A stretch of DNA of 64,000 bases. It comes from Podospora anserina. Taxonomy: Eukaryota. The notes beneath the pieces were generated by a model. The model was not told the DNA's origin, did not search any database, and saw only the letters and a program-made list of their open reading frames with translations. The stretch covers positions 1,116,001 to 1,180,000 of the forward strand of contig CM030334.1 in NCBI GenBank assembly GCA_017654855.1. Direction: 5' to 3'. Below, one piece after another: positions 1 to 64,000 of this stretch (position 1 is the stretch's first letter; each line of letters opens with the position of its first letter). A program made the position numbers and the translations under genes.

Positions 1-335
1 TTCAAGCAGTTGTTGCACACCGGTGCCCCCTCGTCGCACTTGACATGTCTATCGCGGCAGGTAAAGCACCCGGTCCGTACGCGGCGAGCTTTGCTGGTCT
101 GTACAAACCTCCTGGTGGGCCTCTTGACCTGTGCATCAGCAACAGTTGCTGTAGTGAGAGGGTTCAGGGAGCGGACTCGCTTTGGCCGAGGAGGTGAGTT
201 GTCTGGACTGCTGGACAGGGCCTCGGGGTGTGCCGGAGGGGTCAAGGAATGGGCTTCGGGATGGTAGTGCTGGTCGTCATGATAATTGTGCTGCTGATGA
301 ATGTACAGGGTATGTAGATTGATGTTCGCCGTCAT
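1..335 (-). CDS. Zn(II)2Cys6 fungal transcription factor, 5' part (runs off the window edge)
   Basis: Reverse-strand frame from ATG at 335 (MTANINLH...) reads open to the edge and ends ...KARRVRTGCFTCRDRHVKCDEGAPVCNNCL, a Zn2Cys6 binuclear cluster pattern. The true start could lie further upstream. Confidence 0.85.
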   Translation of the reverse strand, partial: MTANINLHTLYIHQQHNYHDDQHYHPEAHSLTPPAHPEALSSSPDNSPPRPKRVRSLNPLTTATVADAQVKRPTRRFVQTSKARRVRTGCFTCRDRHVKCDEGAPVCNNCL

Positions 336-3170
336 CGGGACTGCCCCTGGGACGAAGGAAGCCGTGCCGCCGTTGAAGGTCGCCAGTCTTTCCGCCGCGT
401 CTCGACCCCGAGACGAACAAACCCGAGGTAGGTTTTTGTAGGGGGAGTCGATAGTGCTATGCGGCGATCCGTCAGGCGAACGGGGACTTGGTGTTTTGCT
501 GAGGCTGATATGCTGATTCCCGTTACCGGGGCTTCCGCTTTCCCGGTTGGCGTTGCCGAACTCCGAGGCCACTGATCGGTGGTCCTATCGATCTTCAGCC
601 CTGCAAATCGACGACGACGGAAGCCGTATAGTAGGTAGTGGTAGAAGGGCCGGTCGTCAAGATGGTGCAACAGTCGTCCTATGTGTGCCTGTATGTCCCT
701 GCTTCCAACGGAGCTGACCCTAGCTGTAGATCAGTTGGAGCAAGAGTCAAGCCCTGGATGACAGTTCAAAGATGGGATGTCGTCGAGGTCGTTGACGGGA
801 AGAAAGACAAGCCCCTTGCGCTTGCGAGTGACAGGGGGAATCTACCTGGGGCCTGGTGCGGCAACAGGTGACAGGGGTCGCCTCTAGCCTCTCTCGGGGA
901 GGGTTACATCAAACAGGTACAAGGCGGGGGTCAACGCCTTCCAGGTCGGGGTTGACCTGGGCTTCGATGATGCCGTCGCTGCCGATTTGACGATGTGGCC
1001 GACGCGGGGGGCTGGACGGGTTGGTAGATGGTGTGCCAGTGAATGCTGAATGCTGCTTGCTTCCCAGCGGTCCCAAATTGAACCTGTAGTGGTAGATGGC
1101 GGCAGCACCCGTTCCTTTGCCATGGATGATTGGGGGGGGTTGGGGGGGGTTCAGGATGGCCCATGGGGCGTTGGACGGACAGAGACCCAGGCGATGGCTT
1201 GTGCATATGTAGGTAGGAGTACATATGTATGTAGGTAGGTGCATGTACAGGACACGCAGTCCCTTTATCGTCAACGCCATCTCTATTCATAGCTCTCCTC
1301 CTCTCCAGGCCATCGATGTTGTGCATACGCCACCAATACTCGAGATCTACATAGCAAGGTAGCTGCTCAGCTCCCGCTTGAACGTTGAAGCTGCTCTCCG
1401 ATCTCTTGGGAAGAGGTCCTCGGCAGGCATCTCGCTTCCTCGGACTCTCTCTCTGTTCTCTCAAACCCAACAAACCCCAACGATGGAGTAAGGATCCAGC
1501 GTCAAGATTGGAAACTGGTGACAGGGAACCGGAAGCGGGGTCATGTCGCGCTTAGGCTCCCGGTCCCCGCCCACCGGTTCTTTGTCAGGGGGGAGGGGCG
1601 GCATCGGCAAAACCTGCTGTTTGGGGGGCTTGGCTAGTGTCAATGTTGAAACCTCGAAAGCTTGGTTTGTTTCTTCAGTCGAGGTCTCAAGACCCTTTTC
1701 TTCATCAAGATGTCTCTGGATTTCATTGCTGGCGAGACCGGAGCTTGCTTACCTACCTAGGTAGACACGCACCGTACTTGGTCCGGATCTGGTGAGACCG
1801 ACACGCACACATTGATCAGATATCTACCAAGGACTGCTGAAGAACAGATGTTTCGACAAGCTTCCTAGTCGCATAAGAGAGTAAAAGCTTGGTATAGATC
1901 GGCAAAACCGCTATAGCCGCTGATGATCTGTCTCATCTTGACAACCTGCCACATCCAAGTGTGTACTCTGTATCAAGAACACAACAAAGAATATTTCCAC
2001 CAAAAGTTCCCTCAGCTCTATCCCAACAGTCTGGGAAACCCGTGGCGAGCCTCTGGCTTCCCGTCCGTTTGCCGATTCCCGTCCCCAGTACCGTACGACT
2101 GGCACGCCCCTTTCCCGAGAACAAAGAACAAAGTAAGACTTCGCCAGCAGAGCGGTACTCGAACACAATTGTTGTACAGAACAATTTTGAGTCGGTGAGT
2201 CCGCGCTCATCAATTAGTCTTTGTATGTACCACCTTGTAGCATGCAGCCCAGGCCCCCTGGGCCCCTGGCGCGCCGTTTTGACCCTTCCCCGCCCGCCCG
2301 CTGTGCTTTTGCGGGGGGTGCGGGGGCGGTGAACGAGACGGAGTCCCGTCGAGTGAGATGATGGTTTAGATGAGGTCTCAGTTGCGCTGACCAGGTCTCC
2401 GGTGCTCGGGCGGGTGAGAGTGAGAGACCAGATGTGAGGATGTGTAAGGTAGGTAGGTACAGGGACAGCATCCCTTCAGATTCATTTTCGATATCTAGAA
2501 CTCGACATCTCAACAAACAGTGTGGTGAGGGCACATGTGAAAGCCCCCACTTTCGATCAGTTAAATCTCCGACGAGGCGTTGATCGCAGTGCCCACCAAG
2601 AAGTTGTGGCAGACATGTCCAGGGACAATGTAGGTACTTTTTGACGTGCCAAGGACAGCTATCACGACGGTAAATCGGTTGAACAAGTACGTGGTGTGGT
2701 GGATGTCATCACGCTCACCGTCCAACGTGTGCAGGTTGGACAAAATAGGCGGTGTCGGTGGGGCGTGGAATCTCGGTGCCCTCATCAGATCCATCAGATA
2801 ACAGAGCATTGGAGCATTGCACACTTCCCCGGCCCTCTTATGACATGGAGCAACAAGTTATGAAGCCATGGCTGTATACGGATGGGCTGTCGCTGTGTTT
2901 TGAAACATTTTGCGGACCACAGCTGCCTTCTAGAAGCTCTTTTGCAGATCAGCTATCGGCCCGCTCCACTAACAATGTGCTGCGAGACGGACTTTACAGC
3001 GCTACTTCCACTAACCCAACCATCAGCAGCAACAACCACCTAAGAACCTATGGTACCTAATCGACTTTGATACCGCCGTTGTGTCATCACCCACTACTCC
3101 TAGATATAAACGCTGTTCCGACGCTCGGTAATCACCAGCCAATCATTCATCGGTCACAGATCACTTGAAC

Positions 3171-4551
3171 ATGGCAAGCAATGCGCGGCCCGCCCAGCCC
3201 AAGACGATTCTGCGAGGCCACAAGACACCGGTGCAGGTGGCTGCCTTCGTTCGAAACAATGAGCGCCTCTTGACCGGTGATTCCGACGGCTTTGTTGTGG
3301 CATGGGACCTGACCATCATGCGTCCAAGGGCCGTTTGGCAAGCTCATACGGCCTCCATACTAGGCATCGCAGGCTGGGGACACGATCGCATCATCACGTA
3401 GGCCACCACGATTCGAGTCTTGTAGACAACATGCTCATGATCCTGTAGACACGGAAGAGACAACAGACTGGTGGTCTGGAAGTTGACCGCCGAACACGAA
3501 AATGTCCTCAGTACAAGCCTTCCCCTAGACCCATCCTCACAGCCCCGTCCAAAGCCATGGATGCTCCACGTGCTCCAGATCAGCACCATGAACTTTTGTT
3601 CATTCTCGTATTGTCCCGCATACCCAGACAACAGTCCGGCCGCAGCAGCAGCAGATGAAATTCTCCTCGCGGTACCCAACACCCTCTCCTCGGAATCTGT
3701 AAGTCTGCCCAACTCTTCCCCTCCTCCTTTGCTGACAAGGCCATCCTGGTTTCCTCGACTTGCACAACTTTGAGCTCGAGCTGACACTGATGTAGATCGA
3801 CATCTTTCACCTCCCCTCCCTCGCTCGAAAGCACACGGTTGGCTTGCCCACCTCCTCGTCACCCGACCAGAAGAATGGCATGGCCATGTCCCTCTCCCTC
3901 TTCCACCACCCCACAAGCCATCACCTAACCCTGGTCGCCGGGTACGAACGCGGTCTCGCGGCAGTCTACCAACTCGACCCTAACACGTCAAAATGGGCAG
4001 TAACCTACCAATCCAACCCTCACACCCAGCCAATCCTGTCTCTTGACGTCTCCCCAGATGAGTCATTCTTCCTCTCGTCAGGAGCAGACGCCATCATAGC
4101 CAAACACCCCATCCCGTCTTGTCCTCCTTCCTCGGGGATAATCCAAGACCCCATCTTGACGATCAACACCCGCCACGCCGGACAACAGTCCCTCCGCATC
4201 CGCTCCGACAACCTCATCTTTGCCACCGCAGGCTGGGACTCGATGGTGAGGGTCTATAGCGTCAAGACGATGAAGGAGCTCGCGGTGCTAAAGTGGCACC
4301 AGCAGGGGTGTTACGCCGTTGCTTTTGCTGCTGCCAACACCTCTCCAACCACTTCTCCTCCTCAAGAGGAAACCCCCAGATCAGACGACAAGAAGCCCGA
4401 GGGGAGTCACAGCAAGGAGGTTACCACGCAAGTCCCCAAGATGTTGGTCGAACAAACACCCAAACAAAAACGCCTCCACCAAGCCAGAACCGCCCGCTGG
4501 CTCGCGGCAGGGAGTAAGGATGGGAGGGTGAGCTTGTGGGATGTGTACTAG
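3171..4551 (+). CDS. ASA1: ASTRA-associated WD40 protein Asa1
   Basis: N-term PKTILRGH...[17 protein letters not shown] repeats ([26 protein letters not shown]), C-term [17 protein letters not shown]. Two GT-AG introns (~3399-3448, ~3699-3795). Confidence 0.85.
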
Positions 4552-5586
4552 ATATTCGACTACCACATAGCACTGAGCACGTATCATGTCAATAAGTCGG
4601 GTCCATCATAGAGCCAGTCAGGCGCGGACCTATTGCAGGATGGATGGGATGTATTCTAGATACCACAACGTATCCTAGCTAAGCAAAACCTCAGCTGTCT
4701 CAACGTATCCCTTCCTCCCACAAGAATTGTCTCGGGCAGGTACCTACCCGACTCACCTACCTACCTTTTTCCCCCTCAGCAAAAATGATATGCTCTCGTG
4801 CAGCGCCACAAACCTTTGTGCTTCCCACCATCGTGTTGAAGGGGCTCCCTCCCTCCCACCGCTTCCCGAGTGCCAGGTTATCGTCTCTTTCCCCTCCCCT
4901 CCCTCTTTCCCTCCCCCGGTCCAAATCTGAGACTCAGTTCGCTATCCGACACACTGCTTGTATGCAACGCATGTAGAGACAAAAAAGGTTAAATAGGTAG
5001 TTGATGTCTGGTGTTTGTGGCACGTTGTGCAGAACATACAGCCAGCCCGTGCTGCTCTGTGTTTTGGGGGGCGGCTGTTTGGCTTCCTTGTCACCCGTTG
5101 CTGTTGTCGTCATGCTCTGAATGGGTACCTTGCTCCAAGAAATCGTCACAACACATTCCCACTCTCTTTGACGTATGTGTGTCAAGAGCAGCTCCACTGT
5201 CACCACGCTATGTAGGTATGTCACCGTCTTCAACAGGCCTCAAAACAAGTCACACAACCATGCTGCCGCTGCTATACATCAACCGTACCTGTCACAAGGA
5301 CCCTACAGACATCATCAGGGCCTCAAAAGATGCCTAGGTAGTGTTGACACGTCTTGATTGCGATTAGCTGGCCCAAAGATCCACCTTTTATGTCACACAC
5401 AACCCCGCCCCCCCCCCTCTCCCGCAAAAAAAAAAATAAATAAAAAGAATAAAAAAATAAAAGAAATCCTCGACGCCCTATCAAGCTCCTCTAAATGCCC
5501 AGCAACCGTGACCTCTTCTAAACGCCCACACCAACCCATCTCAAACGCCCATTAAACCCATCCCGACGTCCACCAAGCTAGGTAAC

Positions 5587-6681
5587 CTAAGCCCTACCAA
5601 CAACCTCCACAACCTCCCCATCCGCCAACCTCCCCGTCTCAAGCATCCACCCCTCCCCCTCCACCTCCACAGGCGGCACCACAATCCCAAACCTCTCATA
5701 CGGAAAATCAACCAGCGTACCCCTATACTCAGCCCACCCATCATCAACCTCCCCAAGCTGGTGCGTGTCCACTTCGCCCGCCTCGTACGTCCGTCCAGCC
5801 AGAACCTCCTTCTCCCGCCCCTCATACTCCTTCTTCAGCATCGGGTGAGGCGCCCAGATAACCCGCATCCCCGCCCGGCGACCAGCCTCAACCCCCGGAA
5901 CGCTGTCCTCAAAGACAAGACACTCCTCGGGGGTAATCGGCTTCTCCCCCTCGGGAAGCGAGTCATTGATCGTCTTGAGGGCAAGCAAATAAATATCAGG
6001 AAGCGGCTTGCCCCGGCCGGGGGCAATCCGCTCGTCGTCGCCCAGGACGCGACGGTGGGTTTCAAAGACGCTGAACAGCTCCGTTAGGTGCGACGTCTTC
6101 AAGATAAAGTTTGACTTGTGGGACGACGTGGCGAGGGCGATGTGGACGCGGTGGGGGGTGGGCGCCGTCTCGCCAGCCCTGGACTCCTTGTTCTTCTCCA
6201 TGTCCCAGTAGCGGGTGCGAGCGAGGTCACTGAGAAGTGTAGGGATGCCGGGGAGGGGCTGGGTGCCGGGGAAGTGCTGGGCTTGGAGCTCATAGTACTG
6301 TTTGTGGTACCTGCGTCGAAAAAAAAGTCGGTGTCAGAACGGACCGTCAGGAAAGGATACATCACTCACTCCTCGGGGGTGATCGGCAGCTGGGCCCAGT
6401 CGTGAAGCAGCTTGTTGGCCTGGGGACCGGGGCGGCCTTGCAGCTTGGCCTTGATGCTCCAGGGCAGCTTGGGACGCCCGTACTTTTCGAGGATCAGGTT
6501 GATGCAGAGCGTGTAGAGGTCCTCGGTGTCGAGCAGCAGACCATCCATGTCAAAGAGACAGGCCCGGACGGGGGGGAAGCTGTTGTTGGAGGGAATCGTT
6601 GTTAGTCTCGCCACGAGGCTGGACCCGGCCGGAATCACACAACATAGGGGTTCAGGGGACCTACTCGGTTCTGGGAGTCAT
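5587..6681 (-). CDS. HAD-superfamily hydrolase (GS1-like / HDHD1 pseudouridine-5'-phosphatase family)
   Basis: Motif I ACLFDMDGLLLDTE, IALATSS, GKPLPDIY, CLVFEDSVPGVEAGRRAGM. Start MTPRT at 6681; two introns. Confidence 0.9.
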
Positions 6682-7743
6682 TGTGAAGGCCGTGGCGTGC
6701 TGTGAACTGGGACGACCGTGGGCTCGTATCTGCTGGATGGACTAGAAAGAAAAAAAAGACAGGAGGAGGCTCTGGGGGAAAGAAAAGGGCTCGTATTATA
6801 GATAGATGGCTACCCTTGCCTAGGTAGGCGTAGGATCGATCGGGTCCAATCAGGCACGTGGGTTAGAGTAGCTGACAAGATGTAGTCACAGAGAAGCCAA
6901 CTGCTCTTTGAGGTTGGAGATAAGACGGCGGACCTGCCCTCTTGTTGGATAACTTGTAGGGATCAGAAGGAGAAGGGAGCGCAACAATCGGATCCGAAGC
7001 AACGAAACAAAAAAAAAAAAGGCAGGAACTAGATGTCACGAATTGGAGTAGCTACCCCTTGTCATGCGGGGTACCCCCCCAGCAAACTGATGCTCTTCCA
7101 GTGCTCCTCCCGGCGGACCTGTGACGCCACCAAGACAGGGGAGACATGTAGATACCCCGGCCGGCCCAGCCAGCAGAGAGCCGTCACGACTTTTTCCGAA
7201 GCTCTCGTTCGTCGAGAGCATCCGAGAGAGGAGCTCTCTGTAATGCTCTCACACACTCTCAAACTCTTGTCCGGCGGAATATTTCGGGCCGTTTAGGTAC
7301 CCCTTGCGATGGGCTGGGTTGGCAGCCGAGGAAGACGCGAGATAAGGGGGGGAACTTGTGGGAGTGTGGAAGGTGTGATGAGATTGTGGAATGTTCAGAC
7401 AGACAGAATGAGAAAAAAGCCGTGTGTTTGCTTGTTTGCTCCCCTCATCAGGGGTCCGTCCCATCTCGAGCGGACACCAAGCGGCAGGAAGCCGTTGCCG
7501 TCTCCACAAAGCCTCAAAAAAAACCCAAAAAAAAATGGCCTTGGATCAACGTGAATCTGCCAAGACCCCGCCATCGGGCTGAGGTCTACAGTAGCGCCTC
7601 AAGAAAAAAGTGTCCGCTCCATGCCCAAAGCCCCAACAGCGTAACAACACCACGTTTCCAGCTCCGCCCCTTTCCCCTTTTTTCTCTCCTGTGAGCAGCC
7701 TCCTTATCTCGCATATCGGACGGACGGTTTGCTGCCAAAGACG

Positions 7744-8647
7744 ATGGCTGCCCAAGATGAGGAGCCCCGGATCGCGGGAGCCGATGACGACATGGAGCAG
7801 CAGCGGCATGAAGAAAGGTTCCCCCCTGAAGAGGAAGCTGTAAGTCACTGTGGCCCTCATTTCCGTTACCATGCTCAACTCAGCTCTGACGGGACGTTTG
7901 TTGCTTTTCAAGTCCATGGTAGCGGACTCCAACGCGCACAAGACCGAGGCCAACTCTCTCTTTGGATCGGGCAAGTACGACATTGCCATCAACAAGTACG
8001 ATGAGGCTCTTGCCGTCCTTCCCAACTATCTGGACTATGAGCTGGCCGTCTTACGATCCAACATTGCTGCCTGCCACCTGAAGCTCGAAGAATGGAAGGA
8101 GGCCGTCACAAACGCAACAGCCGCCCTGGACTCTCTTGACAAGCTCGAGGGCAACGGCTCGTCGAAGAAGCAGGACCCCACCCCACCCGCGGCAGAAGAC
8201 GAGGTGGAGGGTGAGATTGTCAGCTCTGGTGCCAAAGCAGCCGGTCCGGCACTGGGTGATGACGCCCAGCGCAAGCGTCCGGATGATATCTCGAGAATCC
8301 GCGCCAAAGCTCTCATGCGTCGTGCTCGGGCCCGGAGTGAGCTGGGCGGGTGGTCCAACCTGGAAGGCGCAATCGAAGACTACAAGCGGCTGTCGACCTT
8401 GCCTGCCTACGACACGCTGATGAGCGCGACGGATAAGAAGATTGTCAGCACGCAACTCCGCGCCCTGCCGGCTCGTGCAAAGGCTGCGCAGGAGAAGGAG
8501 ACGGCTGAGATGTGGGCCAAGCTCAAGGACCTGGGCAATGGCATCTTGAAGCCGTTTGGCCTCAGCACTGACAGCTTCAAGATGGTCAAGGACGAGAAGA
8601 CGGGCGCATACAGCATGAACTTTGCTGGGGGGTCGGGCGGCAAGTGA
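7744..8647 (+). CDS. Tetratricopeptide repeat protein (TTC1-like)
   Basis: TPR helices (KTEANSLFGSGKYDIAINKYDEAL; AVLRSNIAACHLKLEEWKEAV; KALMRRARAR) and TTC1-type C-term LKDLGNGILKPFGLSTDSF. One intron starting gtaagt at ~7840. Confidence 0.85.
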
Positions 8648-9017
8648 GGGTGAAGCTGTAGCACGCAGAGATAATGTTTATTCAGTCTAGCTCTTGAGAC
8701 ATCCATGGGTCTTTGCATGTTGGGTGGTGGTGCCTGAATCCACCCACGAGCAGGTGCGGCTGGAACCTCGGAGAGTATGGCTAGGTACCCAGACGTCCAT
8801 GGCAGCTTCTGCTAACCTGCCGCATAGGTGTTCGGTGCCTTCCTGGACAGCTCACTTCAAGGAGGGACATTGATCGTCTGCCCAAGAATCCAAACTCTTC
8901 CCAACTTTTGTCATCAAAGCTCTTGTTCATTCCCATTCACTCTCCAAACAACTCTCCAGTGCAGTCTCTATCTTACAGCACAGTCTCTATCTCAGTCACC
9001 CCAGACATTAATCAAAA

Positions 9018-9830
9018 ATGGAGTCAAGAGCGCACCATCTCCATTACCTCCAGCGCTACGTGGATGTCGACCACTGGCGCCCATACATCACCACCAGATA
9101 CCCCGAGGAGATCCAATCCGGGGATGCCCGCGAATTTGAATACGAAATATTGGGTCAGGACGCCGGCCCGCGACCCATCCCAGCCTTCCCCGTTGGCAAC
9201 CTTGACGAGCTCGACATGCCCCGGAAACTCATCATTTTCTAGGTGAGAAACGGCTTCCGCATTCCGGCGTGGATACCCGCTGCCAACCCCGAACTCCAAC
9301 CCGGCGTCGTCACCGACGACCACATCCGAATGGCCTGCATCATCCTCATCCAGATGGCGCCCGACCTGGCGAGGGAAATCCCCAGACGCTATCTCGAGAT
9401 CCAGTCCATACTCGACAGGGGAATAGAAAGCAGCAGGAGAAGGGTCCTCACGGAGGAACGTGTCGCCGAGTATGCCCCGCAGGATTGGACCGCGTCCCCC
9501 GACGAGGGTGGGCTCAAGATGGAGGAAGAGCACTTGCCGGATGTGTACATGAGGATTCTGAGGACGTTTGAGGCTGCGGACGGCAAGGATGGGCCGTTTG
9601 GGTTGTTTGCGGATTTGTATCCCGGTGTTCGCGAGCATGACATTATTCCGGCTCCGAAGTGGCCTCGTTGTCTGGGACATTACATTTTTGACCGGGTGGC
9701 GCAGCGGAAGGTGACGGATCAGAGGCGTGACGCGTGGGCTGCCGGGAAGTTTGAGAAGAGTCGTGCTGCGATTGCTGCCGAGAAGGCTGCCACTGAGGCG
9801 GAGGCTGCCGCGCAGCAGCAGCAGCTGGAG

Positions 9831-9871
<41 letters not shown>

Positions 9872-9947
9872 GCAGAAACCCCAGAGAAAGAGAGACAAAA
9901 TTATTAGTATGATGCAATATGGCGCCCCGAAAGCACCTCTACCATGA
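9018..9947 (+). CDS. Orphan protein with C-terminal poly-Gln, interrupted by one in-frame TAG (9240-9242); 309 aa if read through
   Basis: ORFs 9018-9242 and 9243-9947 are contiguous and in the same frame. Good start context (caaaaATG) and coding-like codon usage on both sides of the TAG. Confidence 0.75.
9813..9875 (+). repeat. CAG/CAA trinucleotide repeat encoding Q4-LE-Q15
   Basis: Directly visible in the sequence. Confidence 0.95.
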
Positions 9948-10833
9948 TTAGATGCCGAGTGGGAGGAGTTGTTTTACTCGGAAGCGATACATGTATCTTT
10001 CTTGTCACAGCGGAATGTTTAGGTGGGAGAGAATTTAGGATCGGGCTAGGGGAGAATGGAACATGTTTTGGTTGACGCTCTTTTTCTGATTTGAGTCTCT
10101 TGGGCTTGGTGTGTATGGATACCTTACCTACCATCTTGAAACCGCTCTGCTTATGAGGCATCTCGGAATACCTTTAGACTCTATAGAAACCTTTGTTTGA
10201 GCGCCGTTACATCAGGCAACAGTCTTTAATTTTCTCTTTCTTTTTTTTTCGGGGCTTTATGCGTGTTTTTTTTTTAAAAAAAAAAGAGGTGTCCGTTACC
10301 AACGTCTGAGAGGTGGTGTTGATGCTGAGCAAAGGATTCAGATTCCGACGTCGAGAATTGGAACACATGCTTAGAAACATGCCCTGAAGGCGAGTCGGAC
10401 TTGTCGGGCTGCTTCACACATGTTCAAAGGACTGGCTATATTAAACAGCAACACAAATAAAACCCAATAGGAGATGTATTGTCTGTACAAAGTACAGTAA
10501 AGAGCAGTGATGATCTGACAAGAGAAACCCCCTTCCCACCCCAAAACTCCAATACTATTTCCTGCTTGTTGCTGCTGTCGTTGTAGAGTTAGATACAATC
10601 TTTCTTTGTTGGACCACGCTTTTTCTGCAAGATATGACAAGACACCAAGGGAGAGAGCGAGCAGACAAATCATATCCATCCATCATCAACAAACTAAAAA
10701 GCAGAAAAACAAAACAATCCCCCCCTGCCTACCTACCCATGTGTTATTTCCCTTTCATATATCCCATCCCATTCCATCCATTTCATACAAAAGAGAGAGA
10801 GATCGATCAGTCATGTCTTGACTCCAGGGCTTT

Positions 10834-11554
10834 TTAAACCCTCCCATAAACATTCACCACCCCATCCCCCCAAATCCCCACAACCGACATGAAGAACCCC
10901 AGTCCCAAGACAGACACCTGGACAACCTGCTTCTTGAGCCACCCCTCCACCTTGGCCCTCACCTCCTCCCCGTTCGCCTCCTCCCCAACCTCCAACACCT
11001 CATCCTCCTCGCTCTCTTCCTCTTGCTCTTCACCAAGGACCTCGTAGCTGGCTTCCATTCTCGCGCGGGCAGAGGCAGAGGGCTTCTTCTTCTTTTGCTG
11101 GGGGAAGGACTTCTTGCTGCCGGCAGTGGTGGCGGGGGAAGAAGGTCCGAGGGAGATGTAAGGAGCGACCAAATCCGTCACGACGAGCTGGGAGCCGAGG
11201 ATGAGGGCCGAGGTGTAGAGGAGGTAGGGGTGGCGGAGGGGTTTGGGGGAGAGATAGTATGCGAGGAGGAAGGCGGTTCCGGAGAGGCCGGAGAGGGATC
11301 GGAGTTGTTTGGTCGAGGTTGTGGTGAGGGAGTCAAAGGCGCGGAGGGCTGTGGTGGCGGAGGGGAGGTTGAGGAGGGAGGGGATGGTGAGGGTTGTTAG
11401 GGTGTAGGAGAGGCCCTGGTTAGTGAGCGTCATGTTAGTTGCTGTTCAAGGTGAAGGCATCATGCGATGCCATGTGGAAAGCAACACATACCGTCAACAA
11501 CCCCAACGACACCGTCCCCACAAACTTGAGCGCCGAGACGCCCCTCGTTGCCAT
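10834..11554 (-). CDS. ATG33: Atg33-like mitochondrial outer-membrane mitophagy protein
   Basis: Spliced N-term MATRGVSALKFVGTVSLGLLT|GLSYTL, RHPYLLYTS, NGEEVRAKVE, C-term SVVGIWGDG. One intron (~11418-11491). Confidence 0.7.
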
Positions 11555-11991
11555 GATGTTACGAGTGTGTGCTTAATCTCTTGATCAATCCAGTCTCACT
11601 TCCTTATCAAAACGCGCGGATGGCCGTCGAAGGTTCGAAAGGTGTCACCAAGTTTGCCTGACGCAAAGTCGTGGTCGTAAGAAGCCAGTGTTGCCGAGCT
11701 CACGGTTAAAGCTTAAGGTCTTGCCTATTGCGTGGTTGGACAGCCCGCCCGCCCCGCCGAAAGGAGGGGATGGGGGGCTGGATCTTCTTGGTCTGGCCCC
11801 GCTGCAACTCACAGCGGCCCATTTCCACTTTTGCGTCATCGCTCGATCAGATTAACAAGGGGTAGCTGATAGAACACCCTAACCCTGATTCAAGATGGAA
11901 GACCACAGAAGAAGACATCCTGCAGATATCCACCCCCCGATGCAACTTGTTTCCCAATATCCGCCACCCCACCAACATCCACTATCGTGAA

Positions 11992-12073
11992 GGCGCGATG
12001 GCAGAGTGGTCTAATGCGTGAGACTCGAAATCTCATCTCTTCGGAGGCGTCGGTTCAAATCCGGCTCGCGTCG
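11992..12073 (+). tRNA. tRNA-Ser(CGA), intronless, long variable arm
   Basis: Acceptor GGCGCGA/TCGCGTC+G, D-arm TGGCAGAGTGG, anticodon arm TGAGA-CT-CGA-AA-TCTCA, T-loop GGTTCAAATCC. Oligo-T Pol III terminator at ~12098-12109. Confidence 0.95.
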
Positions 12074-12443
12074 ATAGGATAAATTTACTTTTACAGGTTT
12101 TTTTTTTTTAAAGACTCTTCTTGGCCAACATAGCACAACGTTGTCAAGGGCGGATGCTTTATTTCCGGTTTAGCTGCTTCATGTTTGTCTTGCAAGCCAG
12201 CTATGGTCAAATATCACAGCTTCACAGACCTCTCACACATGCACCCATTAACAGATATACTCACTGTGTTTTGACCGCAACTGATAGTCTGATACAACTA
12301 CTGCCACGCATCATTAATTCGCTTGTTCACTCCGCTACATGCCACTCCCGATCATCACAACTTTCCTCCCCCCTTCATCCTCCTCTCATCTACTCCCTCC
12401 CATCAAACACACCCTCATCACCCTCCCACTCACAACCAGACCC

Positions 12444-13117
12444 CTAGTCAACATTCAACCTCCACAACCCATCCCCCAAAAAGTGCGCATCCTCCATCAC
12501 CGGCCCCTTCCCCTTCTCCTTGATCTCCCTCGTCCCCATAACCAGCACCCCCACCGCCGCCGCCTCCTCCTTCCCCTCAGCCATAACCACAACCGGCTCC
12601 CCCTTCTCCAACTCCCTACTCCACCTCCCCTCCCCATCAGCCCCCTCATTCGGCGCCCCCTCCCCAAGCGTCTCCCTCCCCTCCCTCGCATCCGGCTCCG
12701 GCAGCCTCCCGCCCGCAGAAGTCAACCCCGGCGCCATGAGCGTCGCGCCCGACAAGACAAACCGGATAGCACCACGGTCTATCCTCACGGTGGGGAAGCA
12801 CTGCGGGAACCGGTGCACGAGCTTGAGGTGGGGGAGGAGGACGTCGCTGTCGTGCTGGAAGAACAGGGGGTTTCCGTCGCAGACGTAGAGGGATACCCGG
12901 TCGGGGAGCTTCATCTGCTCGAGGGAGGACTTTTTGGGCATGATCTCTTCGATGAAGGGGTTGAGGAGGGGGTAGGTCTGCAAGAGCGAGGTCCGGAGGG
13001 AGCGCTGGATGGAGGATTTGAGTTTTTGTTTTGGGGAGGCGGTGAGGCTTTACAACAGAGGGTTAGTTTCCATATAGCTGGAGGGAGAAGGGGACCGTAC
13101 TCTTTCTTGAAAGGCAT
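12444..13117 (-). CDS. TMA20: Translation machinery-associated protein 20 (MCT-1, pre-PUA/PUA domains)
   Basis: KQKLKSSIQRSLR, LPHLKLVHRFP, DRGAIRFVLSGATLMAPGLTS, HFLGDGLW. One intron after MPFKK. Confidence 0.92.
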
Positions 13118-13651
13118 CTTGTTTGTTGAGGTTGAGAGAGCTGCGCGGCTCTCTTGCGGTGAACTTTGTGGTGGTTGGTTTGGATCAAGTGAAGGGAAGT
13201 GGTATGGAGCTGATTTTGAAAATCTCGTCTTCTTATAGCTGTGACTTCGTCTCGTTGTTGTAGCGCAAAATATCTGATGATGCTACTCAAAATGCCAGGA
13301 GTTGCCTGTTGCTCGGAGGTTGCCCCGCGATGCGGAATTGAATGGAGGGGTAAATCAGAACAATAGCCCCACTTTCAACGTTCCTGGGCCACTGCCAAGG
13401 TTGCGATAAGGGGGGGCGATAAGCCTACGAGAGCACCACTGTCGTCACCCGCCCCTTGAGCAGCGATGGACGGCACTTGAGAGCATCAACAAAGACGTAG
13501 GCATAGTGGTGAGAATAGGATTCAGTCATTAAGGTAGGCTATAGCTTCAAACCCGCCCAAAGACATCAACCAGCAGGTATAAGAGCGTAGGTCTAGATGA
13601 TATCCGCTTCCGGCCCAGTTCAACCCCGCAATCTAGCTCCCCTCCAGTTCC

Positions 13652-13968
13652 TTAACCGTGAGAAACGTGCGAAACAGTCCCGTCTTCCTGGACGTGTACA
13701 TTCAGCCTGTTGGGGTTGAAGTCCTTGGTAACCATCGAGCCTGGCTCGATAACTCTGGTGGATTCAGGGAGGTCCTTCTTGCAGAAGCACTGTTGACAAC
13801 CATCCGTCAGCATGCTGTTCATTCTTAAGAGGGCGGTTGAAAGGGACATACAGTCTCTGAGCTTGGCTCGTTCTCTGATAGCGTCTTGCCGACAAGCTTG
13901 TTCATCCACTCCTGGGTCTTGTCCTCGGGCATGTTGTCGGCTGTTACTCCTGGGACGACGAGAGGCAT
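13652..13968 (-). CDS. Small peptidase inhibitor I78-family protein
   Basis: Spliced MPLVVPGVT...WMNKLVGKTL..SET|CFCKKDLP..TRVIEPGSMVTKDFNPNRLNVHVQEDGTVSHVSHG; the VTxDFxxxRLNV motif is typical of I78. Confidence 0.8.
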
Positions 13969-15891
13969 CTTGGTGGTGGTTCTAGGTTGGTGTTTTGAGC
14001 GATTCGTGTAGTTATTCTTGGAGCGTGCGATGTTCTGGTGTATTGGTATGTTGATCTGTTTGATGTAGATAGGTCTGGGGATCAGGAGGTCAAGATGGGA
14101 TTTAAGTACGTGGTGGTTGTGCAGGAGCGCTCAAAGGGTCCGATGACGTAGTATTGGCTCTGCCGGCTAGTTGCGCGGCGGGTGAACAAAACGGTGGGAC
14201 TCAGCCACATCGTGAGCATAACTTTATACCAATTAGCAAACAATTGCACAGGTGAGCATAAAGCATGTGAAGTGTTCCAGCATCTGAAGAAGAAATCCAA
14301 AATACAGGAGAGGTGAGTAAAAACTGCAAAAGGAATGGTTTTGATTTCGTCCAGGCTCGAACTGGAGACCTTCAGTGTGTTAGACTGACGTGATAACCAA
14401 CTACACCACGAAACCATAATATGGTTGATTGGTGGTTTCATCAGTGCTAGCCCTTATTCCACGAGCTCTGCCAGCTCTGGAACATGATGTTGCTGGGTGG
14501 CATTGCAGGTGGACTCAGGGGTAAAAAGGGGCGCCGGAAGCACAGCATGGTTGCTGCTATCACAGACGAACAGCAAGCACATTATATAAAGATTTCAAGT
14601 TTTCACCTGCCATTTTTCTCTCGTAGCTCACCTTGTTTTAAGTTTTTCATGTGTCACAATCGGTGTATTTTGCTAAGGGCTTAAGGTTTTTGAGGCATTC
14701 AAGCCATTAACTGGACATTGCAAAGATGAAAGCATTGTCTTTAGGGCCCCAAGTCTGCTTTTGAGATCCAGGAACGAGTACGTCTCATGTATTAGGCTAC
14801 TGTGATCCATATCTGAAAGTATTCACCGATTTCGATAAAGGTAGGTCATATGTCAGTTTTGGATCTGAACTTGAAATGGCAGAGTCGGCAAGTCTAACAG
14901 TCTTGTCCGGGCTTCCACGTTTCTTTAATGGTTTCCGACTTCCCTGCGGGGAAGACACCAGGCTAGTTTAGGATTCGCCCAGCACAAACAGATCTTGGTA
15001 CCGACGGGATCTAATAACAACATCCATGGTTCGTTCGGGAGGCAATATTTTTGTGGGAATACTCGGACAACTGGTTCCTTAGCTCCTGGTATAAGTGCGC
15101 TTCCATGGACTCTGTACTGAGGGAACTTGGAGAAGCTGTGATTATTCTGTAACAAGCTGAAACATAAATGTGCTCTTTAGTACAGTGTGCCTGGGCCAAT
15201 ATGTCTTTCTTGGAGTTTCCTATTGACAACTCTTTACGCAGTAGGGAGCAAAAGAAAAAACACAGCTGCAAGTACCTGGCTGAAGCCACGAACACCTCAA
15301 AGCTCTAAACCTCCATACAAATTCCCTCTGAAATCTTTGATGGCGTATGGCTGTAGAGTGGCTTCGACTGGACTCTGCAGTTTTACTTACCCATCGCATA
15401 GTGTAAAACCACCATGATAGTCCATACGGGTCCTATCAATGCCTCTTCCCTGTGAGAATACACAAAGAGGCCGTCTCGGCATACTATCTCTAAATTGACC
15501 ATGGTGGCGGACTTCGGAGTCGCCGCCCTCTCAAAAGATTTTGACAGCTGGTATACGTGTCATCGACCCGGATCCAAAATTTGTGCCCTTTTTGACTTTA
15601 CCTTGGCGGCATTGCAAGCCGGAAGAGGTTGATAATGGGCTGGTCGTGGATATAAAGTGCAGGCGATAAGGCCTCAAATCCATCACGAGCTCAAGCCACA
15701 AGGATCGCATTGCTGCCGAGCCCAGCAAACGCACTCCGGGCGCCTGCCTCAAGCCAGATCTCCACGGCACTCCGCAACCTTCCCCAACCTTCCGCCTGAA
15801 AGCAACCACCTGTTCCGCAACGTCTCATTGGAAGATGTGCTCCCAGTGCCCGGAGGGGCATAGAAAGAACAGCGATGCAGCTGGCCTTGGA

Positions 15892-15896
<5 letters not shown>

Positions 15897-15926
<30 letters not shown>
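15897..15926. repeat. (TC)n microsatellite
   Basis: About 15 TC units directly visible. Confidence 0.95.
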
Positions 15927-15930
<4 letters not shown>

Positions 15931-16433
15931 CCATTTCACCATCCTAGGATCAAGCCATACTGGGCAGCCATATTTTTTCGTGGTCTTTAGGTCATCTGTT
16001 CAGCAATCAGCTTATCTCCCCACTCGTATACCTACGTGGCCCCTCCACCCCGAGCGTTTGGTTCGGCGTGGTGATCTGCGGGGAGCAACAAGCCAGTAAG
16101 CCCGTCCAATCTCCAGTCGCTCTCAATGTCCTCCCATGGCCTTTTTCGCTTGCCTGTTGAACTTCAGGCTGTGGGAGCCCTTGATCAGCCACAAATCCTG
16201 TTTGTTAACTGGAGCAGCCTAACTCTTAATTGTCACCAGGCAACCCATCTCCAACATAGCGTCTGCCAACCTAAGGTAGAACGATTCAGCCACATCGCCC
16301 TTTCCCTCAAGAGCTGGCTGCTTGGTTATCCCCATCAGCTAGATCATCCATAGTCAAGCGGCATCAAAATCGGTAGTCACCGCGAAAAAAAAAAAAGCTA
16401 CGATGCCCAAAGGAGCGACGCAGCATCACTGGC

Positions 16434-18347
16434 ATGTGGTTTCTCTCACCTCGAGTCAAGTCAGCATCCAATGGCACCATTACTGACATTCTAGGTACCT
16501 CCAACCAGCCCGGTGTGCTTCCACATTGCAAAGCCCCGTTGCTATGCGCGGAAACACCTCGTGCAATGCGAAACTCACACCGTGTTCCACTCATCGAGGT
16601 CTCAATGGTAAGTCGTGAGTTCACTCCAATCACACCTTTCCTTCTCGACCGGTATCGAGTCGAATGGACTAGGCCTAGGCTCCAGCATGTGTCGAGCGGC
16701 CCGGGAAACCCACACTGGATCTACCGCCAGCGGTCCGGCCAGTTGGAGGGAGGACCAGGTCCGGATCGGTCGGGTTGTCCATATCTCCCACGGTACTCTG
16801 GGGACCTGGCGCCACATCAGATGTGGTATCAACACCCCAACACGACCCAACAGTGGCCAACTTTTCTCTTTGGACACTGGTTCGAACCCGAGAGGTTGAC
16901 ACCGTCCAACAAGGTCCGGGGCCACCGAGGTGCATCTGTGGTTGGCGGGATGGGAAGACGGCCTCTGATGGTCCTTCTGAGTCTGAGGTCTCTGGTTCCC
17001 TTCATCGTCCAGCATGCATCTAGTCTGGTTGCCATCGTCATCGATTCTTTCGGCACAGCTTCTCGGAATCGCGGGATCTTTGGCCCAAGCTGTCTTGATA
17101 ACTGTGGACAACCTGCTGACTGTTCACCAGCGTCCAATGCCACGATGATGAGCTCCGTGCCGAAAGAGTGCAAAGATCTCAAAGGGCGCAAAGCGCCGAC
17201 GCCGGCGACAAAAGAACCCGGAAGAAAAAGGGCCAGAAGAGGCGAGAAAGTAGTCCCGACTTTGACTCCAAGAGTGAAAAGATCGACACCAAGAGCACCA
17301 AGAAGCGCAAACGTTAATCTCCCCCAAACGTGGCTGTCTGGTGTATCCTGCGGTGGCATCCAGACTTGTCAATCCGGGAGGGGTTGCCTCCATGCGTGAG
17401 GTCAGAGACTCGATGTCTTTCAGCAAAACATCACTCCCTTTGCTGGCGACGAGGGGTGGGGAATCATGGAGAATGTCAACTTGATCTTTGCATGGTTCTG
17501 GTTGGCGGCATTTCTGGGCGGGCGTTTTGTTGGAGTTGTCATTGCATCTTTCTGATATGGGGCAAGGAGGGCAAAGCGAACAGCGATTGATAGGAATTGG
17601 TGAATCAGCCATAGTATAATAACTTGGCTTTTCTCTTCTGGCAACTTGTCTCTTGAGAGGCGTCTCTCTTCGACCAACATTCTGACCCCCCTCCGTGGAT
17701 CGTCACCTCGCCGCTGTTGGGTCAAACTTTCGACGTGTTGGGCAACTCAAAATGCATGGGCAAATGCAACACTGGCCGCCAGAGGATCAGCCCAAAAGAA
17801 GCGAGTGCGGTTGACCACATTATTCGGCCTGAGAGAAAATAGAAGTCGACAGGAAGCTCTCACGCTCTTTCGTGAATCGAAGGTCCCAATGCCAACAACA
17901 CCTTGGCGGACGTTGAGCCATTGTTTCATCAAGCCGCCGTTGAGATCCAAACTAGGGTTAGGGGATACTACACTAATTCCGGCAGCCGCTATCCCAAAAC
18001 AGCAACCTTTGGTTCTCGGGCTTTTGAACTGCTCACCTCAGTCCTTTCCAGCCCTGTTCAGCCCCCTTGAAGAAGATCTCGGTTTTGCTCGTTATATTCG
18101 TAATACTCGGATCCCAAGGCTATTCGCCCAGCAGATCTACAAAAGAACGCTATCCCCAATTTTTGATGTTCGCTCAGCCCGATCCCGTGTGTGGGGCAAG
18201 GCTCATTTTCCCACACCCAACAGGAACCGCAAAAGGTCCAACCACGGGCTGGCGGATGCTGCCGACAGAGCTCTGGCCAGGACCCTGAGAAATTTTGCCC
18301 CAAAACTCGGTCTGGAGCTTGGCTGGGGGTTTACGGCGAGGACATGA
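16434..18347 (+). pseudogene. Possible decayed or orphan gene (ORFs of 321 aa and 233 aa without recognisable domain)
   Basis: Two long same-strand ORFs with a basic NLS-like patch (PGRKRARR); no clear homology or splice model. Confidence 0.25.
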
Positions 18348-19236
18348 CTCTAGACCATTTCCTTACCTCTCCAAGTAGATGTCTACCGAGTATAGACTCT
18401 CTCCGTCTTCAAGAGACAGAGGCACAAACATTGAAACAGTGACAGCCTGCAGCAACCCACATCCTCATCTTCAACCTGCAATCCCATCGCAACCCAAGCC
18501 CAAAGCAGGGGGTTCCCTGGTCCGCGATGTTTCTCCTTCCATTGGCCACACTTCCTGTCCAACGTGGACCCTCAGCCCACACCGCCAAGCCATTCCTCGT
18601 CTCAATTGGGGAAAGGACCCCTGCTCCCTTGGACTGCCATCGTGAAGCGCAGCCTCAGAAGCTGCATGTCGGCTCCCGGGGCTGGGTCAGTCTGGGCTGC
18701 CCCCCTTTCCCCCCCCCCCTAGCCCTTCTTCTTCTTCTTCTCCTTTTCGGCTTGGCTCGACTGGGGAGAGAGAAGAAGAGAGGTTCCCTTCAATTAAATC
18801 TCAGCCGCTCCCTATTTTACCCCTAAGTTTTCCTGGCCGCGACCTAAAACACCATCGTCGCCTGTATACAACTTTTGTTGCCCTCCAGAAGGGATAACAT
18901 ACATCCTCCCATTCCCATTTTTTACTTTTGCGAGGGGTTATTTGTTCGTTACACGGCGAATTTTAGTAATTACACGACGTGTTTGCCGATCGATCTCGCA
19001 CAGCTCGCACCGACAAGCGACGTATTGCTCGCGTTCGAACCGTACATGACATTTCTGCAACCTTTCGCCGATCACTCAGGATAAAAACACCTTGTTCGAG
19101 CGTCAAGACACCACGACCTTTCAAAAAAAGAGCCACGCGACAGTTCCTTCCCCCGCTGAAGAAACCGTGACAATTGGAAGACACCACGAGAAAAAAAAAC
19201 ACCGCTTTTCCCAAACCCATCGAGAACCACAACACC

Positions 19237-19914
19237 ATGAAAATGCGCCTCCTCGCCCTCCTGGCCTCAGCAAGCCTAACAACCGCCCTCGTCCCCCCCG
19301 CCATCCATAACCCCGAACCCATGGCTGGTATCAACCTCCCCCGCGAAGCCCTCCCCCTCATAACCTCCGCCCCAAACCCCCTTTCCCCCCTCTCACCCCG
19401 TCAAGACCGCCCCGAGTCCCCCTCCCCCTGCTTCACAGAAGTAGTCACAACCACAACCTCCTGCGTCGCGATCGGCGAGTGCACCTCGGGCCCACACACC
19501 AGTCTGGTCTGCCACGCAGACTACATCTGCCGGTCCGACTCCCAAGGCAACCCCTCCTGCATGTACCGGGAGTCCTCCCTCGGCGTAGCAGGCACAATCA
19601 TCGCCATTTGCTTCGCCGCCGCGCTCGTGATCTCCGTCTTTAGCATCTGTTTCCTCTGCTGCCGGGAGAGGAGGGAGCAGACTCGTCTAGAAAAGGCGGC
19701 CGAGGCGCAGAAGTTGTTGAAGGAGTCAAAAGTTGCGAGTAAGAGGCCGAATGGGAGGAATGTAACCGGGGGAGTGACGGGTGTTGGGACGGAGGGGAGT
19801 GGGTATGGGAGTGGGAATAATGGGGGTGATGTGGGACAGCAGACGGGTTATGCTGGCGCACAGGGGGGGCAGGGGAATCCGTTTGCTGATTCTGGGGAGG
19901 GGGCCTTGAGGTGA
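19237..19914 (+). CDS. Single-pass membrane protein: signal peptide, Cys-rich ectodomain, TM helix, Gly-rich tail
   Basis: MKMRLLALLASASLTTA signal; 6-Cys segment; TM GVAGTIIAICFAAALVISVFSICFLCC followed by RERR; tail contains NPFAD. Confidence 0.85.
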   Translation: MKMRLLALLASASLTTALVPPAIHNPEPMAGINLPREALPLITSAPNPLSPLSPRQDRPESPSPCFTEVVTTTTSCVAIGECTSGPHTSLVCHADYICRSDSQGNPSCMYRESSLGVAGTIIAICFAAALVISVFSICFLCCRERREQTRLEKAAEAQKLLKESKVASKRPNGRNVTGGVTGVGTEGSGYGSGNNGGDVGQQTGYAGAQGGQGNPFADSGEGALR

Positions 19915-20772
19915 GAGTAGAGAGAGGGGGGGAGGAAGGAGAGAGAGATAGGGGGTGTGATGTGGAGTGGAAAGGTGTTGACGTGTTGGCTTTTTGTGTG
20001 CTGCGTTGGACGGCCGCTGGAAGGGAAGTATACTAGAGACGGGAAGAACAAAAACCGCTAGATAAACAAGACACAGGAGATGTGGCATTAGCTGCTTCAT
20101 TAAAGCCGGAGTATAACATGAAGGGAAATATATTTTTCATTGGGCATATTCTCTCACGTTGTCACCTTGTTTCAGCTGTCCTTTTGCAATGCCCTTTCAT
20201 GTGACTTTATCTGTTCGATAATGTCTGTTTCATGGTGTGAAGCTCACCGACATATCCCACTGTTTAAGCCTTCCACTCCAGGGCGTTAAACTCAATCACT
20301 CAATGAGTCACAGTCGAGCATAAAGGACAGTAGATGAGCCATGAACAGAGCCTCTGTGAGCCGCTTGATTGTTACATCCTCCAACATCCGCAATGCTTAG
20401 CTACTTTACACTAAACCCGACAACTTGGCTTGATTCCACGCTCTCCGACCATCTCCTTAACCATCTATTTTCTCGAATGCTTCCCCCTTCTGAGCAAATT
20501 ACCGCAAGATTATCGACGCATCTCAACACCAAGACAAACCCAACGCAAAACACCCAGTAAGCTAATAAATATGCTTCATTGCCGGGCTTGGTTGCAAAGA
20601 CATCGTGGGCCTTGGTGATTCCCCAAGAACATAAAGGCAAGGTGATGTATGACTCGGTTAATAGTTGGTGTCTTCGCTATTCGCTATGAACAGGTTAAAA
20701 CACCCGCGCCCTCTTCCTTGGCATAATAAGTACTTTCTTCAAAGTATCAACAAGTCAGAGTGGGAAGCAGTG

Positions 20773-23700
20773 TTACCCCAGCCCACCGCCACTGGTTGGA
20801 CTGCCCGGATGATACCCAACCGTCCTGAGAACCCCCTGCGGTCTTGCCCGATCATTATTCAGGAAGTACTGGATCGACTTGTTCCCATTCTCTTCGCGAA
20901 GCTCAAAGATGCCACCTCCATTCACCTCGTTGCCTTCAGTCTCGCAGATCATGAGCAGCTCGTCGAAATTTACCGGGGGTCCGTTGATGTGCAGTCGGTC
21001 AACCTGGGCTTTGATGTCCGCCAGTGGGATGAATCCCGTTCGCCCCTCGGCCGCTTGAGTGTCATGCTCACCTAGGTCCTCGCATGCCTTGCGCATCATC
21101 TTGCGGAGAGTTAGGTGGCGTGGCTCAGTAGGCCGCTCGAGAACACCTGGTATGCCAAAGCTGGCTCCTGGAGGGGGACCCCATGAGGAACCTACTGGGC
21201 TAGGCACGCCAAAGCCAGGAGGAGGTCCTGGGGGGAAAGGATGCGACTGAGGTGGCATGCCGAATGGTTGCGGTCCCCAAGGGTTTGGATGACTGGGGAA
21301 CATGGGGTCCATTCCAAAAGCACCAAATCCTCCAGGTCGTGGCAATGATGATGCGGTTGGGAATCTCACCGGACGACCAGCAAAGTCGATCGGGTCATCT
21401 CCGTCATCTAGTAGGGCACTGCTTCCCAAGTGCGTGTCCGGATCATTCCTCGAAAAGTCCCTAGAAGGGGAAGAGCTTGACGGTCGTTGGCCATGGACAA
21501 CACTGGCTGGGCGTCCTATTGGTGTCGGCTTTGAGATGGGTTGCGGTCCGCCACTCTCATGACTGCCAGAACCTTGGCGGGAATGCGTGGTACCGCCATT
21601 GCTTTGCATACCTGCCGGCCCCATCAGATGAGCCATTGGAGGGACAGGCGAGTCCAACGGTCCGGGAAAGCCAGGCGGGTGATGCTGGTGTAGTGGAAAT
21701 CCTCGGTTAGGACCAGGACCGCTTAGTCCAGGAGGCATTGATACAATCCCAGGAGGAGGTCTAAAGGCATTCATGGGTGAAAATGGTGGATCACGATGCA
21801 TTGGACTACCAAATCCAGGTGGCGGCATCTGGCCCAAGCCAGGAGGAAACGGCATACTGCCGCCGCCGCCCATGGGCATACCAAACGGACTCGGATGCAT
21901 CGGTACTGGCTTGCTGGGCTGCGCGCTCAAAGGTGACGCAGCGTGTTGTGATGCTTGCCCGCCGAATAGGTTTGGACCTGTGAGTCCCGACTTACTTGGT
22001 GGGCCAATGGGGCCTGGACTAGCCTGTATCGGCGTCAGGGGATGAGGTGATTGACTATGGCTCGGAGCGACCCCGGGTGGAAAACCAACACCTGATGTCT
22101 GGATGCCTGAGCTTTCCTGCTGAGAGGGCTGACGAGGACGAACTGGTGTAGGGGCCATCGGCAAGGCTGGTGTAGCTACCGTGATTAGTGGAGACGCAAA
22201 TGAAGCTGACGACTGCGCCAGAGCTGGAATAGCTGTCGCAGACTGCTGGGCTAGACGTTTGGGAAGCGTAACAGAAGGGGCCGTTGCAGCAGCAGCAGTC
22301 GCCGCAATAGCTGCAGCTTTTTGAGCTGCCCTCTCTTCCTTTTTGCGCTTCTCCTTGGTCTCCTTGGCCTGTTCTCTAGATTCACGCTCTGCTTTGGCCT
22401 TGGCCTCCTTCTCACGCTTATCACGCTCTTGCTGTTCTCGTCTTTCACGAGCTTCTCGCTCTTTCTGCTCCTTTTCCCTGAGTCGAGCCTCTTCGCGCGC
22501 CTTTTTCTCGCGTTCCTTAGCCTCACGAGCTTTGCGTTCATTTTCTTCTCGCTCGTGAATCTTGCGTTGTCGCTCAGCCTCCTTGCGTAGCCGTTCCTCC
22601 TCTTCAGCCTTCTTTTGAGCCTCTCTTCGCTTCCGCTTCTCCTCTGCTCTCTGCTTCGCCTCGGCCTGCTTGCGTTCTTCTTCCTCTTTACGCGCGGCTT
22701 CTTCGGCAGCCTTTTCGGCCTCCTTGCGAGCTTTCTCCTCAGCTAGAGCTTCCTTCTTCCGGGCCGCTCTATCTTTGCGTCGCTGGGCCTCCTTGGCCTT
22801 CTTGGCTTTGCGCTGGGCATCTTGTTGGTTCTCAGCCTCAATCTCCTCCAGAAGCTTGGCTTGACGCTCTTTGGCAACCTTCTCCCGATAGGCTGTGAGT
22901 ACTCGCTGCTCAAACATGCGAGCAGCAAATATTTGGAACATCCGACGGCCCTCTTCCATGCGCTGCTCATCAGTCATGGGATCCTGTCCACCCATATTAG
23001 AATTCTGCACTCGAATGGGCCAGGAAAATCACAATTGTTGCCATACCTCTTCCTCTTCTTGGCTGTCGTACTCCTCCTCGTCTTCTTCATAGTCCTCATC
23101 CTCTTCATAGTCCTCCTCCTCGTCATCAGGATCGGGCGGGGGGTGGCTGTGGCTGTAGCGGTCGCCATTCGTGTGCTCGTAGTCTTGCTCACCAGGATGC
23201 AGCACCCGCTCTTGAGTGGCCATGCGCCGCTCGGCAAGCTGTTCCATCATCTCAATGAATTTTCTACCGTCATTTTTGAGCAAGTCGTCGGCCACGGTCA
23301 GGATGCCGCCTATAGAAGAGGAGCCATAAGCGTTATTGCCAGTCCCTGCATAGGGATAAGTCTGTAAAAAGGAGGGAAGTATGGGAAGTCTGTCCCTACC
23401 CTGCACTGTCAGGCTATTTCCGAAATTGAAGAAGTCGGAAGCGTATTCGGTTCGGTGCAGTTCGGATGGGTCGTGCTCATCGTCGCTGTATTCCTCGTCG
23501 TCTTCTTCCTCATCCTCCAACTCTTCTTCGCTGTACTCCTCCTCCCCCTCTTCCCCTTCATAGTCGACTTCCTCGCCCTCGACTTCCTCGCCCTCGCCTT
23601 CTTCATCCTCGTCAGCATCGTCGTCGACGTGCTCCAAAATTCGACCGTGAGATGGTTGATGGGTGTATCTCGGCCCGCTTGGAAGACCGTGTGGTAGATT

Positions 23701-24597
23701 AGGTGGGATAGACGAAAAACTAATCGAGTGGTGGCGACTAAGTAGTGAGGAATTACTGGTCGTATGAGGATGGTTCGCATAGTGCTCCAGTTCTTCATAA
23801 TAGGCGTCATAGAGCCCTTCCAATTCTTCCTCAATCGCCGTCCTTTTCCTCCCGCAAACCGAGCAACTGCAAGTTTGCTTCTGCTGCTCCTTCATCTTCT
23901 TGAGAACCGCATCTTTTTCGACCTTGACTAGGTTCTTGCGCTGCACCTCGTCTAGTCCTAGCCAGAATTCCTTGATTCGCTCCCGCTCCTCTTGAGAGCT
24001 GGTGTTCCAAATCTTTTCCTTCGACATCCCTCGGCCGTTGATATGTGACGTTGGTGGGGGACGGTGATCAACGTGGTTGCCATTCACCGACCCGTCAGCA
24101 CTCGCCCCTGCAGCATTATTGTTTTTCTTCTTCTTTTTTTTCGCCTTCTTCGATTTCGCAGGCTGCCCGTTAGGAGTCCCGTTTGGAGGTTGTTGGTTTT
24201 GGTCTCGAGAGTCTTGACCGGCATCCGCTTCCTCTTCGTCCTCGTCTTCATGCTGTTCGACATCGGCCGAAGGTTGGCCTTGAGGTGGCTGTGGACCACT
24301 GCGAGTCCCATTTGAAGGCTGACCAGTCTGTGCTTGCTGCTGTTGCTCAGCAGCGGCCTTGGCCGCAGCCTTTTCGCGCCTTTTCTGCTTCTTCCTGTTC
24401 ACCGCTGGTGGAGCAGGTGGCGCCGGGGAGGCACATGTTGGAGAAGGTTGGGAAGATTCTACGGGCGTGCTGCCTTTAGGTACTGTGATGAACTTGGAAC
24501 CATCCTTGTTGGTGTACTTGGCTGTCCCCTTCGCCGAGGGCGACTGAGAAGCTGCACTAGCAGCAACTGGCGGGGCCGGGTTCCGATTGCCCTTCAT
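20773..24597 (-). CDS. NST1: Stress response protein Nst1
   Basis: [94 protein letters not shown], then a charged coiled coil and Pro-rich C-term. Intron gtatgg near 23046. Confidence 0.92.
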
Positions 24598-27180
24598 CGT
24601 CACCTAGTTCAATGCAACCTGAAGTAGATAAGTGACGAGGACATGTAATGAGATGGTCCCTTCGTGGAGTCGGCGAGTCGGATATGGCACGTGTCTGAAA
24701 GAGAAAAGCCGTCGTAGAACTAAGTGATTTGCTAGGTAAGCATAGGTAATGTCGAGGGGGCACAAGGTTCGGATTGTGTCAAGGTTCAAACGGTCGTTGC
24801 TCGAGGAGCTCTTCTGTCCTATTAGGTTGGTTGGGGGCAAGGGTAGTGTGATTCGATGGGGTGGAAAGAGCAAAACTGTAGTAGCGACCCAAAGAGCGAC
24901 TTCGTTCGATTGTCGGTTGGGGAAATCAAAAGGGAGTCATGACTAGGCTCGGGGGCCGTCGGGGGCAGGGCAGGGTTGATGAGGGTTAATTGACGGAGGG
25001 GTCGACCACTCACTCTCACTTCAGGGTCCTCCACTGGCAGACGCTTGGGGTGTTGAGAGCTGCTAGATGAGAGCGCGAAAAAGGTGGCGGACGGAAGAGG
25101 GCGCGGGGTGGTAAAGACGCGACTCCGGGGCTCAGCGCGGGACAGGATGCAGGCCGAGAGATGTCGTGCGCTTCGGAGGTGATCAAGTTGTTCGGATGTT
25201 CAAGGTGCTCCTAGATTGCTTAGATTTGTGGTCCCGGCCCTGGAACTCCTCCAGTGCGGGCGCGCTGCCCAGAGCTCCCCGCTCCTATTGGCCCACCTGC
25301 TACACGTGACCTCAGCCTTGCTGTGTCGCTCCTGCCCTGTCTTCAATTTGCGACTTTAGATTTCCCGCTCCTCCCTTCAGCCGCGAAGAGAACACGACAA
25401 AGTTTTCATAGTACGGCTCATATTCTCCGCTCAATGGTTGTATGCCGATACAATCCTTCATACGGTAGTTTTGGCAGGCACTCCCGTGACCTAGTGCCAT
25501 CAACCATCAACTAGACCTGTTCCCATTGGAGACTTGGGGCATATGAAATGTTGGGAGATCTCCCATCCCATCTGCCACATGACACGCTAGCTCGAATCTG
25601 TACCTATGTTCCTTTGCTGGTAAATACGATGAACCAAGAAATTCGTGAACTCCAAGACGAGATGAACATCCATGACATGGATGCGATATGCCAACAATAA
25701 TAGCTGGAGGTCTCCAGCTTATTACCTTATTTGGTACCTCTGAAAGGGCGCTCAGGGGCTAGGCTGTGAGCAATGCCGTCATCGCCACGTTAGGGCAGGT
25801 TGCTATAAGTGAGTGGGGGGAGTCGCGTGTATTGTGATAACCTCTAGTCATTCCTACGGCCGAGCATCATCATCATGCCCATCACTTGATAACACTTACT
25901 CCGTTCATACTCTCCACCCATCGCAGCTTCCTGTTGACCAGCAATGCTTCGAAACAAAAATAGGCGCTCGATTCGAGAGCAAATGTCGACCCTTAAACGA
26001 TTTCCATGTGGCTTTCTCCCGGGCCAGCGGTACCGGTGGAAGCTAGATCTCTTGGCCTTCAAATGCAAGCGATGCCGCATCCGCACCGACTGCGATTGTT
26101 CACGATCACAAATCTTTGCTGACCTACCCCTTTCGAGTGCCAACCGACCTGTTTCAAACACACCCTTGGCGGCTTCCTCTGCTCCACAGCTTCTTAGCAC
26201 AAGAACCATATCATGGTGTAACAGACACCGAAGAGCTAATCTGTCTTGGCGCCATGACCATGATACATTGTCTTCTCTCCATAATCACAACCTCGTTTAC
26301 ATAGGTAGTCAAGAATAGCTGATCCGGTCCAATGGAGCACTCCAGCTCCGTCAGCCGCTCCGTTCAAGGTGCCATGATTCGCGTGGGAGGCCGTATCGGG
26401 TGCGTATTGAGCATTGATGTCGTCGGGTACGAAGTTGTGAAAGGTGCACAGCCTCAGGGTCGCCCGCCTGCCCCCCCAGAGTTCAGCGCCGGTCGCCAAC
26501 GGCTCAGTAGCCTATCAAAGCCATGGTGTGAGCATCCCGCGGCCGTTACGGCCCACTCGTCACTCGCGTCTCCCACGCACGGAGGAAGTTTGCTTTGGCC
26601 GAGTTGGGCTGTTGTGTGTGGTCTGTTTGGGTGTGCTGAGGTGTCTAGTCAGTCACCTAGTCTGAACAGATGTTTGATCCAGGTAGACTAGGTATTGTTG
26701 CTCGGTGCGTTCGGATGATGGTTTGCCAGTGACGACAGGAGTGACAGTTAAAATCGAACGGTGCTGTCGGGCCTGCTGGGCCCAGCAACTGGGGGAAAGT
26801 GGGGCATGGCACATCGTATCGCGCCCCAGGGCCGGCCGGGACGAGACGCTGCCAGTGGGAAGCTCCAGAGGCTAAACAGGGGGTCTGTTGGCGTGTTGGC
26901 GTTATGTAATCAGGCCTCAAGCCGCTATCAACCCATTGTTTCCCCTCGAAATTTCCTGGGCCACCGCTTACTGCTGGCCATGCATCCATACTGTGCCGGC
27001 TTCCTTTGAAAGGCGAGCGGTCAGCCAGAGCAGTGTGCTTCTCTTATTTCTCTCCAGTTTTCGTCCATCCGCGACCAATTCAACCCCTTCCCGAACCCAT
27101 TGCGCACAACGAACGAGGCCCCAGAGCGAGACGACGCTCCTCCGATTCCCCCTTCCTCCTATCCCACACATCTGCCAACC

Positions 27181-28387
27181 ATGGCCGCCATGCAAGAATC
27201 CGGACAGCACCAGACTGCCATCCGAAGGTACGTCCTGATCCACTCCATCCACCTTTTGCGATTCTGCCGGAGCCAGCACCGCGATCCCCTCAACCCCCCA
27301 ATTGAGACCTTGCTGACTCGACCCGTTGTTCAGGAAGCTCGTTATCATCGGAGACGGTGCTTGCGGTAAAACCAGTTTGCTGAGCGTATTCACCCTCGGC
27401 TTCTTCCCCACAGTAAGCCCTCCTGGACTGACCCACGCTTCGTCGGTGTGTTGTTGATGCTAACATGGGTAAACACAGCACTATGTAAGTCCTAGTCGCC
27501 GAATTACCAATTCTATGAATCACCTACAAACTCCATGCCAATGTTTCCCGCCGATGTGATCCTCCGGCCTTGCCTACTTCAACGACGCTAACCCACGTTA
27601 CCACCCCCATAGATTCCAACCGTTTTCGAAAACTACGTGACCGACTGCAAAGTAGACGGCAAGAACGTACAACTCGCCCTCTGGGATACCGCCGGCCAGG
27701 AAGACTACGAGCGGTTACGGCCGCTAGCATACTCCAAAGCACACGTCATCCTGATAGGCTTTTCCATCGACACGCCAGATTCACTCGATAATGTTAAACA
27801 CAAGGTGGGTTCCGCCGAATTCCCCCCCCCCCCCCCTTTCCCATGCTTCTTCTCGCATGGCCCCCCTCCCTCTTTCGGCCAACCCCCATGCTGCAAGACT
27901 CCGGGCTGCATCTAACGTCACCGTCATGGTGTTACGCTTGTACCACGCCGCAATCTCTTCTCCTCCCCATATTCGTCAATTGGCGTGGAAGAAGTCGGGA
28001 TCTGCTGGGTGTTGTGCCTTGGTTTGGGAGGGAGCAAGCGAGCGCAAAGGAGAAAGGAGGAAGCATTTTTGCTGACCGAGATAATGTGTAATACAGTGGG
28101 TGACAGAAGCACAAGAGAGATGTCCCGAGGTGCCGATCATCCTGGTAGGACTGAAGAAGGATCTCCGTGACGACCCAGTCGCCATCGAAGAGATGCGGAA
28201 GAAATCGCAGAGATTTATCACGCCGACCGAGGGCGAGCATGCCGCGAAAGAAATCGGCGCGCGCAAGTACCTCGAGTGCTCGAGTTTGACGGGCGAGGGC
28301 GTCGATGATGTGTTTGAGGCGGCCACGAGAGCGTCGCTGCTCATGTTTGAGAAGAGCGAGGGGGGCGGCTGCTGTGTCATTTTATGA
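27181..28387 (+). CDS. RHO2: Rho2 GTPase
   Basis: [57 protein letters not shown]-terminal CCVIL CAAX box. Four introns including a 6-nt microexon. Confidence 0.93.
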
Positions 28388-29512
28388 GCAACCAACGCAT
28401 CCGACATGTCGTGCTTCTCACGGGACAAGACCGATTTACGCCAGGAGGAGGACGAGATGGCATAGGTCTCTTTTGCAAGCCCCAGGTCGCGTTGGTAGTC
28501 GCATGAAGTAATAAGGCAGTTCAGGTCTGAGCAGCTTCGCTTCATGTTCATCATCGCCATCACTCCACCAACACACCACACTACACCACATACCACACCA
28601 GACGACATCACTGCCACCGCTTGGCCGGAACGAATAACATTCTTACTCAATCACCCCTCACAAACCGCCCTAAATCCGGCACAACAGTCCATACACACAC
28701 GACATTTGACGTGTTGAAACGACGGGAGGGGGGGGGGGAACAAAAAGGCCAGCGAGTTTCTGTATTAATAACGGTTTTATAGAAGTTACTTTCGGTTTTG
28801 CTTTTTCTCTCTCTGGTTGTATCTTTCTCAATACTCTCAGTCGGAGGCTTTTTTCTCTCTCAAGTATCGATCCAGGGAATGGGGGAACAAGCGGGGAGGT
28901 GTTTTGTTTTCATTGTCTGTATTTTGTCATGTTTTTTTTATTAGTGTTCATCAAAGGGAAATGGGAGGGGCACGCAGTGAAATTGGGTTTGGGCTGGGTT
29001 CTCTTTTCTCTTTTTCTTTTGTTTTGTTGCATGGAAAGCGAAACTGGGAATTTAATTATTTTGAACTGTGTTTTTGAGGTTTTTCTATCTTGAACTGCCG
29101 ATGTCTCTGTTTCCTACCATATCTCCATTTCTTCTCTATGAGCAGGGTAATATGGGAACATGTAAAAAGCGTGGTGTTGTACGTGCGGCAGGGGGCGGTT
29201 GTGATTTATCGAATATTTTCTGTATTCAAGTCGAAAAAAAAAACAGATTGTGGACTCATCATGTCATGACCAAGTGAGATTTGTGAAGTGTGGTTGAGCT
29301 TGTTTATTTGGCTGCTCTGAGCGCGATTTCCAAGTTTTTTTTTAAAAAAAAATGCCGAAAGCGTTTTCTTTTGTAGTGATGATACATGATATTTTATACA
29401 ACTTCTCTTTCCACACATCTCAAAATATATCAGGGTATATACACCCACCCACTCACTCACCCGCCCAATTCCCATCTCTCAATATCTTCCAAATCTAGGC
29501 CGAATCTACTAC

Positions 29513-30121
29513 TCAATCCCTCTTCCACTCATGATCCCACGGCACCCTCGCCGGCGTCTCCGTCTGCGCCCTAGCATACTCAATCGGCACCCCCTTGAGC
29601 CCGTAAACGCCCTTCTTCTCCATCGCCATCCTAAACAAATACCCCTCCTCCCTCGTCCCTGGCCCGCTGGTCAGCCTCAGCTCCTCGCAGGCGCGGTTCA
29701 TGGACTGGTACTGCCTCATCCAGTTCCTCTCGCGGGCCTCGCGCTGCTGGCGGCGAAAGAGAAGCCAGGCGCGGTGGATGGTCCAGTGACGGAGGTAGCG
29801 GTTGCGGGCCATGCGGAGGGGGGCGGGAATGCGTTGAGGGGAGAGGATGGCGAAGTGGCGGAGGAGGTTGATCATGCGGGGGTCGCGGGCTACTTCTCCT
29901 TTCTTCTTGGAGCGGCGGGTTGGTTGGTTTTTGTTGGCTGAGGAGGAGCCCTTGCCTGGTTTGGAGCCGGGGCCGAGTTTGGCGATGGAGGATTTGGAGA
30001 GGGCGAGGCTTGGGGGGGTGGTGGTTAGGGGGCGGCATTGTTGGGTGGGGAGGGGGGGTGGGCGGGTGAAGAGGCGGGTTGTGAGGGCCCTGAGGGAGGG
30101 GAGGAAGGTCTTGGTTGACAT
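29513..30121 (-). CDS. MRPL28: Mitochondrial large-subunit ribosomal protein (MRP-L28 / mL40 family)
   Basis: Arg/Thr-rich presequence; PLRMARNRYLRHWTIHRAW; QYQSMNRACEEL; PIEYARAQTETP..WDHEWKR. Confidence 0.85.
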   Translation of the reverse strand: MSTKTFLPSLRALTTRLFTRPPPLPTQQCRPLTTTPPSLALSKSSIAKLGPGSKPGKGSSSANKNQPTRRSKKKGEVARDPRMINLLRHFAILSPQRIPAPLRMARNRYLRHWTIHRAWLLFRRQQREARERNWMRQYQSMNRACEELRLTSGPGTREEGYLFRMAMEKKGVYGLKGVPIEYARAQTETPARVPWDHEWKRD

Positions 30122-31089
30122 GGTGATTGTTGTTAAAAGGGGATGAATTTGCGGGTCGAGTTTTCGGGTTTGGAGGGGGGGATCGTTTCTCAAGGACGGA
30201 TTTCTTGGGGCGGCCGTTGGTGGGGATGGCGGCGCCTTTGCGGTTCGGGGGAGGGGGTGAGGTTTTTGGGATATATCTCGAAAGGAATTGCTCGGAACTA
30301 GGTTGCAGTGGGCTTGTTCGATCGTGGGGGCGGTCGGTAGGTTCCTGATCTGCCGGTCTCGCAGTGGGGAGATGGCGAGTCTTGAGAGGTGCGAGTTTGG
30401 GTCGCTTTCCAGGAGGGTTGTCGTCGGAGGGGTCGGTGGTATCGAGTGGCCTCTTTTTCTTGGTGCTGTCCCCGGTGGAAAGTTTCCTTATCTTCGTGGA
30501 CCCGACGAAGACTGGTGTTTATCGCGGACGAGGGGACTCGATTGACCACTGCGGGGGCTCCGAGTCGCAAGGTGTTCGTGGTGCTCGCGGTAAAATGATG
30601 AAAAGTTGAGTGCTCCTGTGGGTCCCCGCACAACAGCTGCCTCTCGAGCGGTGATTGGCTGCTGGATTGCCGGCCGCCTAGAAATCTGGTTTGGCAGGCA
30701 CCCTGCCCACAAATAATTGCGACACCAAATACAAACCGCCTTTTCACACACGCCTTTCTCTACCAAAAAAGTATTTAAAAGCCTAAAAAAAGGGCTAGAA
30801 GGATATAGTACCTCAGGCCTACTCCTGTTAAAAATTTTGGAAGCTTTTAACTAAACTACAGTTGAGATATGACTGGTGAGAATTGGTGGTTCCTGGGTAA
30901 GTGACCGCGGTTTGGGTGGTTTGGTGTCTGAAGTAATTTGTGGGCAGGGTGGCAGGGACCCATTCCCGTTCCTTATCGTTATCACTTACACCCTCTTCAC
31001 TTCCACTTCCGCTCACAGTGATTCAGTCAAGGGTGATGTTTTCTGGCCTGCAATACAACAACACATGCGTGCTGACTGATGAGACGCTG

Positions 31090-32059
31090 TTTAAAGCATA
31101 GATAGTCCCTCTCTATTCATCCTCTCTGTGTGATGCTTAAGCAGAATGTCGAAATTGGTACCAGATGCATCTTCGAGTAAAGGGATAAACGAATTCCACT
31201 CAAGTTAATACGAGCGAAAGCCCCAAATATTGTTCTTTCGCAGCTTGTAAACCACCAGGAAGCCGCGGCATATGTATCCGTCGCTGTTGAGGTCTGGCAA
31301 ACTGCTATAAGCTGGGCAGGACGAACCTTTGGCGTGATCATAGTCGTCTCGTCCCAAAAGCCGACAATCTAAGTTTCCACAGCTCAGACAGATATTGCCG
31401 ACTTAGCTGATTTGATTCTGTCTCAGCCTCAATCCGATCCGCTCAAGTTCGAATAGAAGCGATTGTTACTGGACAGCCGGATTAAAAGCCAATAGAGAGA
31501 TAACCATCTCGAAAATTGCCGGCAGGACTGCGTACATGAACCGCCGAAAGTAATGTCTGGAAAATTGCTGGATTTGGCTTTCGTACCTCAGGCACCTCTT
31601 GAGAGTGTACCTGATCTTGGGGTTCTTTGCTACCCGGAAGACGTGGTCGCCGGGCTGGTGTCCCGTGAGCCGGATGTCTTCTCGAAAGATAGCAGCGACT
31701 TTTGCGCTTCGAATTCGAACTCCTTGGATGTGAACGGAGAAATGTGAGATCTCATCGCCCACACGCGAAAGACCGTCTTCCAGAAGAACATTGCTGGCGC
31801 TGGCGTACTTAGCTCATTCTCGCGAGCTACCTCGCACGACTACACTGTAAACTGGTGAGCCTGAACCAGGCTGGCCCAGCGTGCGGAGGCGTCTGTTCGC
31901 TGCAGCGACATCCCGGTGGCTGTTGTTGCTGTTATTAATGGTATTGATTCTGTTACTGCTGTTGGTGCTGTTGCCGGGGATCCTGTTATTATAGGTGATC
32001 GTGGTTGGTGCTGGTCGTAGGGTTGTTACTTGCTGGTTTGTACTGTGTCTCTTGTCATA
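31090..32059 (-). pseudogene. Possible decayed gene remnant next to the transposon
   Basis: Coding-like stretches (e.g. ...LEWNSFIPLLEDASGTNFDILLKHHTERM) broken by stops and frameshifts; no homology recognised. Confidence 0.2.
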
Positions 32060-32098
32060 CAGGATTGAATTTAAAAGTCAAAGGCTTTGAGGAACATA

Positions 32099-32151
32099 AC
32101 GTGCATGATAAGCGAGCGACGCAGATAAGCGAGCGACGCACTCTCCACCAC
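32099..32151 (+). repeat. Left terminal inverted repeat (two 17-bp direct repeats GATAAGCGAGCGACGCA)
   Basis: Reverse complement of 33908-33960. Confidence 0.95.
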
Positions 32152-32188
32152 CTTACTATAACTATCCTCAATTGCTAGACCACAACAT

Positions 32189-33861
32189 TAAGAACCAACT
32201 ACAATTACGTCAGAAACAGCTGAATCAGACCCTTCTGCAGCCTCCTGGCAAGTGCGGGCATTATGGCCAGGCTTGCCGCACACACCACAGCACTGAACCT
32301 TCGTACGAGCCCCCCCTATACTACCGCCATCCGGCTGTATTTCTTCCACTGCCTCCCCACCCACGGCCTTCTGGTCCAGTAGATCCTATGCATCTTGCAC
32401 AGTAAGTGATCCTCCGAGTCGTACACGTGTTTTTTTAGCTCTCCGGCGCTTACTTAGTGCCTCATTGGCCTTGCGGAGCGAAGCGTTCTCTGACTGAAGG
32501 AGGGCTACTTAGTGTATTACAGTTATCGTACCCTTAGTAAGCTAGTCTATAGTAACTAATATCGAGGTCGGGGAGCTATTTTAATAGTTAGTAATACGAG
32601 TCTTAATAAACGTTAACTATAAATTAGTTTCTCGGGAGTTTTATAATATTTAAAATACTTAAGGTAGTACCATGCCCGGCCTTAAGAATAAGGGTATTAG
32701 TATACGAAGCTTTATATTTAGTTTAGAAAGTACCCTCTTTGGATTATATAGTATAAGGCTAGTACCCGTAAAGCTACCCTATATATTTTTCTCTATTATA
32801 AAAGCGAAGAAAGCTTCGCGGAAAGTATAAAGAAACTTAAACTTACTTACATAATTAATATATATATATATTAAGCCCTTAATTTAGCAGCCGTACGCTT
32901 ATTTTAACGGCCTAAAATAATTAATATTAAGTGGCTAGAGGAAGTGAGAGGAGTATAGAGGTATATAAAGTATAATAATATTATTCTATTAATAGTAGCG
33001 CTCGAATTTAATTAAGTAGTAACTTTCGTAATTATCGAGGATTAATAACCGGTATTTACCCTTCGTATAGGACGCTATATAATAATTAAAATATTTAATT
33101 TAATTTAGGCCTACCGGATTAATAGTTTAATTATTATCGGTAATTACGATACGTTAAATAAATAATAAATTATATTCGGTATATTAATTAATAAAGTAAT
33201 ATTATATAATTAAAATAATAAAAGGTAAAATAGTTTAGCCGAGGGTATTAACTTTTTAAATTATTATTATTTATTTATAATTATTAAGTTAAGTTAGTTT
33301 TATTTTATTAAAGCCGTCCGAAGTTATAACTATTATATTTACGAAAATAATATTTATTATAAACTTAATTTCATTAAAATTATAAATATTATTATTTATA
33401 ATACTATACTTAGCCTTAATATTCCGTACGAATATAAACCATTTAATAATAACCTTTAAATCCTTATACTTAGCCCTTTAGTAGTTATATTTATATGTAA
33501 AACGCGTACGGAACTATGGCTAGCGTTTAACGAAGTTATAGGCCTAGCGTTTACTAATAAGAGGCGCGTTGCGTACGCGTAGTAGTTAGTTAACTATATC
33601 TTCCACGCTACTTAATTTAGGTAGGAATGCGCGTGTAAATAGCTTAAGGACGTACTGAACTATCGTCTTCTCCTCCAGATCCGTTAAATTACGTAAGTTA
33701 ACTAAAATATCGCGTCGCATTAGTCGGCCATTACGCCTATAGCGGAGGGTTGCTTCTGGGACGTTATATAACTTGGCTGTAGTACGGATACTAAGATCCT
33801 CCTTATTTTGAATAGCTTCGAGGGTAAAAAGAAGTCTAGCTTCTTTTGAAGGGCCGTCCAT
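32189..33861 (-). pseudogene. Pogo/Fot1 transposase pseudogene (HTH_psq, DDE, C-terminal CCHC knuckle)
   Basis: N-term MDGPSKEARLL..LSIRTTAKLYNVPEATLRYRRNG; C-term RCGKPGHNARTC-type knuckle; central part very AT/TpA-rich with many stops. Confidence 0.9.
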
Positions 33862-33907
33862 GGTTGTTGGTGGTGAATTGTAGTAGAAGATATTTAAGAG
33901 ACGTGTT

Positions 33908-33960
33908 GTGGTGGAGAGTGCGTCGCTCACTTATCTGCGTCGCTCGCTTATCATGCACGT
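33908..33960 (-). repeat. Right terminal inverted repeat
   Basis: Reverse complement of 32099-32151 with one C/T difference. Confidence 0.95.
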
Positions 33961-34755
33961 TACCGTTTTTATTTAAAAAATAAAAATAAAAAAAGACTGA
34001 AACTAGAAAATCAGAGTATACGATGGACTTTAAGGTAAATATTGCTTTTGAGAACTTCAATGCTAGTAAGCTCTGGAACATAAGTATTAAGTTTGCAATA
34101 CAATGCTAGAGTTGCTTTCAGAGCCTGAGGTAAAATGACCCCACAGCCAGTCCCGGTGACCAGTTTTTGGTCCGTTTCGGTTTTGTCATGGATTCACGAC
34201 GACAACGTGGGTAAGATACTTCACCAAAGCCGATTTTCAGCGCCTTCTGTTAAACTGTGCTAGCAAGGACATCGAGGATGAAAATGCCCGGTTGCGTTGA
34301 CTGTGTTGTTTGAATTGATGTAGACCATGAGGAACGCATCTTTTCTTTCCTTGAAGTGACCGGCTCCATCCGAACACTTCAAAACCAACTAGATACCACT
34401 AAATGAGAAAAAGAAGAGGTTATCTTCTAGAGTAGCTATAATATAAAGCCAAATGTTCGGTGCCTCTAGGCTATCGAGCAGTGTCAAACTTTTCATGACA
34501 TCAAGGGATATTGTCAAAACGACTCGACCACTTCGTCTGTGGGAGTATAGATGTGGGAAACGGGCTTGCTAGAACTCCCTCAAACAGCTTGATCTGCTGA
34601 TAGCTAACTCTTTGTAGGTAATCAGTGTTAGATGGAAGCCAGGCCGGCAACACCCAGACGAACCTGCCTGCCCCATTGTTGCCTCCGTAACCAGGGGAGA
34701 CGCGAAACCAAGCTTATAAGATTGTGTTTGGTTCCACATAACAACAAAACAGACA

Positions 34756-34898
34756 GGGCGTATGGTCTAGTGGTACGACGTCTCATTTGCAAATAATTGT
34801 TCGTTGCTCTGAAACTGTTCCAATTCTGTAATAGTTGCATGGCTTGAATGATACACGGCTCCTTGAGAAGGTCCCGGGTTCAAACCCCGGTACGTCCA
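34756..34898 (+). tRNA. tRNA-Ala(TGC) with ~71-nt intron (34792-34862)
   Basis: Acceptor GGGCGTA/TACGTCC+A with the G3:U70 Ala identity pair; anticodon stem TCTCA..TGAGA around TT-TGC-A; T-loop GGTTCAAACCC; downstream T-runs. Confidence 0.88.
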
Positions 34899-36145
34899 AT
34901 CCCTTTGCATTTTTCTGCCTTTTTGGTTTACTTCACCAGTGGTAATGTCTGTGATTGATTTTACACAACCTCACAGTGTGTTATAACATAATAGATGGCA
35001 TTCCAATGATATATCTAGGTAGGTACCTAAGCATCCACCGTTCTCATCATGACCATAGCTACCCTAATCAATCATCTTGACTAGGCACTGAAATAAAATT
35101 CAGCCACCAGCAGGATCCATCCTAGTGTGTTAAGCAAGAACTGAATTCATTAAAGTAGACCTTTTACAGTCAAGTGATTTTCGAGCTCGCGGTTATGAGA
35201 TACCTGCTGGAAAGTATTCAAGTAGGTAGTCTTTGGAACTTCTTTCTGAAGCAAACCTCCCGTAGCGTCGTAGTTGATTTGCCTTGCCATTTCTTCCGCT
35301 AGTTTACCAACAACAGGTGCGGATCAATACAACTTCATGAGTGGACGGTCTTCTCACTTTGATAGAGAATTATGTCTCGTTATACTAACCGCTGTCAATT
35401 TGATTGAGGCGCCATCAACTACCTGTATGTGGATAACCAGAGGAATATGGCACAAACACTAAATACCTACTTAACACCGTCTTGAAATGATCGCTGCTTT
35501 AGGAGGACGGGTCTCCAATAGGAGCCTAGAAGAAGCCTACTAAATGTGTAGTGAATAGGATGTAAGTAGTTCAGGAAGACATTTGTCGGTCCTATGTTTT
35601 CAGGGGATCCGTACGTGTCCAAAGGCTGCCATCCAATCCGGCAAAACCCCAGGCATTTTACCGAACTGAATGGATTTGATAGAGTAATTGACAAGGAACC
35701 CCCACGCAGCCTGAGCGATCTCGCGAGCCAGGACTGCATGATGGACAGTTGACAGTCAGGGACTGGGATAAATCCTTGACGAGGTTGACACTGACACATG
35801 CGTCCCTGAGCGAGTTCCGGTTGAATGTGAGGGTACGACGGTTATCCAGGTATCTTCCTCAGATATATAGGTGGTTCAGGGTAATGAGGAGAAGAAGGAA
35901 ATATCAAAGTTTTACTCGAGATATGAGAGAATTAAAGCCGTGAATATGCTCGTCTTGAACATGAAGCGTCGTTTCGCTCTCGCGCTGCCCCTCCATGCGA
36001 TAAGAGAAGTGCAGTGGTTGGATAAGAGAGCCAGCCAATTGTGTGGGGAAGCGCAAAAATAAAGTGGGTTCTGCTCTCTGCCCCGCCATCATAAAAACTC
36101 GAAAGTGCCACCACCACCCCGCCTCCAGACTCGCAGCTCGCTCGA

Positions 36146-36151
36146 TGACTC
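36146..36151 (+). promoter_or_regulatory. TGACTC element (Gcn4/CPC-1- or Bas1-type site) upstream of ADE6
   Basis: Motif ~125 nt upstream of a purine biosynthesis gene; function inferred only. Confidence 0.35.
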
Positions 36152-36271
36152 TGTATCCATTCCAGTGAGCTTTGGCTCTCTGCAGTCGTCCATCCCCTAT
36201 ATTTGAGCTGACCTCCCCCCCGCCCCGTTGTCATTGCTCCCTCTTCTGTGTCATCGCAATCACCGCAAACG

Positions 36272-39200
36272 ATGGCGCACCTCACCCTCGCAGGTGACTC
36301 CTGCTTCACGGCCTCCGAGGCCCAGAAGCTCAAAGATCAGATCAACAAGATAGCGCCCATCAAGGTGTCCAAGCTCGCCGGCTCCTGGATCTACTACGCC
36401 CACATCAACGGCGACGCCAATGCCGCGAAGCAAACCCTCTCCCAGTTTCTCCCGCTCTCCGGCTCATCCACTCCTCCTCTCACTCACATCGGTTACGGCC
36501 GCCAATGGTTCGTGACACCGCGATATCTCTCGCCATGGAGCTCCAAGGCCACCATGATTGCCCATGTTTGCGGCTTCGAGAACCAGATTCAGCGGATAGA
36601 GCGCGGACGCATCATCACCATCGAGTTTGATCAGCCTTATAACGACAAGACTGTTCCATTCAAGGATGTTCTGCATGATCGCATGACCGAGCACCTCACG
36701 ACAGAAGAGCCGGATCTCAACACCATGTTTGCCGAAAGCGAGCCCGCTCCTTTGGAGGTCGTTGACATATTTGCCGAAGGCCGGGACCCGGTCCAGGTGC
36801 TCAATGAGTACAACAAGGCTCGCGGCCTGGCCCTGGATCAGTCTGAGGTGGAGTACTTGGTGGAGCAGTTCACCAAGCTGGGCCGCCCTCCCCATGATAT
36901 CGAGCTCTTCATGTTTGCTCAGGTCAACTCGGAGCACTGTCGTCACAAGCAGTTCAACGCTAACTGGACTATCGATGGCATCACCAAGGAGCACAGCTTG
37001 TTTGGCATGATCAGGAATACCCACAAGGCCACCCCTGATTTCACCGTTTCGGCTTACAGCGACAATGCGGCTGTCATTCAGGGTGAAAACGCCAACCTGT
37101 GGGCCCCTGACTACTCTACTGGCTCCTGGAAGTTGAACAAGGAGCTTATTCACGTTCTCGCCAAGGTTGAGACACACAACCACCCGACCGCCATTGCCCC
37201 TTTCCCCGGAGCTGCCACTGGCTCTGGTGGTGAGATTCGCGATGAGGGTGCCGTTGGCAGGGGCTCCATGCCCAAGGCTGGTCTCTGCGGTTTCTGGGTC
37301 TCTGATTTGCATATCCCCGAGCACAAGGCGCCCTGGGAAATCGATGTCGGTCGCCCTGCTCACTACGCCAGCAGTCTTGACATCATGTTGGAGGCCCCCA
37401 TTGGAAGTGCCCGGTTCAACAACGAATTCGGTCGCCCATGCTTAACCGGTACTTTCAGAACTCTCCTTACTGCCGATGACACCAAGGCCGAGGGCGAGTT
37501 CCGTGGCTACCACAAGCCTATCATGATTGCTGGTGGCGTCGGTACTGTGAGAGAGAAGCACGCCCTCAAGGATCCCAAGGATGTTCAGGAGGGTGCTCAT
37601 GTTATCGTCCTCGGTGGACCTGCCATGTTGATTGGTCTGGGTGGTGGTGCTGCGTCCAGTAACGCTTCCGGAGAGGGTAACGCCGACCTTGATTTTGACA
37701 GTGTGCAGCGTGGCAACCCTGAAATGGAACGCCGTGCGCAGATGGTCATCAACACTTGCGTCGCTCTCGGAGACCACAATCCCATTGCCATGATTCACGA
37801 CGTTGGTGCTGGTGGTCTTTCGAATGCTCTACCTGAGCTCGTCAAGGATGCTGGCTTTGGTGGAAGATTCGAGCTTCGCCAGGTCGAGTGCGTCGATCGC
37901 GACATGAGCCCTCTCCAGATTTGGTGCAACGAAGCCCAGGAGCGCTATGTCATCCTGGTGAACAGCGATGGCATGGAGCGCTTCACTGCTATCTGCAGTA
38001 AGTTTGATTTATTTTTCAGAGTCGCATTGTGCTCTTGACTGACTGGGCAATAGGACGTGAACGCTGCGGTTTCTCGGATGTTGGAACTGTCTTGTCCAAG
38101 GAAGAGGACGGTGTCTCTAGACTGGTTCTCAGCGACAAGGAGTCGAAGGAGTACCCCCGCCCTATTGATGTCCCTATGGACGTTCTTTTCCCCAAGGGCC
38201 GCAAGCTCGAGCGCATTGTCAGCTCCAAGAAGCCTACCTGGCCCGTTTTCGAGCCCGTCGCCAGCCTCAAGGCTGCTCTTGGCGATGCTGCCAGCGACGC
38301 CGATCTTTTCAAGCAAGCTGTCCAGAGAGTATTCTGGCTGCCTTCCGTTGGCTCCAAGTCATTCCTCATCACCATCGCCGATCGCACCGTCGGTGGTCTT
38401 ACCATTCGCGACCAAATGGTTGGCCCATGGCAGACACCAGTTGCTGACGTCGCCGTCACGGCTACTTCGTTCAGCTTGAACGGTATGAAGACTGGTGAGG
38501 CGATGGCCATGGGTGAGAAGCCAACACTGGCTTTGATCTCTCCTGCTGCCTCCGCCAGAATGGCTGTTGCCGAGAGTTTGTTGAACCTCGGTGCTGCCGA
38601 TATCAAGGGTGGCTCCTACAGAGGCGATCTCAAGCGTGTGAAGCTTTCCGCCAACTGGATGGCCGCTGTCAACCACCCCGGCGAGGGTGCTGCTCTCTAC
38701 GAGGCTGTCGAGGCCATCGGTATGGAGCTCTGCCCTAAGCTCGGCGTCAGCATTCCTGTTGGCAAGGACTCCACCTCGATGAAGGCCAGCTGGAAGGACG
38801 GGGAGACTAAGAAGAGTGTTACCGCTCCCGTGTCGGTCGTCATTTCTGCCTTTACCCTGGTTGAGGATGTTCGCCGTACCTGGACTCCCCAGCTTCGCCG
38901 TGTTGAGGATGTCGGCGAGACTGTGCTCCTCTATGTCGACTTGGCCCAAGGCCACAAGGCTCTTGGCGGCTCTGCTCTTGCCCAGGCATTTGGTGCCATC
39001 GGCCACGAAGCCCCAGATGTCCGTGATGTGGATCTCCTCAAGGATTACTTTGACGCTCTTGCCCAGCTTCACGAGAGCGGCATCGTTCTTGCCTACCACG
39101 ATGTCTCTGATGGTGGCCTTGTCACCACCGTCGCTGAGATGATGTTCGCTGGTCGCTGCGGCGTTGATGTCATGATGGATGGTGTTGCCAAGTCTGGCAG

Positions 39201-40395
39201 CCTTGCTGACATGACCGAGGCTCTGTTCCACGAAGAGTTGGGTGCCGTCTTCCAGGTTCGCGCTTCAGACGAGACCAACTTTAAGAGATGCTTCGCCACT
39301 TGTGGCCCTCCTGCGGGGCTCATCAAGAAGATTGGTGTTGTCCAGGACTCGTCTAAGCAGAACCTCAACATCCGTTACGGAGAGGGTGCTCCCTTCGCCA
39401 GCCTTGACAGAGCCGAGATGCAGCAATGGTGGTCCAAGGTCTCTTACGAGATGCAGAAGCTCAGAGACGACCCCTCCTGCGCCGAGTCTGAGTATGCCAC
39501 CATTGCTGACTCTGCCGACCCCGGTCTTTCTTACAACCTGACCTTCTCGCCTGCCGAGAACATTGTTCCTCTGACCGCCTCGATTACTGGCTTCTTCGGC
39601 AAGAGCCCTCGCGTTGCCATCCTTCGCGAGCAAGGTGTCAACGGCTACGCCGAAATGGCTTTCGCTTTCCGCGCTGCTGGCTTCGACGCTGTCGATATCC
39701 ACATGACCGACATCATCAACGGCCGCTCCCTGGCCGACTTTGTCGGTCTCGCTGCCTGCGGTGGCTTCTCCTTTGGTGACGTTCTCGGCGCCGGCCAGGG
39801 TTGGGCCAAGTCCATCCTCCTCCACGAAAAGTCCCGCAAGGAGCTCGCCGAGTTCTTCCAGCGCAAGGATACCTTCGCTCTCGGAGTCTGCAACGGTTGC
39901 CAGATGCTTTCCCGCTTAAAGGAGCTCATCCCAGGCGCCGAGGACTTCCCCGCCTTTGTCCAGAACAACTCTACCCAGTTCGAGGCCCGCTACAGCATGG
40001 TCAAGATCGAGGACAACCCGTCCAACCCCTCTGTCTTCTTCAACGGCATGAACGGCTCCTCCCTGCCCATCGTTGTTTCTCACGGCGAGGGCCGTGCCGA
40101 GTTCCAGAGCCAGCAGCAGTTCCAGAGCTTGACTGAGTCGGGTGGCATTCCCATCAGATACATCGACAATAGACTCGAGGTCACCGAGACATACCCCTAC
40201 AACCCCAACGGCAGCCCTGGCGGTATCGCCGGTGTTGCTAGCAGGGATGGAAGGGTGTTGGCTATGATGCCTCACCCCGAGAGAACCATCATGGCGGATG
40301 TGACGAGCTACGCGCCCAGGGAGGATGTTGAGCAGTGGGGCGAGTTTGGTCCTTGGTTGAGAATGTTTAGGAGTGCTAGACGCTGGGTTGGGTAG
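36272..40395 (+). CDS. ADE6: Phosphoribosylformylglycinamidine synthase (FGAM synthase, PurL)
   Basis: [44 protein letters not shown], glutaminase LGVCNGCQ and MMPHPER. One intron (~37998-38053). Confidence 0.97.
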
Positions 40396-41315
40396 ATAGC
40401 CTTACCTGAGGCCGGCTTGATTGAAATGAAATAAACGAACAAAAATAGACATTAAGGTGTTTTGCTGGCGGAGGCGTTTATGGGGATATATGGTGTAGGG
40501 GCTTTGTGTCATAAAAAGAAAATGGGAGGCATACATTTGTTGGGTGGGTGGGTTTGATTTTGTTTTCTTTTTATATGAGGAGGGAAGTAAAAGGGTATTG
40601 GAATGAATGTAACTAGATGAAAATCAAAGAGATAGAATAGGGCTGGCTAGGTCTCGTGTAAATAGGCACTAAATGGTTATCACGGTGTGATATGCATCAC
40701 TGTTTCTTTTTTGATCGGGTCTACCTTATGTGAGTAATTGAATCTTGAACTCTGTCACCTGTTGTTGGACATTAGATACCCGAGGTTGTCATGAATCCAT
40801 CTTGAGGGCCTGCTCAATCAAGAGGGCTTTCTTAGTGAGGTAGGTATCTGAGTAATTCATCAGTTAGCTACTTGAAGCGTTTTGCCATATTGGTTCAAAG
40901 CCGCAATAATACCTAGGTAATTTACCAGATTGAAAGCCGCATTTTATCATTCCCTCAAAAGATATATATGACGGCATCGTTATGGCTGAGCAGCGACCAG
41001 CGACTTGACTTGAATATATATTCAATGTTTCAGCTCGGGAAATCCTCCTCTTCTCAACTCGTCTGTTGTTCATCTCTCAATGTAAATCTTCAAAATTCAT
41101 TTGAAATCGTGAAGTCTATCTGCCTCGCTCGAACAAGAGACAATTGAGCATCGACCTTGCTTTTAACGCTCCCTCCTCATAAAAAAACAGCACAACATAT
41201 CTAGGTATTCTTCCACATAATAACGGACCAAAAAGAATCGGGACATGTCCATCTATTATTACGAATTGACAAACGAAGCAAGACTGGTGATTAGGTATAG
41301 TGAATATCACACAGC

Positions 41316-42565
41316 TCAAGGAGCACCACTGCCCCGACCAGCACCAGCACCAGCACCAGCACCACCAGCACCACCAGCACCGCCCATCATATTTCTGGCC
41401 CTGTTTTCATCTTCATCAGTAATATGTTCAATCAACAAGTTTCATGAACAAAACTCACATCTCAGCAATAGAAGGATCAGACATCAAACTCCCAATATCC
41501 GGCAGCCCACCCCCGCTACCAAACGAGTTGGCCATATCCCTCAACCTAGGGTTATTCATCAAGTTGGCCATCATGTCTGGGTTGCTCATCAGGTTCTGCG
41601 CCATGCTCGCAAACATGGGGTTGTTCATGATGGCACCGAAATCCAATCCACCTGGACCGCCGCCACCGCCCCCTCTGCCACCGCCGCCGAGCATACCAGC
41701 CAGGTCGGCCAGACTGGGAGTACCGCCGCCTCCTGCAGAGGGAGAGGCGCTTCGAGCAGTGGCACTAGCTGACTCCTCGGCCTCAATCTCCGCTACCCTC
41801 CTCTTGGCTGTTTCGTACCCCTTCTTCATGGCGTCGCTGCCACCGTTACCCTCGTACTCGATACCCTTCTGGTAGGCCTCCATGGAGCCCTTGGCGTCAC
41901 CGAGAGCGAAACGGGCGAGACCGAGGCGAGACCAGGCTTTGGTGTATGTTGGCTCAATAGCAACGGCAGCTTCGGCATCCGCCTTGGCGGACTCGTGGTC
42001 CTTGGCCGCGGAGTAGGCGGCGGCGCGGTTGGATAGGAAAATGGCGTTGCCGGGGTGGACCGACAAGGCCTGTGTGTAGTAGTTAATGGCGGTAGGGTAA
42101 TCCTTTTGGGCCATTGCCGCGTTGCCCTTGGACTTCAAGGACTCGGCCTGCTTCTTCTGCTCTTCCGTCACGGCGGTTGATGGTGGTGGGGCGCTGGAAG
42201 AACCTGCAGACTGAGAGGAGGCGGGAGCGGTGACATTCTTCAACTTCTCGTAGACAGAGTATATCTGGAGGAGGTTTTGGGAGCCGATGGCTGAAGAGAC
42301 AGCGGCCTTGTCGGAGAAATCGACCGAGAACGCCTCGGTGATGCAGTTGATGGCGATGTCGATGTTGTCGGAGTCTTCCTCGCGGAGGGTGCCGTCTTTG
42401 AGGGAGGAGGACAGGAAGTCGCAGACTGCGAGGGCGAGGCGCTGCTTGGAGTTTTGGGCTGCCTGTGGTGGGATAGTTAGATTCCCATATATTCATATAT
42501 GAAGATAGGGGTAGAAGGCGAAGTTGCGGCTGCTACCCCGCGCAAAGAAAGGTGATGAATACCAT
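41316..42565 (-). CDS. SGT2: Small glutamine-rich TPR co-chaperone Sgt2
   Basis: N-term dimerisation domain KQRLALAVCDFL, three TPRs (AESLKSKGNAAMAQKDY...; YTKAWSRLGLARF), STI1-like MNNP repeats. The first coding exon is likely only ATG; last intron ~41401-41459. Confidence 0.92.
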
Positions 42566-43217
42566 TATGAAAAGGAAAGCAGATCTCCTGCTGGCGGCGG
42601 ACTGGGTATCTTGAGGTGAAAGGACGATGGTTTGATGTATCCCGGCAGAAACCCAAAAGCAAAGAGGAAAGTAGATGGAAATTGGTAGTCAGCTAGTTAA
42701 GTTTGTTGGCGGGGCTCGGTTTCAACCCAAGAGCCAGATGCGTCGGCTGGATTCCACACAAGTCGATGGAGGGGTGGAGGTTGGAGGTGGGATATGCGTG
42801 GGTCTGGAACCTTGACGTCTACAGAAAATATCCGGCCATGGCGGGCAGCTGCAAGAAACGGTAGCAGCTATTCTGTAGCGCTCCGGCACTAGTACCAAAC
42901 GGGAGAGGTGCCGGTTGGGCGCAAATCAAATAGTGGGGCTCGCTGATGTCAACTGCAAACCCCTGGTCTGGGAGCTCTCAACTCGAGCCGCCGACTTCTA
43001 AACTTCCAGGCGTTGAACTCACCAACACCGTTGCCCAGAATTGATCACTATTTATAAGAGTCGAAGTGCCGATATAACCGGGGCAACCACAGTCGCGTGT
43101 ACTCTTTGAGTATAACTTTTTGGTTACATTATCACATGCTTCTTCTCTGCTGACTGACTGTCCCAACAGCGACAGCCGATCCTCCTGTTCCGTCACCCAT
43201 ACCTACCTACACCAACA

Positions 43218-44159
43218 ATGGCGACGCCATCAGGCGCAAGCAGCCCAACCGGGTCGCTCACACCCTCCACCTCAGTTCACCCCTCCATCGTACCAGCACC
43301 TTACGCCGAGAACGACCAGCACGTCTGCTTCATCTGCCTCCAGAACGAGAACGACACCCCCGACGCGACCTGGGTCCATCCATGCCCATGTACCCTCGAA
43401 GCCCACCAAGACTGCATGTTACAATGGGTAGCAGAGATGGAAGTTTCCAACCGGCGGTCAAAGAACGGTCTCCAATGCCCAGCTTGCAAATCCCCCATCA
43501 CAGTCGAAGAACCCTACGATGCCATCGTCGCCTTGCGCAACCGCTTCAACCGGAAGTTCAGCCGAATATCCCCAGGCCTTCTTGTCCTCATAGTCAGTGA
43601 ATGCAGCGTTGTTGGCGCCGCTAGCTATGGCTTTGCTGCGATCACAGTATTTGCCGGGCGGAAGGCTGTCGCGTCCATGGTTGACAAGATGGGGGTAATA
43701 CCTACGGTAATTACATGCTCCTTGATCGGGCCGGGGTTGGTGCTGTCAAGGTGGTTGGCTTCCTTGGGCAACTTGGTGGTGTTGCCAGTTAGTGCACTGG
43801 TAAGTTCCCCCCTCATGTCAATTCTCACCACTTCAAATTATCTGTTAACATCCTCTACAGTACAGCACGTTCCTAATCGGCCGCAGTCAACCTCTCACCT
43901 GGCCCCCATCACCAGTATGGGCCGTGGCTTTGATGCCGAGCGTCCAATTCGCTTACACGTTTCTCTACTACGAGCTCTTTGGCAAGCTGGAAAAGCGGCT
44001 CAACCGAGCCCTCCGTGGCAGGCCCATGGATGAAGAGCCGCCGAACGAGGCACAGCAGCAACAGCAACCACCACCTATCCAAGCTGTCGCAGCTAATGGC
44101 CAGCAGCAACAACGGCAACCTGGCGAACAACAACAACCACCACCACAAAACGGAGCAGG

Positions 44160-44222
<63 letters not shown>

Positions 44223-45024
44223 CCAAAGAGAAGGCGAAAACGGAGAAGAAGGCATGTGGGACGCGGTAATCAATCTCGGCCGCGCGGTGGTGGGCCTCTT
44301 TGGGGATGACGACGACCAAGCAGATGCTGATCTTGATGACGACGATGTAATGGGCAGAGCCGATGAAATCGTCTTTGAGGTGCAGCTCAATCTCGGAGAT
44401 GACGGGCATGACCATGATCATGATCATCACCACCACCATCACAACGATGACGATCAAGATGAAATGGGGAATATTCATATGGATGTGGCTGTTCCTGCTG
44501 GGCTTCCTGCACCTCCGCCGGCAGCGGCACAACAACCGGCTCCTCCGCCACAGAACAACAACCGCCGCAACCTCCGCAACCACCGCAACCGCGACAACAA
44601 CGAAGTTGCCCGTCCACCACCCGGTCCGAACGGGGAGGGGGAAACGAATTTCTTGTCGCTGTTTATTAATTCGATAGTCTCGTCGCTTCTCATGCCGGTG
44701 ATTTCGTTTGGCATGGGGGAGGCGATTCGGTTCTTGGCGCCCAAGTCGTGGGTTACGAGGTCGATCTTTCAAAGGGATTCAATCTGGTCGTCGATTTGGG
44801 GTGGTGGTGGGAGGAGGAGGACTATTCCTGTTGCTGCTGGGACTGGCGGGGTGTTTGCGCCTAGTATACTGCAGCATCAGTGGGGGAGGAGTTTGGTCGG
44901 GGGGTGTTTGTATGTGGTGCTGAGGGACGCCTGGACGCTGTATGTCAAGTGGAGGAGGGTGCAGGTGAAGCAGAATAGGAGGGTGAAGAATGTGGAGAGA
45001 CGGGCGGCGGGGAAGGATAACTAG
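43218..45024 (+). CDS. RING-variant (C4HC3, MARCH-like) membrane E3 ubiquitin ligase
   Basis: CFIC..WVHPCPCTLEAHQDCMLQW..CPAC, followed by TM segments and C-term WGRSLVGGCLYVVLRD. Intron 43800-43860. Confidence 0.85.
44161..44223 (+). repeat. Perfect (AAC)21 microsatellite encoding poly-Asn
   Basis: Directly visible, in frame within the RINGv gene. Confidence 0.95.
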
Positions 45025-45317
45025 GAGGGGGAGAAGGGGGGTAGATCATTTGTAATGAGACTATATTTTGTAGTACTATCTGGAAAGTTAGGTGATTTGG
45101 CGGTTAGGATGGGGTTACCTAGGTTGGGCTTATGAACAGCGTAACTGCATTGGTCTATTTTTGTTGAGAGAATTACGAGAGGGTGGACAGACAGAAAAGA
45201 CAGCTTCCAGAATAGGTTCACTGAAAGTGAAATGGAAACCCAAAGGCAATTGAACAAAAAATGTTTCAACTAATTCTCAGTTCATGAATTCTCTAGGTAT
45301 CCCAAGCCCCAACCATC

Positions 45318-46987
45318 TCAATACACCTCACTACCCCTATCCCTATCATCCACCACCACCGGCCCGGGCTTATCGTCCACCAAGTAAACCGCGCTCCCAC
45401 TCCCCGGTTTACTCACCACCACCGCAGCCTCCTTCTGCTCCTCGCTCAAGTCCAACTTGCTGTAATACTCCCTCTCCCACGCCTCCCTCACAGCCTTGAC
45501 CTTGCCAGCAGGCACGAGATGGACCGAACAACCACCCCACCCAGCACCCGTCAGTCTACTCCCATAGCTCCCCGCCTTTCTCGCGATAGAACACAGCTCG
45601 TCAATCTCCTTGCAGCTGCACTCGTAGACATCCCGGCACGAGTCCTGGGTTTGGTTGAGCAGGTCGCCTAATTGGGCATTGTACTCTGATGTGTCATCCG
45701 TGTTTGTCGGTTGCTGCTCAAGCAAGGACATAAACTTTAGCACCCTTAACGCTTCGCTAAACACGTGGAGGGCTCTCTGTCTCAACTTGAACTTCTCCGC
45801 CCGGACGGGGAAGCGAGAGGTGAATTTCTTGTTGAGTTCATCGACTGAGATGTTAAGGACGGCGGCGATCTCCTCGCGGGTGTAGCCGTCCCTCTTGTCG
45901 AGCTTTTCTGCTGTGAGAGCAACCAACTCTTCAAGTTGGGACTCGGTCGACTTGGACTTTGTCGCGCCAGAAGAGTGCTCCTGGAGGGCAAAGTACGTTT
46001 CGTGAAAGCCGTGAAGACTGACCGAGAGCGGGCTGGCGTCAGATGGGAGTTGGGTTCCGGGGGGGTTGAGAACGGCGTTGAGGTAGGCAGCGGCGAGAGA
46101 GCATTCTACCACCCGGAGGTTGTAGTGGACGGGGCCAGTGACGAACTTGTCGGCTGTGACGAAGGATTGGGCGATGAGGAAGGTGAGTTCGGGGTTAGTC
46201 TTGGGGAACGAGACCGGGCGGGCTTTGAGGGAGGGAGTGAAGGAGACGAAGAGGGCTGAGCCGCGTTCTGAGAAGACGGAGGCGGATTGGTCCATTCTGG
46301 AGACATGTCAGCGATGGTCATTAATGGTATAAGATGGTGATGAACTTACCCGCCCGAGTTGACACCAACAGCCCGCTCGCTCACAATAGCCAGCTCAGTC
46401 AACTCAGTCTTGTCCACAGTCTTCTCACCATTGGCCACCATGACAGCCAGAGCACTCGAGCTCACAAATGCAGCGCTGGAGCTCAAGCCACCACCCGCCG
46501 GAACTGTCCCATCCATCAAGATTTGCATGCTCTTTGGCTCGAAGTCATTGCCGTGCTTCTTGCGCAGCAGCTCCAAAGCACCCTTGAGGCCAGACTTGAA
46601 GTAGTTGGTCCACTCGTGAACAGTAGCATCGATATCCACGGCTTCATAGGGAATGTCAAACTCGTGAGCGGGGAATTTGGCGTCTTGAACATTGGCGATC
46701 TTGATCTTGTAGTGGCCTTCCTTGGTGTTGGTAGAGGCAACGTTGGTTGATACAGCAAGGAGTGAGTCGGCAGTGATGGCCATGGGGAGGACGGGGTAGA
46801 GAGAGTAGTCGATGTGCTCGCCGATGATGTTCACTCTGCCGGGTGATCTAGCCACGAACTCGGCTGGCTGGCCGTAGATGGTCTGGAAGCGAGCGAGGAG
46901 GTTGTTCCATCTCTTTGCTTGAGTGCCGATGGCATCAACGGTGTAGATGTCGCTCAGAGAGCTGGCGACGGGGACAGGGCCGGCCAT
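45318..46987 (-). CDS. GAL1: Galactokinase (GHMP kinase)
   Basis: RSPGRVNIIGEHIDY, VPAGGGLSSSAA, GVNSGG|MDQ, GSRLTGAGWGG. One intron near 46297-46349. Confidence 0.95.
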
Positions 46988-49266
46988 TTTGGATGGTAGC
47001 CTCCGGTTCTAGGGCAGGTATCTTGTCGTAAAGGTGAGCTCTGGGACCGGCAGATCGTAAAAGAAGGTATTCATATACCGGAGCGTATCGTGGTGATGCG
47101 GATGATTAGGGTGAGGTTGTGGTGAGCGAAAGATATGTGCCCCGCGTTCAGTCGATGAGAAGAAGTAAAATGCCCCGCACTACGGTCATGAGGCCGTATA
47201 ATTTGGGAAGTACGATGGCGGGCAGCTGCACGCCTGTTCAACCTGTTCAACGGTGGAATCGACCAATAGCTGCTGTCAAGGAGGTGTTTGTGCAGGCAAA
47301 TTAGGCAAGTGCTTCCACATCTCGCCTGTCCTCGGTGTCGTCATGCCCTCTGTCTCCCCACACGAGCTGCTTCTCGCCGAGTATTTGACCGCAGCGGAGC
47401 TCATGCAGTCCTCCTTCTTTTACATGTCATTATGTTCAGGTAAAGGTCTCGATGCCGAGAAGACAAATCTTCGTTCGAGGTAGCCGTTATCTACATTTCA
47501 AACACTACTCTGTATGTGTTCATTATTGCGCCCATAACCAAAAGCTTGATCCTTGGAACCCCAAGATTTGGAGAACTGGCGGGGTTTGCTCCGGAGTCTG
47601 GAGCCACGGGGCCGATCCCGGCGGCTCCACACTCCAACTCCCGGCTCCGCTAGTCCCGGACTTGGTGTAAGTGGCACCTTGATTTCCGAGGAACAGGCTT
47701 TTCCTCAGGCATGTCAGGGTTCAAGAAGAACTTTCAGCATCACAAATCCATAATCGCCATCTCTGGTGGAAAGAAGGTCCTTGTCATGTGAACTTGGTGC
47801 TGTATCTACCAGCCATGCCAATACTTCATATGCACCGCAGAAACAGTTAATTTTGCTATTTTAATAGGTGTAAACTGAGCCAAACAAATGACCATTGACA
47901 AACATACTCATACATCAACAACAATCTATTTTTGACATTTCTCACCACCATATCTGATGAAAATCACCTACCAAACCACCACACCCACTCCCAATCCCCA
48001 TCCTATCATATTTCCCCTAGACAGGTCAAAAAAGCAAAATCAGCAAATGTTGCTACAACTCCAGATTCCCACATTTCCGATTGCAGAAAACAGCAAAATG
48101 CTAGCAACCACACAAATCTCAAGACTCAAAACCCATCGCACATGTACACCATCACCATTCAAACCCCCTCTCCTCTCCCGTCCTCTCCCCCCCCTAGTCA
48201 CCTATCCTCCCGGATGTCGGATCTGTTTTTCATCTCAAACCACCCATCCCATCATGACGTGTCCCAAACCACAAAAGTCAAACGCCACACAGGCACCGTA
48301 CGGATATTTCTGCTGGTCGTCATCAGCACCACAAGAGTGTTATGTGCTTGCCGAGTTGTTTCGTCTCTCCCCCTCCCTCCACCTGCAAAAATGATCGGTC
48401 GGTCGGTGATAGGGTTATTTGTCTTCCTTGGGGTGCTTTTCGCACCAAAACAACAAACAAGCATTAGCGGGTGTTTCTTCTTTCATATGGAGGAAAGGAA
48501 AGGAGGTAGGTTGGAATGCGTACAGGGCAGTTGGTGCATGTGCACTGGCCCTTGGGGCAGGTGCACGTTCCCGAGGTTGAGCAGCCGCAGTCACTCATCG
48601 TGGTGGTGGTGGTGTGGGGGGGGTTTTTTGTCTTTCTCAAACCAAGTATGATTTTCGATTGGTGTACGATGAGGATATTTTTTGCTGTGGGAAATTGCAG
48701 AAACGAAAATCACGGTTCAAGTTAAGGGAGGAAAGGTAAGACGGGGAACTTCCGGGAGGAGGGGCTATATAGTTGAAGATGGGGCTGTCAAGGCAGCAGG
48801 AATCTTATTCAAACCTATGGACGGGCCGGGGCCGCGTGTTGGGCGGATCTTATCCTGGTGGCTGATCGGGGAGGGCTTTTGGGGGGATGACGTCGGGGGG
48901 ACGTAAACAAAGACGGGGTTTTAGGGGTCCACGCTGTGACGCCAGGGCGGGATTACGAGATGTGGCTGGTTTGGTGGTGAATGAGTCGTGATAGAGGTGA
49001 GCTAATGATTCGTATTGGGGGAGCTAGATAGGCGGAGGGTGTTTCCGGTGGGAGCGGCGACATCGATAAGGTTCGTGAGTTGGGATGAATGAAGATGCCA
49101 ACCTCTCCTGAACTTTTGATCAATTGATTATAGACATGTCTAGCGTGTATGTCACTGAAGAGTGGACTTGCTTGTCAGTTCTGTGGCCTATCGAAATGAA
49201 AGTCATTTGTTCCATTACTTGTTTCTACATGTATGATCACAGCGCATCTCGTGGTCGTATCATCAT

Positions 49267-51243
49267 CTAAATGTCAGGCCCCGCACCCCCGACCGCATCT
49301 TCGCCATTGTCGTCGAGAATGTCAGACAGAGGATAACTCCACCAATTCTCCCACCACTTATCACTTCCCCCCTCACGCGGAGGCCATACCTGTTTCCAAA
49401 GCTCATTGACTTCTTGATCATCCGTCTTCTTAAGACATTCCAATGCCTTGTCCCTGCTGCCAGTCTCCTTGGTAACCTCACGCACCTCCACCTCGGATGA
49501 TTCTACATCCTGTCTTGTGCAGATCCATGTACGACCACCGACAACCTCCACGATATCTTTCCAACTGGCGTCGTAGGATGATGACACGGCGTGGTAAGAT
49601 CTGAGGGCCCTGGCGGAATCTTGGATCGGGAGGCATTCGATTTTGAGCCGTTCCAATGGGCACTTTCTTGCTGCAATCTTTCGAAAGATGGCACGAGCCA
49701 AAGTCTCATCGACGGCAATCTCGACTAAAGCCTTCCGAACGTCTCGAAACTTGTCCCATGACAGATCCATGATCGCGCTGATGGGAGGAGGGTATTGCGG
49801 TTCTGGACAGACAAACTGCAGCACAACCCGTCGGAGCCGTGGCAACCGCCCAAGAAGTCGGTAGATGGCAGTTTCATGCGGTCCCGCCTCACGCGCTAGA
49901 CGTAGGCGGACGTCTTCCAGGTTTGGACACCACTGAATCAGCTGTCGCACCTGGGAATGATCCAGGGGCGCAAAAGGGTAAATCTGAAGTTTGCGCAAGG
50001 CCAGGCGTGGGCCATCGTGGATCCCTTGAAAGGTCGTCTTATCGAGATTGCCGCTCAGCTTGAGGGTGTCGAGATGAGGTAGAACTGAAAGCAACTGGCC
50101 GAGGTTGTTGTGCATGTCTTCCCAGTCGACTGATAGGCTCCTGAGGGAAGGGATCTCGCCCTCTGCTGCCATTGAAATCAAGGACATGACGTCCAAAGAG
50201 AGGCATGGCGATAGTTCGAGGTGACGCAGTTCTGTGAAGGATCGAAGAGGTTTCCAGGCTGCAATATGATTGAGCAGTTCGTAAATAAAGCCAGATGAGT
50301 GCAATGTGAGCGACTCCAATGGGTGCTTTTCGGGTTTCTTCGAAATCTTGCCGTCGGCAGATTTGCCAGCACCGGCTTGCTCTAGAAAGTCCTCCCAAGA
50401 GGATTCGGGCTGATAAGCCCCGTGCCGCACCGCCATAGTATCGTACCTGTAGTCAAGCTTGAACTTCCTCAGAGAAGGCGAGTTCACTATCAACCAGTGG
50501 AGGGCCTCTGTATTGAAGCTTTTCTCTGCTTCGTCGCTATATGGCTCGTACTTCATATCGATGCTGTAGAGACAGGGAGATGTAAGCAAAGCATACTCAT
50601 CGGCGTCTATAGCTTGAACGTTACTTGCGGACAAGTAAAGACTCCGCAGACTGAAGGTATGCATATGCAGGCGACTCCGGGGATGGCGTTGGTGCAATGC
50701 CTCGAGTACACATCGCGGTATTTGGTGGGTGCAGGCGTAGATAAGATCTCTCAGGCCAGATAGCTGGCCTATGAGGTCGGCGAAGGGTTGCCATGCCTCG
50801 TTCAGCTCTTGTTTGCGCTGTGAGTCGTATTTGGGCAGATTAGGCCTGAAATAGCTCGAGTCATAAACACCCTCCGTTTCACTGTCTCCTTCATTGTCGG
50901 GCGACTCGTTCCAACCACCGTTGGCGAGGAATCTTCCGTCGACACCGTTTGGGCCAAGATGATCAGTTCCCAAGAGGAGAAAACCCCTCAGCGTGATTCG
51001 ACGGACGTGATGGGAGCGATTTTCGACGGCGAGAGTTGCTCTCAGTTCTTCCACATCACGATCGAACTTGTCCCTCTCGCGCGCGGTGAGCTTAAGGCTG
51101 GTAAAGCGGCGTGGTGCCGCTGCTTGACAGCAGAACTTGCTGGCCAAGGAAAAAGGGCGGATGCTGTCTTGATGAAGGAAGTTGGCGAGGTACTGGGCAA
51201 TGTGTAAAGGGAGCCTCTCTAGAAGGCAAGGTTGCTGAGACAT
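49267..51243 (-). CDS. Hypothetical 658-aa protein with F-box-like N-terminus and LRR-like repeats
   Basis: LLERLPLHIAQYLANFL (F-box-like); repeated LxxLxL segments (LRHLEL, LRSLSV, LDTLKL, LRRVVL). Single long ORF. Confidence 0.75.
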   Translation of the reverse strand: MSQQPCLLERLPLHIAQYLANFLHQDSIRPFSLASKFCCQAAAPRRFTSLKLTARERDKFDRDVEELRATLAVENRSHHVRRITLRGFLLLGTDHLGPNGVDGRFLANGGWNESPDNEGDSETEGVYDSSYFRPNLPKYDSQRKQELNEAWQPFADLIGQLSGLRDLIYACTHQIPRCVLEALHQRHPRSRLHMHTFSLRSLYLSASNVQAIDADEYALLTSPCLYSIDMKYEPYSDEAEKSFNTEALHWLIVNSPSLRKFKLDYRYDTMAVRHGAYQPESSWEDFLEQAGAGKSADGKISKKPEKHPLESLTLHSSGFIYELLNHIAAWKPLRSFTELRHLELSPCLSLDVMSLISMAAEGEIPSLRSLSVDWEDMHNNLGQLLSVLPHLDTLKLSGNLDKTTFQGIHDGPRLALRKLQIYPFAPLDHSQVRQLIQWCPNLEDVRLRLAREAGPHETAIYRLLGRLPRLRRVVLQFVCPEPQYPPPISAIMDLSWDKFRDVRKALVEIAVDETLARAIFRKIAARKCPLERLKIECLPIQDSARALRSYHAVSSSYDASWKDIVEVVGGRTWICTRQDVESSEVEVREVTKETGSRDKALECLKKTDDQEVNELWKQVWPPREGGSDKWWENWWSYPLSDILDDNGEDAVGGAGPDI

Positions 51244-51484
51244 GGCTGGGACGAAGCAACTTGGACGGAAAAAAGTCCAAAGGTCGCGTTATTGTGAGAA
51301 GAAGTGAGGCTGCTTCAGGCAGTATCAGGATTACAGTTTGGGCAGCTCAGCTCGGCGGCTAGATACACGTGATGTGTGTAATTACATAGATTTCGTCCAA
51401 AGCCGTCTTTTTCCATCAACATTACCACCACCGTGCTTTTTCAAGCTCCCAGCAGAACTACACGCAGTCACTCTGAAGATTTTG

Positions 51485-51541
51485 AAATCGCATCATTGTA
51501 CAAAAATCGCATCATGGCACGAAAATCGCATCATTGTACAA
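51485..51541. repeat. Three tandem 19-bp repeats AAATCGCATCATTGTACAA (middle copy diverged)
   Basis: Units at 51485-51503, 51504-51522 and 51523-51541. Confidence 0.9.
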
Positions 51542-52643
51542 AAGCCGCCATTGTGTGTTCCACGTTGGCCCGCCTTTCTTCCCCCACGCTGGATGATGCT
51601 TCATCGATTTGAAGATTATCAGGAGGGCTCAGCATCCGGTGACTTTGATGGATCTAACGGGTAGCTAGACTAGTGACTTCCGATGTGAATGTGATCGCGT
51701 ACCTGCAGGCAGAAAACTTCCCCACTAACGGTGAAACGCAATATGAACCAACGACAAATCCTAGTAGTACAAGCTAGTCAACGGCCAAGCTCTATTCTAT
51801 GTTTTCACGTCGTAGAATTCGACAACCTATGTAACCTCCCTACAGAAACATCAACATGCAGCGCAGCCTTCGCTTTCGACTAGCGTTCAACAACTCGCTA
51901 GCCCACGAGAGGCTGACAGCCAAGTTCCAACCACCATATGAAAGGATGGCCAAGCATGGAAGCAAAGCGCTGGACTTCGGAGTCGACTATCCAAACAACT
52001 ATTGTTATTGGAATCTTGGTCATGGGGTGAATAGATGAGATGGTCAGAGCTGACAGGATGATCGAGGTCAGTGACAACGAACATGTGCTTCTCAATATCA
52101 AATAATATCTGTCGGTTAACGTTTGTAGTTTTGGTACAGAACAAGGAACAAGGCTAGCAAGTGTACTCCTATTTCGGCAGAGTGGTGACCGCTTCAAACC
52201 TGCGCGTCATCACGGGCCGCTTGTCGAATTTGTACGACTTACGCGTGATACGTTGGTGCTCAGCACGATGGCAGGATGCAGGTACCAGGCATGGGGTGAC
52301 CGTTGAGGGGTTCCAAAGACCGGGATACTTATCACGACGCTTGTACCAGCCAGGCTAGGACTACACATATCCGCTACCCTGTGGTCCATTTTCAACACCT
52401 GCGTCCAACTTCCTCTCCTGGGGCAGGCTAGTGTCAAACTGGTAGAGTAACGCGGGAAATTGGAATGGCTGACGTGTCTTGAGGTAGGAACTCATTATTC
52501 TCGCAAATGTTGCCATCCACGGAATAACAAGGGGAGATGACATCGCGAGCATGAGACGATCCGACTATAAGAGCCCCAAGTCTTCTCTCGTGGTGAAGCA
52601 TCTGTTCTGACTGTAGGCCACCCAACAAAGGCGAACAATCAAC

Positions 52644-54652
52644 ATGGGCCAAACCTGTACCACCGTTCAGGTTGAGACTGGAGAGAGTTGCTGGCACGTT
52701 TACCTCACAATCCCATCTCTTAGCAGTACAGCCTTACTAACCGTTTATTAGGTCTCTGGCTACAAAGTGCGGAATCACAGGGTCACAACTCACCGGTTAC
52801 AATCCCGCCCCCGAATTCTGCTCGAATTTCCAAGTCGGACAGCACTTATGCTGCTCAGAGCTCGATCAGCATGTCTGCTGCTCCAAGGGAGACTTGCCCG
52901 ACTTCTCCCCGCAGCCCAACCCGGACGGTTCATGCCATACCTACACTGTTCAGGCCAACGACAATTGTTGGGATATTGCAGCGGCCTACTACATTACACA
53001 GCAGCAAATCAATGACTTCAACCAGAACACATGGGGCTGGGCGGGTTGTGCCAACCTCATGCTGGATGCTAACATCTGTGGGATATCTCAACTTTCTAGA
53101 AGACGATCAACCTCTGTGCTGACAAGTCACCCACAGGCCTTTCAACAGGTTCACCGCCCATGCCAGCCCCATTTGCCAACGCCATTTGCGGACCCCAGGT
53201 TCCCGGAACCCTCAAGCCCGCCAACATGAACGACCTTGCGACCCTCAACCCATGTCCCCTCAACGCTTGCTGCAACGTCTGGGGACAATGTGGTATCGAC
53301 GAAAACTTCTGCATCCCAAGTCCAGTCCTTGGAGGTGGACCCGGCACGGCCACACCAGGGTCAAACGGTTGTATCGCCAGTTGCGGCATGGACATCGTCG
53401 GAGACACTACTCCTCCTGCAGAGTTTAAGCGGATTGCTTACTGGGAGGCATGGAATGCCAACCGTCCTTGTCTTCACATGCCTGTATAATGCCCTCTCTT
53501 GGACTTCTCTGTCACAGCTGCTGATAAACTTCGATCGCAACAGGCGAACAGAATCGACACCAACTACTACACCCACGTCCACTTCGCCTTTGGTGATATC
53601 ACCCCCGGCTTCCAAGTCGACGTCAGCAGTCTCCAGGGACCTTACAACGATTTCAAGGCCCTGACGGGTGTGAAACGTATCATGAGTTTTGGCGGTTGGA
53701 GCTTCTCAACATCACACGACACCTATGCCATCTTCCGATCTGGCGTCACTCCAGCTCAACGATACGCTTTTGCTCAGGATGTCGTCAATGTGAGATTCCC
53801 TCCCCACCCCATCGTTTGTCTTTTTCCTCTAACAGCCCACAGTTCATCATCAACGAAGGCCTCGACGGCGTCGACTTCGACTGGGAATATCCCTCCGCCC
53901 CAGACCTCCCCGACATCCCCCCGGCCAACCCCACCGACGGCCAGGACTACCTCTCCTTCCTCCAAACCGTCCGCTCTTTGCTGCCAAGCCACCTCAGCAT
54001 CAGCATCGCAGCCCCTTCCTCGTTTTGGTATCTGAAAGGCTTTCCCATAGATGAGATCGCCGATGTGGTTGACTACATGTTTGTCCCCGCGCCCTCCCTG
54101 TTCCTCAACCCCACTGATAACCCCTTACTTAGAGTATACATGACCTACGACCTCCACGGCCAATGGGACTACAACAGCCCCTGGTCCTCCCCGGGTTGTC
54201 CCACCGGCAACTGCCTCAGGCACCACACCAACAAGACCGAAACCCTCACCTCCCTCGCCATGATCACAAAGGCGGGCGTCCCATCGTCCAAAATCATCAT
54301 CGGCATGGCGTTGTACGGACGCACGGTGAAGATGAGCATACCGGGGTGTTGGGGACCGGATTGTTATTTTACCGGTCCGGCATCGGGGGCTGAGCCGGGG
54401 AGGTGTACAGCTGAAGCTGGGTATCTGTCCAACTGGGAGATTGAGGAGATCATCAAGAGTGATTCGAGTGTTTTTCGGTATAGTGATGAGCATGGGGATA
54501 TTTTGGTGTATGGGGGGGATCAGTGGGTGAGTTGGATGTCGAGGGGGAGTTATGAGGCTAGGGTGGGGTGGGTGAGGGGGTTGAATATGGGGGGGACGAG
54601 TGATTGGGCGGTGGATTTGGGTGAGGATTGGGGGGAGGGGGCTTTGTGCTAG
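52644..54652 (+). CDS. Subgroup-C (killer-toxin-like) GH18 chitinase with two LysM and one CBM18 domain
   Basis: LysM1 CTTVQVETGESCWSLATKCGIT; LysM2 CHTYTVQANDNCWDIA; CBM18 CPLNACCNVWGQCG; catalytic GLDGVDFDWEYP; YMTYDLHGQWD; GGTSDWAVDL. About five introns. Confidence 0.88.
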
Positions 54653-55177
54653 GAGGGATGATCACGGGGGTGGGAAGGGGGTGAGGTTGAATTATAAAGG
54701 TTAGGTAGGGAGGAGAGGAGGAGGAGGTTTTGGGAAAGGTTCTGGGGTAGTGGGGGGACGTAAGTACAGAAATTCAATAGCTTGCCATACCTGCCAGAGG
54801 CTTCATGTTGGATTGTCCTTTATATATAGGTAGGTGTGACCCCCACAATCAAATATTGATTTGCTACCCCGCCTTGGCAGGTGTATGCCACGGGTCATGA
54901 AATTCAAAGTTTGTGCTGCATGCAATATTGGTGAGAATTCGGGAACAATTGTTGAATGGATGGTGGCATCATATTAGGTCCCGCTGACTGGAGCTCTGGA
55001 AAAGAAGCGCACACCTCATTCATCTTGAAAATAAACAGTAGCCTACTCTGACAAGTTGCTTAGGTAGGTAGGTGAATCCTGAATCATTTACTTCCACCTA
55101 CTTAACGAATAACCCTATTCCAACTAATAACCTAACATTAGTAACCTTATCCTGCCTACCTAACTAGAGACTTTATT

Positions 55178-56377
55178 CTAGTCGATACTTATCTCGCGCA
55201 AGAGGATAAAGAAAGTCTGTAAAGATGACGAAAGAAAGCCCCGTGATTCCAAGCAGTCTCTATAGAATGGTTCAGGGAACGCATTCATCCCTGACAACCC
55301 CTCGGCTCTCTCCATATGCCCTGCCAACTGCTTCATCTCTGGTGACACTGGGTGGGTAAGAAGCAGACAAGTCTTCATTGACTGAGAATACTTGGCCAAC
55401 TTATCGAGAACAACGCTGCATACCCACGAGCGTCTATCTCCAGAAGCTTGAAGTAGGTGATTCGTCGCAAGTTGTGTCACGTTCCCGAATGAACGTCGAA
55501 GTTGGCAACCTAGTCGAAACTGGCAGTGTGAATAAATGGCAGAAATCAGGTCGTTGACGTCGCCCAAGCCGCTGCCGTCGTTCAGTTTTGGCATGAGATA
55601 TTGAGTTTGTTGGTTGTTCAAGGGTCTCATGACCGAGAAATATATTCTTCACATTGATTCCGAAGTTCTTGACCGAGTAACTTGACTGTCTGGGAGTCGG
55701 ACCCGAGCCGAGAGGGAGAAATGCTACAACCGCGTGGCGCCAAGTATGATAGATCGCTAGAGGGAGAAGAAGGATTTCGTAAAAGTACGGGTTATTGCGG
55801 CGCTTTCCGTGCGAGAATGGGTCTTCGAAAGCTCGGTTCCTTGACAAAGTCAGGAGGGAGGTTGACGAAGAACGGTCTGTTGCCACGAGATGACGAGGAC
55901 TTGTCCATGTGGCGAATGGTGAATGAAAGCGACTTGTAGGCTGGAGACGAACCAATGCCAGCTAGGATGGTGAGTACGTCGCAGAGTTTGGCGCGGAGAA
56001 GTAGGAGAGCAGCGAGGTGATGGCCTCCGTCTGGAGCATGAAATTCAACCACGGTGTTGGCACGGCGATGGCATGTCAGATTCCGAGCCAACGGGGAATC
56101 GAGGTCGCTGATGCAGAAGGTCTTGGGCTTCTTTTGGGTGGGCGATTCGGTGACGGCGAACTCGAGCCAGCAACTTCCTGAGCAATGCGAATTAACGATT
56201 ACGGTCAATTTGTGAACGTTGATCTCGTTGGTACAGACACCACCTGGAATAATGTCGATAGTCTCCGCCCGGGTCCTGCGGTCAACTTGAAGGAGATTAT
56301 TCAGATCCTCAGTCTTGCCAACCTCACCCCCGGATCGTCTGCCTGATCTCACAGGTGAGGGCCGAGACTGTAGTCAT
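55178..56377 (-). pseudogene. Frameshifted gene remnant (three overlapping ORFs in successive frames)
   Basis: ORFs 55792-56352, 55434-55955 and 55178-55630 read as consecutive pieces of one protein (LLLLRAKLCDVLTILAG ... NPYFYEILLLPL ... LISAIYSHCQFRLG). No obvious introns at the junctions. Confidence 0.45.
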
Positions 56378-57447
56378 GGTTTGTCGTTGGTAATTGTAGT
56401 CTTCTGGCTAGGTGACTGGCGAGTGTCGACGATGGTCAGATCCGGGTCGAGGGCGGGCTGATGATGGTGACAGAACTGGCGTTGCTCACAGATAAATCAG
56501 AAGTCTGGTAGAGATAATTGCAAGAGGAGTAATATTCACCCGGGAGATAAGTACCCAAAAATTTGAAAACTCTTCCTCTGTTGATTCACATTTATTCACT
56601 TATACGGAAGAAGCAACTATCAGACCCATGTGCGCTTTCGACGATGTCAATCAGCGGTCCAAGTAAACACAGATTAACGGACGAAAGTACGGAGCAACCG
56701 ATAGAGGATATCGACAGTAGATAGGCACTTAGGAAGGTGTGTTGATATTAAACGAGGCGTTAGTAGCAACCTGGTCCAGTAGACGAAGAGAAAGGCAACC
56801 GCCCTATCGTTCAATTAAAACAACTATGTCCAAAATGCCTATATATAAACCCCGTGTCCATTTGCTCAACTAGTCGTGGCAAATCCCCTTCTCATTCCTC
56901 CTCGTCATATTTTACATGACCCCCGTCATAAAACGTTATACAAATATCGAAACCTCGAGAAAAAGAAAAAAAAAGAAAGGAAAAGAATCACCCAATAACA
57001 TCCCTCGTCGAAACTGTCGTAAATATGTTTCACGAAAAGTAAAAGTCCAAAAGTCCAAACAGTCATGGGCCTATCAAAGTCGTCATTTCTTTTTCCTCCC
57101 TTGCTCCTGGCTTGTGATGAGGAAGATAAATTCTTCCTGTATGAAAATAAAAGGAGAAATGGTAAAGGTGATTAAAAGTTTTAGAGAAAAGACGTTTAGT
57201 GTGAAATAGGAAAGGCGGCCGAAGTCGAAGTGAAATATTTCGAGGGAATTAAGAGGGTGTATGTAATCAAGGCCGTTGCTGTGATGGTGGTGATAGAATA
57301 GTGGTACAGAGGTCTGTGGTCGGTAGCGGTATAGGTCAGTGGTAGATGACGGTACATGGTGAAGAACATGTCGGTGAAGCATAAATTGGTGAAAGGGTTT
57401 TGGTGAAGTCGGTATATAGATGGTACACCGTACAAGTGAGCTCAGTT

Positions 57448-58905
57448 CTACCAGCTCGACAGGTCGTCCACCTCACGGGTAGCATCGACGCCCTCCATCC
57501 CATAGTCCATACACGATGACTGGCCTCTCACGCTGAGAAGCGCGGGATCAATCATGGTGTCTGACATGTCCTGGTTGTTTCTATTGTAGTAATAACCGGA
57601 CCATTCGGGAGCTGGCTGCTGGTTTACCGTGAGAACTGGAACCCCCAATGGGTATCCACCTTCCAGTTGAGGGGATTTATCAAACGGCCTGCTGACACCA
57701 ATAAGTGTAGAATCCTGGGTATGGCCTTGATCGTTTACATTCTGGCTGAAAGTAGAAGTGCCAGAATAAGCAGCTAAATCAAACTCTGCAGACCTGTCGG
57801 CCAAGCTCTCAGGAACCTGAGGCGAACCGGGAGAAGGATTGGGGTGGGATGGCGACGGAGGCACCGAGTTGGCACTGCATCCACACAGCTCGGACACAGG
57901 AAGACAGAGAGCCTCAGGGAGACCCCTCGGTGCCGGCGAAGTGGATTCGGAGTACGGCTTAGAACCCAACCTGACAGCCCAGAGTACCAACAGCTCACTA
58001 TCGGGCACATGCCTGGTCTCCAGCATCTTCCTCAACACGATTGATGTGTGCGGCTGCCACTTCAAGTCTTTGCCCTTGGGGTTTCGATTCTTCCAGCCAT
58101 CATAGATACCTGCTTGCCGCATGAGATTTCGGAAGCAGGTTGAGTGGGACCAGGCCTGGTTGGGGCGATTGGCCTCGACGTGGTTGGCGACGTGATGAAA
58201 GTAATCAGTAGCTGTCTCGGCAGGGTCGGCGGCGTCAGGTGTTTCGAAGACATGCTTGCAGTTGGTAAAGCCACAGGCGAAGACAACTCGGGGGCAGAGT
58301 ATGGTCGTGATGCAATCCGAAGACCGGTGGAGGTTGCCGTGACTGGGCTCCTTTAGGTGCGCTTTCATCCCCGGAAGACAGTCATATGTCTTGCCGCAGC
58401 CACGCTTCGGGCAGGCCCACTGTGCATTGGTGTTATGATAATTTCGCATATGGCGTTTAAGATCATTCTTCCGGCGACAGGCCGTGTATGCCCCAACTTC
58501 AGAGCAGAGGGGGCACTGGAGATAGTCATCTTTGCTAGCCACGGTTGCTGGTGACGAGGCACGCGGGCGACCTGTGGTGGCACCGAGAGAACGTCGTCCA
58601 GTGCGCCGTTGATGTGAGACAGGAGGTGGTTTAAGTCTTGTAGCGGAGGATATGTTGTCATTCTCGGCAATGGTAGTCGCGGGAGAGAGGCGTGAGGATG
58701 GACCTGTATTCGTGTCAGAGCTCGTCTCGAGGATCACGGCCATATCAGACTTGCGTTGAACATCTTCCAACTCCGGAACAACTGCCAATCCTTTCCCATG
58801 AAAGTTTAAGTACCCACCAAGACTTATGTAAGGGCTGGGAAAATCCGAGTTCGGGGATTTCTTGAGCAATTGTTCAAGGTTGATGTTGGTGCTTTGCATA
58901 GCCAT
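57448..58905 (-). CDS. C2H2-type zinc-finger protein
   Basis: CPLC..RRKNDLKRHMRNYH, CPKRGC..MKAHLKEPSH, VFACGFTNC..YFHHVANH. 485-aa ORF. Confidence 0.82.
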   Translation of the reverse strand: MAMQSTNINLEQLLKKSPNSDFPSPYISLGGYLNFHGKGLAVVPELEDVQRKSDMAVILETSSDTNTGPSSRLSPATTIAENDNISSATRLKPPPVSHQRRTGRRSLGATTGRPRASSPATVASKDDYLQCPLCSEVGAYTACRRKNDLKRHMRNYHNTNAQWACPKRGCGKTYDCLPGMKAHLKEPSHGNLHRSSDCITTILCPRVVFACGFTNCKHVFETPDAADPAETATDYFHHVANHVEANRPNQAWSHSTCFRNLMRQAGIYDGWKNRNPKGKDLKWQPHTSIVLRKMLETRHVPDSELLVLWAVRLGSKPYSESTSPAPRGLPEALCLPVSELCGCSANSVPPSPSHPNPSPGSPQVPESLADRSAEFDLAAYSGTSTFSQNVNDQGHTQDSTLIGVSRPFDKSPQLEGGYPLGVPVLTVNQQPAPEWSGYYYNRNNQDMSDTMIDPALLSVRGQSSCMDYGMEGVDATREVDDLSSW

Positions 58906-60963
58906 AATAGACCGTCGAGATGCCGGACGCGTTGTGGTTGTGGTTGGTTGATTTTGCTGCTGTGAGACTGGAAGGACACGGCGAGGTTGAACAGAACCGG
59001 ACTGAGGTTAAGGATGGGATCGCGGGCGTCGAAGCAACTCGAGAGATGGGCACGGAACGTGTCGAGTATAAAAAGGAGGGTGGGTAGTGTGGGGATGAGG
59101 AATGCCCCAACGAAGTCAATAAATATGAAGTGATGAATGAAGGTGTAAGCCGTGATGGGTTGAAAGGAGTGCAACAAAAAGTGCAAGGAGCACACGAAGG
59201 AGAGATGCCAGCCGGTTGCTGAGGACAGGAAACGAAAAGCAAAAAGGGAAAATGTCAAGTTATAAGAACAAACCCGGAAATGAGTTGAGCGGTGCCAACA
59301 AGGCTTTCCGGTCTCATCAGTCATCTTGAAAATCTCAGCGTAAACCTACGCCCAAGTGCAGCCCACTTTTCTCCTTTTGTTTTTCTTTTTTTTTTTTGTG
59401 TTGTTGGCCAACACGGCGAGCTGGAGGTCGATGCCGGGGTGCTTGCCTGTCATTGTCAAAAAAGTACCTAATCCAGACTTGAGGTCCAGCTGGGATTGGC
59501 GGCATTCACAGAAAAAGCCCGTTCGTACCTGCATCTGACGTGAACGATCTAGATCCACGATCGGCGGGAAGCCAGGAGCTCTGCATCTCCAATTCCAAAT
59601 AGGAATAAGCCACTGGTTCCAAAGAGTGGGATGAGATGACTGGAGTGTCGAAGAAATTTTTTCTTTTGGAACTGGCTGCCTGTGACGTTGACAGCAATTG
59701 AGGAGGTCTTACATGGGGGTCGGATATTCGGGTGCTAAAAGGTTTTGGAGAAGAAAAGAACAAGGCAATTTCCAAGAGCAAGGTAGCAGCTGAGACAGAT
59801 TGTAGTGATGTAACCTGGTTTCTCCGTCGATCCCTAGATCCCGGGTGTCAATCGCTGCTTTTAGAAGCGTACCTAGTATAGTCTACATTCACGACCAGCC
59901 CGATGATAATGTTATTATGATTAACAGAGTGGTTCATGAAATTGCAAGCGGGGGATAACTTCACCTGGAACGCCCGTCATCCAAGTTGCGGTGAGCTTTC
60001 ATTACCACCCACTATCACAGCAGCTGTCTGATCATGAAACACGCCCTGAGAAGAAACTTCTGCCACGTTGACGTGGACACCTTCGAGAAGGTGGGCTAGG
60101 CAGTTTTGTTTCTGTGAAGAGCGTCATCAGACAGCGTGGGAAATTGAGCGGAGAGAGGAAGCAGTCACGGCAACAGCAGCTTTCATCAATCGGCACACAC
60201 CGAAACCCGCCCGTTCCATGAGGCCGGGCCCAGCTGGACGTGGTGAGAGCCGTGCGCCTCCTCTAGCGTTGGGGTAGTAAACATTCGCAATGCTGGCCTT
60301 CATTTCGCAAAACGAGCTAGCATGGTCTCTTGACACTGCTGCATGCAGACAAGATGAAAATGGCCTGTTGCGACGTCAACAGTGATTTGGAATGGGGGAA
60401 AGTGAACAGTGGCTGGCAGGCTCGAAAGGGAAAAACCTTCAGTTCATGGGCTGCTGCAAGGCGTCCTTGGCGAACCATCGCCATGTCCGCGCCAGGGTCA
60501 AAGTGTGCGCTGGCAAGGCGGCAGGCTGCGATTCAGCAAGACCGCTGAGCGAAAAGAATCCTGACTCTTGGAACAACATATTGAGAAGCAAGGTAAAGGA
60601 GAAACAAAAAACTCGATCGTGTTATGAATGTCATGAAATGCTCAATAGCCATGGTATCCCCCTCGTCCAATAGGTATGTATGTATGTACAGCCCGCCAAA
60701 ATTGGTGGGGAAAGAAAAACGGCGACGCCCTCCAGCTCGCTCCCAGTCTCTCCTTTTTGAACATCAGATCCGGCCGCGGACCTCCAACCGCCATTTTTCA
60801 CCGACCTGGTAATGCACAATGTATCATAAAAGCAAACACTTTTCGCTCCCTTCCGGATATCACAATCGAAACTTTAAGAACAAAAATTTGAACAACACGC
60901 CCAATGCTAAAGTCTCACGCCCAAAACAACGTCCCAGTCAAGGTGTATTAGGGTACTAATTGC

Positions 60964-63346
60964 TTAACCGTGGAGACCGCAAGTGCGCTGGCGCATGAGT
61001 TCTCTTCTCGCGAGATCCTTGACTGTAGTTTGTGTCAGCAATGATACTTTGGTAAGTTACTGGAAAATAGAAGGTTACATACCACCGTCGTATGTGATGA
61101 ACTCGTGAAGAGCTGACCCACCGGGAACCATGGGGAGAACGGGAACCTTCTTGTCAGTGACAACCTCCAGAAGGGCTGGGCCATCAGTGTCAATCAGCCA
61201 CTGGAGAGCTTCCCGGGTCTCATCAGGCTTGATGAGACGCCTGTGCTGGATGCCCATGGCGTCGGCGAGCTTCATGAAGTCGGGGTTCTTCTGGTGAGTG
61301 TGGGAATAGCGATCCTCGTAGAAGAGGTTCTGCCATTGTGTAACCATGCCCTGCTCTTCGTTGTTCAGAACGATGATCTTGACGCCAATGTTGAACTGAG
61401 CAGCGGTGGAGAGCTCGGTAAGGGTCATGCCAAAGGAAGCATCACCGTCGATGTCGATGACAAGGGAATCTGGCTTAGCCACCTTGGCACCGATGGCGGC
61501 CGGCAGACCGTAGCCCATGGTACCGAGACCACCAGAGGTGATCATGGTGCGGGGATGTCTCCAGCGGAAGTGCTGAGCAGCCCACATCTGATGCTGGCCG
61601 ACACCAGTGGTGATGTAGGTGTTCTCCTTGCGGTCAGCTGTGAGGTTGCTGAGCTCCTCAATCAGTGTCTGAGGCTTGATCAAGCCCTCGCGGGCAGCAC
61701 GCTCGTAGTCAGAAAGAGGCCACTTCTTCTTCCACTCGTTAATCTGAGCGAACCACTCCTTTCTGTCAGCCATGGTCTTGCTCTCCACCTGGGGCAGGAG
61801 CAAGTCGAGGTTCTTGCCAAGATCACCCTCGATAGCCTCAGTGGCCTGCACGACCTTGTTGATGTTCTTGGGGAGGATCTCGAAGTGAATGATACCTCCG
61901 CGGTTCTCCTTCGCCGCAGCCTTAGCCGCTGGGGCAAACTTGGCAACACTACCGGTAACACGGTCATCGAAGCGGCCACCGAGAGCAATGATGAGATCAG
62001 CCTCCTGCATGGACATGTTGGCATAGGCTGAGCCGTGCATGCCGAGCATGTGGAGGGACTTCTCATCAAGCTCGTCGAAGGCACCGAGACCGTGAAGGGT
62101 CGTCGTCACGGGGATGGACGCCTTGTTCGCAAGCTCTCTGAGCAGCTCAACACCACGCTCCGAGCTAATGACACCTTGGCCAGCGTAGATGACAGGCTTC
62201 TTGGCGATGTTGACCAAGTGAGCCACACGCTTGATAGAAGCACGGAGCTGCTTCTCGCTGGCCTCGAGAGCGGCGCGGGAGGCAGCGCTGGGGAGCGACG
62301 GAATGGCGGGGGCCGTGGGAATAGCACGACGCAGAATACCAGCCGTCACGTCCTTGGGAAGATCCACGAGAACGGGACCAGGCCTTCCGCTGGTGGCAAT
62401 CTCGAAGGCCTCGTTGATTCTTTGAGGCAGCTCAGCGACATTCTTCACCATGACGTTCCACTTGGTGCAGGCGCGGGAGATGCCCACAACGTCGGCTTCT
62501 TGGAACGCATCGCTACCAATGGCTGTGGTAACGACCTGGCCGGTGAAAACGATCATGGGAGTACCGTCCGCAAGCGCATCAGCCATTGGTGTCACAACGT
62601 TGGTGGCACCAGGACCGGAAGTCACCAAGACGACACCGGGCTTGCCAGAAGCGCGGGCGTAACCCTGGGCCATGTGGCCAGCGCCCTGCTCGTGTCTGGG
62701 AAGGACAAAATCGAAATGTGGCGAGTTGTAGATGGCATCGAACACGGGAAGAATAGCACCGCCAGGGTAGCCGACTGTGTATAGTTAGCCAACTGTGCAA
62801 GTTTATGGGAGTAGGAGTAGAGACATACAAATGTGCTTGACGCCGTGTCTGAGCATCATCTCATGGAAGATCTCACCACCAGTCTTGCCGATAAACCTGT
62901 AGCGCATTTCGTGTTAACTATGCATACATATATATATATACATAGACGATCCTCATTTGTATAGTTGGGAGACATACGACTCGTCGACATCGTTCTTACG
63001 GGCGTTAGCCAGAGGTTGAACGTGATTGGGCTCGGCGTTGAATGATTGGGCGGGCTTTGCTCGTACGTCGCTGTATATAGGATGGAATTAGCCATTGTGT
63101 TTTTGTAGTGATGGTAGTGGTGAGTCACTACTAGTAGTAGTATGACTCCAAAGCCGACGATGGCGGTGGGACGACTTACGCAGCGGGCACCTTCGCGGCA
63201 GCCGATGTGGACTGATTCCTAACGTCTGATGGCCCATTACGGACACCTGTGATGGCAGAAGCCTTTTGTGTGAGGGAAGCAATTCGCTGTTGGCTAGGCC
63301 GAGTAGTGGCCAGCGCCTTGAGGGCGCGGCTGGTTTGACGGATCAT
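60964..63346 (-). CDS. ILV2: Acetolactate synthase catalytic subunit, mitochondrial
   Basis: FGYPGGAILPVFD, PRHEQGAGHMA, VTSGPGATN, TSGGLGTMGYGLPAAIG, TPP motif DIDGDASF..NN; presequence MIRQTSRALK. Four introns. Confidence 0.97.
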
Positions 63347-63552
63347 CACGAGAAGGTGACTGCGAAGAGACCGGAAGGAGAGCAGACGGCGGAGAGCGGG
63401 AGGTGGCGAGCTGTAAACTAGGAGAGCACACCTAGGTGAGAGGGACCTGAAGGTTATAGGAGTGGAAATAGGAAAGTTTTAGCTGTAACAGCGAGAACTG
63501 GCTATTAAACAGCAATGTAGAAAGATTCCAAAGTTCCTCTTGACGAGCCGAG

Positions 63553-63558
63553 GAGTCA
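63553..63558 (-). promoter_or_regulatory. TGACTC (CPC-1/Gcn4 cross-pathway control) element upstream of ILV2
   Basis: gagtca on the + strand ~210 nt upstream of the ATG of an amino-acid biosynthesis gene. Confidence 0.4.
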
Positions 63559-64000
63559 ATGGGTCTTGTTGGAGGCGGACGTGGTGGTTTTGAAAGAAAG
63601 AAACCCTGTCCTTGGCGGGAACGAGCAATCGGAGTGGTATGAGTCGTTGAATCTCAAATTTTTGGCCGTCGATTGTGGGGTAGAAAAGTGACTACACGGG
63701 TGGCACGGGCCTTATAGTGGCCCCTAGTGGCGATGTCGGAACTGCCCTGGAGCGCCCGATTTGCTGCCACGGCAAGCACACATGGCCACCGGCAGGCGGG
63801 ACGGCGCCTGGACCCTTTCACCTGCTTTTTAGAATAAGTTTCTAACCCGCCTAGAGGGTAGCCGTTGTTTCTTCTTTTGCCCTCGGCACCTTCCTGGAAC
63901 ATCATATCACGTTTCGAAACTTTCTTCTATGACAGTTCAGGCATCACACGACCAATTCATCCATCGTCTGGGAACACTGGACCATGACACCGTGGATCTT

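What the first reader, a model, noticed from the sequence alone, without database searches (positions are those of the whole stretch)
9018..9947. Orphan gene with a single in-frame UAG in a hairpin loop: candidate A-to-I editing-dependent gene
Seen: a 74-codon ORF and a 234-codon ORF are contiguous in one frame, separated only by TAG (9240-9242, ...ATT TTC TAG GTG AGA...). No other stop or frameshift occurs over 930 nt, and TAG to TGG gives a natural-looking KLIIF-W-VRNG. The A at 9241 has U at -1 and G at +1. It falls in a loop in both small hairpins I can draw (CTCATC 9228-9233 with GGTGAG 9242-9247, or TTTCT with AGAAA). Established: Sordariomycetes such as Fusarium graminearum and Neurospora perform ADAR-independent, sexual-stage A-to-I mRNA editing that prefers UA(G) in hairpin loops and restores premature UAG stops to Trp (e.g. 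PUK1). Such genes are often mis-annotated with a spurious intron. Here the only short intron that removes the stop (9192-9242, 51 nt) has a poor donor (GTTGGC) and no CTRAC branch near the acceptor. Inference: an undescribed 309-aa polyQ protein made only in fruiting bodies, with a 74-aa truncated form otherwise.
Basis: partly seen in the sequence, partly recalled or inferred. Interest (0 to 1): 0.85.

Follow-up and report, generated by a model that had tools for sequence, protein, structure and literature searches.

The report
Transcribed Podospora gene with in-frame TAG
A small, poorly conserved fungal gene carries a stop codon where a relative has tryptophan, and its messenger RNA keeps that stop, so it is either repaired by sexual-stage RNA editing or is a freshly broken gene.

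Summary
ATG 9018, 74 codons, TAG 9240-9242, then 234 open codons to TGA 9945-9947. The window is from the Podospora anserina species complex in Sordariales.

New evidence:
- The gene is not a full orphan. Two annotated proteins run colinearly across the stop: Cercophora samala at 45% identity and Triangularia setosa at 34%. T. setosa has Trp exactly at the TAG.
- In 4 of 4 RNA runs, contigs cross the TAG unspliced with the genomic A. A canonical intron, 8775-8827, lies upstream of the ATG.
- A9241 sits in a stable hairpin loop and has 5 of 6 preferred editing-context bases. Only 68 of 1166 TAGs in the window have both properties.
- The part downstream of the stop is no more diverged than the upstream part.

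The editing itself could not be tested. No sexual-stage reads were available, and contigs hide minor variants.

Best reading (about 0.5): a premature-stop gene restored by sexual-stage A-to-I editing, a kind known from Fusarium graminearum (71 genes). Main rival (about 0.4): a young, unrepaired nonsense pseudogene. If the best reading is true, this is a new member of a known kind.

The parts
8775..8827 (+). Canonical 53-nt intron upstream of the start codon (GTATGG donor, CTAAC at 8812-8816, AG acceptor). It lies either in the 5' leader of this gene or in a read-through transcript from the upstream TPR gene.
   Evidence: A GT..AG joint 8774>8828 is present in 4 of 4 RNA runs. The motifs were read.
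8828..9017 (+). Transcribed leader with no ATG; 9018 is the first ATG after the intron.
   Evidence: Contigs start at 8828 in 3 of 4 runs.
9018..9239 (+). N-terminal 74 codons. The 74-aa product is on record as P0002, from Logan assemblies only (35 contigs).
9228..9247 (+). Hairpin with a 6-bp stem (CUCAUC/GGUGAG) and an 8-nt loop (AUUUUCUA). A9241 is the last loop base.
   Evidence: It is the MFE structure in 4 of 4 context sizes.
9240..9242 (+). In-frame TAG. It aligns with Trp in the Triangularia setosa homologue. A9241 is the candidate editing site (context C U A G G U G).
   Evidence: It is present as A in RNA contigs of 4 of 4 runs.
9243..9947 (+). Downstream 234 codons plus the TGA stop. 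Homologous to P0003 and P0004 up to about residue 225 of the read-through protein, followed by a lineage-specific tail.
9813..9875 (+). CAG/CAA tract encoding Q4-LE-Q15 (a disordered tail absent from both homologues).
   Evidence: read laying skipped 9800-9883 as a repeat.

Best explanation
This is a lineage-restricted Podosporaceae protein gene in which an ancestral Trp codon (TGG) became TAG by a G-to-A change. The locus is still transcribed, and the mature mRNA keeps the UAG.

The most likely mechanism is the known fungal 'premature-stop-correction' (restorative) A-to-I editing. During perithecium development the Tad2-Tad3-Ame1 deaminase converts A9241 to inosine. A9241 sits at the 3' edge of an 8-nt hairpin loop, with U at -1 and G at +1 and +2. 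The ribosome reads UIG as Trp and makes the 309-aa protein, which has a conserved helical part of about 225 aa and a polyQ tail. Outside the sexual stage, translation stops after 74 residues.

Shown here: the gene structure, transcription, retention of the UAG, Trp in a homologue, the favourable cis context, and the taxon.

Inferred, not shown: the editing event itself, its stage specificity, and any function of the full-length protein.
For: 1. Homology runs across the stop without an intron. A phmmer search of 1.84 billion representatives gave 5 hits at E <= 0.001:
- One hit is the window's own 74-aa ORF.
- Two are real homologues that span the stop colinearly: P0003 (query residues 5-225) and P0004 (query residues 17-228).
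- T. setosa reads RIVEYWVQYGIRRP against KLIIF*VRNGFRIP here.

2. The UAG is in mature RNA and is not spliced out.
- In 3 of 4 runs one contig covers 8828-9799. In the fourth run a contig covers 9113-9799. All have 0 other letters and 0 gaps.
- No joint lies inside the gene.
- The same runs show 5 canonical intron joints nearby, so they are RNA.

3. The cis features match the published preferences.
- Preferred bases are -2 C/U, -1 U, +1 A/G, +2 G, +3 A/G, +4 A/G (PMC9600606 section 6). Here 5 of 6 are met.
- Over 62% of edited sites lie in hairpin loops predicted from +/-30 nt (PMC9600606 section 7). A9241 is in such a loop.
- In this window 240 of 1166 TAGs reach 5 of 6 preferred bases, 353 of 1166 lie in hairpin loops, and 68 of 1166 (5.8%) do both.

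4. There is no sign of decay downstream.
- 234 codons are open and the coding GC pattern is kept.
- Identity to the two homologues is 46.4% and 33.8% downstream against 41.8% and 32.3% upstream. The two homologues are 33.6% identical to each other over the downstream part.
- There is no RIP signature at the gene.

5. The taxon is right. The window is from the Podospora anserina species complex, Sordariales. Editing is described as a common feature of Sordariomycetes (PMC10776026 passages; PMC11087585 passages).

6. The profile fits known cases in F. graminearum.
- There are 71 such genes: 43 encode hypothetical proteins, 50 of 71 have disordered regions, and 16 of 71 are also abundant outside perithecia (PMC10776026 section 6).
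- Their TAGs derive mainly from TGG (section 9).
Against: - No A-to-G was seen. All four RNA runs show only A at 9241. They are contigs, which drop minor variants, and their developmental stage is unknown, so this result is weak in either direction.
- No intact or edited version of the protein turned up in any protein search.
- The family looks dispensable and fast-evolving. Only two homologues were found among billions of proteins, at 34-45% identity.
- C. samala lacks the four residues around the site, so ordinary gene loss is plausible.
- An intact downstream frame is also what a very recent nonsense mutation would leave.
- The transcript is joined by a spliced intron to the region just behind the upstream gene's stop codon. 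Part of the RNA could therefore be read-through rather than a dedicated mRNA.
- Editing has not been catalogued in Podospora in the papers I could search.
- The cis preferences come from Fusarium and Neurospora, not from this genus.
Confidence: 0.5

Rival explanations
1. A young unitary pseudogene, or a gene now shortened to 74 aa. A TGG-to-TAG nonsense mutation inactivated a dispensable, fast-evolving gene. The mRNA is still made, but the full-length protein never is. Any editing at the site would be incidental and without function.
For: - Only A at 9241 in 4 of 4 RNA runs.
- The family is patchy and weakly conserved: 2 homologues only, at 34-45% identity.
- The Trp region is deleted in C. 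samala.
- No annotated protein for this locus came back from any species of the Podospora complex, although six named species of the complex have proteins for another gene of the window.
- TpG-to-TpA is the commonest kind of fungal point change (own knowledge).
- Part of the transcript may be read-through from the upstream gene.
Against: - There is no second lesion in 234 codons, and no excess divergence downstream.
- The stop is the one nonsense codon that a single favoured edit turns back into the ancestral residue.
- It lies in a hairpin loop with 5 of 6 preferred neighbouring bases, a combination found at 5.8% of the window's TAGs.
- The organism belongs to a class where such stops are known to be tolerated because they are edited.
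Confidence: 0.4
2. Translational read-through of the UAG. The ribosome sometimes inserts an amino acid at the unedited stop, giving low levels of the long protein at all stages.
For: The downstream frame is open and conserved, and the mRNA carries the UAG.
Against: The codons after the stop (GUG AGA) do not resemble the read-through contexts I recall, UGA-CUA(G) and UAG-CARYYA. Those contexts are recalled, not taken from any call. Nothing here points specifically to read-through.
Confidence: 0.04
3. A condition-specific intron, for example 9192-9242, removes the stop in some stage that was not sampled.
For: TTTTCTAG at 9235-9242 looks like a good acceptor, and 29 frame-keeping GT..AG intervals exist.
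Against: - No joint lies inside 8828-9799 in 4 of 4 RNA runs, while 5 neighbouring introns are seen spliced.
- The only short candidate has the donor GTTGGC, and 0 of 29 candidates have a CTRAY branch motif.
- Both homologues are colinear through this stretch, and T. setosa has Trp at the site.
Confidence: 0.03
4. Sequencing or assembly error: the genome really has TGG.
For: None found.
Against: The A is present in independent RNA contigs of 4 runs from 4 studies. The 74-aa ORF was called on 35 contigs.
Confidence: 0.01

Closest known systems
PSC ('premature stop codon correction') pseudogenes of Fusarium graminearum: PUK1, AMD1, FgAMA1, FgRID and others. There are 71 genes restored by sexual-stage A-to-I editing (PMC4817773; PMC10776026).
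   Same: - A single in-frame UAG in an otherwise intact, transcribed ORF, not removed by splicing.
- The ancestral or homologous residue is Trp.
- U at -1, and the base lies in a hairpin loop.
- A hypothetical protein with a disordered region.
- A Sordariomycete host.
   Different: - Editing is not demonstrated here, and the stage of expression is unknown.
- The host genus has no published editing catalogue that I could find.
- The gene was left unannotated rather than annotated with a spurious intron.
- The family is far narrower, with three members seen.
CHE1 of F. graminearum: a conserved premature stop edited in vegetative hyphae under oxidative stress (PMC11169179; abstract seen in the search listing only).
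   Same: A premature UAG in a transcript that is present outside fruiting bodies.
   Different: No evidence of any hyphal editing here: 4 of 4 RNA runs show A.
Ordinary unitary pseudogenes made by one nonsense mutation.
   Same: One disabling stop relative to homologues, in a dispensable-looking, patchily distributed family.
   Different: No second lesion, no extra divergence downstream, still transcribed, and the stop has the type and context that the host class is known to repair.
The hypothetical proteins KAK0670258.1 (Cercophora samala) and KAK4172020.1 (Triangularia setosa).
   Same: Homologous over about 210 residues on both sides of the stop (E = 5e-34 and 2e-15). No Pfam family in either.
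   Different: They have uninterrupted frames, no polyQ tail, and only 45% and 34% identity.

Membership tests
Fungal restorative (PSC) A-to-I editing target | In-frame UAG inside an otherwise intact ORF, kept in the mature mRNA | tested here: met
   Contigs cross the site unspliced in 4 of 4 RNA runs. No plausible intron exists.
Fungal restorative (PSC) A-to-I editing target | A-to-G difference between RNA and DNA at the stop, in sexual-stage RNA | tested here: inconclusive
   4 of 4 RNA runs show A. They are contigs that drop minor variants, and their stage is unknown. No further read-laying was possible.
Fungal restorative (PSC) A-to-I editing target | Host is a Sordariomycete with the Tad2-Tad3-Ame1 editing machinery | tested here: inconclusive
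   The taxon criterion is met (Podospora anserina complex). The machinery genes could not be checked because no genome is held. Editing is reported as common in the class, but I found no Podospora catalogue.
Fungal restorative (PSC) A-to-I editing target | Cis preferences: U at -1, preferred bases at -2 to +4, hairpin loop | tested here: met
   5 of 6 preferred bases, with +3 U depleted. The base is in a hairpin loop in the +/-30 nt fold. 68 of 1166 TAGs in the window do as well on both counts.
Fungal restorative (PSC) A-to-I editing target | Sense codon (usually Trp) at the site in orthologues | tested here: met
   Trp in T. setosa; a 4-residue gap in C. samala. So the criterion is met in 1 of 2 homologues.
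Fungal restorative (PSC) A-to-I editing target | Full-length protein needed in sexual development (TAA against TGG alleles) | not testable with these tools
   This needs genetics in the fungus.
Unitary nonsense pseudogene | Disabling lesion relative to intact homologues | tested here: met
Unitary nonsense pseudogene | Relaxed constraint: further stops, frameshifts or faster divergence after the lesion | tested here: not met
   234 codons are open. Downstream identity (46.4% and 33.8%) is not below upstream identity (41.8% and 32.3%). This does not exclude a very recent lesion.
Programmed stop-codon read-through | A known read-through-promoting context after the stop | tested here: not met
   The stop is followed by GUG AGA. 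The reference motifs are recalled, not taken from a call.
Gene with an intron covering the stop | Spliced junction removing 9240-9242 | tested here: not met
   No joint inside the gene in 4 of 4 RNA runs, while 5 neighbouring introns are spliced. Splice signals are weak.

The most novel reading that the evidence does not exclude
A very young, genus-level restorative-editing event in a genetic model fungus. In this reading a Podosporaceae-specific gene acquired TGG>TAG within the Podospora lineage. It now acts as a two-state gene: a 74-aa product or none in mycelium, where the mRNA is already present, and a 309-aa polyQ protein once the sexual-stage deaminase is switched on. Intact relatives are at hand (Trp in Triangularia). 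That would allow a clean natural test of the 'harm-permitting' against the 'adaptive' view of restorative editing, outside Fusarium.
Probability: 0.3. Interest if true: 0.55.

Novelty: new member of a known kind. Interest (0 to 1): 0.4.

Why it matters
- If the edit is real, this would be a concrete premature-stop-correction gene in Podospora. I found no published editing-site catalogue for this genus in the searchable library.
- Crosses, knock-ins and staged perithecia are routine in this fungus.
- The gene is young and narrowly distributed, and a close genus still has Trp. That makes it a useful case for asking whether editing merely permits nonsense mutations or is selected for stage-specific protein production.
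- Whichever reading is right, the locus is a transcribed gene or gene relic with a spliced upstream intron, and current protein sets do not contain it apart from the 74-aa fragment. This is an annotation point.
- If the edit is absent, the locus is an ordinary fresh pseudogene of little interest.

Tried and rejected
- No RNA holder listed. The look-up of sequencing runs listed no holder on record as RNA. I laid four rows marked 'RNA?', and their intron joints show that they are RNA.
- X18 has no listed contig over 8777-9112. A part without cover is no finding.
- No whole genome is held for the window.
- Word-index protein searches found little. With the read-through protein, none of 5015 candidates scored, and polyQ words may have swamped the list. 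With the 74-aa ORF, only the ORF itself was found, 1 of 1 candidate. With the 3-sequence profile lacking the polyQ, only the two known homologues were found among 2831 candidates.
- P0005 (1593 aa) and P0006 (1054 aa) are long internal-repeat proteins that match 30-60 residue stretches many times. I treated them as spurious and left them out of all alignments.
- Pfam: nothing significant for either half (best E = 0.068, below the cut-off) and nothing for the two homologues.
- PDB profile search: nothing (best E = 0.4).
- The AlphaFold2 model from the 3-sequence alignment had mean pLDDT 51.6. That is too poor for a fold search, so none was run.
- The metagenome scan with the two homologues returned one locus, L001. 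Its tblastn match (34.7 bits, split over two frames, no match to P0004) is a chance pattern hit.
- Earlier scan notes held nothing on this genome and only unrelated cases by words.
- RIP as the cause of the stop: the gene has no RIP signature (TpA/ApT 0.39, (CpA+TpG)/(ApC+GpT) 1.48).
- The script flagged a second one-TAG ORF pair on the minus strand, with the TAG at 24604-24606 (plus-strand coordinates, converted from that script's reverse-strand output). It is just a 5' leader in front of the ATG at 24597.
- Paper PMC5604002 (Neurospora editing) is not held, so I cite nothing from it.

Full report
WHAT IS IN THE SEQUENCE

- An ATG at 9018-9020, in the context AAAATGG, opens 74 sense codons.
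- TAG lies at 9240-9242. The same frame then runs open for 234 more codons to TGA at 9945-9947. The TAG is the only internal stop.
- The tail encodes Q4-LE-Q15 at 9813-9875.
- Both halves show the GC1/GC2/GC3 pattern of coding DNA in this frame: 0.65/0.37/0.72 upstream and 0.63/0.46/0.71 downstream. The neighbouring gene has 0.60/0.46/0.74.
- Two long ORFs abutting in one frame is not remarkable in itself. The window holds 14 such pairs in its six frames. The case therefore rests on the further evidence below.

WHERE THE WINDOW COMES FROM

No whole genome is held. An exact look-up of 8 long ORFs of the window found 3 in the protein collection. Two of the 3 clusters have named members from Podospora pseudoanserina, P. 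comata, P. pseudopauciseta, P. pseudocomata, P. bellae-mahoneyi and P. anserina S mat+ (locus tags *_303170 and PODANS_3_3200). The window is therefore from the Podospora anserina species complex, Sordariales. This is the fungal class in which sexual-stage A-to-I mRNA editing is described as a common feature (PMC10776026 passages; PMC11087585 passages).

THE GENE IS NOT A COMPLETE ORPHAN, AND HOMOLOGY CROSSES THE STOP

A full phmmer scan of 1.84 billion representative proteins, using the read-through translation, gave 5 hits at E <= 0.001.
- One is the window's own 74-aa ORF (P0002). It is known only from Logan assemblies, on 35 contigs.
- Two are true homologues. P0003 is 227 aa at 45% identity and covers query residues 5-225. 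P0004 is 253 aa at 34% identity and covers query residues 17-228.
- Two are long internal-repeat proteins that match short stretches. I discarded them.

P0003 is a hypothetical protein of Cercophora samala, and P0004 is a hypothetical protein of Triangularia (Podospora) setosa. A profile search without the polyQ found only these same two among 2831 candidates. None of the three proteins has a Pfam family or a relative in the PDB.

In the alignment both homologues run colinearly through the stop. T. setosa has Trp at exactly that column (RIVEYWVQYGIRRP against KLIIF*VRNGFRIP). C. samala has a 4-residue gap there. The simplest history is TGG to TAG on the lineage of the window. The gap also shows that the Trp is not indispensable in this family.

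THE RNA EVIDENCE

The runs are RNA. They carry canonical intron joints in the neighbouring genes:
- 6309-6367 in 3 of 4 runs
- 6580-6664 in 2 of 4
- 7840-7912 in 3 of 4
- 11415-11490 in 4 of 4

Across the candidate gene, one contig covers 8828-9799 in 3 of 4 runs, and a contig covers 9113-9799 in the fourth. Each has 0 differing letters and 0 gaps. No joint lies inside the gene. It follows that:
- the locus is transcribed;
- the UAG is present in the mature RNA;
- it is not removed by splicing under these conditions;
- it is not an assembly error.

This agrees with the sequence signals. Of 29 frame-keeping GT..AG intervals of 40-400 nt that span the stop, only 9192-9242 is shorter than 100 nt. 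Its donor is GTTGGC, and none of the 29 has a CTRAY branch motif.

It has a GTATGG donor, CTAAC at 8812-8816 and an AG acceptor. It lies upstream of the ATG, and no ATG lies between 8828 and 9018. The joint's depth is roughly half that of the downstream contig: 13.1/25.3, 9.6/13.2, 14/22.2 and 4.2/9.8. The upstream exon lies within 130 nt of the stop codon of the upstream TPR gene (ORF ending at 8647). The transcript therefore either starts inside that gene's 3' region or is partly read-through. Contigs cannot tell which.

WHAT THE RNA EVIDENCE DOES NOT SHOW

All four runs read A at 9241. They are assembled contigs, which keep only the major variant, and their developmental stage is not known to me. 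The result therefore neither supports nor excludes an edited fraction in fruiting bodies.

IS THE SITE A GOOD EDITING SUBSTRATE?

Published preferences for the Fusarium editing system are -2 C/U, -1 U (the strongest), +1 A/G, +2 G, +3 A/G and +4 A/G (PMC9600606 section 6). Over 62% of edited sites lie in hairpin loops predicted from 30 nt on either side, and more stable hairpins are edited better (PMC9600606 section 7; PMC4817773 passages). About 9% of UAG and UAA triplets in cDNA are edited in F. graminearum (PMC4817773).

- Around A9241 the bases are C U A G G U G, which meets 5 of the 6 preferences. Only +3 is a depleted base.
- The hairpin CUCAUC/GGUGAG with an 8-nt loop is the minimum-free-energy structure in all 4 of 4 context sizes, and A9241 is its last loop base. 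For the 31-mer z = -2.2.
- Among the 1166 TAGs on both strands of the window, 240 meet at least 5 of 6 preferences, 353 lie in a hairpin loop, and 68 (5.8%) do both.

The site is thus a clearly better than average substrate. The preferences were defined in other genera, and this is a likelihood argument only.

IS THE DOWNSTREAM PART DECAYING?

- There is no second stop or frameshift in 234 codons.
- Identity to C. samala is 46.4% downstream against 41.8% upstream. Identity to T. setosa is 33.8% downstream against 32.3% upstream. The two homologues are 33.6% identical to each other over the downstream part.
- The gene carries no RIP signature, unlike the AT-rich block at 32-34 kb.

There is therefore no sign of relaxed constraint. 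A very recent nonsense mutation would look the same.

WEIGHING THE READINGS

For restorative editing:
- The codon is the one nonsense codon that a single favoured edit returns to the homologue's residue.
- The substrate features are good.
- The frame is intact and the RNA is made.
- The gene matches the profile of the 71 Fusarium cases: 43 are hypothetical proteins, 50 have disordered regions, 16 are also abundant outside perithecia, and their TAGs derive mainly from TGG (PMC10776026 sections 6 and 9).

For a plain pseudogene:
- The family is tiny, fast-evolving and patchy.
- The Trp region is deleted in one homologue.
- No intact or edited version appears in any protein set.
- Only A is seen in RNA.
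- The species complex is so uniform that an intact downstream frame says little.

I put restorative editing at about 0.5 and an unrepaired nonsense allele at about 0.4. Read-through, stage-specific splicing and sequencing error share the rest.

COMPARISON WITH WHAT IS KNOWN

If real, this is a further member of the known class of premature-stop-corrected genes of Sordariomycetes, not a new mechanism. It differs from the described cases in three ways: the host genus, the narrowness and youth of the family, and having been left unannotated rather than given a spurious intron.

I found no catalogue of editing sites for Podospora.
- The search found 20 papers holding the three search terms. I read passages of two of them.
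- The sexual time-course preprint mentions only the expression of deaminase genes.
- The annotation paper does not use the word 'editing' in its main text.

VERDICT

Interest is moderate. A single RT-PCR on perithecial RNA would decide it.

Noticed in passing
window 8775-8827: A canonical 53-nt intron (GTATGG...CTAAC...AG) is spliced in 4 of 4 RNA runs. It lies between the stop codon of the upstream TPR gene (8645-8647) and the ATG at 9018. The joint's depth is about half that of the downstream contig. It may be a 5'-leader intron of the candidate gene or a 3'-UTR intron of a read-through transcript. Upstream ATGs lie at 8674, 8705 and 8717.
   Followed up: partly
window 32001-34000: An AT-rich block (GC 0.356) with RIP-type dinucleotide indices (TpA/ApT 1.52; (CpA+TpG)/(ApC+GpT) 0.53). 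It is probably a RIP-mutated repeat.
   Followed up: no
window 9884-11671: A highly expressed minus-strand gene with an intron at 11415-11490 (CT..AC). In one run it ends near 10441 (a T9 loose end, which is a poly(A) tail on the minus strand). In two other runs its contig runs on to 9884, so convergent 3' ends may overlap the candidate gene's 3' UTR.
   Followed up: no
window 7678-8647: The upstream plus-strand TPR-repeat gene has an intron at 7840-7912, spliced in 3 of 4 RNA runs. Its depth is about 1.2 to 2 times that of the candidate gene in each run (ORFs).
   Followed up: no
window 10224-10293: Long T and A homopolymer runs in the shared 3' region, skipped as a repeat by read laying.
   Followed up: no
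window 20776-22995 (minus strand): A 740-aa ORF whose exact sequence, and 5 close variants of 734-740 aa, are on record only from Logan assemblies. No member of the cluster carries a name, so this may be another unannotated or variable gene of the species complex.
   Followed up: no
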